The translations under genes and the position numbers were made by a program. DNA of 64,000 nt from positions 648,365 through 712,364 of the forward strand of contig NW_003314319.1 in assembly GCF_000143415.4 (NCBI RefSeq). Reading direction: 5' to 3'. Positions 1-64,000 of the stretch are shown piece after piece (positions within the stretch are counted from its first letter, which is position 1; every line of letters begins with the position of its first letter). The notes beneath the pieces are model-generated. The model did no database searches, was not told the DNA's origin, and saw nothing but the letters and a program-made list of their open reading frames with translations. The DNA comes from Selaginella moellendorffii. Its lineage: Eukaryota > Plantae > Lycopodiophyta.

Positions 1-814
1 GACACCCTCTACTTTCACAAGTTCAAGTCGAAGGACGCTTGCTGGAGGTATGTCACAGCATAAAATACTGCTTTTCTTATTATTGTGTTTACAGGCTACT
101 GGTGGAATCAAGACAAGGTCGAAATCCAAATTGCAACCTGACCAGTTTACGAGAGTTTCCGCACTTCAAAAGGTTTGATCGGTTATGAATGGCTTTAACG
201 GTGACAAACCTGACTTCAGATTTTCTCCCTCCTGGCTCGTGGTCTAGTCGAAGGACAAGAGGCAGCCAGCAATTTCGTGGATGAGGTAAATCTAAATGTT
301 CGAATTCCAAAGTATTCAGCTTCTCTCAGGATGATGAGTGGGAAGAGCTTAGCAACCCGGACGGGAATGATGTGGAAGATGTAGTGCCAGCCAATAAATC
401 GCTACGGTCTGTTTTCGAGCCTGCTGATCTGTACGAAGACGTGTTGAATGGCGACGTGGTAAGAGCTAATCCCTGGAGAAAAAGCTGTGGCATTGATATT
501 CGTTTCGTTTTACAGAGTGATGGGGACGAACCAAGCGATGAAGTTGATCCAATCAATCAGGTAAGCGTTACGATAATTACGTGATATGCAAAACGTGTTT
601 CTGGCGACGCCGGTCGGCCACATTGCAGATCAATCTCCAAGCTTACTTGGTGGACTTCATGAAGAGATTCTCACAAGAAGCTCCGCTTGCATTCAGTGAA
701 TTCTTCAAGGTGAGACCTTTGTAAATCAACGTGTTGTTACAAATCTGCTTTTCTCCACAGGAGTTGTCTGATCGGGAAAAATGTGCGGTGCAAGATGCGG
801 TGTCTAGCAAGTAA
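1..814 (+). CDS. IPO9: Importin-9-like karyopherin, 3' exons (gene begins before the window)
   Basis: Manual splicing gives ...ATGGIKTRSKSKLQPDQFTRVSALQK|IFSLLARGLVEGQE...DEVDPINQ|INLQAYLVDFMKRFSQ...|ELSDREKCAVQDAVSSK*. This matches the importin-9 C-terminus (ITTRSK..PEQW, DPLNQINL..YL.DF). GT-AG introns; TAA at 812-814. Confidence 0.8.
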
Positions 815-1163
815 GAAGTGGCCGAGAGGGAGAAAAAAGTTTTGTAGGAAAGAGACAGAGACGACGATTATGTGTGATTCTTGAGTAAACCGCTTTTAAA
901 TCCGAAAGCTCGCAAGCTCAATACCAGTGTCTTGAACTAGATGTTTCGCGAAGGCTCTCATCGCACAGGAAACTCCCGGAGTAAGTTGCTGTGGAACACA
1001 ATCTCGTGTCTATAGAAATCGATGATCAAACCTGCGTTGGGATCTTTTGTGTTGAGGGGATGTAGCTTAGACGGTAGAGCACTCGCTTCGGCATCTCCAA
1101 ATCTTTAGTTGAGTGAGCATTCCACGCATTTTGACCGGTGTTGACTATTGTTGACCTCATGGA

Positions 1164-1320
1164 GCCTTTGATCAGATTCCGCAGAGGAACAATGTCTCTT
1201 CGTATCTCCTGATCACTGCATATGCCCAGAAAGGGCATGCGCCAAGCTGGAGAGCTTGCATGCAATCGATTCCAGCAACGTCTTGGTGGGCACAGCGATT
1301 CTTGACATGTGCGAGAGTCC
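1164..1320 (+). pseudogene. Degenerate PPR gene fragment
   Basis: One frame reads AFDQIPQRNNVSSYLLITAYAQKGH and another SNVLVGTAILDM. Both are PPR motif pieces, separated by a frameshift. YAQKGH also occurs in the PPR at 9244-10854. Confidence 0.6.
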
Positions 1321-1393
1321 GAGCCGAGATCGGGAGAGCGAGAATGGAGCTCGAAGTCCAAAGGTTAACAAATATAAAGGCATAATTGAAGGA

Positions 1394-2127
1394 TGGAGAG
1401 TTTGGTGCCCTAAGGCTGTTGACATGGTGCGCTGGACAAGAGCTACGATGGAGGCTCGGAGTCGGGCGGAGCGGGATGTAGAGTGGGTAGGCATATTTGT
1501 GAGAAACGCTTGGATCTAAAATCTTTTGAACAGGTGCGCTTCACTATGTCCGCTGCCACCCTTCCGCTCGAGAGTGCCTTTGACGAAGAGTATCGGGATT
1601 TGTATCGTGAGTGGAAGCAGGAGTGGGCCGCGTGGGGGAAATATCCCTCCATGTCAGTTCCCAAGGGCGCCACAGACGAGTTGATCATGGAGTACAGCGA
1701 AACACTCATTGGCGCCTTGATGGTGCACAAGTTGTACGAGGACGAGAAGATAAGTGAGATCAATTGATATGTTTTGAGCTTTTCTTAGTTTGCTGCTGCA
1801 TGTAGAGCGGGTGGAAGAGGAGGATGCCAAGATAGAAGCTCTGCAGGAGGCCAAGGCAGCAGTTAAGGCAGCAGCTCTAAGGCGGCAAATCAAGGCAGCA
1901 GCTCTAAAAGCGAAGAGAGGTAAGATTAATTGATATGTCTTGAGCTTTCCTTAGTTTTGCTGCTGCATGTAGAGCGGGAGGAACAGGAGGAGGCTAGCGG
2001 AGCAGAGGCGGCAAATCCTTCTTCAAGCTCCACGCCTCAGCAAATCTCCAAAGAACGCTCGTTCCTGCCAAAAGCTGCCAGACCGGCCAACAAACCAAAA
2101 CGACGCAGAGATGGCACTGTAGCATGA
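1394..2127 (+). CDS. Hypothetical spliced protein with an Ala/Lys/Glu-rich coiled-coil; start uncertain
   Basis: Exon-like ORF segments joined by GT-AG introns (~1487-1533, ~1754-1805, ~1920-1972). No family recognised. Confidence 0.35.
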
Positions 2128-3276
2128 AGCCCGGAGAAAGACTTTTTCTTCCTCTAAAATGGGTATGCAAGCGTGATGAGGAAATTACGCCGGGCTGGAT
2201 CACAGCCAATCATTGGCTGTGGCGGCGGCAATCCATTCCTAGTAATGATCTTGTGTAAGACTGAAACAAGCTTGAAATAGACGCAGTTGCACTGGAAGAA
2301 GAAAAATCAATCTCTGCATGGAACACATAAGTTTTGTTCCACTCTCTTGCTCTTGAGGGGATAGAACAAGCGAGAAAAACGAACAAAGACGAGGCAGTTT
2401 TTGTTTACTATCCCGGGGTCACTCCACACAAGATGTTGCAGGCTTCACAGTTGGAGACTGGTGAAATTTCATCAACGTTCCAAATGGTTGCCACTTGGGA
2501 TTTATTCGTTTTATCCGACTGAACCATTCGAGGATGTGGTTGCAGCTCCAAGTGAAACTGTTTGTGGATCCAAGTTGTTAGAGCTGCAGGATTTGCATCT
2601 TGATTGTGAAGGACTTCAATACGTACAACACATACAATCTAAAGAGGAGTCCATGCTTGATTCTAAAACATGGAGATGGCAGATATGGGCAAATGCCAAT
2701 GAGTGGCATGTCAAGCTGCATCAAGTTGAATTCAAGGATGAAGAGCAAGTGATTGCAGATATTCACCATTCAGGTGGAATTCAATTCTACAACTTGAGCA
2801 ATATTAGTAACGATGGCAAAGTGGTGGAGCTTAGTAGTGGATGTAGAGATCCCAATACATGTCAGCAAATACAGTAGTTGTGTAGTTTTCTACTACACCA
2901 CAGTCATGGAAATGGCACACCCCTGCTTCAAAGTCGAATGCCAAACAGCTTCTTGATGAGCGTCATTGGGATCAACTTTGCCCATTTGTCCCCAATTGAG
3001 ATTCCAATCCAGATCCTTCACAAAGGAATTTACAAGTATGAAAAGAATTAGACATAATCTCCTTCGGCCAAGCGTTTTTCTTGCTCAAATACTTCTTGAG
3101 TTCTACTTATTCGTAAATTTTATAACGCAGAAAAATTGACTTATTTCCAGAATCCTTACAGTATATCATCTACCAGGTAATGTTTTTTTGCTTGGGGAGA
3201 GGGGACTTCTTCAAAAGAAGGCATGCTCTCATGTCGCTTTGAAGTTTAGAAAACGCTGCATTAGGGCGGTGATGAG

Positions 3277-4176
3277 ATGAGTCAGAATGGAGGAGGCAAG
3301 GTATGGAGCGAGCAGGCGGTGTGGACGCTCCTCAGCATCTACGAGGACAAATGGAGGCAAGTAGAGTGGGGCAACCTCAAAGCCAGGCACTGGGAGGAGG
3401 TAGCCACCACTTTTGCGGCGGCCGGGGGCTTGCGCTGCCTGCCAAAATCTCCGCTCCAGTGCAAGAACAAGGTGGAGGACCTCAAGAAGAAGTTCAAGGA
3501 GAAGATGCACAAGGGCTCCTCCTCCTCCTCCTCAAAGTGGCCTTACTTTGCTCGAATGGACGCCATGTTTGCGAGCGCTGCCAGGGGATTGATAGCCCAG
3601 GAAGGAGCTGCCGCCGCCGCCACTGCCACTGCCACCGCTGCTGCGTATAACGGCGACTTTGGATCCGCCAGGCACCACCATTTCTCCTCCTTGGACGATA
3701 CAAACACCGAGGTGAATGGCGACGAGTTTGACGAAGATGGTGGAAACGAGAGCCATCGGGGTGGTGGTGGTGATGGGAATCACAACGAGTTTGAAGAGGA
3801 GGACGAAGACGCAGAAGGAGAAGAGGAGGACGAAGAGGAAGAGGTGGAGGAAGAGCTCTCCAACTTCGATGCTGGTTTGAAGAGGAAGCCACGGGCGCTG
3901 GCGAACAGGAGGAAGAAGACGAGGTGTGGCGGCGGCTCGATGAGGCGATGTGGAAGCTCTTGGCTGGCCAAGGACGCTCTCGTAGCTCTGGTTGCTTCGC
4001 TTGGGGAGTCAGTGGTGAGGATCGAGAGGTCCAAGCTGGAGTCGCAGAGGCAGCTGCTGTTGATGCGAGCCCAGGCGGAGAACAGGCGGATCGAGATGGA
4101 AGCCAAGAGTCACGATATGTTTATCACCTTGCAGCTCCAGCTTGCGCAGCTCATAGCACAGAGAGACCATATCTAG
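3277..4176 (+). CDS. Trihelix (Myb/SANT-like, SIP1/ASIL-type) transcription factor
   Basis: Intronless 299-aa ORF with WSEQAVWTLL..YEDKW..GNLKARHWEEVA..KSPLQCKNKVEDLKKKF..WPYFARMD, an acidic tract and a C-terminal coiled coil. Confidence 0.9.
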   Translation: MSQNGGGKVWSEQAVWTLLSIYEDKWRQVEWGNLKARHWEEVATTFAAAGGLRCLPKSPLQCKNKVEDLKKKFKEKMHKGSSSSSSKWPYFARMDAMFASAARGLIAQEGAAAAATATATAAAYNGDFGSARHHHFSSLDDTNTEVNGDEFDEDGGNESHRGGGGDGNHNEFEEEDEDAEGEEEDEEEEVEEELSNFDAGLKRKPRALANRRKKTRCGGGSMRRCGSSWLAKDALVALVASLGESVVRIERSKLESQRQLLLMRAQAENRRIEMEAKSHDMFITLQLQLAQLIAQRDHI

Positions 4177-4243
4177 GCCAATTCCCTGGACGCAAAAATC
4201 AGTGTTTTTTTAAAAGAGAGAGCTTTTGGCGAGTGTACGAACC

Positions 4244-7200
4244 TCAGTAGAAAGCTCGGCCACCTTCACTCGTGATCGCGCTCTCTCTCGCAAGCGCCTC
4301 CGTGATGCTCTGTGGCTGCAGGCGAGGCTTCGACGGGAACACAAACAGCTGCGTGTTGCTTGCCGGTGGCTGGTAACTGGCGCTGAAGTTCACGAGAGTG
4401 AGCATCACCTGCGGGAGCTGCTGCATCCCACACGCAATCGGCACCAGCTTGAGCGGCAGTGATTCCGTCGACGAAGGCAGCAGTGAAATGGAGCCTCGGG
4501 ATGCGCCTGACACCAGAAAGCTCTGGGCGTCCACCACCGAGAACTTCACCTCCTGAACAGTGTTCGTCCGGTTCTGGATGCGAAACGACAGCGTGAAAGG
4601 AGTGCCGAGGAGGCCATACGGTGGATACTGCAGCGACACTACTACGGGAGCCTTCTCGACGGCGATGACCGGCAGTGCTAACCGTGTGGTCACAGAGCTC
4701 TGGAGAATGCCCGTAGCATCTGTGCTCGAAGGTGAAGCCATAATCTCGTCTATGCCGGAAACCTCCACCACCTCGGGTTCCTGTCGCTGCTGTTCTCTTT
4801 CCCACCTCAGAGCCACGGTGCCAATGTCGAGAGATGATGATACAGCCAGAGGTCGTATAGATAAAATCTGATTGAAGACCTCGCCGGGTAAGAGCTTGGT
4901 AGCCTCGCTTGACTGACTGATAGCGCTGTTCCTGAGACGGCTCCCTTCCATTCGTCTTACTTGACACGTTCTGGCATTCTTCTCCTCGACCTGGACTGGA
5001 GAGATGAGAAGTGGCACGGAGCAGATGTTTCTNNNNNNNNNNNNNNNNNNNNNNNNNNNNNNNNNNNNNNNNNNNNNNNNNNNNNNNNNNNNNNNNNNNN
5101 NNNNNNNNNNNNNNNNNNNNNNNNNNNNNNNNTTTCATCAAAAGGTAGGACGGTTCCAGCAGATCTCTCGACGCTGCCTGGAAGAAACGCGTCTCTCTGA
5201 AACGGAACCATGTACCTACAGTTGATTCTCAGAGCCTCCTCGCATTGTAAGTCGACGTGTTTATGACTCCACAGCTTATGAGTGTCGTCGTTGGTTCCAA
5301 ACTGTATCTGGTATCCCAATGTAACAAAAAAGGAGACTGGTTTCGCTTCTGTAAACCGTAAGTACGTGGAGGTCGACCAGCTTCCATCTGCTTCGACGTA
5401 AGGTATCTTCATGGACCCCTGAAACTCCCATAGAAGCGTCTCACCACTTCCATCTTTCAATCGAGCTGGTACGAATATCTTAGCACACGCAGCAGAGGAG
5501 CCTGTGGAAGGTGTTTTCGGCGAAAAGGCATCGTTGGAAGCGACCTCAGTCACGGACACTTGCAATTCTCCGGCGTCGATAGCATGCCCCCTGGACCTGA
5601 TGTGTATTCTAACTAAAACCGTTTCCCCGAGTAAGCCTGTGCCTCCTGAGTCGATTTCTATATCAACCTTGGGTTCCACCTCTTCCACCTGTACAACCTT
5701 CTGTCCTAGAAAAGCCAAGTTCTTATCCTTCACGGGGTAACTCTCGAGCGCTGGCTCAAACTGCCAAAACGGATCCGGTTCTCTAGAAGCCGGGCTCTCC
5801 ACTTGACAGCGAACGGTGGTGTTGCGTCCTAGTCGTGCAACAGCGAACAGACACTCTAGTTTCCCGCTTTTTACTGCAACAAGCAGAAAAACATCACAAC
5901 CGATAATTTTTCGAGAGAGATATTGTACCTGCAATTATATCAACTTCCAGTCGTTTCCACTGATGCGGCATAAGTTTCAGATCGCAGCCCTGGTCCAGAG
6001 AATGCTTGAGAGCAAGATTACAAGCATTCTGGTTGAAGTGTATCTCCAAGTCACCAAGTTCCAACGGATGCGGTAAATGAGTGAGCAGGGAAACTGTCAA
6101 GCGTGTTGACATACCCGGTTTCACCGCCTGCTCGTGGAAGGCAACGCAAACTGATAAAACTCCCCTGAGAGGACTGACGAGGTCGATCTCCAAAGCAATT
6201 GGAGCTTCACCATCTGGCAGTGCATCAGTCCCTGTAATAGCCGCAATGACGTCTGTCAGTGCAGTACTTCTTCTCGCCACCTCTGACCAGCTTTCCTCCG
6301 GCAATGCCGCCAGCTCTAAACTGTACTCCAGAAACTCTTTAGAGAGTCCGAGATGTTTAGCCGTTTCACGCAGATATTCCAGGCTCGCGGCGAGAAGCTC
6401 AACCCATGCCTCCTTTCTGTACATTTCGGCGACGGTGTCGAATAGCCGTTTTGCATTCTCATGTTCGCCCGCATGAAAGTATTCGCGGCCCATTTGCGTT
6501 CCAAGATAGTAAATCATCCGGGTCGCTTGCGTGGCTTTGTACTGTTCGTGAGCCTTGGTCAACAAATTTATTGCAGCTCGCGAATGAGGAAATTGTCTTT
6601 CCGTCAGCATCGCATGTCTCATGTATTCGTCGGGTGTAGCACTGCAATGGCATATGTAAGAGCCTGAAACAAGAGCGACGCGAATAGTTACCTCTGTTCT
6701 TCTGACATTCTGCTTAGAACACGAGGACCTTGTCCGACGTAGAGGGGCGGACCAACTTCTTCTGGAGGACCAGCTAGAACGTCCACTGCATCTGGATTAT
6801 CAAACGACTCGAAAGTTGCAAACGCTCTCTCAAAGGTTCGTCTTCGTCCAGCCATATACGAAGCAGCTATCTGCAACGTTCACTTTTTTTCAGACCACGA
6901 TGAACGAGAAAACATGAAATACCTGGTAGTAAAAGCCCGGCTGTAATTCCCGCTCAGTTACACCCGATCCGGCCAGCACAGCGGTAGATGTTGGAGCTGT
7001 AGAACGGCCAGTCTTCAAAAGATCTCCGAAAACGTGGTGCTGCTGGCCGACCCATGCCCAGTGCATAAAAATGCCTTCTGGAGGTCCAGAAAGCTTCTTG
7101 AAACTAGCAATGTGATGCTTAAACCACTTCACGGCCTCAACTTCCTTCCCACTGTGGAGCAGTAAAGTTGAGACTTTGAAATGCAACTGCTCTGCCACGG

Positions 7201-8333
7201 CTTTCAGCTCAACAACTCGTTGAATACTCTGAGTTTCCGCAGGATTGCTGAAAACCTGTCAAGGGCGATTCGCAAAAATCAGAAAGGCGGGAAACTGTTG
7301 CGCACAAGCAGTCGACAGGCAAACATGAACTTAGATCGTGCACGGGGGCGACTGACAAAAGAAATCAACCTTAGATAGAAGAGAAGCACCTCCAGCAGAA
7401 GAGTGTACGCCGTTTCATAAAACCTGAGGGCAGTCACCCAATCTCTGCGAAACTCCGCGTAGTAACCCATCTGCATCACAGCGGAGTAATCAGAAGTTCA
7501 AAGCTTTGAAATGCTGGCAATACCTTAAAATTGAAACGAACAGCAATCTCGGTCGCAGTCCAGTTCTTTTTGTCAAGACGAGCTTTCACACGGCGCGACT
7601 GTTCTTTGTAATAAAGATTTGCAAGCTCCCCCAGAATACTCCCTAGCCTGCATCGTACACAGAAAACGATATTCACCAGCACAAAAAAACAAAAACGAAC
7701 CTCGCGAGAGATCGTTTCAATTCAGTCGGATCGTGAGATATGAACGTCATACAACACTTGTTGTCAAGCTCTGCACGTTTTCGAAGAGCAGCCGTTCGAT
7801 CATCGTTGATTTCACCTGAACAGAAGGATATGCAAGAAAAAATTCATTATAAGAGGGACAAATGTATAGAAATACCGTGAAGAGTTGGCTGGACGATCGC
7901 CACAACCAACTTCGTGTTCCTTCCGCGAATCACATTCCTAGTACACTCGTCTCAGTTAGAGTACAAACACGAAGAGGAAAAAGACTAACCTGACATTGTC
8001 TAGATGGCTACAAACTTCCATCCATTGCGCTGGATCCCCGTTAACTTGCTCTCGATCGAAGAGCACAGCCAACACGGCAGGAACTTTGGTTCGATGCTTG
8101 TGCATCCAATCGGCCTTGAGGACCCCCGCTGGAGCTGGAATCCTAGCCTCGAGCGGAGCTCCCTCCTTGCCTCCAATCACAGCCACCTTGGAGAAATCCG
8201 GAAGCGCCAGGGTGTTGATCGGCGGCTGCTCCGTGTGGAGCGACATCGAAATCTGCGGATGAAGCTCGGGCATTCCCACCAGCGCGGCGAGCGCAACGGG
8301 AGGAGTCCTCAGCTCCTCCGGGAGATCCTCCAT
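4244..8333 (-). CDS. TRAPPC11: Trafficking protein particle complex subunit 11 (foie gras/Gryzun domains), multi-exon
   Basis: N-terminus MEDLPEELRTPPVALAALVG; GYYAEFRRDW..AL; AEQLHFKVSTLLL; C-terminal Gryzun-like segment. Interrupted by an N gap. Confidence 0.9.
5033..5132. other. Assembly gap (100 N)
   Basis: Run of n inside the last TRAPPC11 exon region. Confidence 1.
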
Positions 8334-8534
8334 CGCTGAGGAGAGATATTTCTAGCTGAATCGAGGAGGAAGACGCGAGATCTTGGATTACCTAGCTTCC
8401 TGGCGCTGGATCTCTCCGTGCGCGCTCCAATCGCCAAAAACCCTAGAGACTGGAGAAATTTTGCTAATGCCCAACATACATTTGTCTTTCGTGGATACTT
8501 TATACAAGTAGAGGAACTAGCCTACCTACAGGAT

Positions 8535-8972
8535 CTAGCTACACGCGTCTTGTTCTTCCGGGCAGCGGCCACTACCCCGCCGCGATCCTCCACCAAAATA
8601 CTCCCTCCAATCGCCCGAATTCCCAAATCCCACGCTCTCCACGAATCGTAGCTGCTCGTCGCCACCCTGGATCCTGCCGCTGCCAAAGAGATTGAGGCTC
8701 ACAGGCCGCCCTCTTTCGGACGATCCCATCCTCCATAGCTTCCGGCTGGGCTGCTTCCTCAACCTCCTCGCGAATCTCTTGGCGAGCTTGGCGGGGATCT
8801 TGACGCACACGAATCCCGCCAGCGGGAGGATCGTGAGTGGGCAGCAGCAAAACGCCGCGCAAATCCCAGTGAGCCCGCCACAGCAGCTACAGCAAGCTTC
8901 CTTGCATGAAACTTGGTCCTCGCATTGTTCTTCTGGGCGGCCTACCTTCGATCTTGCCACTCTTGGTTCCAT
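8535..8972 (-). CDS. Small plant protein with a CCCP-hydrophobic-KIPAKL motif (uncharacterised land-plant family)
   Basis: 145-aa ORF from ATG 8972 containing CAAFCCCPLTILPLAGFVCVKIPAKLAKRFARR and a C-terminal W..YFGGG. Confidence 0.6.
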   Translation of the reverse strand: MEPRVARSKVGRPEEQCEDQVSCKEACCSCCGGLTGICAAFCCCPLTILPLAGFVCVKIPAKLAKRFARRLRKQPSRKLWRMGSSERGRPVSLNLFGSGRIQGGDEQLRFVESVGFGNSGDWREYFGGGSRRGSGRCPEEQDACS

Positions 8973-9243
8973 TTTTTTTCGCTCTTGCGAGACCTCGAAT
9001 CTGATAACCATGCTCGAATTCCCGATGGATGGGAAAAAAATTCCAGCTTGAGACAAACCTATCTATCGGCAGCCTGTTCCACATGAAACAACCGATAGAA
9101 AACACCCACACAAAGAGAAAAAAACAGTTACCTCGAGGACAAACGGTTTGCGTCTTAGGTGGCAGTCGAACGTTGCAAGGTAAAACGGTAACAACCATTG
9201 CAGTAATTCTCTTCCTTTAAACCAAGGTTAGAATGATCACATC

Positions 9244-10854
9244 TCATCTCTCCTTTTCTTCCTTTATCATACCTTTACTTTCTCCGTATATATTTCCCAG
9301 CATCACATACATCGAGTGATTGCCACTCCCAGAGTCCACAGCCTTTCCAGCGATCTCTTGGGCTCTGTCAAACTCGCGATGAATTCTACAGCTACCTAGT
9401 AGCGTCATCCACCCCAGCGATTTTCTCGAGAATGGCATCATCGCAAAGAGCTCCTCGGCCTCTTCCAGGCGACCCAATCGACCCAAGATATCCATCAAAC
9501 AGTGGTAGTGATCCACCATTGGCTTTGCGCCGTGGTCGCCCATCATTGACTTGAAGTAACGCAAGCCTTCCTTGTAGAAGCCCCTGTGGCTGCAGGCGGT
9601 CAAAACGCTCACGAACACTCCATCATCGGGCGTTTCGCCCTCGAGTAGCAGGAGCTGGAACACTTCAAACACCTCCAGCGTATGCCCTGTCAGGGCATAC
9701 GAGTGGACCATCGCGGCCCATGCCACCACGTCGTGGTACGGCATACGCTCAAACATTACCCTGGCTCGCGAGATGTGGCCATGCCGTGCATACGCCTGGA
9801 ACATAGCGGTCCACGAGACCTGGTCCCAGTACGGCAGCTGTTGGAACAGGCTCCATGCCTGGCGCAAATGCCCTTTCTGGGCATATCCAACGATCATCGT
9901 TGTCCACGACAGTAGATTCCTTTGTGGCATTTTGTCAAAGAACTCTTTAGCGTCGGATATGTTTCCATTGTCCACACACGCTTGAATCAACACCGTCCAC
10001 GACACCACATTCCTGTCTGGCATCTGCCAAAAGAGATTCTTGGCATCTTCGAGATACCCTCCCTGAGTGTAAGCATTAAGCATGGCTGTCCACGCCACCA
10101 CGTTTTTCTCAAAGGGCATTCGATCGAATACACTGCGTGCGCCCTCTATGTGGCCATTGATTGCGTAAGCGGAGATCATGGCCGTCCACGAGATCTCATC
10201 CTTGTCAGGCATCTCCTCGAATAATTTCTGGGATTTCTCCAAATGCCCGCATTGGGCATAAGCTAGAGCCATGGTTGTCCATGATACCTGGTTTTTCTTT
10301 CCCATTTTGTTAAAGATCCTCTTTGCAGATTCCAGATCCTTTTGTTCCGAGTATCCGGCGAGCAGCGAGTTCCAAGTTACCACGTTTGGAGAAGGCATCT
10401 CGTCAAATATACTCATAGCTTCCCGCATATCCCCAACTTGGGCATATGCCGCAATTATCGTATTCCAGGACACCGCACTCTTCTCGCGCATTCGATCGAA
10501 CACATTTCTAGCTTGCTGAAGATGCCCGTTTTTAATGAGCGCGTTCATCATGATGTTTCCCGAGAACACATTCGGATGATCCATGTTTGTGTAAACATCC
10601 TTTGCATCTTCGAGGCTCCCACACTTGCCATACATTTCAATCAGAAGATTTGTGAGCAGCCTGTTCCGACCCAGCCCCTTCTCTTTGATCTCTACGTGGA
10701 TGCGCTTGCTTTCAAGGAGATCCTTGGCATCTCCAGATTCTTTCATCCGCTTGGTGAAAAGATCCACAATTTGCTGCTTCTCGGCTGCTCGCTGCTCATC
10801 GGTTCTCCACGTCCAGATCCCACCAGCATCTTTGACACCATGACTTACCATCAT
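9244..10854 (-). CDS. PLS-class PPR protein with E domain, no DYW
   Basis: Tandem repeats such as NVVSW..MI.AYAQ.G and MYGKCGSLEDA, plus FVSVLTACSH, HYHCLMDILGRLG and W.TLLGSCRIH. First ATG at 10854. Confidence 0.92.
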   Translation of the reverse strand: MMVSHGVKDAGGIWTWRTDEQRAAEKQQIVDLFTKRMKESGDAKDLLESKRIHVEIKEKGLGRNRLLTNLLIEMYGKCGSLEDAKDVYTNMDHPNVFSGNIMMNALIKNGHLQQARNVFDRMREKSAVSWNTIIAAYAQVGDMREAMSIFDEMPSPNVVTWNSLLAGYSEQKDLESAKRIFNKMGKKNQVSWTTMALAYAQCGHLEKSQKLFEEMPDKDEISWTAMISAYAINGHIEGARSVFDRMPFEKNVVAWTAMLNAYTQGGYLEDAKNLFWQMPDRNVVSWTVLIQACVDNGNISDAKEFFDKMPQRNLLSWTTMIVGYAQKGHLRQAWSLFQQLPYWDQVSWTAMFQAYARHGHISRARVMFERMPYHDVVAWAAMVHSYALTGHTLEVFEVFQLLLLEGETPDDGVFVSVLTACSHRGFYKEGLRYFKSMMGDHGAKPMVDHYHCLMDILGRLGRLEEAEELFAMMPFSRKSLGWMTLLGSCRIHREFDRAQEIAGKAVDSGSGNHSMYVMLGNIYGESKGMIKEEKER

Positions 10855-10908
10855 GTCTTCTACGACATCGTTTTCTTTAGATGTTATATACAAAGTGATT
10901 GAGCGATC

Positions 10909-12594
10909 TTATTGTGTAAACGTTAGTTTCTTGGACAGCAACAATAAAGGAGTAGCACTGTGAGGCTGGATCTCCGCGAAGTTCTTGGCAGTGGCATTGG
11001 TAATCCCACTTTCAGGAGTGTCACAAGCTTCCAGCAAGCTCGTGTAACCCACACTATCGGGCTCGAAAGGCATGCTTGCCAAAAGCTCGGTAGCTTCCAC
11101 AGATTTCCCATTGCGAGCGAGAAGATCCACGATGCAATGCCAGTGTTGGGCACTAGCATCAACGCCATAGTCCTGTTGCATTGAAACGAAGCACTTCATG
11201 GCTTTGTAGATAGATCCGCAAAGGCCCCACGCCACGAGAGCGCTCACAAACACGATGGAATCGAGCTCGATCCCTTCCACAATGGCATCAAACAACAGCG
11301 AGAGAGATTCCTTCGCATATCCACAGCAGACATAAGCTTGTATGATAGTCGTGCAGCTCACAAGGTTAGATCTTCGACCATCGCTCACATCAAACAAGCT
11401 CCGTGCCTTTGAAAGATGCCCAGTCTGGGCATAAGCAGCGATCATAGAGTTCCACGTAATCTCGTTCCTTTCGCACATTTGATCAAACACTTCTTTTGCT
11501 GCTTGGATATTCCCAAGCTGTGAATACGCCCATAGAAGGGCTGTGTCAGATACCACATTACAAAATGGAAGGCTCACTACAAGCGCTCGGAGACTCTCAG
11601 TATGCCCAGTGAGGGCATAAGCCATTGCTAGCCCGGTCCACATTTCCAGATTCCTTTCGGGCGTCCTATCAAACACATACTTGGCCTCCTCCACATACCC
11701 TGCCTGGGCATATGCCACAAGTAACACTGTCCACGTCACGATATTACGCTGGGGGATTTTCTTAAACATTTCTGACGCTTGATCCAAATCTCCACTCATT
11801 GCAACGGCTGAGATTATTGCATTCCAGGCAACAATGTTAGGCTCTGGAATATCCCTAAAAAATTCCCATGAACTCTCCAGAGATCCTGATTGGAAATAAG
11901 CCGTGATCATAGCACACCATGCCACGACGTTCCACTCCGGCATAGAATCAAACACGCGGCGAGCATCTCGTAGATGCCTACCATGGGTATATGCCGTAAG
12001 CATCGACGTCCATGACACAATATTCTTCTGCGTCATGCTGTCAAAGATTCGCTTTGCGTCGTCCAGATGCCCGGCCCCGGAATATGCCGCAATCATCGCA
12101 TTCGAGGATACTAGATTCCTCTCGGGCATTGCCTCGTAGTAGCGGCGGGCGTGGCCTAGCAGTCCAATGGAGGTGTAAGCTGTGATTATCGTGTTCCAGG
12201 AGATCACGTCAGGGTATGGCACGGATTCGAAGGCCGCGGCAGCAAGATCGATGCGCCCTAGCTGCGCGATCGCGGCGACGAGGATGTTCCACGAGGCGGT
12301 GGTCTTGCGCGGCATCGCGTCGAAGATTTCGAGCACTTCTTGGAGCGATCCATTCTTGGCGCACAGATCGAGCATGATGTTCCAGGAGAGGGGATTAGGG
12401 CGTTGGATGGACGCGAAGACGCGGCGGGCGCCGGGCAGATCGCGGCACTGGCCGTGGATCTGGAGCAGGAGATTGGCGAGGTGTAGATTTCCGCCATAGC
12501 CGCAGTGGAGGATGTGGCGGCGCGCGAGATCGCAGCTCGCGGCATCGGTACACGATCGCACCAATCGGTCACAGGCCTCGAAATCGGTGAGCAT
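10909..12594 (-). CDS. PLS-class PPR protein with E domain
   Basis: Tandem S-type repeats (NIVSWTSMLTAY) and HWHCIVDLLARNG. First ATG at 12594. Confidence 0.92.
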   Translation of the reverse strand: MLTDFEACDRLVRSCTDAASCDLARRHILHCGYGGNLHLANLLLQIHGQCRDLPGARRVFASIQRPNPLSWNIMLDLCAKNGSLQEVLEIFDAMPRKTTASWNILVAAIAQLGRIDLAAAAFESVPYPDVISWNTIITAYTSIGLLGHARRYYEAMPERNLVSSNAMIAAYSGAGHLDDAKRIFDSMTQKNIVSWTSMLTAYTHGRHLRDARRVFDSMPEWNVVAWCAMITAYFQSGSLESSWEFFRDIPEPNIVAWNAIISAVAMSGDLDQASEMFKKIPQRNIVTWTVLLVAYAQAGYVEEAKYVFDRTPERNLEMWTGLAMAYALTGHTESLRALVVSLPFCNVVSDTALLWAYSQLGNIQAAKEVFDQMCERNEITWNSMIAAYAQTGHLSKARSLFDVSDGRRSNLVSCTTIIQAYVCCGYAKESLSLLFDAIVEGIELDSIVFVSALVAWGLCGSIYKAMKCFVSMQQDYGVDASAQHWHCIVDLLARNGKSVEATELLASMPFEPDSVGYTSLLEACDTPESGITNATAKNFAEIQPHSATPLLLLSKKLTFTQ

Positions 12595-12806
12595 CGCAAT
12601 TCTCTCCACTGGATCGCGCAGATACCGCCAGGCGGCATTTCGAAATATGGCGGGAGATTCCCGGGGGATATTCTTAGGGCATCGCGCTTTTTTTGACTTG
12701 GAGATAGCGTGGCGCGAGGCGAGGCGATGGTCTGGGCTAGTCCATCAGAAGGTACATTGATGAGAAAGCGCTGGGGATGAAGTAGCAGTGGTGGAAGCGA
12801 GCGAGA

Positions 12807-15789
12807 ATGGTTCTCAAGGACACAGTAGAGATCAAGCCGGGCTTTCTTTCCTACTTCCATGCCGATCTGATCGAGAGCCTCATGCAAGGACTTGGAAAGC
12901 AGGGCAAGAGCAAGAAGGACAAGGAAAAGAAGAATGCCGGTGGTGGTGGCGATCAGGCCTCGTCCAAGCGCAGCAAGGCTCTCCCATCTCTCAATCTCTC
13001 CAAGGTGAAGAAGGGGCTGGATAAAAAACACGGGTCTTCCCGGCGTGATACGTCGTCTTACAGTGGGAGGAGGGAGCATTCGCTCGCTTGTACCGCTTTG
13101 CAGCAGCGCAAGACCGACGCACAGCTTGAGAGCATGACGCTGAGGACGCCCAGGAAAATCGACATAGTGTTCGAGAATGACGTTACCAAGCGAAAGAAGA
13201 AGCAGGATAGCTATGCTGAGAGGCATCAGGAGAAGTTTCTTGGAGAACAGCTCAGGCCGTACCAACAGCAAATGATTCTTCAGGCATTGAACTATGCTCC
13301 GATAGTTCACGTCGATCGAAGGATTTTGGCTGAGGTTGACGACAGGAAGGTGGACGAGATTTTAAATCCGCCCGAGGCTTATGAAGAAGCGACATCCCCC
13401 GCCCAGGCAGCCGAGACGAAGGATATAGCCAGTGCTCGTGACCTGACAGTTCCATGCTTGCTAGCTTCAGAGGGTCAAGAGCAACAGCGTGACGCCACGC
13501 CGAGGAAACAGGCGCTTAAGTTTACGGAAACGAAGGATGCTGTGAAAAAAATGTCACACAAAAGCTCAAGGTAATGGTAGCAAGTAGAAAAAACATTTTC
13601 TAATGTCTTCGTTTTGCAGGGTTTCGGAGAAGGCGACAACAAAAGCTGCTCCAAAGCAATCGGTTTTGAAGCCTTTGAAACTTCCGGACGCAACCAAGAG
13701 TTCCGTTCCCATAGGTACTTTGCTTTCCCATTAGCTTCCAATATATCGCCCACGACATTGCTTTACAGGTTTTGGAGGTGAACCAGCAGAGTCTCCTCAA
13801 ACTTCAAGGCCTTCCAAAGTTGTACACTTGATTATGTTCACTATCTTCTTACCAGTTTGCTCCTGCTCTGTCAGGTGGTTGTTGAGCCTACGCCAAGGAT
13901 GGCACAAACGGATAGAAGCGCGTATGCCGATGTAGCCATCCCGCAAACTGTTGTGCAAACTCCATCGAAAGATTGGGAAACTTTTATGACTCCGGAAGGT
14001 AAAACTATCGTTTATTATTCAACATGGCTTAATTGTTTTGTGCGTTCAGCGGTTCTGAAACAGTATCCAAGCTCCCTGACGGACTTCGAAAAGCAGGAAA
14101 TTTTGAAATATCCTGAAATTTACTATATCGGTTTACCACAGAAGAAGATTCAAGTTGTCGGAGGGCAGGGGCGATACAATTATGGTAAATTTGCTTGATT
14201 TGAAATACTCATGTTTTCATGCTCTTACAGGTTTTGATACTGAGAAGGGAGACTACAATGCCATCATGCAGGACCATATCGCTTACCGATATGAAATTCT
14301 TGGGAAGCTTGGCAGAGGCAGCTTTGGCCAGGTGTTGAAGTGCACAGATCACAAGTACAAAGTTCCGCGAGCCATTAAAATCATTCGCAACAAGAAGCAG
14401 TTCACCCAGCAGGCCTTCATTGAGATTAATCTGTTGGAGTTCCTGAGAAACAAGGTGAGATTAATTGTTTTAACATACAAGTCGGGATTTTTAAATCAGT
14501 GAAAGCGTAAAATACTTCCTTTGCTGGTTGAAAGGTCTTTGCAGGCTGCAGAAGAAGGAGTAGATTACAACATTGTGACGATCTACGAAAGCTTCGAATT
14601 TCGGGGGCATCTATGTCTGTCTTTTGCAGTGCATGACATCAGCCTGTTCGACATGCTCAAGAAGAACCATTTCGAAGGGTTCAACTTGAGCCTTGTCAAG
14701 TGCTTTGCCAGACAAGTACTTGTGTCGCTCCAGTTTTTGCACAGAGCGCGTATTATCCACGGCGATTTGAAGCCGGAGAACATACTACTTCAACAACCTG
14801 CTTCTCCGAAAATCAAGCTAATTGATTTTGGATCCAGTTGTTTCGAGCACGAACGAAGTAAGCTCCTGTTTTGCTACTACGTCTGATTTCTACTCTTGTT
14901 TTGTTTTTCTTTTTTGCAGTTTATACTTACATACAGAGTAGATTCTATCGCGCTCCGGAAGTCATCCTTGGTATCGACCAGACCCAGATTTTTGCAGTTT
15001 AAAACGCTGCTTACGGGAAATGTATGGTGATTCCAGGATTGCCGTATGACATGATGATTGACGTGTGGAGCTTCGCTTGCATTCTTGCCGAGTTGTTCAC
15101 AGGTAAACCATTCAATTTCTCAAAATGTTTCAAATATCCACTCGACATGTATTCAGGATATCCTTTGTTTCCTGGGGAGGACGAAGTGGAACAGCTTGCT
15201 TACATGATGGAAGTTCTCGGGACCCCGCCGCTATCCCTCATCAGTCAAGCAAAACGCAAGAAGATGTTTTTCGGTAAAAGTAGTTCTTTTGTGTCTCTTG
15301 GCTTCTAGGAGTTCTATTTGCCTGCGTAGATTCCGACAACAAGCCGAGGATCGTTCCAAACTCATCCGGCACGAGGCACTTCCCAAGCACGAAAGATCTC
15401 AGGATGGTTGTCGGATGCAGTGACAAAAGCTTCGTAAACTTCTTGTCATGCTGCTTGAAGTGGGACAAAGAACAACGCATGACTCCTCAGCAGTTGCTAA
15501 AACACGAGTGGATCACACAGGTTCTACTTTTTCCTCGCGAGAGTTTTGGTTTGATTGGCTTCTACAGGTCCAGCCTCTCAACGAGGTCGTGAAATACGTT
15601 CGTCAAAGCTCTAGAAGAAGGTTCTCTTTTAAACTCGAGAAGTTCGATCCGTCTTTGTCATACGAATTTTTCTTCTTTCTTTTGTCTCAGGTCCTCGAAA
15701 TCAACGAAGAAGCCATCAATGAAGCAAACGAAGCTGCAGATCCATTAGCGTGTAGGCTAGAATGTGTTTATCCAGTCCGACTAACTTAA
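12807..15789 (+). CDS. Class-2 DYRK (DYRK2/4-like) kinase, multi-exon; 3' end approximate
   Basis: NAPA-like [21 protein letters not shown]-box [50 protein letters not shown] and [12 protein letters not shown]. Confidence 0.9.
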
Positions 15790-16023
15790 TCAGGGAGGCT
15801 TTAAAAGCTGCCCTGGGAATCGATCCGTTACCTTGTGGGGTACATACCGGAATATCCGTTGAAAGTTTTTACGATAGTGTGTTTGAAATTGTTTGGGTAG
15901 CGGCAAGGGTTTTTGCGCCCGGGGCGTGGGAGCTGCCATCGATCGGATCGAGGCGGCAATGCATTCCAGCGCGAGCGGATCCTGCGATGGTGTCCTAGCA
16001 TCCGGCATTTCGGCGCGGGTAGC

Positions 16024-19000
16024 ATGAATCAGTACCACATCTACGAAGCAATCGGCCGGGGCAAGCATTCGGTGAGTAGCCTCCTTGCCCGAGCTTTAGG
16101 GTTTCCAAGAATGCTGCTTCTTCTCACCGTGGGCGCCGCGATGGCAGACTGTGTACAAGGGCCGCAAGAAGAAGTCGATCGAGTACTACGCCATCAAGAG
16201 CGTGGAGAAGAGCCAGAAGAACAAAGTCCTCCAAGAAGTAAGTGGCCGTGTCTATAAAACGTGGGATTTGCACTGTATAGACTATAATAACCTTTGTGTG
16301 CCAGGTTCGAACGCTTCATTCCTTGGATCATCCAAACGTTTTGAAGTTCTATGCGTGGTAATGAGGTGCTCTTCCATTTTTCTTTCTGATCTAGTTTCGT
16401 TCTTCTCGTTCTGTCTCCTTTCCAGGTATGAGACTTCTGCTCACTTGTGGCTGGTTTTAGAGTATTGCGTTGGAGGCGATCTTTTGACGCTGCTCAAACA
16501 GGTGGGCATAGATTTGGCTTTTATGCATGGAAACGGAACGGTTCACAGTTTACCCAGCTCTATGATCTGTCTTGCAGGATACTAGACTGCCTGAAGAGTC
16601 GGTTCACGATTTTGCCCGTGATTTAGTGGAAGCGCTACAGTTAAGTTGTGCTTGTATATATTCTCCTTGACTAATACCTCCTTGTAGGTTTCTGCATTCA
16701 AAGGGAATAGTTTACTGTGACCTTAAGCCTTCGAACTTACTGCTTGATGAGAATGGCCGCATCAAGGTCAGACATACATGCATTTTGGTCGTTTGGGCAC
16801 TTTTTGACTCTTCTTTTGCAGCTGTGCGATTTTGGTTTGGCTCGACGACTCGCTGACATTTCAAAGAACACTGTTCAACAGGTACTTTTCGTTGAACATT
16901 CTTGTTGATGTGAAACGCAATTCTTTTTATGTCAGCTGCCGCAAGCCAAGAGAGGCACACCATGTTACATGGCCCCAGAGCTTTTTCAGGGAGGTGTTCA
17001 TTCTTTTTCATCTGATTTATGGGCTCTTGGCTGCGTCATGTACGAGTGTTATGCCGGAAAGCCGCCATTCGTTTCCACGAGCTTCACACAGTTGGTGGAG
17101 TCTATTCTCCATGACCCAGCCCCAGCGTTATCTGCGTCAACGAATAAGGACTTCGAGGATCTTCTGAGCCGGCTCCTTGTGAAAGATCCTGCGGAAAGAA
17201 TGAAGTGGTCGGAGGTACGGGATCATTCGTTTTGGAGGAAAAAAATCAAGCCTTTGGTGTTACCGTCACAACCAGCTTTTCTGAAGTATCTGGATTCGAA
17301 AAAGACTTCAGAACCACAGGATATAACAGAAAAGTCACGGAATGGTGGATCGGGTCCAAAGCAGCAGCCGGCAACAATCAAGAAGCACGAGTACTTGCAC
17401 AAGACAACAGACAAAGGGGAAACTATCGCCAATGGAAAAACGCCTCCAGGGAGACGTCCAGCATCTTCAGGGCCGTTGACGGAAGCTTCAGGACGAGCCA
17501 ATGCTGTTGTCAACGTCTTAAGACTGTCGAAGATAGTGAAGACGAATTTGCAAAGAGAGGCCGAAGGGGATTCATACCGGCAGCAAAATGCTGGGGCAGC
17601 TACAAACGATTCAGATCTGACGCTGGAAAACCATGACCAGGAACTCGACTTTGCGGAGCGTCCGGACACCGATGGAGAAACCGAGGATGACGAAAGTGTC
17701 AGCGCTGCGGAAGCTACAACACATGACGAAAGCGTTCACGAAGATGGAGCGGATAGCAACGGCAAGGAGCTGGATTATGATAAAAACGTGGAAGAAGTTC
17801 GTTTGGAGGCTTTAAGAATGGAGGTTGCTGCTACGCCCCCTGGTGTTGGAATACCGAGGAAAGCTCAGAGGATTGCTGCTTTAACGGGAGAGAAGAAGAA
17901 ACCGGCTGTCTCCAAAGCTGAGGATCATCCAAAGGCTTCAATCACGTTATCTCAGGCTCTCTGGCATCCGTCCGACCTTGCTGTGAGGCCAATTATGCAG
18001 AACCGCAAGGCTGACCAGGCAGCTGACGTCCGTTTCGATGGGAAAACGCTGCCAGTGGATTCGCTCTCGTCGTCAGAGTTTTTGAAGCTACAACCCGACG
18101 AACTGGAAGCGTTTGTGACTCGGATAATGAGCAGTATATGTGGGAATACATCTGTCAACGAGAAGATGAACACGCTCAAGTATCTGGAGACTATCTGTGT
18201 TAGCATGGATGCTGCGAACGTGTTTATCAACGGAGTTCTGATGCACTCACTTGTCAAGCTACTGCGAACAACGAAGCTACCGGCATTGCGAGTGCAACTT
18301 ACGTCCGTTATTGGCCTTCTCGTTCGACATGCAACACTGATTGAAGACGACCTTGCGAGCTCAGGTATCATTGCGGTTCTAACGGAAACTTTAAGGGACA
18401 AGCAGGAAAAAGTGCGCCGTTGTGCCATGGCATCACTTGGCGAACTGTTATTCTATATTGCAACTCAAAACGGAGGGTCTCCAAGATCTGGGGCTGGTCA
18501 CGACAACGTACCAAAGGAAGGAAGATCTTCTGTTTGGCAGGTTCGTCCTCTGAGCATTACATACGTTCAAGTTTTGATTTTCTGTTATTCTCCTATCAGG
18601 TTCCCAGTACGACGATAGCTCTTGTGGCATCTATTCTCCGGAAGGGCGAAGATGATGTCACTCAGCATTACGCTCTGAAAGCGATTGAGAACATTTCAAG
18701 TCAAGGAGGAGAGTGGGCGGCCCGTTTCACCACTCATGACGTGCTGGGGAATCTTTGCTATATAATGAAGACTTCATCCAAACAAGAAGTTGTTCGATCA
18801 ACAGCAGGGTCTTGCTTGGTGCGGTTGGTCCGTTTCAGCCCTTCAAGCGTCGCTGTGGTTCTGGAAAAGGTGACCTTTAAAGAGCTGATCGCTGGTTTAT
18901 GCAAAGGAGGTGCAAAGCTTCAGCAGGTCTACATCAACCTCCTGAACATTGCGCTAGTCGGATCTAGCGTGATGAACAATGCCAGCAGGCACTTGCAGGT

Positions 19001-20659
19001 GCTCTTCGACGAGAAGGCTCTGATTCCCAACATCATGGCCATCTTGGAACAGGGTCCGGAAGTTCTTCGCGGCAAGGCGTTCGTTTGCGCCGCTTTGCTG
19101 TGCAAGATCAACCGCAGGTGGATGCTGTCATTCTGCAACGCTAAAATTGTGCCAGCCGTGGAGAGACTGACGAAGGAAAAGGATGCTTATGTCCAACAGT
19201 GCGTTGACGCGCTCATACAGATCGTGGTCTCGCTAGTTCCGGGCATCCTTGACAGCATCGGTGCCGATTTCCAGCAGTCAGCAAACAGCAAGCGGCCAAG
19301 CTCGGCCACCACGACTCAGCATGCAACTCTGGGACGGAGTCAGCCTCGAGGCTCCATGCCGCTCTTCCCAGTCGTACTACATCTGTTTCGGAGCTTGACG
19401 TTTCGGGACAGGATTGTCAACGCGCAAGTCTTACAGCAGCTGGCCACCTTTCTGAAACGGATGGAAGCAGCAACGAGTCAGGTACTGATTGTGATTTGAT
19501 TTTCTCGTTTACGTGGCTTTCTTCTGCACAGGGCCAGGATGACTTTCAAACGACACTGCTGCGAATAATAGAGTCAATATCACAGCAGCCGAGTATCCTC
19601 CTGGCGCACCAGGAGATCTTCATAACGCAAGTGCTTCCAAGCCTGGCAAATCTCTACAGGAGAAACACCTGCGGAGATACGCGATTCCTGTGCCTCAAGG
19701 TCTTCTGCGACATTCTTCTCGTCATCATGGACGACATGGCGGAGCAGTCGAGCGGCACGAGACAGGACCAGATGAGGCTGATCATCAAGCAGTATTTCCT
19801 GCCACTGTACCCCGTGCTGCTGGACGACGAAGACCCGATCCCGATGTACGCCCAGAAGCTGCTGGTGATGCTCCTGGACCTCAGATGCATCGACATCAAC
19901 GACATTCTCCAGCTCAAGATCGTCTCCCAGTTTTTCGAGTTCCTCAAGGAGGACCTCGCCACCGTCAACCTCCACAACGTCCGGCTCTGCCTCTTCCTGG
20001 TATCGTCGCAGGAGGTGGAAACCGCAGTGATCTCCGAGCTGCATGTAGTGAGCAGGTTGGTCGCGCTCCTGGAGTTCGTTCACCTCAAGGGGATGCAGGA
20101 CTTTCTGGATCCCACGCTATCCGTTTGCCGGCTGCTGCTCATCCGGAACGCGGGGAAGCTCAAGAGCAGTGGAAGCAGCGCCACCAACAACGGTTTCAAA
20201 GTGGAGGAGCTGCCTTCTCAGCTGGAAGACGTCGGGGGATTCAGCGCGCGAGCGGGGCTGTTCGTGGACCTGTGCGGCAATCCGGAGCCCCGGATCGCCG
20301 AGACCGCGTCCGAGTGCCTGATACTGGCGGTGAAGGCCGCGCCGGGGCTGGCGGCGCCGTCCGTCCTTTCCAGCCTCCAGGAGCTGGCCAAGGTGCTGGA
20401 GAGGTCCACCAGCGGAGGTCACGGCTCGGCGCTGCTGTCGCTGCTCCAGCGGCGGCTCCTCCAGGCGCTCACGCTGGCGTGCAAGGAGCAACGCCTGGGC
20501 GATTCCAGCGGCAGGAGGAGCGCGTCGGCGTGGCCGGCAGCGGCCGTCACGTCGCTGGAAAACGTGGTGCTGCGCCTCCGAAAGTCAAGCTTGCCGCAGG
20601 TGGCAGATGCTGCGGTGGACGCTGCGCTGGAGTTGCAGATCCTCCCGGGGAGATCGTGA
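16024..20659 (+). CDS. RUK: RUNKEL / ULK4-like kinase with HEAT repeats
   Basis: [80 protein letters not shown] and [16 protein letters not shown]. Confidence 0.95.
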
Positions 20660-22687
20660 AGGATAGGCTAGAGCAAGTCCAGCGAGACAAGCGAAAGTCT
20701 ACGTACGCGTTGGTGCTCACTCCTTCTCGGCCACTGTTGTTGATATAGTTTGTGTACAGCCAAAAGGTGTCTCTACCTCTTCTGTCGTGTCGTATTCTTT
20801 CTTGCTCGTCTTTGTGGCCAGTGACCTTTCAATTAAATCAGGGGACACGCCATCGTACTTCACTGCAAAGGAAAATAAAATAAAATAAAATAAGAGACAC
20901 TTAAGTCGTCAACGGTTTGTGAGCCACAAAAGTTGGGAGATTTTACCTTCTTCCAGAACAGTATCTGGCCTCTTTCGTTTCATTTCTACAAACAGTTCGC
21001 CACCTTGCAAATCCAAAGATTCCGTCCCATTCAAATTCAAACATTCCGTCCCATGGTTTCTTGTGGAAAGTTCGTAAAGTCAAAGAACGAACACAAGACC
21101 GGCGAGGAGCCTGAAACTTCGGTCAACCAAGTCAAGGAATAAACACGACTTTGTTCAACATAGTATTTTTTCCTGACATGATCAAACGAACGGGTTCTAT
21201 GCTTTGTTGCGCGGATAGGATGAGGGCTCGTGGTGATCCGGTGGCGGCGTCGCGCAGGATTTGGATTCCCTGCGGGATCGATTCGCTTGCAAGCGCGTGT
21301 GCGCGTCGGATCGGATGATGAAGCGAGTGGGCAGCTTTGCAAAGGATGTGACGCACTGAGTGTGGGGTCTCGGATTGGATGCTTGCGCCGAGGCGTGCGC
21401 TCGATCCGCTTGTTCTACGCAGCATCACGTCCCCAATTGGAACGATGTTTGTATGCGGCGATGCCAGAGCGAGTGCCGAAATCACGAGGGACACAGAGAA
21501 TATTTTTTCTCTCTCGTGGCCAAAATGCCGCCCTTCGCGATTTGACATGTTGAAACTTCTTTCACCTTTTCTAACACACAGTATTGTCAAAGTCAAAAAA
21601 CGAACAGCAGCCTGAAACGTTTTTCTATCGTCAAGTCAAAGAACGAACACAAGAGCGGTAAAGCTTTTCTACCTTGGGCTCACTGTTGACTCGATCCATT
21701 GACCCACTTGTGTTGTGCATCAATGATTTGTTTAGTGGCGCACACCATCACTCCATGGCCCCGCAAAAGGAGCGCTACACACTCTACAGAGCAAGTAGCT
21801 GAGCAACGCTGTCATAAACAAAAGAGGAACATAGCGAACCTTTTGAGAACTCGAGGCGCGATTCCAGCAACTGCGCTCTTCCTTGTTGATTAAATCATCT
21901 GATTGCTTGCTTTAATCCTGCCGACACTGTTTGCAAAAATGCACTTCCCTCTGCTTGTTTGTATCGTCGTTGTCTAGAGCTGTTTGTTTAGCCAGTGATT
22001 CCTGGAACAAGAGCGTGGAGATCAGGAAAAACGAGCAACTGGTTCCTTGCGGGAGATCATAAACTTACCCGTACAAGTAACACCATCATCTTTGATGTTG
22101 ACAGATGCTGTCGGCCACCACTTGTTCCAACGTGAGTTATCTTCGCTAAATAATTGCACAAGATGTGTTAGACCATGAAGTTAAAAAGAATGGAGGTACA
22201 TATATATATATCTCTTCTCTGGCCCCAACATCTTCTTTGCTTGCGGAGCCATTGATAGTCGAGAAAGAAAAAACCAAAAGGAATAGAAAGAAGAAAAAAA
22301 AAAAGAAACAAGCAGCGAACAACTATACACCCCACCACAGCATGACAATTACACTAATCCAGCATCGCTCCCAAGGAAAGAAAGTCTTTCTTTCCTCCCC
22401 CCCCCCTCGCTTTCTGGAACTCCAACCTTTCACACTGAACACTTACGGGGGGGATCCAAATCTTGACCATCCAGCGAACAATGCGTGCCTCCCGTGCTAG
22501 CGGACGCGTGAACGATCGATTCCAGCAACAGCGAGCCACCCCGTAATGGACCGAGCTGCAAGTTACTGAAACAAAGTCAGCCGAATGGCTTCCGAAAGTG
22601 ACTCGAGACGCAAAGCTGGAGGAAGGAGGGAGCGAGGAAGTAATAAAAGTAGAGATAGAGAAGTACCTTTGAAATTCAATCATGCGC

Positions 22688-24766
22688 TCACGTTGCCGCA
22701 CGCCATGCAGAGTACGCATGGATGATCTGGTCTCTCCATCCCAGCCACATCCATTCCCCGTCCCTGTTCACTGTGAGATCCCTGTTGTAGAACCTGGCGA
22801 AAGCTTTCGACTCCTCGAACAGGGCCGGGCTGAGCGGCATCACCTCAAGCCCCGCCTTGACCGCGAGGTGGTGCCACTGCTGGTGCGTCTCGGACCGCTC
22901 CACCCTGTCCAACCCCTCGCAGGCGATGATGTTCATGATCTCCCGCCCGTACTTGTCCTGCTCGATCACCCGCCGTTCGGGCAGCATCCTCGAGATGCAA
23001 GCGTCCATGGCCGCGAACACTGCCGCGTGGTGGACGAGCGCCTCCTGGAACCTCTGGAGGAAGATCGGCCCCGCAAAGTTGGAGCTGGCCAGCGACTGGA
23101 TGAAAACCTTCGGGTGGAGGTTCCGGATCCGGGTCAGCCACTGGAGTTTCGGGCTCTCGGCGATCACCGACCCATCAAACAAGTTGGTCTGCTTGAACGA
23201 GCAGCTGATGATGAGAACTTCGTCGTCCTTGAGCTGCAGCAGCCCCGGCTCCATGCTCTCCCATGCACACGAGAGCGACCGGAACTTGAAAGGAATCCCC
23301 CAGTCCTGTGCGCAGCGCTTGAGCCGGCTCCCCGTCTCTCGTATCCTCCCCGAGTGATTGTTGAGCGCTCTGGGTGGAAGATCCACCCCCGTGATCCGGA
23401 GCTGCGGGGGACCCTCCTTCCTCTCCGCCAAGAGCTGGAGCAGCGCCGGCCACTGGAGCCCATACATGATCCCAAAGTCGACAATGTGTACTTTGCGCTC
23501 GCCCTTGATGGCCTCGAGGATGATCTGGTTCGTGAAGAAATGTGGCAGCCCGAGGAAGGGGGTGTGCTTGAGGATCATCTGGACCGCCTTGAGCGTCTCA
23601 GCGATGGAAGGCCGCGCCTTACACATGACGCTGTAGAACCTGGAGCCCGTGTTGCTCATCCGGGCGTTCAATGCATGTAGGAAGTAATGAACTACCCGCT
23701 GCGTCGCGTCGCCCTCGGGTCCGGCTTGCTCCCGGAGCTCCTCCATGATCGCCAAAGCGCTGCCGAAGTCGTCGCTCCACACCGCCTCGCCGCACAGCAC
23801 CAGCTTGTCCAGGAGATGACTCCTGAGCCCCATTCTATCCCACAGCCGAGTGTAGTTCTCGCTCCTCTGTACGATCAGCCTGGGAGGCCGGTTGGGAAAT
23901 CCCTGCGTCGTCGCCCCCGCTGCTGCAATTCCATTCGACCTGCCGTTCCAATCCAGCCCAAAGAGGTTCTGGCGCTCGAAAAATCCCACCATCTGGAAGC
24001 CGCTGCCACTGGCGCTCGTCTCCCCGTGGCTCCGCTTCTTAAGGCTGGGCGATGGCTGCAAGCTCTCTCGATTCCTCTCCACAGTGTTTTCTTGGTGGTG
24101 ATGCAAGGACGAAGTAGAAGGATTATCCACGGCGAAGGAAGGCTGCGATGTCCAAGAACCCAGGAGCGAGGAGGGGGAGTTCCTTCGCGACGATGATCCC
24201 TGCGGGGCCGGTGGAAGCTGCGACGGCGATGGCTGCGAGGCACCATAGCCGGCGCTGCTCGAAATATCGCTCCTCCAGTCGAGATTCGGGCTTACCTCGG
24301 GCGGCGAGGTCTGGATCAGCTCCGCGAGCTCTGCCTGGAGCGCGCCGACGCTCACCTCCAGATCCAGGCACGCTTGCTCCCCGATCTGGTTCTCCATGAG
24401 CATGCTATCGATGTACTGCAGCACCGCATTCTCGTCGACCCCAGACACGCGGGGTTCCATCGCGACGCAACCCCAGCTATCATCGCCACTCTCCGAGGAT
24501 GACGACGGAGTGCCCGCCACTGCCATGGCCGCGGCGTTGACGGGAGAGGTGAGCGTCGGTGGCGACGGCGAGAAATTTCCAACATCGCCGACCGATCCAG
24601 CCGCTCCGCCAGGCGACGGCAGCGGCAAATCCACTGCTGCATTGGAATCTCTCGACGGGCGGAACTGCGTCTGTAGCCACACTTGCTGGAGCTTGATCGC
24701 GAGCGGCGAGACGAGTTCGCGCATGGAGGACGACGACGCGCCATTCGCCCTAGGCTTGTCCGCCAT
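22688..24766 (-). CDS. GRAS transcription factor, LISCL/SCL9-14 clade
   Basis: Intronless 692-aa ORF with VLQYIDSMLME, VHIVDFGIMYGLQWP, LRITGVDLP, NIIACEGLDRVERSE and a terminal SAW. Confidence 0.93.
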   Translation of the reverse strand: MADKPRANGASSSSMRELVSPLAIKLQQVWLQTQFRPSRDSNAAVDLPLPSPGGAAGSVGDVGNFSPSPPTLTSPVNAAAMAVAGTPSSSSESGDDSWGCVAMEPRVSGVDENAVLQYIDSMLMENQIGEQACLDLEVSVGALQAELAELIQTSPPEVSPNLDWRSDISSSAGYGASQPSPSQLPPAPQGSSSRRNSPSSLLGSWTSQPSFAVDNPSTSSLHHHQENTVERNRESLQPSPSLKKRSHGETSASGSGFQMVGFFERQNLFGLDWNGRSNGIAAAGATTQGFPNRPPRLIVQRSENYTRLWDRMGLRSHLLDKLVLCGEAVWSDDFGSALAIMEELREQAGPEGDATQRVVHYFLHALNARMSNTGSRFYSVMCKARPSIAETLKAVQMILKHTPFLGLPHFFTNQIILEAIKGERKVHIVDFGIMYGLQWPALLQLLAERKEGPPQLRITGVDLPPRALNNHSGRIRETGSRLKRCAQDWGIPFKFRSLSCAWESMEPGLLQLKDDEVLIISCSFKQTNLFDGSVIAESPKLQWLTRIRNLHPKVFIQSLASSNFAGPIFLQRFQEALVHHAAVFAAMDACISRMLPERRVIEQDKYGREIMNIIACEGLDRVERSETHQQWHHLAVKAGLEVMPLSPALFEESKAFARFYNRDLTVNRDGEWMWLGWRDQIIHAYSAWRAAT

Positions 24767-25267
24767 AGCCGTGCTCTTCCCTCTCCCCTGTTTTAGGGCT
24801 TAATAGTAATTTTGAAAGAACAGACTTATCCGACGGCCAGATTTCACCTCGGTTGTCTATGGATCCAACGGCCGGCACCGCGCCACGGGCATTTTTTAAT
24901 CTTTTGTGCTTGTATCTGATCGTTTTGTCGTGATGTAATAGATACAAAATCAAAAATCACGCACGTCCCAGAACACAAAAAAAAAAAAACCATTGAACGT
25001 TTCCAAATCGTGTCTTCTAGTTCCAGAACTATAATGTTCCCACAAGGATATAAATATCATTCCATCATTCTTTCGCTAAAGCTTTACTCCTGCGTCAACA
25101 AGGCCCAGGAAAGACTTAGACGACGAGAAGATCAAACACCAAATGGACTGTCATTCTTCCAGACCGGATCGGACTTGGATCAAACACTGACCCGATCAAC
25201 ACGGAGAGGTAGACGAAATCTCCAACTCTGTCTCAAGGAAAACAGGAAAAGCTCGGCTTACTTGCTT

Positions 25268-26846
25268 TTACTTGAAGTGGATAGTGGTCCCGAGAAGAGA
25301 GAGCAACTGAGCTACGAACTCTGGATGCGCGGGCCAGGCAGCAGCGGTGACAAGTTTGCCATGTGTGTGAGCCATCGTTATTGGATCCGGCTCGATCCAC
25401 TCAGCACCACTTAGCACAACTTGAGGCTTCACTGCTGGATAAGCCGTGCATTTCTTTCCCTGCAGTAGAAACCAAACGAGCTCTGTGTTTAATCGAAGCA
25501 AACTCAAGAAAGATATATCATTCACCTGTAAAACTCCTGCTGCAGCGAGGATTTGCTGCCCGTGACAAATCGACGCGATGGGCTTGCTGCTCGTGTCAAA
25601 CTCCCGGACAAGCCTCAGGACTTTGTCGTTGAGAGACAAGTACTCTGGAGCGCGGCCTCCGGGGATCACAAGCGCGTCGTACCCCTCAGCTTTGACAGCG
25701 TCGAAGGTGGCGGTCAGCGGGAAGTTGTGACCAGGCTTCTCGCTGTAAGTTTGCGCTCCCTCAAAGTCATGAACTGCGGTGGCCACGGTCTCGCCGGCCT
25801 TTTTACCCGGGCACACCGAGTCGACGGTGTAGCCAACAGCTTGCAGCGTCTGGCATGGCACCATTGCTTCGTAGTCCTCCATGAAATCCTTCAAAGCAAA
25901 AACAAACTTGGCTTAGAACATGATCAAAGCACAACTGCAAGGAAAACTACTTCTCGATCAAGTTGTCAAGGAAAACTAGTAGAAAAAACCGGAAGAAGTA
26001 GAAAAGAAAGAGAGAAAGACTTCTTACCCCGCATAGCATTAATACTTTCTTCTTGCCGTTTTCGATGGTTGCACCAAGAGAGTCGAGCAAAAGACCAATA
26101 AACTCCGGGTGGCCAGGATATGCAGCACCGGTGATGAGGCTACCATCTCGGAAGCACTTGGAGATTGGATTCGGCTCTTGCCAAACTCCACCAGCACTGA
26201 CAATAACAGGCTTGACTGCCGGATACGCCGTCGACTTCTTGCCTTGCAGAATTCCTGCCGCGGCGAGGATCAGCTGTCCGTGGCAAATCGATGCTATCGG
26301 CTTCCTAGACTTGTGGAACGACTTGACAATCTCGAGAACTTCATCGTCAAGAGACAAGTACTCCGGAGCACGACCACCTGGAATAACGAGAGCGTCATAG
26401 CTCTCAGCTTTCACGCCATGAAAGTCCTTGTTGAGACTAAAGTTGTGACCACGAAGCTCGGCATAAGTCTGCCATGAAGAACACAAGCCAAAAATAATCC
26501 ACTCCACGCTCCCAGTCCAAAAGAAGGAATTCATTCACCTGGAAACCAACAAAGTCGTGGATTGCGGTCGCGCAGCTCTCGCCAGCCTTTTTTCCCGGAC
26601 AAACAGCATCGACTTTGACACCATAAGCTTGCAAGGCTTGAAATGGAACCATAACCTTAGAAGAACAAACAAATCGAAAGTCAATGCTCTTGCCTAAGGA
26701 AAAACTTGCCAAATCTAGATGATTGCCTACATTCTCTCGGCACTAGATCACTCCTCTATCCATCGCCGCGCCCGATCAATCAAACTCACCTCATAGTCTT
26801 CCACGAAATCGCCGCAGATGAGAAGAACCGACCTCGAGCTCGCCAT
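25268..26846 (-). CDS. DJ1D: DJ-1/PfpI family protein with two domains (glyoxalase III, DJ-1D type)
   Basis: [19 protein letters not shown]; two copies of [15 protein letters not shown] and ICHGQ. Confidence 0.9.
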
Positions 26847-27042
26847 AGCGCTGGAGAAACCTAGGTCAGCTCTCTGTCACTACGTGTCACGCGATTTTAA
26901 CCTCAAACACGTGTCAAATTTTTTTAATGGGAAGTGAATGAATTTCCCTCCATAGTTCCAACATGAAAAAATGACGTTCGTACACATGATCGTTGGTGAC
27001 TTGTACGGCCAGGTGAGGCGAGCTTAGGTTTTGGGCAAAGCG

Positions 27043-28719
27043 ATGGAGAGCAATGTAGGCATGCGGCCGATCGCGCATCGCTCCTGGCCGAGGAAGAGGC
27101 TTCGCGAAGGAGGCGATCCAAAATCCGGCGAGGTAGAGTTCTTGATCGTTGTCGTTGATATTTGCGCGCGGGTTTGCCTCATCCGGCGATCGATCATTGC
27201 AGCTCAATTCGAGCGGCGGCGGCGGCGAGGAGAAATCCCGTGGGCAAGAAGCGGCAAAATTGGTGGAGCCGGCGCTGCCGATCGCCGTCCGGCGGTGGCC
27301 GCAGCAGCGGAAGATCAAGGAGGAATCGCCACGGCACAAGGATCCGGAGGAGGAGAACAAACGCCTAGCGCCAGAGCGAGGAGGACGGAATGAGCGCCCC
27401 AAGCCGACGAGCCTGATGATGCTCGAGATGGATATGGCCAGGACCAAGAAGAAGAAATCCGAGCCAGTGCCACAGCCAAGAATGGAGCTTTCGATCATCC
27501 TGCGGCAGTCATGGCAGGAGGCGCGGCGGCGAGTGAAGCAAGCGCAGGAGAGATTCGAGGCGCTGCGCCAGAAACTCGAGGCGAAGGGCACCGTGCGACC
27601 GGACACAGCCGCGATGAAGCAAATGCGCATCGATGTAAGTTCCTTTCCCTTTTCTCCTCGATTTCCATTCTATCTCCCCGTGTTCTTCTTGCCGGCATTC
27701 TTTTGGATCTCACTGCTGCTTTGTTTCGTATGCTCTCTTCGCCAATCAAACAGTGTTATTTCCTTCCCATCGTCATCTTACTTCGGTTTCTCGGACTTTC
27801 TCACGGATGGATTTCTTCTTTCTCGCTCTTGTACATAGTTCTTCCAAGTTTCTCTCATCCACCATTCGTGATAGATTTCCATTCTATCCCACACTTTCTT
27901 CCTCCGCCTTTTCTCTCTTCTCCTCGTGTTCTTCTTGCCGGCATTCTTTTTTGCTGCTTTGTTTCGCATGCTCGTCGATCGAACAGTCTTAGCCTTTTTT
28001 TCTTCCCATCGCAATGATCTTCTTCCACTTCAGTTTCTCGTACTTTCTCAGGAGTTTCTTCTTGGCCAGCTTTTGTGTAGTTCTTCCAAAGTTTCTCATC
28101 CACCATCGTTTTCCTTCGCAGAAGCAATGGGTGAACCAGGAGCACCGATCCCACGGCCACGTCCCCGGCGTGGAGGTGTTCGACGCCTTCTCCTTCCGCG
28201 CCGAGCTGCTCATCGTCGGCCTCCACAACCACGTCCAGGCCGGGATCGGCTTCTTCCCCGACTCCCAGAGCCCGCTCGGCCGCGCCATCGCCACCAGCAT
28301 CATCCTCTCGGGTGGCTACAAGGACAACCGCGACAACGGCGACGAGTTTGAGTACTGCGGCAGCGGCGGCAACAATGCTGTGAGCGTGCGTGACGAGAAG
28401 GCACGGGACCAGGAGCTCACTCGCGGCAACTTAGCTCTCGCGAACTCCGTGGATCTCAACATCCCGGTTCGCGTGATCCGCGGGAGGCCCTCGGCTTTCA
28501 CCCCGTCCAGGAAGGAGTACCGCTACGATGGCCTCTACGACGCTGTGCGCTGCCACAAGACCGAGGGAGCGAATGGATGCCAGGTTTTCAAGTTCCTGAT
28601 GCGGCGATGCCCCGGACAGCCATCGCTGCCGCTCAAGAACAAGACGAGTAAGTTTCATTTCATCGATTCTTTTCTAGTTTAGCTATATTCTCGATTTGTT
28701 TCTTTCGTTTCCAGGGTAG
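27043..28719 (+). CDS. SRA/YDG-domain protein, SUVH-like but without pre-SET/SET (~350 aa)
   Basis: Exons 27043-27132, 27203-27634 and 28122-28647 splice in frame, followed by a tiny last exon (or read-through to TAG at 28682). Motifs GHVPGVEV.D.F.FRAEL..VGLH, ATSIILSGGYKD, YCGSGG, DQELTRGNLAL.NS, PVRVIRG and YRYDGLY. Confidence 0.8.
27660..28112 (+). repeat. Diverged tandem duplication (two units of ~210-235 bp) inside intron 2 of the SRA gene
   Basis: Shared blocks tttccattctatc, cgtgttcttcttgccggcattcttt, tgctgctttgtttcg and tctcatccaccat occur at ~27662-27870 and ~27876-28110. Confidence 0.85.
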
Positions 28720-28899
28720 CATTCAAAGCGCATCAGTTACAACGTAAACTACTTAATTATGTCCACGTCGGCACACATGTCCTATGAAAAAGGAGCTAGT
28801 TAAAACGCTTTAAATTAATTAACAATATATTACCTTGTTCAGAAAGCTCATTAAATTTCAATGTTATTGACAACGATTTAATCCATCTTTAAATTTCTT

Positions 28900-29480
28900 G
28901 TATAAAGTGGTGGAGGATATGTAGCATCTCTGACGAGAATGTATTTTCCAAGTTGGCATCCAAATGAATTTTGACATACTGTCCAGTCAAACCCATTCAA
29001 AATAAAAATCCCAAATTAAACTTTTCAAGTATAATCCCTTCCTGTTCTATTGAGGATCCTTTGGGAGCAATCACTGGAACATAGCTCCCATCTATTGGTC
29101 CTACAACATGTGGTATTCCTCTTAAAACTCTTTTGGAAGAGTTTGTAAAACGATCACTTGAAGGCTACTTGATGTATAATGTACCAAATTCCATGTCCAA
29201 AGCTCCACAAAACTCAATGCTCATTGACCAATAGTAAACCCAACTCCATACTTGCCAGCAATTTCCCCTAGTTGTGTTCCACTTGCTAATCTCAAGTGGC
29301 ATAGGCTCTTTTAAGTATTGGTATCTTTTGCACTTTTCCTCTCTTCTTCTATAGCAATTGTGGAAATATCAAGCCAAGTAACACATTTTACTAGTTATGT
29401 CTAAACACATAATATTCAAGTAATAGAGCATCTGAAGGTAGCAAGCAAAAGCTTCTTCCTCTTATCCATCTACTTTTCAG
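28900..29480 (-). mobile_element. Degenerate PIF/Harbinger (HARBI1-like DDE) transposase relic
   Basis: Minus-strand pieces RGIPHVVGPIDGSYVPVIAP (29063-29122), FWDFYFEW and DWTVCQNSFG, with many stops and frameshifts. AT-rich. No TIRs found. Confidence 0.75.
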
Positions 29481-29512
29481 TCAAATAATGGTTATTCTTA
29501 ACTATGTCCAAA

Positions 29513-29576
29513 ACACGTGTTACGTAACTGCCACGTGGCTTTGTCTGTTTCTTTAATCCACGTAGGTGCCACGTCA
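29513..29576. promoter_or_regulatory. G-box/ABRE cluster upstream of the GGCT gene
   Basis: Five ACGT cores in ~65 bp (acacgtgt, tacgta, gccacgtggc, ccacgtagg, gccacgtca), ~40 bp before the ATG. Confidence 0.55.
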
Positions 29577-29617
29577 CAGACTTTTAATAAATGGACGCCA
29601 AGGGATGAAAAACCTCA

Positions 29618-30217
29618 ATGGCGTTAGCAGCGACTTCGTCAGTTCCTCCAGCGCTGGGAATTTGCGCTACTTCTTTCCAGATCTCTGCCAGGGGCAATAG
29701 CGATTCCTCGCTCGGTAGCTCCAGCCTCGTCTTCGTCTATGGGACGCTCAAGAAAGGATTTGGGAACGAGTGGCTCATGCAGGAGCTCGTGAGCCAGCAG
29801 CACGCCTGCTTCGTGTCCGCCGCCACCACCAAGCTCGAATTCCCGCTCGTCTGCGGCCCATTCCAGGTGCCTTTCCTTCTCAATTTCCCCTGCCAAGGCC
29901 ACCGCGTCCGCGGCGAAGTCTATCTCGTAGACCAAGCTGGTCTTCGCAGGCTCGACGAGCTCGAGGGCCTCGGCAAGGGCCACTACGAGCGCCGATCCAT
30001 TCTCGTCGAGGGCCTGGAACGAAGTTTAGCTCAGTCCCAAGCTGTGAATGCCGAGGCTTACTTTGCAGGATCCAGTTACGCAGTGGAAATGTTGGGAGCT
30101 CCACACTTGCCAAGCTACAGCACCGTCGAGGCGGAGAATTATGTTCCGCGGAGGAACCGGCCGCCGGGTATCACGTTTTTGGAACACGTCCAAGCATGGA
30201 TCGCTGCTAAAAAATGA
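29618..30217 (+). CDS. Gamma-glutamylcyclotransferase (AIG2-like) with probable transit peptide
   Basis: VFVYGTLKKGF.N, FPLVCGP.QVPFLLN, VRGEVY and LDELEG. Confidence 0.9.
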   Translation: MALAATSSVPPALGICATSFQISARGNSDSSLGSSSLVFVYGTLKKGFGNEWLMQELVSQQHACFVSAATTKLEFPLVCGPFQVPFLLNFPCQGHRVRGEVYLVDQAGLRRLDELEGLGKGHYERRSILVEGLERSLAQSQAVNAEAYFAGSSYAVEMLGAPHLPSYSTVEAENYVPRRNRPPGITFLEHVQAWIAAKK

Positions 30218-30241
30218 AAAAATGAAAAAATGAAAAAATGA
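30210..30241 (+). repeat. Short tandem repeat (aaaaaatg)x4 spanning the GGCT stop codon
   Basis: aaaaatgaaaaaatgaaaaaatgaaaaaatga. Confidence 0.85.
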
Positions 30242-30374
30242 AGATGCTCTCGAGTTTTTTGTAGCCATGCCACTGTCACGAAAACCACACACGAATTAAG
30301 ACAGGGTATCTCGAACAAAGACAAACCTGACCTTTAGAATGCTGATCGCGTTATTAAGAATCCCACGGGGAATC

Positions 30375-31620
30375 TTATCGTTCCCTCGTCGAAAGGACAC
30401 ATGGACCACACTCCTAGCTTCTCCTATTACCGGGCAGTCTTTTCAGTTGCAATCCATCCTTTGAGTAGCGCTTGGAAAAGAAAACAAAAACTTTTAGAGC
30501 CGAGCAATCAGCACAACACTTTACCCTTTCGCCATTGCAGCACCAGCATTGGAACCATCAACCGTGCCGCTTGGAGAGCCATCAACATCTCTACTAGCTC
30601 GAATTGTCGAAACTCCATGGTGGCTTTTCCGAAACTGAAAACGAAAAGATTCCTTGCTTGCGAGTAGACGCATACTCGTGAACAGTATCAAAAGCAGCAA
30701 AACAAAATAGCCGTCAAACCTGCATGATGTGATGTTCATGCGACCTCCATCAAGGGTATTTGTCCAGGCATATTGCCAGCACCTCTTCCATGAGCATTTA
30801 AACAAAGCGCAATCAAAAAGTGCCTTCAACAACCTCTTAAAGGACATTCGGAGGTGGTAGGTTGAGATCGCCATCCGAAGCTTATCCTCCCGCCGTCCAA
30901 AAGAATTCCATACATGACATTGCAAACAGTACAGCTTGCTTAAGCTAGTCGAAAGAAAGAAAACAAGGAAAGACAAAACAATACTTTCTCTAAGGAAAGC
31001 AAGAGAAAGTACTCCCTAACACTTCCTCAACCTAATGAAAGCCTGAACTATGACAGATAAAAGGGACAATCTGGGTCTCGGGGTCGTACCATACCATTAA
31101 GAATGTAATCAGTGCTACTGTGTCTGTAGCCTGGAGTTAAAAAATGTGTCAATACTTAGTTCTTTTCCAAGGTTCCAGTACGATCCTGTGTAACAACAGC
31201 ATGTAAGAAAGCAAGACAAACAATCACCACACGTACCATTTGAAATAAGCTTTGGAAAATAGTGGTTTCTCTGTTGATCATTCGCACACCTACAAACCAA
31301 AGAATTAGAGAAAACAAAGAACAAAAAGAACGAAGCATTGCGACAATAACCTTTCAACCAAAGAGCAGCACTGTTGCGTCGAAAATCAGCGCTTCCTTCA
31401 CTCGATTAAACCTGAACAAGTGCATGAAAATAATCCCTGCATCACGCTCCCGATAACGTCTTCAGTACATATTCCTCCAAATCCGAGACCGCTGGAAAAT
31501 ATCTGTCGCAATCTCACTGCGCGCCATCTCCAGCGATGAAATCTGGAGTTAGGCAGTAGCAGATACGCCGTGCTGATCATGAATGCGCGCCAGAGGATAG
31601 GAATGGAACCCATGAATGGA
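30375..31620 (-). pseudogene. Isobutyryl-CoA dehydrogenase (ACAD8-like) pseudogene, copy A
   Basis: Collinear motifs GLGFGGICTEDV, NDQQRNHYFPKL, SFGRREDKL, LDGGRMNITSC, YASTRKQ|FGK and QFELVEMLMALQAARLMV. Introns are retained, with many deletions and frameshifts. Confidence 0.75.
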
Positions 31621-31829
31621 CAAGCAATGTCTCTATCTCCGGCTGCCGTGTTACCGAGAGCCGATCATCCTGGAACAAGCACGAAGAGCTTTCGATATTT
31701 TCACGAAGAACTTTGGAACTTGGGAGAAACTGATCCTCCCATAAATGTAAACATCTACAATCGCGAGGGACACATTACAACATCCAAGTTGACATTGTTT
31801 CTTAGAGCTTTCTTCGAGTTTCTTTCTAT

Positions 31830-33490
31830 GGGATCACGTCAGCGCGCAGCCACGTGATGTATCAACCGTCATAACAATAATAACAACACCGTTTTATATT
31901 ACCACATGGTTTCTGAGCAGTGAACGATCTTTTAACTTCATCAAACACCACATCTCAGCTCGCCACTAGTTTCTTGGGCTGGCAGTTACAGAGTCGATAG
32001 GCTTTTACCTCCACGAAGAATCCACCGCAAGTACACCCTTGCAGCAGAATGGGGTCGCCGAGCGCCTGAACGGACAGTTTACGCTGCCTTCTTCAGCATG
32101 CTTGGGATCCAGCTTCTCGTGCTGAGCATCTGGAATGTGAGTGTAGGCAACACAGACAAACACCCAGAGATACCCTAATTTGGGGCTGTCCAAACTTGGA
32201 ACGTGTTGGCAGCCAGGAGATCCCCTGCTGTGTTGAGTGCTGCTCTCGCCAACATGTTCCACGTTTCAAGTTTGGACAGCCCCAAATTAGGGCATCTCCG
32301 GGTGTTTGGCTGCGCTGCCTACGCTCACATTCCAGATGCTCAGCGCCGGAAGCTGGATCCCAAGAGTGAGAAATGCAGCTAAAAGCTTATTGACTATAAC
32401 TGCCAACGCAGGAAATTAGTGATGAGATGAAGCTATAAACCCCCGTTTCTCCACCACCTCTGGTGGATCTTTCTGAGATTTTGGACGACGTTCCAATTCT
32501 CTACCCAGCACCAGATAATCCAGCCGGTGCAGAGCCAGGTGGAGTTGCTGAAGGAGCGCCCGAAGGAGGCGATCTGGCAGGCATTCCTCAACATGGACAT
32601 CAATGAAGAGGTGTATGCTCAGCTGGTTTTATCAAGCCTGGAGAAGAACACCTCGTTTGCAAGCTCCACAAAGCTCTCTACGGACTCAAGCAGTCGCCAC
32701 ACCAATGGTACATGAGAATAGATCCTTTTCTAATTTTCGTGCGCTTGTAACATATTTTGACACTGAGGGCTATGTGTTACTTGCGATCCTCGTGGTAGGT
32801 TTGATCCATAAATTTAAAACGTATCTTGAAGCTAAATTTGCCATGAAAGACCTCGGTATCAACAGGGAGAGAGGCACTCTGGAGCTAAGCCAGGTAAAAT
32901 ATGCTTACGACGTGCTCCAGAGGTATGGCCTTACTCACGTTAACCCTGTTGCTACTCCCACGGACACAGGCACGAAATTATCTGCTGAGAGTCGAGAGTA
33001 CCTTGATCAATCTCAAGAGGAGGAGAAAGCATCTTTTCAGGCTACGTTTTCCTGCTAAATGGAAATGTCGCAAGCTGGTGCAGCAAAGAACAGGTTATTA
33101 TGGCAATGTCAAGTACCGAGGCTGAGCAGCTGCAACCAAGGAAGCAGCGTGGCTGCAGGGACTTCTCCAGGATCTACAAATGAACACAGGTGTTGTGTGA
33201 TAACCAGTTTGGAATAGCCTTGACCAAGAACTCTCGTACTAAACACATTGAGCTGCACTTCCACTTTATACGAGAGTAGATCCAGAGAGGAATGATCGAG
33301 CTGGAGTTCTGCCTGACAAACTCCATGCTAGCGGACATGCTGACGAAACCACTTCCTCGTGTTAAACATGAATGACTTTAGACGTTGGCCTTAGAGTGAA
33401 CAAGACCACGTCAGCACACAGCCACGTGAGCAATTCAGTCGCCGCCACTGATGTCACGATAAAATCAACCGTCATAACAATAATAACACA
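31830..33490 (+). mobile_element. Deleted Ty1/copia LTR retrotransposon relic
   Basis: Direct LTR remnants (cagccacgtg...atcaaccgtcataacaataataaca) at ~31835-31890 and ~33407-33490. PBS-like tggtttctgagc at 31907. Integrase QQNGVAERLN and LRVFGCAAYAHIP..RRKLDPKSEKC; RT FAMKDLG and LSQ.KY; RNase H STEAE, RTKHIELHFHFIRE and ADMLTKPL. Confidence 0.9.
32101..32364. repeat. 105-bp inverted repeat with a 54-nt spacer inside the copia relic
   Basis: Arms 32101-32205 and 32260-32364 are reverse complements with about ten substitutions. Confidence 0.9.
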
Positions 33491-33931
33491 TTGCATTGTG
33501 TACAGCTGCTTTGTGTTTCCATCCACACAATATCTAGCACAAGAAATCATGCGAGTAAAACGCTATAGATACAATGCCTCGGCCAAGCTTTCCAAACGCA
33601 GTTGCTACTAGCACAAAACCTAATGAGCACCTAAGGCTTTCTGGCAATGAAAGTTTTTCTGTGTGCCCGCCCAATCACAAGAAAAGGAAGGGAGATCGGG
33701 AATTGGAGACGAATCACCAAGGCCCTAAAAAGAAAAGGGATAAAGAAAGAAAAAACGGGACTTTAAAAGAAATTCATCAGAGATTAATCTAAAGACCTCT
33801 CTAAAAAAAATGACAAGATTAGCATACCAGCTGACACATTGATCGAGGTCCCTGGAAACAAGAGATAATTAGAAGCCGTTGCGTATTACTCAGTAGTCTT
33901 TTATCTTAATCCTTCTTATTTTGGTATATCA

Positions 33932-35501
33932 TTAAACATGAATGACATTGCCATTAGATTTAAGAATGGCTTCAATGACGGCAACATCAGCATATGCCTC
34001 GCTGGGACTGCTGCGCTTGTCAGGTACTCCTCCCTGAGTAAACGTCAACTAGTGAGTCAATATTATATAGGATCTTCATGCTTACCATAGTGATGTCATT
34101 GATAAATGCTCCCAATTCTTCTTCCACTCCACAGCAGGGATAGAACACTGAATTTTTACCGGTTGAAGTAGAACAAGTTACCTTCACCGCACATCACAAA
34201 TTATTAGTCAATGTAAGCTTAGTCTATAATATAACTCACCAAAAATCCTGGCTGATCATCTTTAACATCTTGATCTACATAGATTGTACCTTCAGTTCCA
34301 ACAACCTTCCAGCTCATCTAAAGTTCAGATAATTTATATGAGAACAGATTTTGAAAGCAAATTTCTTAGTACCTTTTTAGTAATGCATGAAAATGATATC
34401 ATTAAGGTACCCACACACCCATTTTCCAACTCTCTGTAAGTCCAAGTTTTAACAACATTTTAAAAAGCTAATTAGAGAAAGACTTACATCAATGCTGAGA
34501 CATTGTCTGGAGAAGGTAGAGCATTATCCACATGACGGGAGATTGCTGACACACTTCTAATCTCAAAGCCAGTTATCTATTTACAGAAAATCAGAACCAA
34601 TAAACAGATAAATAAATCAAGGGTAACTCTTCCTTCTTACCAATCTTAGTCCCGCTATTTGATGAACAGCACTATCCATTATATATCCCCCCTGCAAAAT
34701 AGTGCTTAAACAAAACAAAACAATAAAAATTATAATTTGATTACCTGGAGTTGCCTTCTCCAAACGCTTGAAAAAGAAGGTCGTGAAATATTCATAGGAC
34801 TTTCAAGAATTACTTCCACCGCCACCATATGTCCTATATCCTTCACCAACTTACTAGCCTGTTTCAAATGAAGTATTTATTAACTATATTTTATGTTTTA
34901 AAAGATTCATACCTCTGCAAGTGCTTGCTCAAATCTATAGTTTTCCCCTATTGCCCAGACCAGCTTATCATTGTCTAATCCCTTGTATAAGTTTACTAAA
35001 CTTTGAGCTTTCTGTGTACTTGGGGCTAATGGCTTTTCTGTAATGTGAGATTTTAGTAGCAATTTTAAGTTTGAAACTATCATACCTTGCAATACATGTT
35101 TCCCAGCAGTAAGAGCTTGAATTGCATAAGTCCCCTATTAAATAATGTGTGAGAAATACAAAACTAAAAATTTGATATTCATACCTGGATCTCTGGTTCA
35201 AGAACTATAGCCACCCCAATGATGCTATTATCCATTAGAATGTCATTAAAACCTTCTTCACCCCACTTAGGCTGTACTTCCGGCACACGATCTTTGATCA
35301 AGGACACCGCTGACTCTGCCGATTCCTGGAGAAAAGGTTATATCGCCTGAAATGAATCCTTCAAAAACCTACCTGCGAACGACTCCATATTGCTTTAAAC
35401 GAAACTCTATCCATCAGCTTCGTAGAGAGTAGTGGCAAATATTGCTTTTTGGCAAAACCTCCAGCTCCTATCAATGCAAAACCAGGTGCCATAGCCTCCA
35501 T
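33932..35501 (-). CDS. Gfo/Idh/MocA family NAD(P)-dependent oxidoreductase, multi-exon
   Basis: MEAMAPGFALIGAGGFAKKQYLP..KAIWSRSQ|ESA..KWGEEG, AGKHVLQ|EKP, WAIGENYRFE, GGYIMDSAVH.IAGLR and EAYADVAVIEAILKS. Confidence 0.85.
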
Positions 35502-35616
35502 TAACCAAACCCTTACCATTCAACCTCAATTTAAAGAAAGAACAAAGGAGCTTTTTTTAAAGGTAGAGTAAAGGCCGCCGGATCTGGCTAATCGTGCCCG
35601 TCGATGGGCCATGGTG

Positions 35617-35830
35617 CTGCCGTGTGATTGAAACCACAGAATCCATACAGGCCCGAAAAAATCAAAATCGGTCCTAATTCCCTGGAAAAAGCAAGAGATA
35701 TTTGGAGAAACTTACGAGCTGGCCGCCGCATGATTGCCTCCCATTCTTTCTAACCCATGCTTACCAAAACGGATTGAGAGGCGCCGACAAGTGCGGGAAA
35801 GAAGCCATGCTCGTGGAACCCAGAACATTT
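35617..35830 (-). pseudogene. Second decayed fragment of the RCC1-like gene 3' end
   Basis: gctgccgtgtgattgaaaccacag, gaaaaaatcaaaatcggtcc and tttggagaaacttacgagctggccgccgc are identical to sequence at 39469-39650. Confidence 0.85.
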
Positions 35831-35989
35831 TTTCTCGCTATCTGTCATAGTTTTCCAAGGAAAAAACAGTTTGATTGTCCATTCCTTTGAAGTCATAACA
35901 CGAGGTGGTATTCTTGGTTCTTCGTTCTCGCGCTGGCGCCACGGTCACGGATCTTCCGGATGCTAACCACTGGCAGCAGCTCGGAATGC

Positions 35990-37075
35990 GGCCTCGATTT
36001 TGTGACGATACGGCTGATCAGCTGTACTAGGTGCGGTTGTTGGAATCTCTTCCCAGAGCCAGATTTCAGCTCCTTTCCAATGGCGCGCGATCGCGACAAA
36101 TATTTCCAGTGGGATAAGAATTAAGAAGTTATACGTACATGAAAAGTTTTTTCTCATGCAGGCTTAATCGAGTGAACGGAGCAGTGATTTTTTGAAGCAA
36201 CAGTTCATGCGCTGCTCTTTGGTGGAAAGGGTTATCCTCGCAATGCTTCGTTCGATTCGTTCTTTCGTTTTCTCTAATTCTGTGGTTTGCAGGTATGGGA
36301 ATGATCAACAGAGAAACTCCTGACTTCCTTCAAATGGTACGTTTTGGTGATTCTTTAGCTTGCTTTCTTACATGCTGTACGCAGGAATTGCTTTCATTGT
36401 ACTGGAACCTTCAAGGGGGATCCTTACACTGATATCATCGTACTGGAACGGGAATCCTGATATCATCGTCAAGTATTGACACTTTTGACTCCAGACTACA
36501 GCAAGACAAGCACGCAGTAGCACTGATTCCATTCTTAATATTTGGTACGGCTTCGAGACCAAGAGTTGTCCCTTATTCTGTCATATTTCTGTTGCTTACT
36601 TTGGAGAAGGTATTGTTTTGATTTTCTCGATTTCTTAAGCTCAACTGTTCGCAGTGTATATGTGAAAGGGGATGCCTAGACTTCCTTTTGGACGGCGGGA
36701 GGACAAGCTGTATCTCAATCTACCATGCTTGTTAAAGGTACTTTTTGATTGCGCTTTATATAGGTGCTCATGGAAGTGGTGCGTGTACCTGCTGTCAATA
36801 TGCTTGCGCAAGGATTTGGCAGAGGTCGCATGAATATGGCATCATATGACGGCCTCTATGTTTTGCCATTTTATCATCTTACATCTTAGTACTGCCTTGA
36901 TACTGTTCACGGCTACTCCCAAACAAGTAAGCGAATGTTGTTGTCGTTTTTAGTTCGAGAAAAGCCACCACAGAGTTTCGAAGTAGTCAATTCGAGCTAG
37001 AAGCGAAGTTGATGGCTCTCCAGAGATGGGTCCAATTCCAATGCTGCTGCTGCCTTGTGAAAATGTACAGGTGTT
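35990..37075 (+). pseudogene. ACAD8-like pseudogene, copy B (inverted relative to copy A)
   Basis: Reverse-complement similarity to 30560-31580 in both exons and introns. Motifs PFGRREDKL, VLMEVVRVPAVNML and GRMNMAS. Confidence 0.75.
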
Positions 37076-37215
37076 GTGCTGATTGCTCGGCTCTAAAAGT
37101 TTTTGTTTTCTTTTTCACTGATACTTTGCATATACATATGAAGATTGCAACCTCATATGTATATATATGTATATCCTTTCTCTTCGCTTCACACTCCATT
37201 CCTCTGCTCTACACT

Positions 37216-38929
37216 ATGTTGCATCTTTGCTTTTTGCTCGCCTCCTTTTTCTATGCTTGCAGTGGGGAATTTGGATTCCCACATCCTGGGGAACAGTATC
37301 CCACTTCCACTTCGATCATGAACGACCTCTTTTTCGTTCCAAGCTGGGACAGTGTCCAGCAGTCAGGCCCGTTTGACTACATCATCGTTGGCACAGGATT
37401 CTGCGGCTACGCCTTTGCAGCTCAAATTCTAGAGAAAAGTCCTCATGCAAAAATCCTCATGCTGGAGCGAGGACCTTTCTTTTTGCCCGCTCACTTCCAA
37501 AGTCTTCCCCTTGCTCTCCAAGGCACGGTCGCAGCAAAACTCGAAAGCTATCCGTGGACACTCACGCAAGCCACAGCAGAGTCTCCCTATGCAAAGTGGG
37601 TACACGGGGTGGCACCTTTTTTTGGCGGGCGATCGACGAAATGGAGCGGCTGGTGCCCGAGACCGACTGCCCAAGAAATGGAGGGATGGCACCCGTCCGT
37701 GATCGACGCCGCTGGACGCTACTTCGAAAGAGCTGAGAGGCTTTTGAATGTTACTAATTCATTCTACCGCTCCGCTTTGCAGGAAGAGATCATGCAGCTA
37801 ATGCACAGCCGACTCCACACTGTCAGCTCTGCGATGCGGGTGATGCCAGCTCCACTTTCAATTGAAGACGGATCCAAATTTTCAGTGGTCGGTTCTTTGC
37901 TCCAGCTAGTGCTGCGCCAGAGAACGCTTGCGAAACAAGGTCATGGGGCTCCTTTGAGAATCGTTATCAACTGCGTGGTGAAGAGAATCTCAGAAAGTGA
38001 AGGGGTGCTTGAGACATCCAAAGGAGAAGTCACGTTGAGCGCTAGAACGAGAATCGTGCTTGCCATGGGCGCAATTCCACCCGCCACTCTACTCGTAAAT
38101 TCCATACCAGCGCTGGCAAAAGCTCCACTGCAATTTAGCTCCCATCTTATTAGTGCCATCACAGCAAGAGTGCCTCGAAAGGAGTATCCATTTGCCAGCA
38201 GACTTGATATCCAGCAGACACCACAGATTGGAGCGTTCTACTTGGCAGGTTGTTTTCTTCGTTTGGTTCATCCAACTTTAACTGTTTTTTTTTTTTTTTT
38301 ATTCTGGTTTTTCAGGTGTACATGGAAAACTGCAATTTCACATCCAAGCAACTGTGATATCAAGCCCAAGTCTGGAACCCGAAGATATCATTACCATGGG
38401 CCATCGAATGCCGGATGTTCTCACTAGTGCAACTCCGGAGCAGCTCAAACAGTCAAAGGAGTACGTTTTATTTGTGTTTGCCATCTTGGGTGAGCAAGAG
38501 ATCAAGAATTCCTCTTGGATTCGAAAGAACGACAAAGATCCAGACTTGACAACCAACATCAAGCTGCAGATCCAGCAGTCTAGAGGTGATATGGAAGTGT
38601 GGGATGCCATGGAAGCAGGAGCTTTCCAAGTGCTGGAGAACATCCTCTCCCCCAACAAGTCAAGCTCTCTCCAGTATTGGAACAAGGACAAATGGACTAG
38701 CCAGCGCCCGGCCAAAAAGGTGACTCGCCGACCAGGATGCGTTCACGAGGGATCATCTCTTCCTATTGGAGACGATGGTAATCAATTAGTGGATCTTGAC
38801 TATCGCTTGGCGGGCTCGCAAAACATTTATATCACAGGTGCTGCACTGTGGCCAAGAAGTGGATCCTGGAACCCGACTTTAACCATGGTTGCTCTCACTC
38901 TGGACTTAGCAGATCGTTTATCTAGTTAA
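37216..38929 (+). CDS. Secreted GMC oxidoreductase, pyranose oxidase/C-glycoside oxidase-like (548 aa)
   Basis: Signal-peptide-like MLHLCFLLASFFYACSG; FDYIIVGTGFCG..MLERG; GGRSTKWSGWCPRP; VHEGSS; WNPTLTMVAL. A single intron at 38249-38315 joins the two ORFs in frame. Confidence 0.85.
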
Positions 38930-38989
38930 ATCTAACTATACCAGAATAAATATGAAATACAATGGTTCTGTCTCCAAAGCATTTCAGGA

Positions 38990-39200
38990 ATAAGAACCTA
39001 TCGTCGATCTGGAAGAACTCGAAAGCTCTTGAAAGCCTTTGATAAGTTTCTCAATCTCGCTGCTGCTACTGCCGGCTCCCATAGCAAAAGTTATGGAGTT
39101 CAGAAGAGGAAGCTCGGCCACCACCTTGCATTTATCGCACAGAAAGTCATCGGCAAGAGTTCCTGTTCCCACAAACCAATGGTGATCCTGGCATTTCTCG
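38990..39200 (-). pseudogene. Fragment of an Orn/Lys/Arg decarboxylase (class I PLP) gene
   Basis: ITIGLWE (shifted frame) followed by ADDFLCDKCKVVAELPLLNSITFAMGAG..EIEKLIKGFQEL, resembling the C-terminal region of plant bacterial-type decarboxylases. Confidence 0.5.
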
Positions 39201-39443
39201 TTCCAAAAACCAATACTTATTCCAATCAATAATTCCAATATATAAACCAAATTTTAGATAAAGAATTCCAAGCCTCGCTTCTGATGGCTCGTCAATTGTT
39301 CCACTGGTCTACTTCAGGGGGGAAGCAGCGCGCGTAGCAGTAGGAATGAAACTGCCGACCTGATCCAAAGAAATGATAGTCTGAAAAAAGAATAGCCGGA
39401 CCACCTCGTGTTGTGACTTCAAAAGAATACAAGCAAAGAATTT

Positions 39444-41743
39444 CTATATCTCTATCTCCTCGAGAATGGCTGCCGTGTGATTGAAACCACAGGAGACGTG
39501 AAGCGCCGAAAGCCGATCATCCATCTCGATTGGAACAGGCTCGAAAAAATCAAAATCGGTCCCAACTCCCTGGAAAAAGCACGAAGACCTTTCGATATTT
39601 TCACGAAGAACTTTGGAACTTTGGAGAAACTTACGAGCTGGCCGCCGCTTGATTCTGCTTGCGTTGCGTAAGTTCCATATGATCCTCCCCATCCCCAGCT
39701 AAAAATGTAGCCATCTACACTCGCGAGGGATACATTGTTCCTTAGAGCTTTCATCAAGTTTCTAGCTTGGGTTTTGCTTACCGCTTATAGCTGCTGTGTG
39801 CTTCCATCCACACGATATCTAAAACACGGAATCACGCAACAGTAAGATTTGTTAGAGTGAAATGCGATAGATACCTCTGACATGAATGCCTCGGCCAAGC
39901 TTTCCAAACGCAGTGGCTTGCTACTCGCACGAAATCTGATAAAAACTTGAGACTTTCTGGCAATGAAAGCTTTTCTGTGTGCCTACCCAGAGCCCAGGCA
40001 GCCATGCTCGTTAGATCCCCACGTATAAATGTCGCCGTCCTCTAAAACACAAGAGAAAAGATAGTGAGGATGAAACGAGCGTTTTCTTCTTACGAGTTAT
40101 AGCACCGGTGTGATAGCCTCCGCACGAAATGGAAGAGACGCGAGGAAGATCTGGAATTGGACATGGCTGTGACGCATCGTTGTTGTTGCCAAGGCCCTGC
40201 ATAAATATCACACCTTGAGTGAAAGGAAAAGGGAGAAAGACAAAAAGAAAAGAAGAAAAGAAACTTTAGCACACACACACTATCCCAAGCAACTACGTGA
40301 CTGGCGCCGCCTTCTTGGTTGTTGATCTAAGATTCAAGCAGGTTCGTCATCTTCACCTAAGAAATTCATCAGAGATTGAGATCTCAAGACCTCTCCTCTA
40401 AGCTAAGAAGAAACTGACGAGACGACCATACCAGCTGACACATCGAGCCTTGGCCAAACGAGTAAATCGTTCCACTGTCTGTGGAGAAAATAAAAACATT
40501 GAAATAAAGAAAGATTTGCACACATCACCTCCTTACCATCCGCACACGCAGAGTGCACTAGTCCGGCCGAAACGCTACGAACCTGCACGAAAAGAAAAAT
40601 AAATGTCTACTTAGTGAATACGCAAAGCACGAATTTCACCTGGAGCTTTTCTAGACAGTGGATTATCCTTGGAGTGTACTCACTGTGAAGTACGAGATTA
40701 TAGACGTAAGCAACAAACACACCACTTACTTTGTATCTTTAAAGAAGTCAAAGAATCCCGTCATCTCGCCGTGTCCAAGGCAACCAAATCTATTGGTTCC
40801 CCAGCTCAGAACTTGGCCAGTTTCTGGAAAAATAAACAACAAGACAACAAACATCACCATTTGTCATATGTTTCTTCCCTTCATACCCGCAAGTCCAAGT
40901 GAATGGTCCGTTCCCAGAGCCAGAGCCTTCAAGCGCATTCCGGCCAAGGATTCCATCTTCTGCGGAGTGATGTAAACCGACTTAGCACCTGTAACAAGCA
41001 AGAGCTTGCAACGATTGGGAGAAAAGAAAACACTACACTTACGTTTGCCGAGTCCCAGCTGACCTTCGCTGTTTCTTCCCCAGACATAAGTCTCGCCACT
41101 TGCTGCATAGACACAAGTCACAAACGATTCAGCAAAGCGAAAAGGGAAAGAGAACAGAGAGATCACAAAGAACATGCAAGACAATCCAGCTAGAGATTTT
41201 ATACAAGTGATGGCAGCAGAATGGTACCGTCCAGCTGCAATATGTACACAAGGATCAGGAAACCCATGCACCTCCACAGGATCCTACACCAAAAATCACG
41301 TAGAATGAACGCTCCCAAGTAGAAAAAAGGAAGAAACTTACAAAGCTAGATTCGCTCTTCAATGGAACTCCAAGCTGACCGCTACTGTTCAATCCAGTTG
41401 CAAACACACGTCCCTTGTCTGCAAATACCATCCAAAGTAGCGAAGAGAAAAATCCATGGAAACGAGAGGAAAAGACCAACATACCAGTGAGGATGAGTGT
41501 GTGAGCACCACCGCAAGAGACAGAGCAAGGCTCGTGAGATTCCAGCGCTCGGCACAAAACTGGCTCGAATTGAGAGCCCGACTCGCTGAGGCCGAGCCTG
41601 CCTTGATCGCCATTTCCCCACAGCGCCACCCATCTTTTTCCAGCCTTGCCCGAGACCTCCACTTTGTTCTTGGCTGTGAGACCATACGCCCTTCGCCGCT
41701 TGATGACCGAGCGCATCCATAGCTGCAATCTGGAAGGACCCAT
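39444..41743 (-). CDS. RCC1/UVR8-like repeat protein (RUG-type, probably organellar), multi-exon
   Basis: ALWGNGDQGRLG, SCGGAHT, GLNSSGQLG, AAGRYHS, WGRNSEGQLG, SWGWGGSYGT..ESSGGQL and VSCGFNHTAA. Confidence 0.9.
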
Positions 41744-41871
41744 CGCTACTAGAGCAAGCGGAGACCTAGCAAAAAATGCGAAGTACAAAAGAAAGTACTA
41801 CCTTTAAAAGCGTGAAGATGAGAGCTAGAAAAGAGAGCCACCATTTCATTCATTAGAGACGAAAAGGTACT

Positions 41872-43610
<1,739 letters not shown>

Positions 43611-43929
43611 GAATCTGGAGCTCCAGCGCCCAACCCTGGAATCGCAGCCCTGGTCCAAAACTTCCCGTTTGAGGTAAAACGAAGAATGCACGAGGCCTCT
43701 CTTGAGAATCGAAAGCATCGTGCCTAGAATCGGATTAATTAGCGAGTAAAGAATTCTATTACCTTCGAGCGCGTGTGAAACTCGTCAAAGAAAAACCCTA
43801 GATAAAAACAGAGGATACGGGTTTAGGGTTTATACAAACTATTATTGTTATCTTTGTTATTTGCTATTTATCTTACTCTTTGTTATTATATATTAACAAA
43901 GATATGATATGTATGACATGTTTTCTTCT

Positions 43930-44270
43930 TTAGTTCCCTTTAGAAACTTTGGGGATGGATCTTGGAGTAGGGCCTGGCCTGGGACGATACCTCCGCTGTG
44001 GAATAGGATCCACATCCTCATAGTCGGTCTATCAAAAATCTCACAACCAAAGGTTCCAGCAATCAAATTATCAGTGATGATAATTATAATCTCATCACTC
44101 ACCTTCCTCCAGTGTGCCAGTGCCAAACTACTTGCTTTTTTTTGGGCAAAACCATAGCCTTGTTAGCTACAACCACTTGGATGAAAACACACACACAGTA
44201 AAGTACCTTGGAGCCTTGCTCCTTCACAACACGCGAGTATCACAAGAAGCAAACTTAAAACCTTGATCAT
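43930..44270 (-). CDS. Candidate small secreted sulfotyrosine-peptide precursor (PSY-like), 72 aa, 3 exons
   Basis: Exons 44270-44207, 44158-44103 and 44028-43930 give MIKVLSLLLVILACCEGARLQ|GYGFAQKKASSLALAHWRK|TDYEDVDPIPQRRYRPRPGPTPRSIPKVSKGN*. Confidence 0.6.
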
Positions 44271-44557
44271 CCTCCAATTCGAGCTCCTCGCAAATGAAAA
44301 TCTTCGCACTGAAACCATACTATTTGAGCCAAATCCAGCGATGACGAGGGTGAAGATCACATCCTGGAGGAATCCCCACCAACGATTGAATTGAAAGCCA
44401 CCTTAAAGTTTTTAGAGTGAACACCAGAAACTTCTTTTCGGTGGTACAAAGTCAAGATTCCTGTTATATACACAGTGAAATGTACAAATCGAATGAAACA
44501 ATGTACCTGTGAGGAAGTCCTCCTTCTTTTCCTTTCTTTTCTCTCTCTCTGGTTTAT

Positions 44558-47143
44558 CTAAGTCAGCCCCGCAACTTGTGTGTTCTCTTTTGCGAGCTCG
44601 AAGCTCTTGCGTGCGTCGACTTTGCAGCTCCTGTCAGCAGCGTACATCCGGCGGATCTGCTCTCTGTAAACACTTATCTCGTTGGAAGCTTTGGCTGGAA
44701 CTCGAGCCATGGTGACCAACACCTTGGACCTCTCCTCCTTCTCCACGATCTCCACCACGTCTCCCATCCGGAGCTTCTGGTGAAAGTTCTCCACCTCCTG
44801 ATGGTTTACTCGGGGTGTCATCTCCGAGAGCACGCCTGGATCGAGAAGAAAGTGATCCTCGCCTCTTTCCGTGACGAGGTCGGCAGCAGTGCAACCCGGA
44901 GGAAGCTCTTGAACAATCATCTATGGAGACACACAAGCAAAGTCAGCACAACTTGGAAACTTCAACAAACAAAAAGCTAGATACCTTTTCGTCTTTGAGC
45001 ATGATCACGAACAGTGGATCGTCCTCGCTTTCCGGCGGTCCAGAAAAGGCGTGCCGACAATCGTCCTTGTGGAAAGGAAACGGGCAGGATGACTTCAAGT
45101 CCATATGTGATGGTGAAACTCGTAGCTTGTTGTCCATGATTTCGCTGTGCCAGGTGAGGATCCATCTTGCCCATTCCACCCGTTGCAAAAGGAAAGCGGA
45201 GTGCTTTGTATCGTTTCCTTCCTTGTATCGCCAGTGCGCAGCCATACCGAATTCGGCATGGCTGTGCATTTCTTTCGTTCTTATCTGAACTTCCAAAGGA
45301 AGACCATCCTTGCCGCTTACAACTGTGTGCAATGACTGATACCTGCGAAAGGCGGACTCAGTTCAAAGCTCCAAAACATGAAAGCCAGCCACTTACCCGT
45401 TAGCCTTTGGCTGTTTGATGTAATCCTTTAGTTTTCCTGGAATGTGATCCCAGAGCTTGTGCACAAACTCCAAGGCTTTGTAGCAATCAGCTTCATCTTT
45501 GACAATCAAACGAAGACCTCGGACATCGTATATTTCATCAATACTGCGCCCTTTCCTGCAAATGACCAATGATGAGACGAAATCATAAAGTGCTTTTTGT
45601 CAACTTACTTCTTCATCTTAGTGTAAATGCTGAAAAGAGTTTTAGACCGGCCACAAAGATCTTCGATTTTGATCTTACTTTTACGTAGCGCCTTGTCAAG
45701 CTGCTCAATCGCCGACAGTACCACGCCTCCGCGGCAGCATTCTATCAGTTTGGCAGCAAGTTCCTGATACTCGGTAGGATTTAAGTACTTGAAACACAGG
45801 TCCTCCATCTCTGCTTTCCAGCTCCATATTCCCAGCCTGTTTGCTATGGGTACGAGGATTTCGAGAGTTTCACTGGCGATCCGGTTCTGCTTCTCCGTTG
45901 CCAAAGCTTCCAAAGTTCGCATGTTGTGCAGCCTATCAGCAAGCTTGATCAACACCACACGCACGTCGACCATCGCTAGAAACATTGTCCTGAGACGACC
46001 TGCTTCTAGCGTCTTGCTAGCGATGTTGTTGTCCCTAGCAAGCTGGCTTAGCTGACTTATCTTCGATACCTGTTTAGAACCAAAGTTAGTACCATCGTTC
46101 AAAAACAGTATCAAAACTACATCTTACCCCTACAACAAGGTCAGCGACATCGTCTCCAAAAATGGCACGAATTTGCGCCTCGTCAATGCTTGAATCATCT
46201 AGCGTGTCATGTAGTAAACCAGCGGCAACTACGGTGGCTTCCGCACCAGCCGACGCCAAAAGTATAGCAGTCTCTACGCAGTGAGTCAGGTAAAGTTCTC
46301 CGCTCCGCCTAAACTGCAAGAAAGCAAGCAAGAACACGTAAGAAGATAAGAAGAAGGAAACAAGAAAAGAGAAAAACTTACATGACCGCGATGAGCTTCT
46401 TCGGCCAATCTAAACGCTTTGATTATGAACGGATCCTTGAAAACCTTGTGCCGCCGCTGGGCGTCCACCAAGATCTCATTTGGTGAAGCCTGTTTCGCCG
46501 TTCTGGAATCCGGCACGTCACTAAAGTCAAAGCCCACGAAAGAATTACCGCCATTATGTACAAGGAAATCCGTGAGCGCTGCTGTCAAGCTCTTGCTCTC
46601 CTCTTGACTAACTTCGAATCCTTCTCTCCTATAAACCGGTGTCCGCGTGTCAGCAGTGGCAATACCTCTACCCCACGAACCAACGTGTGGATCCAGCGGA
46701 GGAAGATCAGCGCAAACAGGAGCTTCGCGCCCGGCCACCGAGAAGATGCAGCTACTGTAAGTGTATGGGCTCTGGATGATCGAGACCGAGCTGCGCTTGC
46801 CAAACGAAGATCCGGGAATGTTAATGCTACCGCTGCGACCATCCTCCCATTTGGGATGATCCACTTGAGAGACGCTCCTCACCGACGATGACAAGCTGCC
46901 CGACTCCAGCGCGTCACTGATCGCGCAAGACGAGTGCTGCCGCGCATTGGGACTGGCGAAGAGGTAGGAGAGGCCGCCGGCCCTTGACTGCCGTGGCCCC
47001 GAGCTCTGCCCGCCCTGGAGCCAGCAAAGATGGGCCTCCGAGTCGCTAGAGACGCCGCTGCTGTGGTGAGTGGAGCAATGGCTGCCGCAAGAAACAGGGG
47101 CCGGAGGGGAGCTGGAGTAGAGCGCCATGGAGCAAACGACCAT
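44558..47143 (-). CDS. RSH: RelA/SpoT homolog, RSH2/RSH3 type ((p)ppGpp synthase)
   Basis: [67 protein letters not shown] and [10 protein letters not shown]. Confidence 0.93.
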
Positions 47144-47640
47144 CTGCCGCCTCGAATCGATCAAGCCTGTGCTGGAATCCCTAGATCGCCCTGCGCCACC
47201 GCTACATTCTCACTACGATCCTTAATCTCTGTATCCTAAAATCGCCTCCCATGGCCGAATCCCCAGACAAATCGCCGCAGACAAACACGACCCTAGCTAC
47301 GCAGATCTTACACGATTGGAAGCTCCCGCGTCGCGGCGCCCTGCCCAGAAATATAAACCCTAGCCGGTCCTAGCGGCGCCGCTGCTGCGCCGCCGGCATC
47401 TCCGCCGCCGATTTTTCCGGACTCTTTCGTAATTCCGCCCACGTGGCGCCGACGGTTGTTAGGATAAGCTTAACTCGAGAGGATATCTCGTGAATATGCC
47501 AGTTACCCCACCACACGATCTACCTTCGTTACACGGCATGGGGACACGCATACGCAACACGCAAACGTGACGCCTGGAAGGAGCATGCGTGCCCCACCAC
47601 GTGTCGGGCGGCAAATTCGAAATTGGGCTCTTGTAAGGAT

Positions 47641-47680
47641 TAGGGTTCTTCCAAATCATCTAGGGTTCTTCCAAATCATC
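47641..47680 (+). repeat. Exact 20-bp tandem duplication
   Basis: tagggttcttccaaatcatc x2, overlapping the stop codon of the minus-strand ORF at 47660. Confidence 0.95.
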
Positions 47681-48666
47681 ACCTACAAAACCGTGATCCT
47701 TTTCGCTAGCACACATGAGGGTGACGATCGCTTCAAACCCCGCCAAGGGCTGATACAAAGTAAATTCGTACTTCTCTACTGCCTGGGGAAGAACTCCAGC
47801 ATCGCTGCCAATCTGGAGATGGAACTCGTAAACATTCACGAATTTCGTGCCACAAACGACTCCGTACGCCAGATCTCTCGAGGCCTGGTGCTGCTGGATC
47901 TTCCGCACGCCCTGGATCAATCTCCCCAGCGCCTCCGCGAACTCCATCTCATGGCTCTGAACTTGCAGCATCCACACCACCCGCGACCATTCCTTCTCTT
48001 TCGAATCATGGGATGGTTTGGCGAGTTTCATGAAGTAGAAGCTCCCGACGTAGCATTCGTCGTCGCGAAGAGCGTATGGAACCGGCGCCTCCCTGACAAT
48101 TGTCCTGAGGACTGTGCGGTAGCCATAGAGAGCCTCCACCTCCTTCTTTCGGAAATCTAAGGCTTCAGCATCATCCTCTCACATGTCTGCCTTTGCCAGA
48201 TCCAACCACGGCTTGCAGCGGAATTCCTTGTGGAGCCGATCCAGCAGCTCCTCGCTTGCATATCCCCCGTCGAAAATCGCCAGGTCCGACGACTTGATGT
48301 CCACACGCGACGCCGCTAGCGCACTCATCGCCACGGGAGTCGATATTCCTGCCATCGAAGAGATAATTCTTTGAAGGCCAAAAGGATTCGCCAACCTGAG
48401 CGTATGATCTCTTTCTCCAGCAGCACCTTGCACACCCATTCCGAGACGCCCATATCGAGAAGCTTGCCGGCATCGAATTTCCGCAGCTGTTCTCCTCTGT
48501 GGATGCCACTCGCGGCGAGCAGCGATTGCAGCTCCTCTTGTTCGCGTTTTGGGATGCTCGGCGCCACTAACCCCAGAAGATCGCCTATCAGGGACGTTCT
48601 CACCTTTCCTTTAAACGCCAACTGAGCCTTCCATGCCGCAAGTGCGTCGTTGCTTGTAGTCGCCAT
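47660..48666 (-). pseudogene. Lineage-specific ORF relic, possibly SAM-like plus a degenerate PD-(D/E)xK domain (Crinkler-related)
   Basis: Three coding-like segments with a frameshift near 48400 and an in-frame TGA at 48179-48181. GEQLRKFDAGKLLDMGV is SAM-like; the C-terminal part contains AYGVVC..FVNVYEF. Confidence 0.4.
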
Positions 48667-48867
48667 AGCCAAGTCACGAGAGTTTAGGGTTCGAGTATTT
48701 ATACTTTCGGAAGGAAAAAAGGGAGTAAAGAACCATTCTAAAAACTTTGGCATTGCTTTTTGGGTGAACGAAGACAAAAGTGTTCCAGAAAGGAAGATCT
48801 TTTACTATTTCATCCAAGGAGAAACGAGAAAAAACATGAGAAGCGAGTTCTTGGTGGTTCACCGCCG

Positions 48868-49238
48868 CTACTGCTTGAGCTCGGCTTTCTTCTTCTGCCA
48901 TAGCCGATCCAGCGCACTGTCCACATCTCCCTGGAAAGAGCACGAAGAAGAACTACTAACTCAAGAGAAGAGAAAGTCGCGGAGATTTACCTGAGATCGG
49001 ACAGCGCCGCAGAAGGCGAATGTGGTGTACTTGCCGATGTAAACTCCCTGGGAATCCAGATGCCCGACATTGATCTGCACGGACGCATGATCCTTGGAAG
49101 TGATGAGCCTGTTGGTCGACGAGCTGCGCAAGAAAATCAATCGCGCTGATGAGAGCGGCCACAAAGGAAGCGGGAGATTCGCGCTTACCACTTCCTGGGG
49201 ATGTAGAGATCGACGTTCTCGCCCTCCTCGTTCTGCAT
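48868..49238 (-). CDS. RPS21: 40S ribosomal protein S21, 3 exons
   Basis: [17 protein letters not shown]|[23 protein letters not shown]..|[15 protein letters not shown]. Confidence 0.97.
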
Positions 49239-49392
49239 GATGGCGCTCTTTCTCCTCCTCAGCCGCAGCACAACGAAAGAACCCTAATGATACCCTAGAT
49301 CTGCGAACGAACGGCTGCGATTCAAGTTTTTCAAAGCCTTCATGGTTTAGGGTTCTTTAGCATATTTCTTTTTTATTTTATTTTATTGTGGC

Positions 49393-52135
49393 ATGGCTTG
49401 CGAGGCTCCGGGATCCAAGGCGGTCTTCGTCGATCCAAGATTCTCAGCGGGCAAGGAAGGGATTTCGCGAAGATTTCGAGTGGAATCGAGGCCTCTGCGG
49501 CGGAATGGGAGAAGAGGATCGCATTTGCGATCCTCTTTTTCCTTGGCGCAGCGTCGCACGGCACTGAATGATAGGTTTAGCTCTGTGGCGAGGCGATTTG
49601 AGCCCGCATTGTCGAAAATCCTGCGTTGGATCGAGGGATCGCGCCGTGAGGATGAGCTTTCCGTGAGGTACGATCCAGATGCCATTTCTTCGTATTTCCA
49701 AGCGCGGCCATTTAGAGTGATTGCGAGAGTTTTAGCCGTAGCGTCCGAGTGCTCCTTGTTTATCTTAAGCATTGTGCTTGACAAGACTTTAGATAAGTCG
49801 AGAGAGAACGAGAGGCGTCGCGCTGCCGAATTCTTGCTGCTCATCACTAAGCTCGGGCCGACTGCTATCAAGGTACGCAAATTCATGTTTTCTCCCCTTT
49901 TGTTCTGAAGCTCATCAATTGTTTCGGTGTTTTTCGATAGATTGGCCAAGCTTTGAGCATTCGACCCGACATGGTATCCACTGCTTACTTGGAGCAGCTC
50001 CAAAAGCTTCAAGACAAAGTGTCTCCATTCTCGAACGAGTTGGCTACGCAAATGATCGAAAAGAATATTGGAAACGATGTTTTCTACGACATCTCATCGG
50101 AGCCAATTGCTGCGGGCTCTTTGGGCCAGGTACGCTGCGTACAAAACTTGGTATTCTCTAGGGAATGTGAAATCCATCTTTCAGGTGTATAAAGCTCGAC
50201 TGAAAAGTAATGGCGACGTCGTTGCTGTCAAAGTACAGAGGCCCGGAGTGCTCCAAGTCATCGCTTGCGATCTATTTATTTTGCGACTAGTCGCAGGCAC
50301 TTTACAGCGCATGTTAAAGTCTCACTCGGACTTTGTCGATCTTCTGGACACCTGGGCTTTGCGGTTTTTTGACGAGCTTGACTATTTCAAAGAGGTTTGT
50401 TCCACGGTCATTTCAGTGTTTGCATCTTACGTTTATTTAGCAGGCCAATAATGCGCAAAGATTTATAAAGAGCATGTCTCCAGTTCCGATGGTTGTGATC
50501 CCCAAAGTTTATATGGAGTATACATCTGGTCAGGTAACAAAATTTTTCTTGTGCTTGTACTTCCCATTTGTTTTACGTTCTCCTTTAGGTTCTCACGACA
50601 AAATGGATTGATGGAGAGAAGTTATCGGAAATCAGAGAAGCGAATGCATTGTCTCTGGTAAATACTGCTCTGACTTGCTATTTGTTTCAACTTCTCGAGA
50701 GTGGTTTCCTTCATGCGGATCCTCATCCCGGAAACCTTCTGCGGACCGAGGATGGACGCCTTTGTATCTTAGACTATGGATTAATGACAGAGGTGGGCTT
50801 ACCGTTTCAATTTCTTGTTTTTTTTCATTGCCATTGAATAAACATTGTTATCCACAGCACAGGTTACAGAAGAACGGCAGTTAGCAATGATTGAATACCT
50901 GGCACATGTAGGAAACTCCGATTACGTTGGTGTAGCCGAAGATCTTGTGAAGCTGGGTTTCTTGCCAGATCAAACTGATCCTAGAATGACTACTACAATA
51001 GTACCAGAAGTTACTCGAATTTTTACGGAGCTACTCCGTGGTGGCGGCGCACGAAAGGTTAACATGCAAGAGGTAAGTTTATTTTTACTTGATTCTTTCT
51101 GCTAATTTCTCGTGTCACAGATATCCAATGGCATCGCAAAAATCTCCAAAGATTATCCTTTAGTTGTTCCATCGTACTTTTCACTGATCATTCGCGCATT
51201 CTCGCTGTTGGAAGGGATTGGCCTTGAGTTTGATCCAGACTACACTATCACAAAGGAGTGTTATCCATATGTCGCGAAGCGTCTAGTCACCGATGACAGG
51301 TTTGGCAACCACTTTGGCTGTAGGTTGAATAACACGTACTCATGGTTACAGCTCTCGAATGCGAAAAGTTCTCAAGTACTTTTTGTACTCCGAGAACAAT
51401 CAGCTCAATGTGACAAGACTGGAGTATATATTTACCAGCTTTCAGGACTTTCAGAAGCTCATGTCTCTTGAGCAACACAGCAATGATTTTCCAGACGATT
51501 TTGCCAAGCAATCAGTGTCTCTGCTACTTGATCCTAAATGAAGCTTTATTCAAGAGCTTGCGCTGGCTGAGGTATGTTTTTGTTTTGGTAAAGATCCTCT
51601 AAAACATTTTCTTTCAGTTCGTGCGTTTGGTTGATGCTTTGTCTCGAACTGCTCATCTCCAAGTTTGGCAGTTTTTCTCTTCTGTTTTAGGACTTCCCAT
51701 TCCAGGTTTCATTATTGGTGCCATACACTTGTCTCAAGAAGATAAAAAGTCTATAGAGACACTTCAGCGACTGTGGCCTTGGCTGCAACCTTACTTGTTC
51801 TCGGACAAATCTGGTGCAGGTAAGTGACATTACTTGGCCTGCCCAAACAAATGTGTCAACTAATTGTTGCCTCTGCAGCATTGATCGATCTTGCTCGTCA
51901 AATCATTGGCGTGGCACCAGACATGTATCGCCACAGCTTTATTCTGTCTCAGAAGTTCGTTATCATGCTTCTACAAAGGCAGGCTCTCCGCTACGCTGAC
52001 GAACTTACAGGGAAAAGCCTTGGAGTGGCCGAGTGGGACAAGGATCCTGCAGCATTGGTTCGCAAGCTTCCATGGTATGAAAATATCTCTGATGGGCCTC
52101 TTACCTGTTTGCTGTTATCGCCTTATAGGACATAA
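49393..52135 (+). CDS. ABC1K/UbiB atypical kinase, plastid type, with an in-frame TGA at 51539-51541
   Basis: LGPTAIK|IGQALSIRPD, PIAAGSLGQ|VYKA, VAVKVQRPG, GFLHADPHPGN, LDYGLM and VPSYFSLIIRA..LEGI. 3' end approximate. Confidence 0.88.
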
Positions 52136-55100
52136 ATCTGTCTAACAGGCACCACATTATGGCGATTAACAGTTTGTGCCGACATCTGGCTCTTCCGGAG
52201 TTAGAAGCTCGGTCCTTAGTTAACACTCTCAGCAAATTGGATGCAGACTGCTAAACAAAGTTCGTCTAGCCGGGAAGATATGTGTAACAAGAGTTCGACG
52301 GCACGCTTCCGGTACGAAATTGTTTAGTTGGAGGCTTGGGCTGACAAACTCTACAGGCTTTCACAACGAATCAGTTTATTCCAGACAGACGGTGACGGCG
52401 CAGATGCGACTTATTGGAGCAAATGACACCTTCTCTCGACAATCCATGCGCAAAGGCAGGACTTGTTGGGAACGCAACTGCGCGGCTAATGTAGACGTTC
52501 ATTTTCAGGCTCGAGAGCGAAAAACTGGAATTTTGTCTGCACGGTACCTTCCCAAGGTTTTGTCGAAGTTGAAGTTGACGTGGTATAGCTTTGCTATATG
52601 AGTTCGACTTCAGGACGCAGCGAACAACTGTGACTTAGTCCGGCAACTCTTTACATTCGTGACTTGAGCATCAACCTTGCAAGGTAAACCTCCCTTCTTT
52701 TTTTTTCGTGCTTGACACCCTATGCGCCTTGCCGAAGTTTCCAGGACTTTCAAAGGGATGGTCTGTGATCTTGTGATTCCGTCACAACGCTGTCGCATTA
52801 TCCAGGTTCTCGTCATTCATCTAGAAACCGCATCTCTTTCGATTCTGACCGGGTGCTTCTTGCCGGCCTACGATACCACCAGTATTATCTACCCAGCGGG
52901 AGGGCTTCACTTAGATCCGGTCAGCGAAACGAGGTTCTTTTCGTTTTAGGAGAGCTCTATGACGCAGCCAAAGCTTGAATGGTCGTCTTTGGTCGGCCTG
53001 TTGGTGTCACAGCTCCCTCGGGCAGCTGACATAGACCCGAGCCGCCCGCTCCGCTCCTCCAAGTTCTTCGCTCATGACAGGTTGAAAAATGGAGTGGAAT
53101 GTCAACCCCCTAGATTCCACAGGGCTTCCAGCAAAGCAAGCCAGCAAGGTTAGTATAGTCTCTCTTTTATTCTTCCTTCTTTACGACTTTCTTTTCTAAC
53201 TTTTTTTTTTTTGGTTTGTCTGGGCTGTGTCAAGATTCATGTGATTCCAGTCAAAGCTGCCTCTGCCGGACTTCAATCCTCACATGCTGGCACCGTGGCA
53301 TAAAAAACGTAGAAAAATACGGCGCGATGGATTCATTCAACCGAATAGAAACCGATTTTGTTGACCTTGCCCGTGAAATCCACTGAAACAGGAAAGAGAG
53401 CAAGAAAAAAAAAAAAGGAACATGACCACTTGTTCCTAGCCTTTGTTGTTGTAGTCTTCAATTGGGAGTAGAAATGCTTGGGCTAGCTCGTGTTGCTGGA
53501 TCCAACTTGGAAAAGAGAAAAGCAAGCAAGCAAGGTGTCGTACTGCACCGAAGAAAAAAAAATCTTCCGTACGGCATTTGATCTTCCAGATGAGATTTTA
53601 GATCCAAATCCAGTTGGGCTCTGAGTGGACTGTAAACACTTCATATTCAATCTCCAAGAGCATGGGACCCAAGACGGTACGTAGACCGTATAGTACTCCC
53701 ATCCAAGGGGAAGAGATTCGGGCAAGCATTTCTTTCGTATAGATCCATCCAGGCGGTTGGATAGATTCCAATCCAACGGAGGGCAGCTGGGGGATCGTGT
53801 TTTTGAGTGATTGCACATTGTAATTTAATGCGGAATCTCAACCGTTTGTGATTGATTTATTCTAACTAGCATGCCTGTTTGGATCCAATTGCTTTGGTTT
53901 TTTAAAAATGGGCGAGAGATCAATGTTTTTTCGAGATGAGCACGACTTTGTTGTCAAGCCTGCAGTGCTGGGAATGGTATTTAATCGTAGGATCATATCA
54001 GTACCAACTTGGAAAGCTTGTTTACACCTAAATGTGCCACAAACAACTAGAAAGAAAAGCTGAGATTAAAAAATGGTGGACGAGCTAATCCATGTCTGGT
54101 AAAGAGCATCAAACAGCCTCTAACGTGGCAGCAGGCTCACGGAGGCATATTAAAATTGGATCAGGCAACAAGCCATAGAAACAATCGCTCTTGTGGCCGA
54201 CAAGAACACGAACACGAAGAGGGCCTCATCGTGTTCTTTGTTGTTACTGCTGGAATTCCACCTTTGCGCCTCAAAAACGACGACGTGATGAACTGTAAAT
54301 CTCCGAGTTGAACTGGAAAGCTGTGGTTCTTGGCTTGTATTTACTATAATATCCGTAAATAAATTTTAAAAAAACTTGACAATGGGATCCAGATGATTCG
54401 TGCCAGATCTTACAACGAGATTTTAAATTTCTTTTTTCTTGATGCTCCATCTGGTACCATGGACTGTCTTTGTTTTTGTCACTGATCGCTACTTCACTTC
54501 CCCATGTGGGTGATTTCGATTCCTCAAGCTCTCGAGTCTGGAGATTTCTGATTTTCTTAATGGCACGACAGGATCTAAGGTGTCACGCAAAGGCCCATGA
54601 TTTTGCTGGCTCCCAGTTCATGAGATTGATCACATGATCGAATTTATATAAATTTTTCTTTGTGTATACCATGTGAATTTACATAGGGTTTGTTGACCAA
54701 CAGAATCTCTCTCTCCTGACCTCTCGGCTTCTCCAGAAGCCAGAAAAGCAAAAATATATTTGATATTTTCTTTTTCTTTTCTATTATATTTGACATGACC
54801 AGCGTTTAGGAAGATCGGGAGGTAAAACAATCTCACGACCTTGCTTGACACGGCTCCACGATTCTCGCGGAGATTCCATATCATTTTGCGTTTAGACTAT
54901 GCCCGGAATGCACCAGGGAATCAACCAGTCCACCCGCACCACACATTCTCTCATCCCATTCGAGCTCTCGAGTCCTCGAAAAGTTTTCCCCTTAGAAAAC
55001 CATTTTTTTGCGCTAGCTTAAGCGGTTGTGTGGTGGCCTGTGGCGTGCTTGGAGATTCCAGCGCTTTCACACGACCAACGGCGAGCTATGCCACACAAAA

Positions 55101-56710
55101 GCTTTAAGAGCTGGCGTGATCCTTAAACAATTCGAAAAGCCACCATTGGGCATTTGAATGCGTCCATCGCAGTTCTTGGCAATTTGCCATTCGACCCATC
55201 ATCCATCACCAATAGAAAATCTCCAAAAGCCCCTCTAGAGAAACTTGCAGGAGTTTAACACCGAATTGGATTCTCCTCTCTGTGCAGCGAATATCCCGTG
55301 GTCGCGCCAAACTTTCAAAAAGCAAATGTGTTGCACATGGGAAACTAGGGCACATAAAGGAAGATTTGGCCCCCCAATTCCTCAATGCCACAGATATGAT
55401 GCTCCCTCCCTCTCAACACCTCACCACTAGGGGCGCGCCACGTCACGCCATGTGGCGCGAGATCACAAGGCGGGAATATCCACATCCACTTTTAGGGCTG
55501 GTGGCCCATTTTGGGCCAAAATGCCCATCTCTCTGACACGACGCTTTGCTCTAGGCATGACTTTGCCTGGCTGGCGGGAGGGGATTTTCCCCTCCCCGGC
55601 ATTTTAACCAACAAGTGGGAAAGGACTTTTAAAGGCGCTGTCGAAAGTGCCCCCCGCCGGCACCATGTCATAGGCACCACCCAGTCCAAGTTGCGCGAGA
55701 GTGACGTGGCGCGTGTGTTGTTGGATATTTCGGGGACGCCGGCTTTAATGCGCACTTCCCCTCCCTCCACGTCATGTCGTTCCGCCACCCTTGGACGGGC
55801 CAATTAAATGACATGCGCTTTAGCTGCTGCCCGGCCCGGCCGGTCCCGGCCCCGGTCAATTCCCTCGTTTTCGTTTTTTTTTACCACGGCCTTTGGCGCG
55901 CCCGACCGGCGCCGCGAAGGGAAGCTCGTACCATCCGTACTCCTTGCCACCCTGTCAGCGCGTGCCGACAGCCCATTTCGCGCCATTGCCCGTGCACGTG
56001 CTTAGCTGGCTGCCAGCTGGCGGAATTTGAAGCGACGGGGGCGACGGCCGTTAACTTAAAGGGTGACGGCCCGGACGGGCTACGGTAGCCCCACCTGGTG
56101 GGCGTAACCGGCTGCAGCCCGTACCGGTTGCTGGCCACCGGCGGCACCGGTTTGCGCATTTACCTAACTCTCAGGAAAACGGCCGCCGCCCTGTAACGTC
56201 CCCGCCGGTCGGCGCCGCATTAAAATCAACCATTTAATTTTCCGGCCGGTGGATTTTCCCGCCCTTTCGCTATTTCCCCGCTAAATCTGCGTGTGCCACG
56301 TGTCACGCCAGTATATGGTTAACAGCTCCAAACAAATGGCTCTAAATGTGGCTGGCAGACTACTTAACAAGGAAGAACCCTAAAGATAAAAGTGGCCCGC
56401 CTTAACATTACAACAGAGTTCTTCCACAGCGAGAAAAGAGAGGAGCCGCCGCGAGAGATCGCGCGCGTTTTCGCTGGAATCCAGGGAATTTCTCGTCGGA
56501 TTTCAGATTTGCTGCGCGCTGGGAGGTGATTTTGGTGTGATTCCCGGCGCGGGCGCACAGCAGCCGGGCAGCCAGCCACAGGTCGGGAGAAGAGAGGGGT
56601 TTTGGAAGCGCTGGAACTGGCTCATCGCAGGTGGAGAGAGTGGAGGCCCTGATTTCGTGGAAGAATCTCGAGATCTCTGGTCTTCTTAGAGATTTGGTTC
56701 TTCGTGGAAA

Positions 56711-58895
56711 ATGGTTGCGGCGGTGGCTACTGGAAGGGGCTGGCCGTATTTCGATCCCGAGTATGAGACGCTGGCCGCCAGGATCAATCCTCCAAGGTTC
56801 GCTCTCACCAAAAAAAAAGAAAAAAAAATTCTTGCTGACTGATTTCGTGATGGTCTTCTCAGAGTTGTGATCGATAACAAGGTTTCGGAGCACGCCACCA
56901 TCATCAAGGTGAGCTCCTCTCGCGAACCATTTCCTTTTTTTTTCTCCTTTTGTTCTTAAGATTTGTCCTCTTTTTCTTTCCAGCTTGATAGCTCAAACCG
57001 GCATGGGATTCTTCTCGATGTCGTCCAGGTCCTCACAGATCTCGACTTGTCGATACTCAAGGCCTTCATCTCCTCCGATGGTGGATGGTTTATGGACGGT
57101 AAGTCTCCATTCTCTTACGATCAAGCATCTCAAGCGAAGCTCTTACATGTTTGTTTTCTCCCCTCTTTCAGTTTTCCATGTCACAGATCGTGATGGGAAC
57201 AAGCTCTCCGACGAGAAGGTCATCGCCCACATCGAGCATGTATGTAGAACTCTTCCTTCTCCCACATCAATCTTCTTTGCCGTCGCTAACAACGCTTGTA
57301 ACTTTCCCATTCCAGGCTCTTGGCGAGAAAGGCGTATGCCAAGCGTATAGAACTTGCTCTGGAGCTCGAACAATTGGAGTCCAGTCGCTGGCTGAGCACA
57401 CGGCCATCGAGCTAACCGGCAACGACCGCCCGGGTCTGCTTTCCGAGATCTCGGCCGTCCTCGCCAGCCTTGGCTGCAACGTTGTGGCCGCGGAGGTGTG
57501 GACTCACAACACAAGAGTGGCGTGCATGGTTTACGTGACCGACCACGAAGGCCATGGAGGTCCAGTGAAAGATCCCACCAAGCTCTGCCATATCAAACAG
57601 ATGCTCGGGCAGGTGATGAAGGGCGATTCGCTCGACGGCAAGACTGCCAGGACGGACTTTGCCATGGGACTTACTCACACGGAGAGGAGGCTCCATCAGA
57701 TGATGTCCGCGGACAAGGAGGAGGAGATGGAGGTAGCAGAAGAGGAGGCCGCGTTGAGCCCGGCCCCGACTTCCATCTCGGACTCGGTCGACTACAAGGG
57801 GAGGCCGACCGTAACAGTCAAGAATTGCGTGGAGAAAGGCTACTCGGTTGTCACGGTGCAGTGCGCGGACCGTCCCAAACTGTTGTTCGATACCGTGTGT
57901 ACGCTCACCGACATGGAGTATGTGGTTTTCCACGCCACCATCGACTCAGAGGGCCCGAATGCGTTCCAGGTACTATTTTTCGCTCTGATTGTTTTTCGTT
58001 TTACTTTTATGTTTTCTTGTTTTTCTTCGTGTTGGTCTTTGCGTGTTTTTCTTTCGCGGAAGTGTGTTGTGTGACTTGGACTGTGTTTTGTTTATTGTCG
58101 CTTTGACGCCGGCTTGACTTGGTGCTACTCGCAAAATGGATCTCTTGGAAGTTGTCTTGTGTGTTCCGCGGGTGTTTGCGAGTGGAATCTGGAGCTTGTT
58201 CTGGACGCTTGCGGTGTCCGTTTTCGGATCTATGTCTGTTGTGCGTGTTGCGAGGCCTGGTTGCCAAGCTTGTGTGTTTTTTCGATGTGTATGATCGGTT
58301 TCTCTTGTGCTTTTGGACTCACGCTGGCCCTGTTTGTTTGATCCGCAGGAGTATTACATTCGGCATCTTGACGGATACACGCTCAATACCGAAACTGAAC
58401 GACAAAGAGTCGTTCGCTGTCTGGAGGCTGCTATTCTACGTAGAGCTTCACAGGTACCAAGAGCTCCTCTTTTGTTCTTTTCTTCTCTTGGATCTGTATC
58501 TAACTAATTCCTTTCGGCATCAGGGCGTGAGGCTGGAGCTGTCCACACAGGACAGGATCGGTTTGCTGTCGGACGTAACCCGGATCTTCCGAGAAAACGG
58601 CCTGTCCGTGGCGAGGGCCGAGGTGACGACCCGAGACGACATGGCAGTGAATGTGTTCTACGTCACGGACGCCAACGGCGGGAGCGTGGACATGCGAGTG
58701 GTGGAGGCGATCCGGGAGGAGGTCGGGCTGGCCATCCTTAAGGTGACGCAGGAGAGATTCCCCCCGAAGATGCTCCATTCATCCCCGACCGAATCGGCCG
58801 ACAAGTCGGCTGCTCGCTTCTCGCTCGGGAGCTTCTTCCGCTCACACTCGGAGAGACTTCTCTACACGCTGGGCCTGCTCAAGTCCTACACCTGA
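56711..58895 (+). CDS. ACR: ACT domain repeat (ACR) protein with four ACT domains
   Basis: WPYFDPEYETLAARINPPR|VVIDN, DSSNRHGILLDVVQVLTDL, IELTGNDRPGLLSE, DRPKLLFDTVCTLTDM and DRIGLLSDVTRIFRENGL. Confidence 0.93.
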
Positions 58896-59361
58896 GGGGC
58901 GCTGTGTATATATTATTCCCCCGCCAACTCGTCGACGACTTCCATCGCCTGGGCTTCCGGAAGAAGGAACAAACGAACTTTCGAAGATCTGCGAAGAATT
59001 CCCGCTAGCTGCTGCTGCTGCTGCTGCTACCACCAGCCAAAATTTTCCTCCCTGAGCTTCTTCTCGTCTCTCCTCTGCTGAGAGAGTTCTTCCTTTTCTC
59101 TTATGTACATACGTCGGGTACAGGCTGGTGCCTGCGCTTTGATTCCTGTACATAGCTTAAAACGAGCGCTTGAAAGATAGAGAGAGAAAAAAAGAAGAAA
59201 AAGCAAAGCCTCAATCAAACAAGCCTCGAACGGCTTACCACCTTTCATTTCTTTTAAAGTGTAAATACTCTTTAATAGATATTATGATAGATTGTATAGA
59301 TTAACAAGAAGAGTTAAATTCCACTAGTCAACAATGTAGCAAAGCAAAGAAGATAAAAGAA

Positions 59362-60267
59362 ATGGCGCTTGCCTGGAGTCCAGCCACACCACTGCCAACT
59401 CTCAGACCACCACTGCGCGTCCACCACTGTGTGAGGAGAGCCGAGGTGAGGAGGAGATTCCAGTGTCGGAGCCTGTTTGGATTCAAGAGCAAGGCGCCCA
59501 AGCTCGAAATCGTCCAGGCCGGGGACCCTGTCTTGCATGAGGCCGCGCGAGAGGTGCTACACTCCGAGGTGAGCAGCGACACCGTCCAGAACACCATCCA
59601 AGGCTTGATTGATGCAATGCGGGAGGCACCGGCCGTGGGTCTGGCCGCTCCCCAGATCGGAGTTCCTCTCCAGGTAGGCCGATAGCTCCAGGTTGCCATG
59701 CCTTCCCTTCTTCTCTTCCAGATAATTGTGCTCGAGGACACCGCCGAGTATATCAGCTACGTTTCCCGCGACGAGGCTCTTTCCCAGCAGCGAAAGCCAT
59801 TCGAGCTCCTGGTAAGTTCCTGTCCAATCCTTTCCCTTTCTTCGGGAGCTCATATATCTGCTCAGGTGATCATCAATCCCATCCTCAGACCCACCACCAG
59901 TGCCACTGCCAGGTTCTTTGAAGGATGTCTCAGGTGATCTCTTCCAAACTTTACTTTCTGCCGCTGATCTTTCTTCCCTGCGAGCTCTTTTGCTGCCAGC
60001 GTTCATGGCTTCCGGGCGATGGTGGAGAGGCACCTCGACGTGGAAGTCACCGGACTGGACCGCGAAGGCAGGCCATTGAAAGTGGAGGCTTCCGGCTGGC
60101 AGGCTCGAATCCTCCAGCACGAATGCGACCATCTCGCAGGGACCTTGTACGTGGACAAGTTCATCCCAAGAACTTTCAGGTCTACCAAAAACTTGTCCAT
60201 GCCAATGGCACGGAGCTGTCCCAGACCTGGCTTATGCTCAGTAGAACATGCTTCTTCCACAGTTTAA
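59362..60267 (+). CDS. PDF1A: Peptide deformylase 1A (organellar)
   Basis: [26 protein letters not shown] and [11 protein letters not shown]. Confidence 0.93.
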
Positions 60268-60368
60268 AACTTCTAGTTACCAGCTTTTATCATGCTCTAG
60301 CCTTGGGAAAGCAAAACGAACTGGTTAGCTACGAGAGAATAAACAAAAATATACCTCCAAAGATATCA

Positions 60369-63300
60369 TCAGGCTTGCAAAAGAATCGGGCCGATCCAGG
60401 AGCTAAACATGTCGCTCAATGCCACTTGAACTTCCTCCGAGCCGTGCTCACAAGCTATCAGCGTTGCCAGCAGCGGAAAAAATCTGAGCAGGTGCTTCTC
60501 AAACGATGACTCCTTCAGTCCGCCGACAGCTTGAAGCGTGGAAACCACGAGAGGAGCACGGGCACTCAGCTCACGCCTCCTAGACGAGCTGAGCGGAATC
60601 GACCAGAGAGGCTGAGCACTACTCTTGTCGCCGGAGTCCCAAGCAGCGGCAACACCGGTTGCGGTACAGAGGTACACTTGCAACACCTCCTCGCACAGTT
60701 CCACCAGGCGACCTTCCACTTCCGCGTCCTTTGCAAACTCGGGCTTCAAGACCGATAGAGTCTGCAAGAGGTTGAGGTAGGCGTGGTATGACTCGCTTTC
60801 CAGACGCAGTAGTGGGGGATCAGACAGCTGCGTTGCCACCTTCACTTGCTGCAGCTTCGTTCGGAGTGCGATGTCGCTGTTAACGTTGTGTGCATGCGCG
60901 GCCACAACGTGAAGAGTGTCCAGGAGAAGCATGGTGTGAGACGCTGCCAGGCGACTGCCGTGGTTCGTAAACAATTCGTTAACAGCCTGTAAAGCAAAGA
61001 AAGGCATGAGCAAAGAGAATGATGGAAGTCTGATTTAGTACCTGAACTAAGAGAAGCTGGACAGCAGTCCTGCACTTGTAGTCCGAGAGTGCTGCTTGGA
61101 GTCTAGTCATTTCCTCGGCCATGGCATCGTTCTCTGTTTTATATCCTTGAATAGCTTTCTGAAGCTCGATATCTTCCAGGCACTCCAGAACTTTGCTCAT
61201 ATCTGGGAGTGTGCCTTCGGCGGCCTCTTGCAGTGCGGCAAGAACTTCGTCCCACTTCTCATCCGTGAATAAATGTCCTGTGTGACTCATCAGCCTCACG
61301 AACGCGGCTACTCCAATTGCAGCCAAACTCTGGTGCGGTCTCTTTAGAAAGCCCGTAAGTAGCAGCAGTATTCTCCCTAACAGATGGGCGACCACCGGAT
61401 AGAACTTTACGAACAAGTCCACCACAAGCTGCAGGGCCAGGGTACAAGTCTCGTACAGCCACGCATCCATTTCAAACTCTGGGTGATCATCTTCCGCTGC
61501 TTGTAAGGGCTCGATTGCTCGCCTGACATAATCAAAGAGAGGAAGTAGAACCGAGTCAAAGACTCGCTCCCAGAGCGCTGGAGAGAACATATGTCCGTGC
61601 GACCGCAATATATCGAAAAGCACTTCCAAAGCACTTTTGCGAATTTCAGGCCGAGGATCGAATGTCAATTCCGACAAGCCTAGAGAAGATCGAAACACAG
61701 AAAGTATGAGACACCTTCCACAACAACGGAAAAAACAAATTTACCTGCTAGCAAGGGAAACCAAAAATGCAAATCATCATCCCGATCAGTAAAAGTCGGC
61801 TCAGACATATCACCATTTGCCACGCGATCTTCCTTCTTTACGTAAGCACCAAGCTCGCCCTCCGCCAACTTGTGCGCACAGAACCTCAAAAATGCAATAG
61901 CATTCAGGCTGATGTCGTTGTTGAATCTGCTATTTGTGAAAGCGATGAGACAGTTAACACAGTCTGTGAACGTTGTCGTCTCTGTCTCCGTGATGAACGA
62001 GAAATACTCCCGGACAATTTTTTCGATAGTCTCAAAAGCCAGAAGCACCATACTCTTGTGCTCGTCTGTAGCTGCCGTGGTAAACACCTAGAAAATGACA
62101 GTCAGCTTGTGCATGCGAGCTATGAGAAAAACTTACCATGAACATAATCTTCCAGCCGGACTTCACGTTTTTAACGCGCGCAAAAACCATTTGCGACACG
62201 CAGCGAATCACCAGCTCCCGAATTTCAACAGAATTACTCTTCCGCATAACCACAACAAAAGGTTTCAGGAACTGGTTCTGGAAGTTGTAATTTGCCAGCT
62301 CTTCACGTTCCAGAAACTTCATTGCCAGTTGACGCAATGAATCCATTGCATACATTGCAATGGACAAGTTGTCAGAACACCCAACCGTGACGAAGTAGTC
62401 GGAGAGAACGTTCCAGATTCGCGACCAAACGAGTCTGATGCGGTTCATGTTGAAATGCCTGCAAAAAGCGTAATTTAGAAAATTGAGACCAGAAAGAAGC
62501 CACAGATTACTTACGATATTTCAACAATTTTGGTGAGGCTGAATACCCGAGGATCAGTTGGAGATCGTAGCTCCTCCATCGAAACTTTACAAAGCGCTTT
62601 TACAAAATCCACAATTGCCTCGCCGTTCAATCGGTCGCTGCGGGTAAATATCTTGTTCATCTCGAAGCTGCCAATCTGCTCCAGCATGTTGAGATTCGAA
62701 ACCAAGTTGTTCATCTGCTCAGCAGTAACCGACCCAGCCGAATTTCCTCCAACTCCAGCACTTTCATACGATCCTCTTCTTGCGGCAGCAGCAGCATATT
62801 GCATTCGTCCAGGCCATTTCCGCTTAAGCACAGGAAGGACAGGCGATTTCAGCTGCATTGTTTTATCGGAGTCGGACTGCGGGGCGGCGAAAAAGGTGGC
62901 ATCAGGAGGAGCGCCTTCACCAATAAGATGGAGATGCTCAAAGCGAGAAACACACGTCAGGACGTGCTCCCAGGCTTCCTGTAGATAGTTTCCATCTTCA
63001 TCGGCAATGGATATCACCGCCTGCAGCATGGAATTACATTATGAGTATGAAAAGAGGAGAAAGAAAAAATACCTTAATAGAGTCTATGTTCTTCTGTTTT
63101 ATATCAGCGGGCGAATGAAGATATGTGAATTTCGCTAGCGAAGTCACGAATGCGTCGCGCTCTGTCCGCATAGACATAATAGAAGTAACGCGGATTGCGT
63201 ATCGAAATCCCTCGAGACACTGAAAAGTGATAACTTCGTCTTCACTCTTCTCCAGTGGAACACTGAAGGCTGCAAGCATTGGAGCCCATGTAACTTCGAC

Positions 63301-64000
63301 CATGGGCCTTAAGATCTCGACATCAGACGGTGAGTAATAGACAGAGCTGCAAGAACGTTCAAATAAGTTCTCAGAAATATAAGAAATAGAAATGCTCTTA
63401 CCCCGATTTGCCAGCCTTCTCTTTCAGCTGCTGTTGCATGTTCTTTATAATATCATCGCTCGTTTCCTGCAGTCTGTCTTCCTTGGGCCTACGAATAACG
63501 ATGTTCAAAATACTCTCGATGCCGAGTATCCTGTTTGTAGGCTTGTTTGTTGGGACAAGACTGTCGGCCTTCATCTTTATCTCGCACTTAACAATACGAT
63601 CGTATAAAGCACTCATAAACTCCTCGGGTAGATCATTTCCATCGTCAATTCCCCGATTGTTCTTCATAAACTCCGCTTTTGTCATCTGCAGTTAACCGTT
63701 GGCAGAAGTAAAAGGAAAACAGTATACTTACTTTGGATTTAACCATCGGATTGTGTGCGTCAGTGTTCAGCAGAATAACAGAGTATGCAAGCACGTAGGC
63801 GGTATCCGCACTGGTAAAGGCCTTGGGATTACATTTGCAGTATCGCTCTGCAAACTTCTCCATGATACGATCAATTTTTTGTGCTTCTCCTGGAAGTCTG
63901 AATCCTTGCAAAAAGATTCTGATGGCCTCGTCAAACTCCATTCCTTGGAAATTGAAGGAGTCAACGTAGGCATGCATAACCTTTAGAGGCAGCTCGTCAT
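60369..64000 (-). CDS. BIG-class ARF-GEF (BIG2/3-like), from the Sec7 domain to the C-terminus; 5' part outside the window
   Basis: [56 protein letters not shown] and LLRLESESY. Confidence 0.95.

Follow-up and report, generated by a model that had tools for sequence, protein, structure and literature searches.

We report a candidate small gene, so far unannotated, on the minus strand of Selaginella moellendorffii (44270–43930), whose three exons would together encode a secreted precursor with a signal-peptide-like start, a dibasic pair and a proline-rich tail opening on Asp-Tyr (DY). Judged from its sequence, we put the chances about even that this is a genuine gene for a DY-peptide precursor, with a prepropeptide of 72 aa (88 aa if translation starts at the upstream ATG 44318). 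The pattern of the tail is nearest to that of the CIF/TWS1 peptides, and we describe the product as a putative DY sulfopeptide precursor. All positions refer to the window, by which we mean the whole 64-kb stretch of DNA that was analysed. Annotation routinely overlooks small genes for peptide hormones. The candidate lies in a 947-nt gap between two genes of the same strand (Table 1).

Table 1 Positions of the candidate gene, its splice sites and the flanking features (numbered along the window)
Feature	Position	Strand	Splice score	Percentile	Description
RSH (RelA/SpoT homologue), last exon	44558..44920	-			Upstream neighbour; stop at 44560–44558
Possible N-terminal extension	44271..44318	-			In-frame upstream ATG at 44318 (A at −3, G at +4)
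Exon 1	44207..44270	-			ATG at 44270; 21 codons plus 1 base; MIKVLSLLLVILACCEGARLQ; signal-peptide-like
Intron 1	44159..44206	-			48 nt, GTACTT...AAG; donor moderate, acceptor weak
Donor 1	44206		4.5	93.8th	
Alternative acceptor, TAG	44167		-2.9	~54th	
Acceptor 1, AAG	44159		-2.9	~54th of all AG	
Exon 2	44103..44158	-			56 nt; split Gly codon plus 18 codons, ending His-Trp-Arg-Lys (HWRK), with dibasic Arg-Lys
Intron 2	44029..44102	-			74 nt, GTGAGT...TAG; good donor and acceptor
Donor 2	44102		9.6	99.6th	
Acceptor 2	44029		3.3	90.5th	
Exon 3	43930..44028	-			32 codons from TDYEDVDPIP, then TAA at 43932–43930
Asp-Tyr codons	44020..44025	-			Putative TPST sulfation site and mature N-terminus; DY requirement per PMC7007523
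Very AT-rich 3′ region	43835..43929	-			GC 0.20 (43929–43830); AATAAA-like hexamers
Class-III alcohol dehydrogenase/GSNOR, first coding exon	43571..43610	-			Downstream neighbour; ATG at 43610

An initial annotation of this DNA had proposed a hidden gene of three exons between RSH and GSNOR, and its architecture was reproduced from the sequence: the exons join through GT-AG introns in phases 1 and 0 into 72 codons, and the two neighbours, both on the minus strand, are those it had named. The start of the precursor likewise has the signal-peptide character that had been attributed to it, a call that we based on hydropathy and the −3/−1 rule. Lys3 is followed by a hydrophobic core of 12 residues (Val4–Cys15; 9-residue Kyte-Doolittle mean up to 3.46), and small residues occupy −3 and −1 for cleavage after Cys15 or Gly17. 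By our own criterion for signal-like ATG exons, exon 1 is one of only three in the window. The in-frame ATG at 44318 stands in a better context than that at 44270 and would put 16 basic residues in front of the hydrophobic core. Furthermore, the dibasic Arg-Lys at the end of exon 2 does immediately precede the proline-rich DY tail, in keeping with the original description. Beyond Thr-Asp-Tyr, the tail encoded by exon 3 comprises an acidic stretch, prolines at Tyr+5 and Tyr+7, the blocks RPGPTPR and SIPK, and a terminal KGN.

To place the tail among known families, we compared it by eye with the CIF, TWS1, PSY and RGF peptides listed in Table 1 of PMC11534595, counting positions from the Asp. 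[quoted passage not shown] Two of these three features are present in the candidate, namely the N-terminal Asp-Tyr and the prolines at Tyr+5 and Tyr+7 (positions 7 and 9), so that the Pro-x-Pro spacing is identical to that of CIF1-4 and Asp-Tyr starts the peptide in both. The third feature is absent: where the His/Asn would be expected, ~21–23 residues from the Asp, positions 21–26 of the candidate read P-R-S-I-P-K, the tail holds no His at all, and its sole Asn is the last residue of the precursor, residue 31 from the Asp. Likeness is closest to TWS1 (At5g01075) and CIF4 (At1g28375), ligands of GSO1/GSO2 that are also released from small secreted precursors (76–102 aa in Arabidopsis, 72 aa here). 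The candidate has VDPIP where TWS1 has VDPTP, and six residues on all three carry a PGP block (RPGPTPR in the candidate, KPGPIEH in TWS1, YPGPVPH in CIF4), with PGP followed by x-P-x in both CIF4 (PGPVPH) and the candidate (PGPTPR). Aligned by eye, the candidate and TWS1 share 9 identities over 23 columns with one gap. Against these similarities, the C-terminal His of TWS1 and CIF4 is replaced by Arg, the Gly that follows DY in CIF1-4 is Glu in the candidate, the middle of the candidate peptide is very basic (QRRYRPR), and HMMER, for which so short a peptide is out of range, detects no homology.

The initial annotation had read the tail as that of a divergent PSY-like hormone, and this claim survives in part. 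A secreted DY-peptide precursor is plausible and fits the anatomy, but the assignment to PSY is weak. Every Arabidopsis PSY peptide in Table 1 of PMC11534595 has Asn8 and His11 (DYxxxxxNxxHxP), whereas the candidate has Ile8 and Arg11, which bears out the accompanying remark that the canonical PSY ending is lacking. The closest PSY peptide, PSY5 (At5g53486), is identical at 9 of 21 positions in an ungapped alignment made by eye; the likeness consists of acidic residues after DY, prolines at positions 7 and 9, a subsequent basic stretch resembling RRRPG, and a small precursor. Given Ile8 and Arg11, filing the candidate under PSY is poorly justified, and its Tyr+5 and Tyr+7 prolines together with RPGPTPR suit the CIF definition and the tails of TWS1 and CIF4 no less well. 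The RGF/GLV/CLEL peptides, which are DY peptides of 13 residues ending in His-Asn (Table 1 of PMC11534595), share with the candidate the N-terminal DY and the small secreted precursor, but the candidate has Arg-Tyr at positions 12–13 and a much longer tail. By motif, then, the candidate falls between CIF/TWS1 and PSY and appears to be a full member of neither.

Proline-rich frames that begin with DY can also arise by chance, and we estimated how often. Across the six frames of the window (~128,000 codons), this tail is the only place with an open DY-(3 to 6)-P-x-P motif. In order-3 Markov simulations, the exact CIF spacing (DY-4-PxP) is expected 0.107 times per 64-kb window, falling to 0.0067 when at least five prolines follow, and DY followed by at least six prolines is expected 0.025 times. 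A signal-like ATG exon that can be joined upstream of such a terminal exon (at most 700 nt away, through at most two GT-AG introns of 45–150 nt) has a chance of 0.0015 (20,000 simulations) and was present in 1 of 354 real sequence chunks of the window. Complete models were found in none of 300 simulated windows and not in the reversed window; the real window yielded this one only. Scaled to the ~3,700 windows examined in this genome, the genome-wide chance expectation is ~0.04–0.08 with the proline-rich criterion and 0.6–1.2 with the bare spacing motif; where it falls in this spread (0.04–1.2) depends on the share of the motif that is taken as fixed beforehand. Within a single window the pattern is less frequent than chance would give, but for a scan of the whole genome the margin is modest. 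Since the criteria were chosen with the candidate already known, the simulations offer moderate support rather than proof.

These numbers bear directly on a competing explanation, in which the stretch is simply the RSH 3′UTR followed by the GSNOR promoter, and a signal-like ATG, suitable GT and AG dinucleotides and a proline-rich DY frame happen to coincide once among thousands of windows. We regard this as a serious possibility, though one well short of an even chance. The genome-wide expectation of ~1 for a loosely defined motif speaks for such a coincidence, whereas the far lower expectation under the proline-rich criterion and the lack of any complete model among the simulated windows speak against it. 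Nor does an open frame by itself require an acidic context around DY, a preceding dibasic pair or CIF-type proline spacing, all of which the candidate has.

The splice sites divide the evidence further. As a reference we used the 15 introns of RSH and GSNOR, from which a weight matrix was built; they measure 48–91 nt (median 54) and end in CAG (11), TAG (3) or AAG (1). Both candidate introns (48 and 74 nt) lie within this range and are thus locally typical in length, and three of the four splice sites score well (Table 1), which a chance frame would not lead one to expect. The exception is the first acceptor, which weighs in favour of such a coincidence: the AAG at 44159 has no pyrimidine tract, and both it and the alternative TAG at 44167 score under all 15 true local acceptors (−0.2 to 16.2, leave-one-out). 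An in-frame TAA at 44165–44163 forces the DY frame onto the AAG, just as in-frame TGA and TAG codons at 44034–44029, directly upstream of exon 3, force the second acceptor. The DY frame thus has no freedom in its choice of acceptors, and given the low score of the AAG, the 3′ end of intron 1 is the weak point of the model. The single AAG acceptor of the reference set belongs to GSNOR intron 4 (43101–43162, minus strand; TTTCTTTCTAAG); the genome uses AAG when a pyrimidine tract is present. A weak first acceptor would also be in keeping with a former DY-peptide gene now in decay, its frame still open and its splice signals and expression lost. All three exons are nevertheless open in phase, with neither frameshift nor stop, and we consider such a relic very improbable.

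Base composition and codon usage were evaluated alongside the splice sites. GC content is 0.44, 0.46 and 0.52 in exons 1–3 compared with 0.40 and 0.32 in the introns, and drops to 0.20 in the 100 nt past the stop. With the neighbouring genes as training set, codon log-odds come to −0.17, −0.28 and +0.03 in exons 1–3, and those of known exons range from +0.03 to +0.44. The codon usage of the candidate is not coding-like, as a fortuitous frame would predict; the test is weak on sequences such as signal peptides and proline-rich tails, but it lends the gene no support.

The same 3′ end of intron 1 admits a second alternative, that the locus is transcribed but yields a different product and the DY tail is never translated. 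The initial annotation had cautioned that the DY frame depends on the AAG at 44159, and rightly so: splicing to the TAG at 44167 shifts the frame, which then stays open to 43893 and gives a secreted protein of 87 aa. If intron 1 were retained, the frame would instead end at 44163, giving a cysteine-containing secreted peptide of 35 aa. The signal-like character of exon 1 does not depend on what is spliced to it, the TAG and AAG acceptors score equally, YAG acceptors are the commoner type locally (14 of 15 introns), and the alternative frame, with codon log-odds of 0.015 and 0.069, is marginally above the DY frame. That exon 3 can be read through in two different frames also favours a chance origin for the tail. 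On the other hand, the TAG choice would create an intron of 40 nt, under the local minimum of 48 nt, and no motif, family or relative is recognisable for the alternative product. We hold a product of this other kind to be quite unlikely. Joining exon 1 straight to exon 3 was rejected, the phase mismatch running into a stop.

Searches for annotation and relatives, all of which used single exons or ORFs, returned no counterpart of the candidate. No word-sharing protein was found for the exon-1 ORF among public proteins of 36–114 aa, or for the alternative-frame ORF among those of 42–135 aa, and exon 3 (32 aa) gave no HMMER match at E ≤0.001 among 1.84 billion representatives, peptides so short being beyond the reach of HMMER for relatives. 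An identical exon 3, by contrast, would far exceed this threshold, and the collection holds the S. moellendorffii NCBI proteins, so the gene is unannotated on both haplotypes. Its description as hidden was hence well founded, the product being absent from public protein sets when searched with exon 1, exon 3 and the alternative frame. Pfam, PDB chains and Rfam held no relevant match to the candidate; a degenerate DNA pattern for the nine residues DYEDVDPIP had no match in JGI metagenome contigs; and the tail string was absent from the literature searched. A word search with the last exon of RSH, aimed at orthologous loci, found nothing. That these searches produced no annotation, protein match or relative is also what a chance frame would give. 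A non-coding RNA, repeat or transposon was considered and rejected, with no Rfam match and only a short AT-rich tandem (43842–43893) in the region. The sole match in the ESM Atlas was an 84-aa Streptophyta cluster (0.76 and 0.75, below any useful threshold) with the automatic name ‘Transmembrane protein family protein’. Its length may be set beside the 83 aa of CIF1 and CIF2 in Arabidopsis, but the match is only a lead, not evidence.

If the candidate is a DY-peptide precursor, a pathway of maturation can be outlined. The sequence anatomy is what we observe, and from it we infer every step. The signal peptide of exon 1 would direct the precursor into the secretory pathway and be cleaved after Cys15 or Gly17. 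Tyrosylprotein sulfotransferase (TPST) would sulfate the Tyr of the Asp-Tyr pair in its acidic context (DYEDVD), and the prolines at Tyr+5 and Tyr+7 would likely be hydroxylated. A subtilase-type cut around Arg-Lys/Thr, followed by trimming, would leave Asp-Tyr as the N-terminus. The proline-rich peptide released in this way, ~22–31 residues long, might then be perceived in the apoplast as the ligand of an LRR receptor kinase, which would most likely belong to the GSO/PEPR-related clade. S. moellendorffii possesses TPST and two receptors of the GSO/PEPR clade whose phylogeny is unresolved (PMC8462819). The most specific version of this proposal, a functional lycophyte GSO-clade ligand of CIF/TWS1 type in which a basic residue replaces the C-terminal His/Asn, seems to us unlikely.

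The origin of sulfated DY peptides, and of CIF/TWS1 especially, is disputed. Two BLAST surveys have traced CIF homologues no further back than gymnosperms (PMC11855783, PMC13074997), divergent bryophyte candidates have been proposed from a pattern search (PMC8462819), and Casparian strips occur in lycophytes (PMC11855783). Should the candidate prove to be a GSO-clade ligand of CIF/TWS1 type, CIF-GSO barrier surveillance would extend down to the base of the vascular plants, and the His/Asn anchor would be either not ancestral or not obligatory. Verification of a lycophyte DY peptide with CIF-type proline spacing and no His/Asn end would provide a concrete candidate ligand with which to probe the GSO/PEPR-clade receptors of Selaginella. 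If the locus is not expressed, it would serve as a useful example of how convincing chance look-alikes of peptide precursors can be.

The tightness of the gap weighs against a genuine gene. The candidate ATG lies 287 nt from the RSH stop and the candidate stop 319 nt from the GSNOR ATG, so that promoter and UTRs could be accommodated only by overlap with those of RSH and GSNOR. The stretch directly after the RSH stop (44464–44557, minus strand) opens with a GA-rich tract and continues with TGTA motifs and a TATATAA at 44470–44464. This could be the poly(A) signal region of RSH or else provide the candidate gene with a TATA box; that the TATATAA may simply belong to the RSH poly(A) region suits a chance frame. 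At the other end, the very AT-rich region past the candidate stop may be its 3′UTR and poly(A) region, overlapping the GSNOR promoter. On the GSNOR promoter side, a TATATAA (43892–43886) and a telobox (AAACCCTAA, 43831–43823) lie 210–280 nt upstream of the GSNOR ATG, both within the AT-rich stretch that would double as the candidate 3′UTR. The same stretch (43823–43892 area, minus strand) also holds the tandem at 43842–43893, an imperfect one of 26 nt, and a 13-nt palindrome (43877–43902).

Both neighbouring genes were rebuilt, with 2,274 coding nt for RSH and 1,143 for GSNOR, each a multiple of three. The last RSH intron (44921–44984, minus strand) has two in-phase donor options, giving 64 nt (GTATCT) or 46 nt (GTTGAA), and the 64-nt version was taken as a provisional choice. 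Downstream of GSNOR, ORF fragments with RCC1-like repeats (e.g. GxNxxGQLG) at 40000–41800 (minus strand) suggest a multi-exon gene of the RCC1 family. Elsewhere in the window, the assembly contains a gap of 100 N at 5033–5132, and a single-exon gene at 29618–30217 (plus strand) encodes 199 aa identical to a public protein. The 90% cluster of this protein includes XP_002974012.2, a ‘putative gamma-glutamylcyclotransferase At3g02910’ of S. moellendorffii from a second contig; that contig is evidently the other haplotype, both haplotype scaffolds being present in the public assembly.
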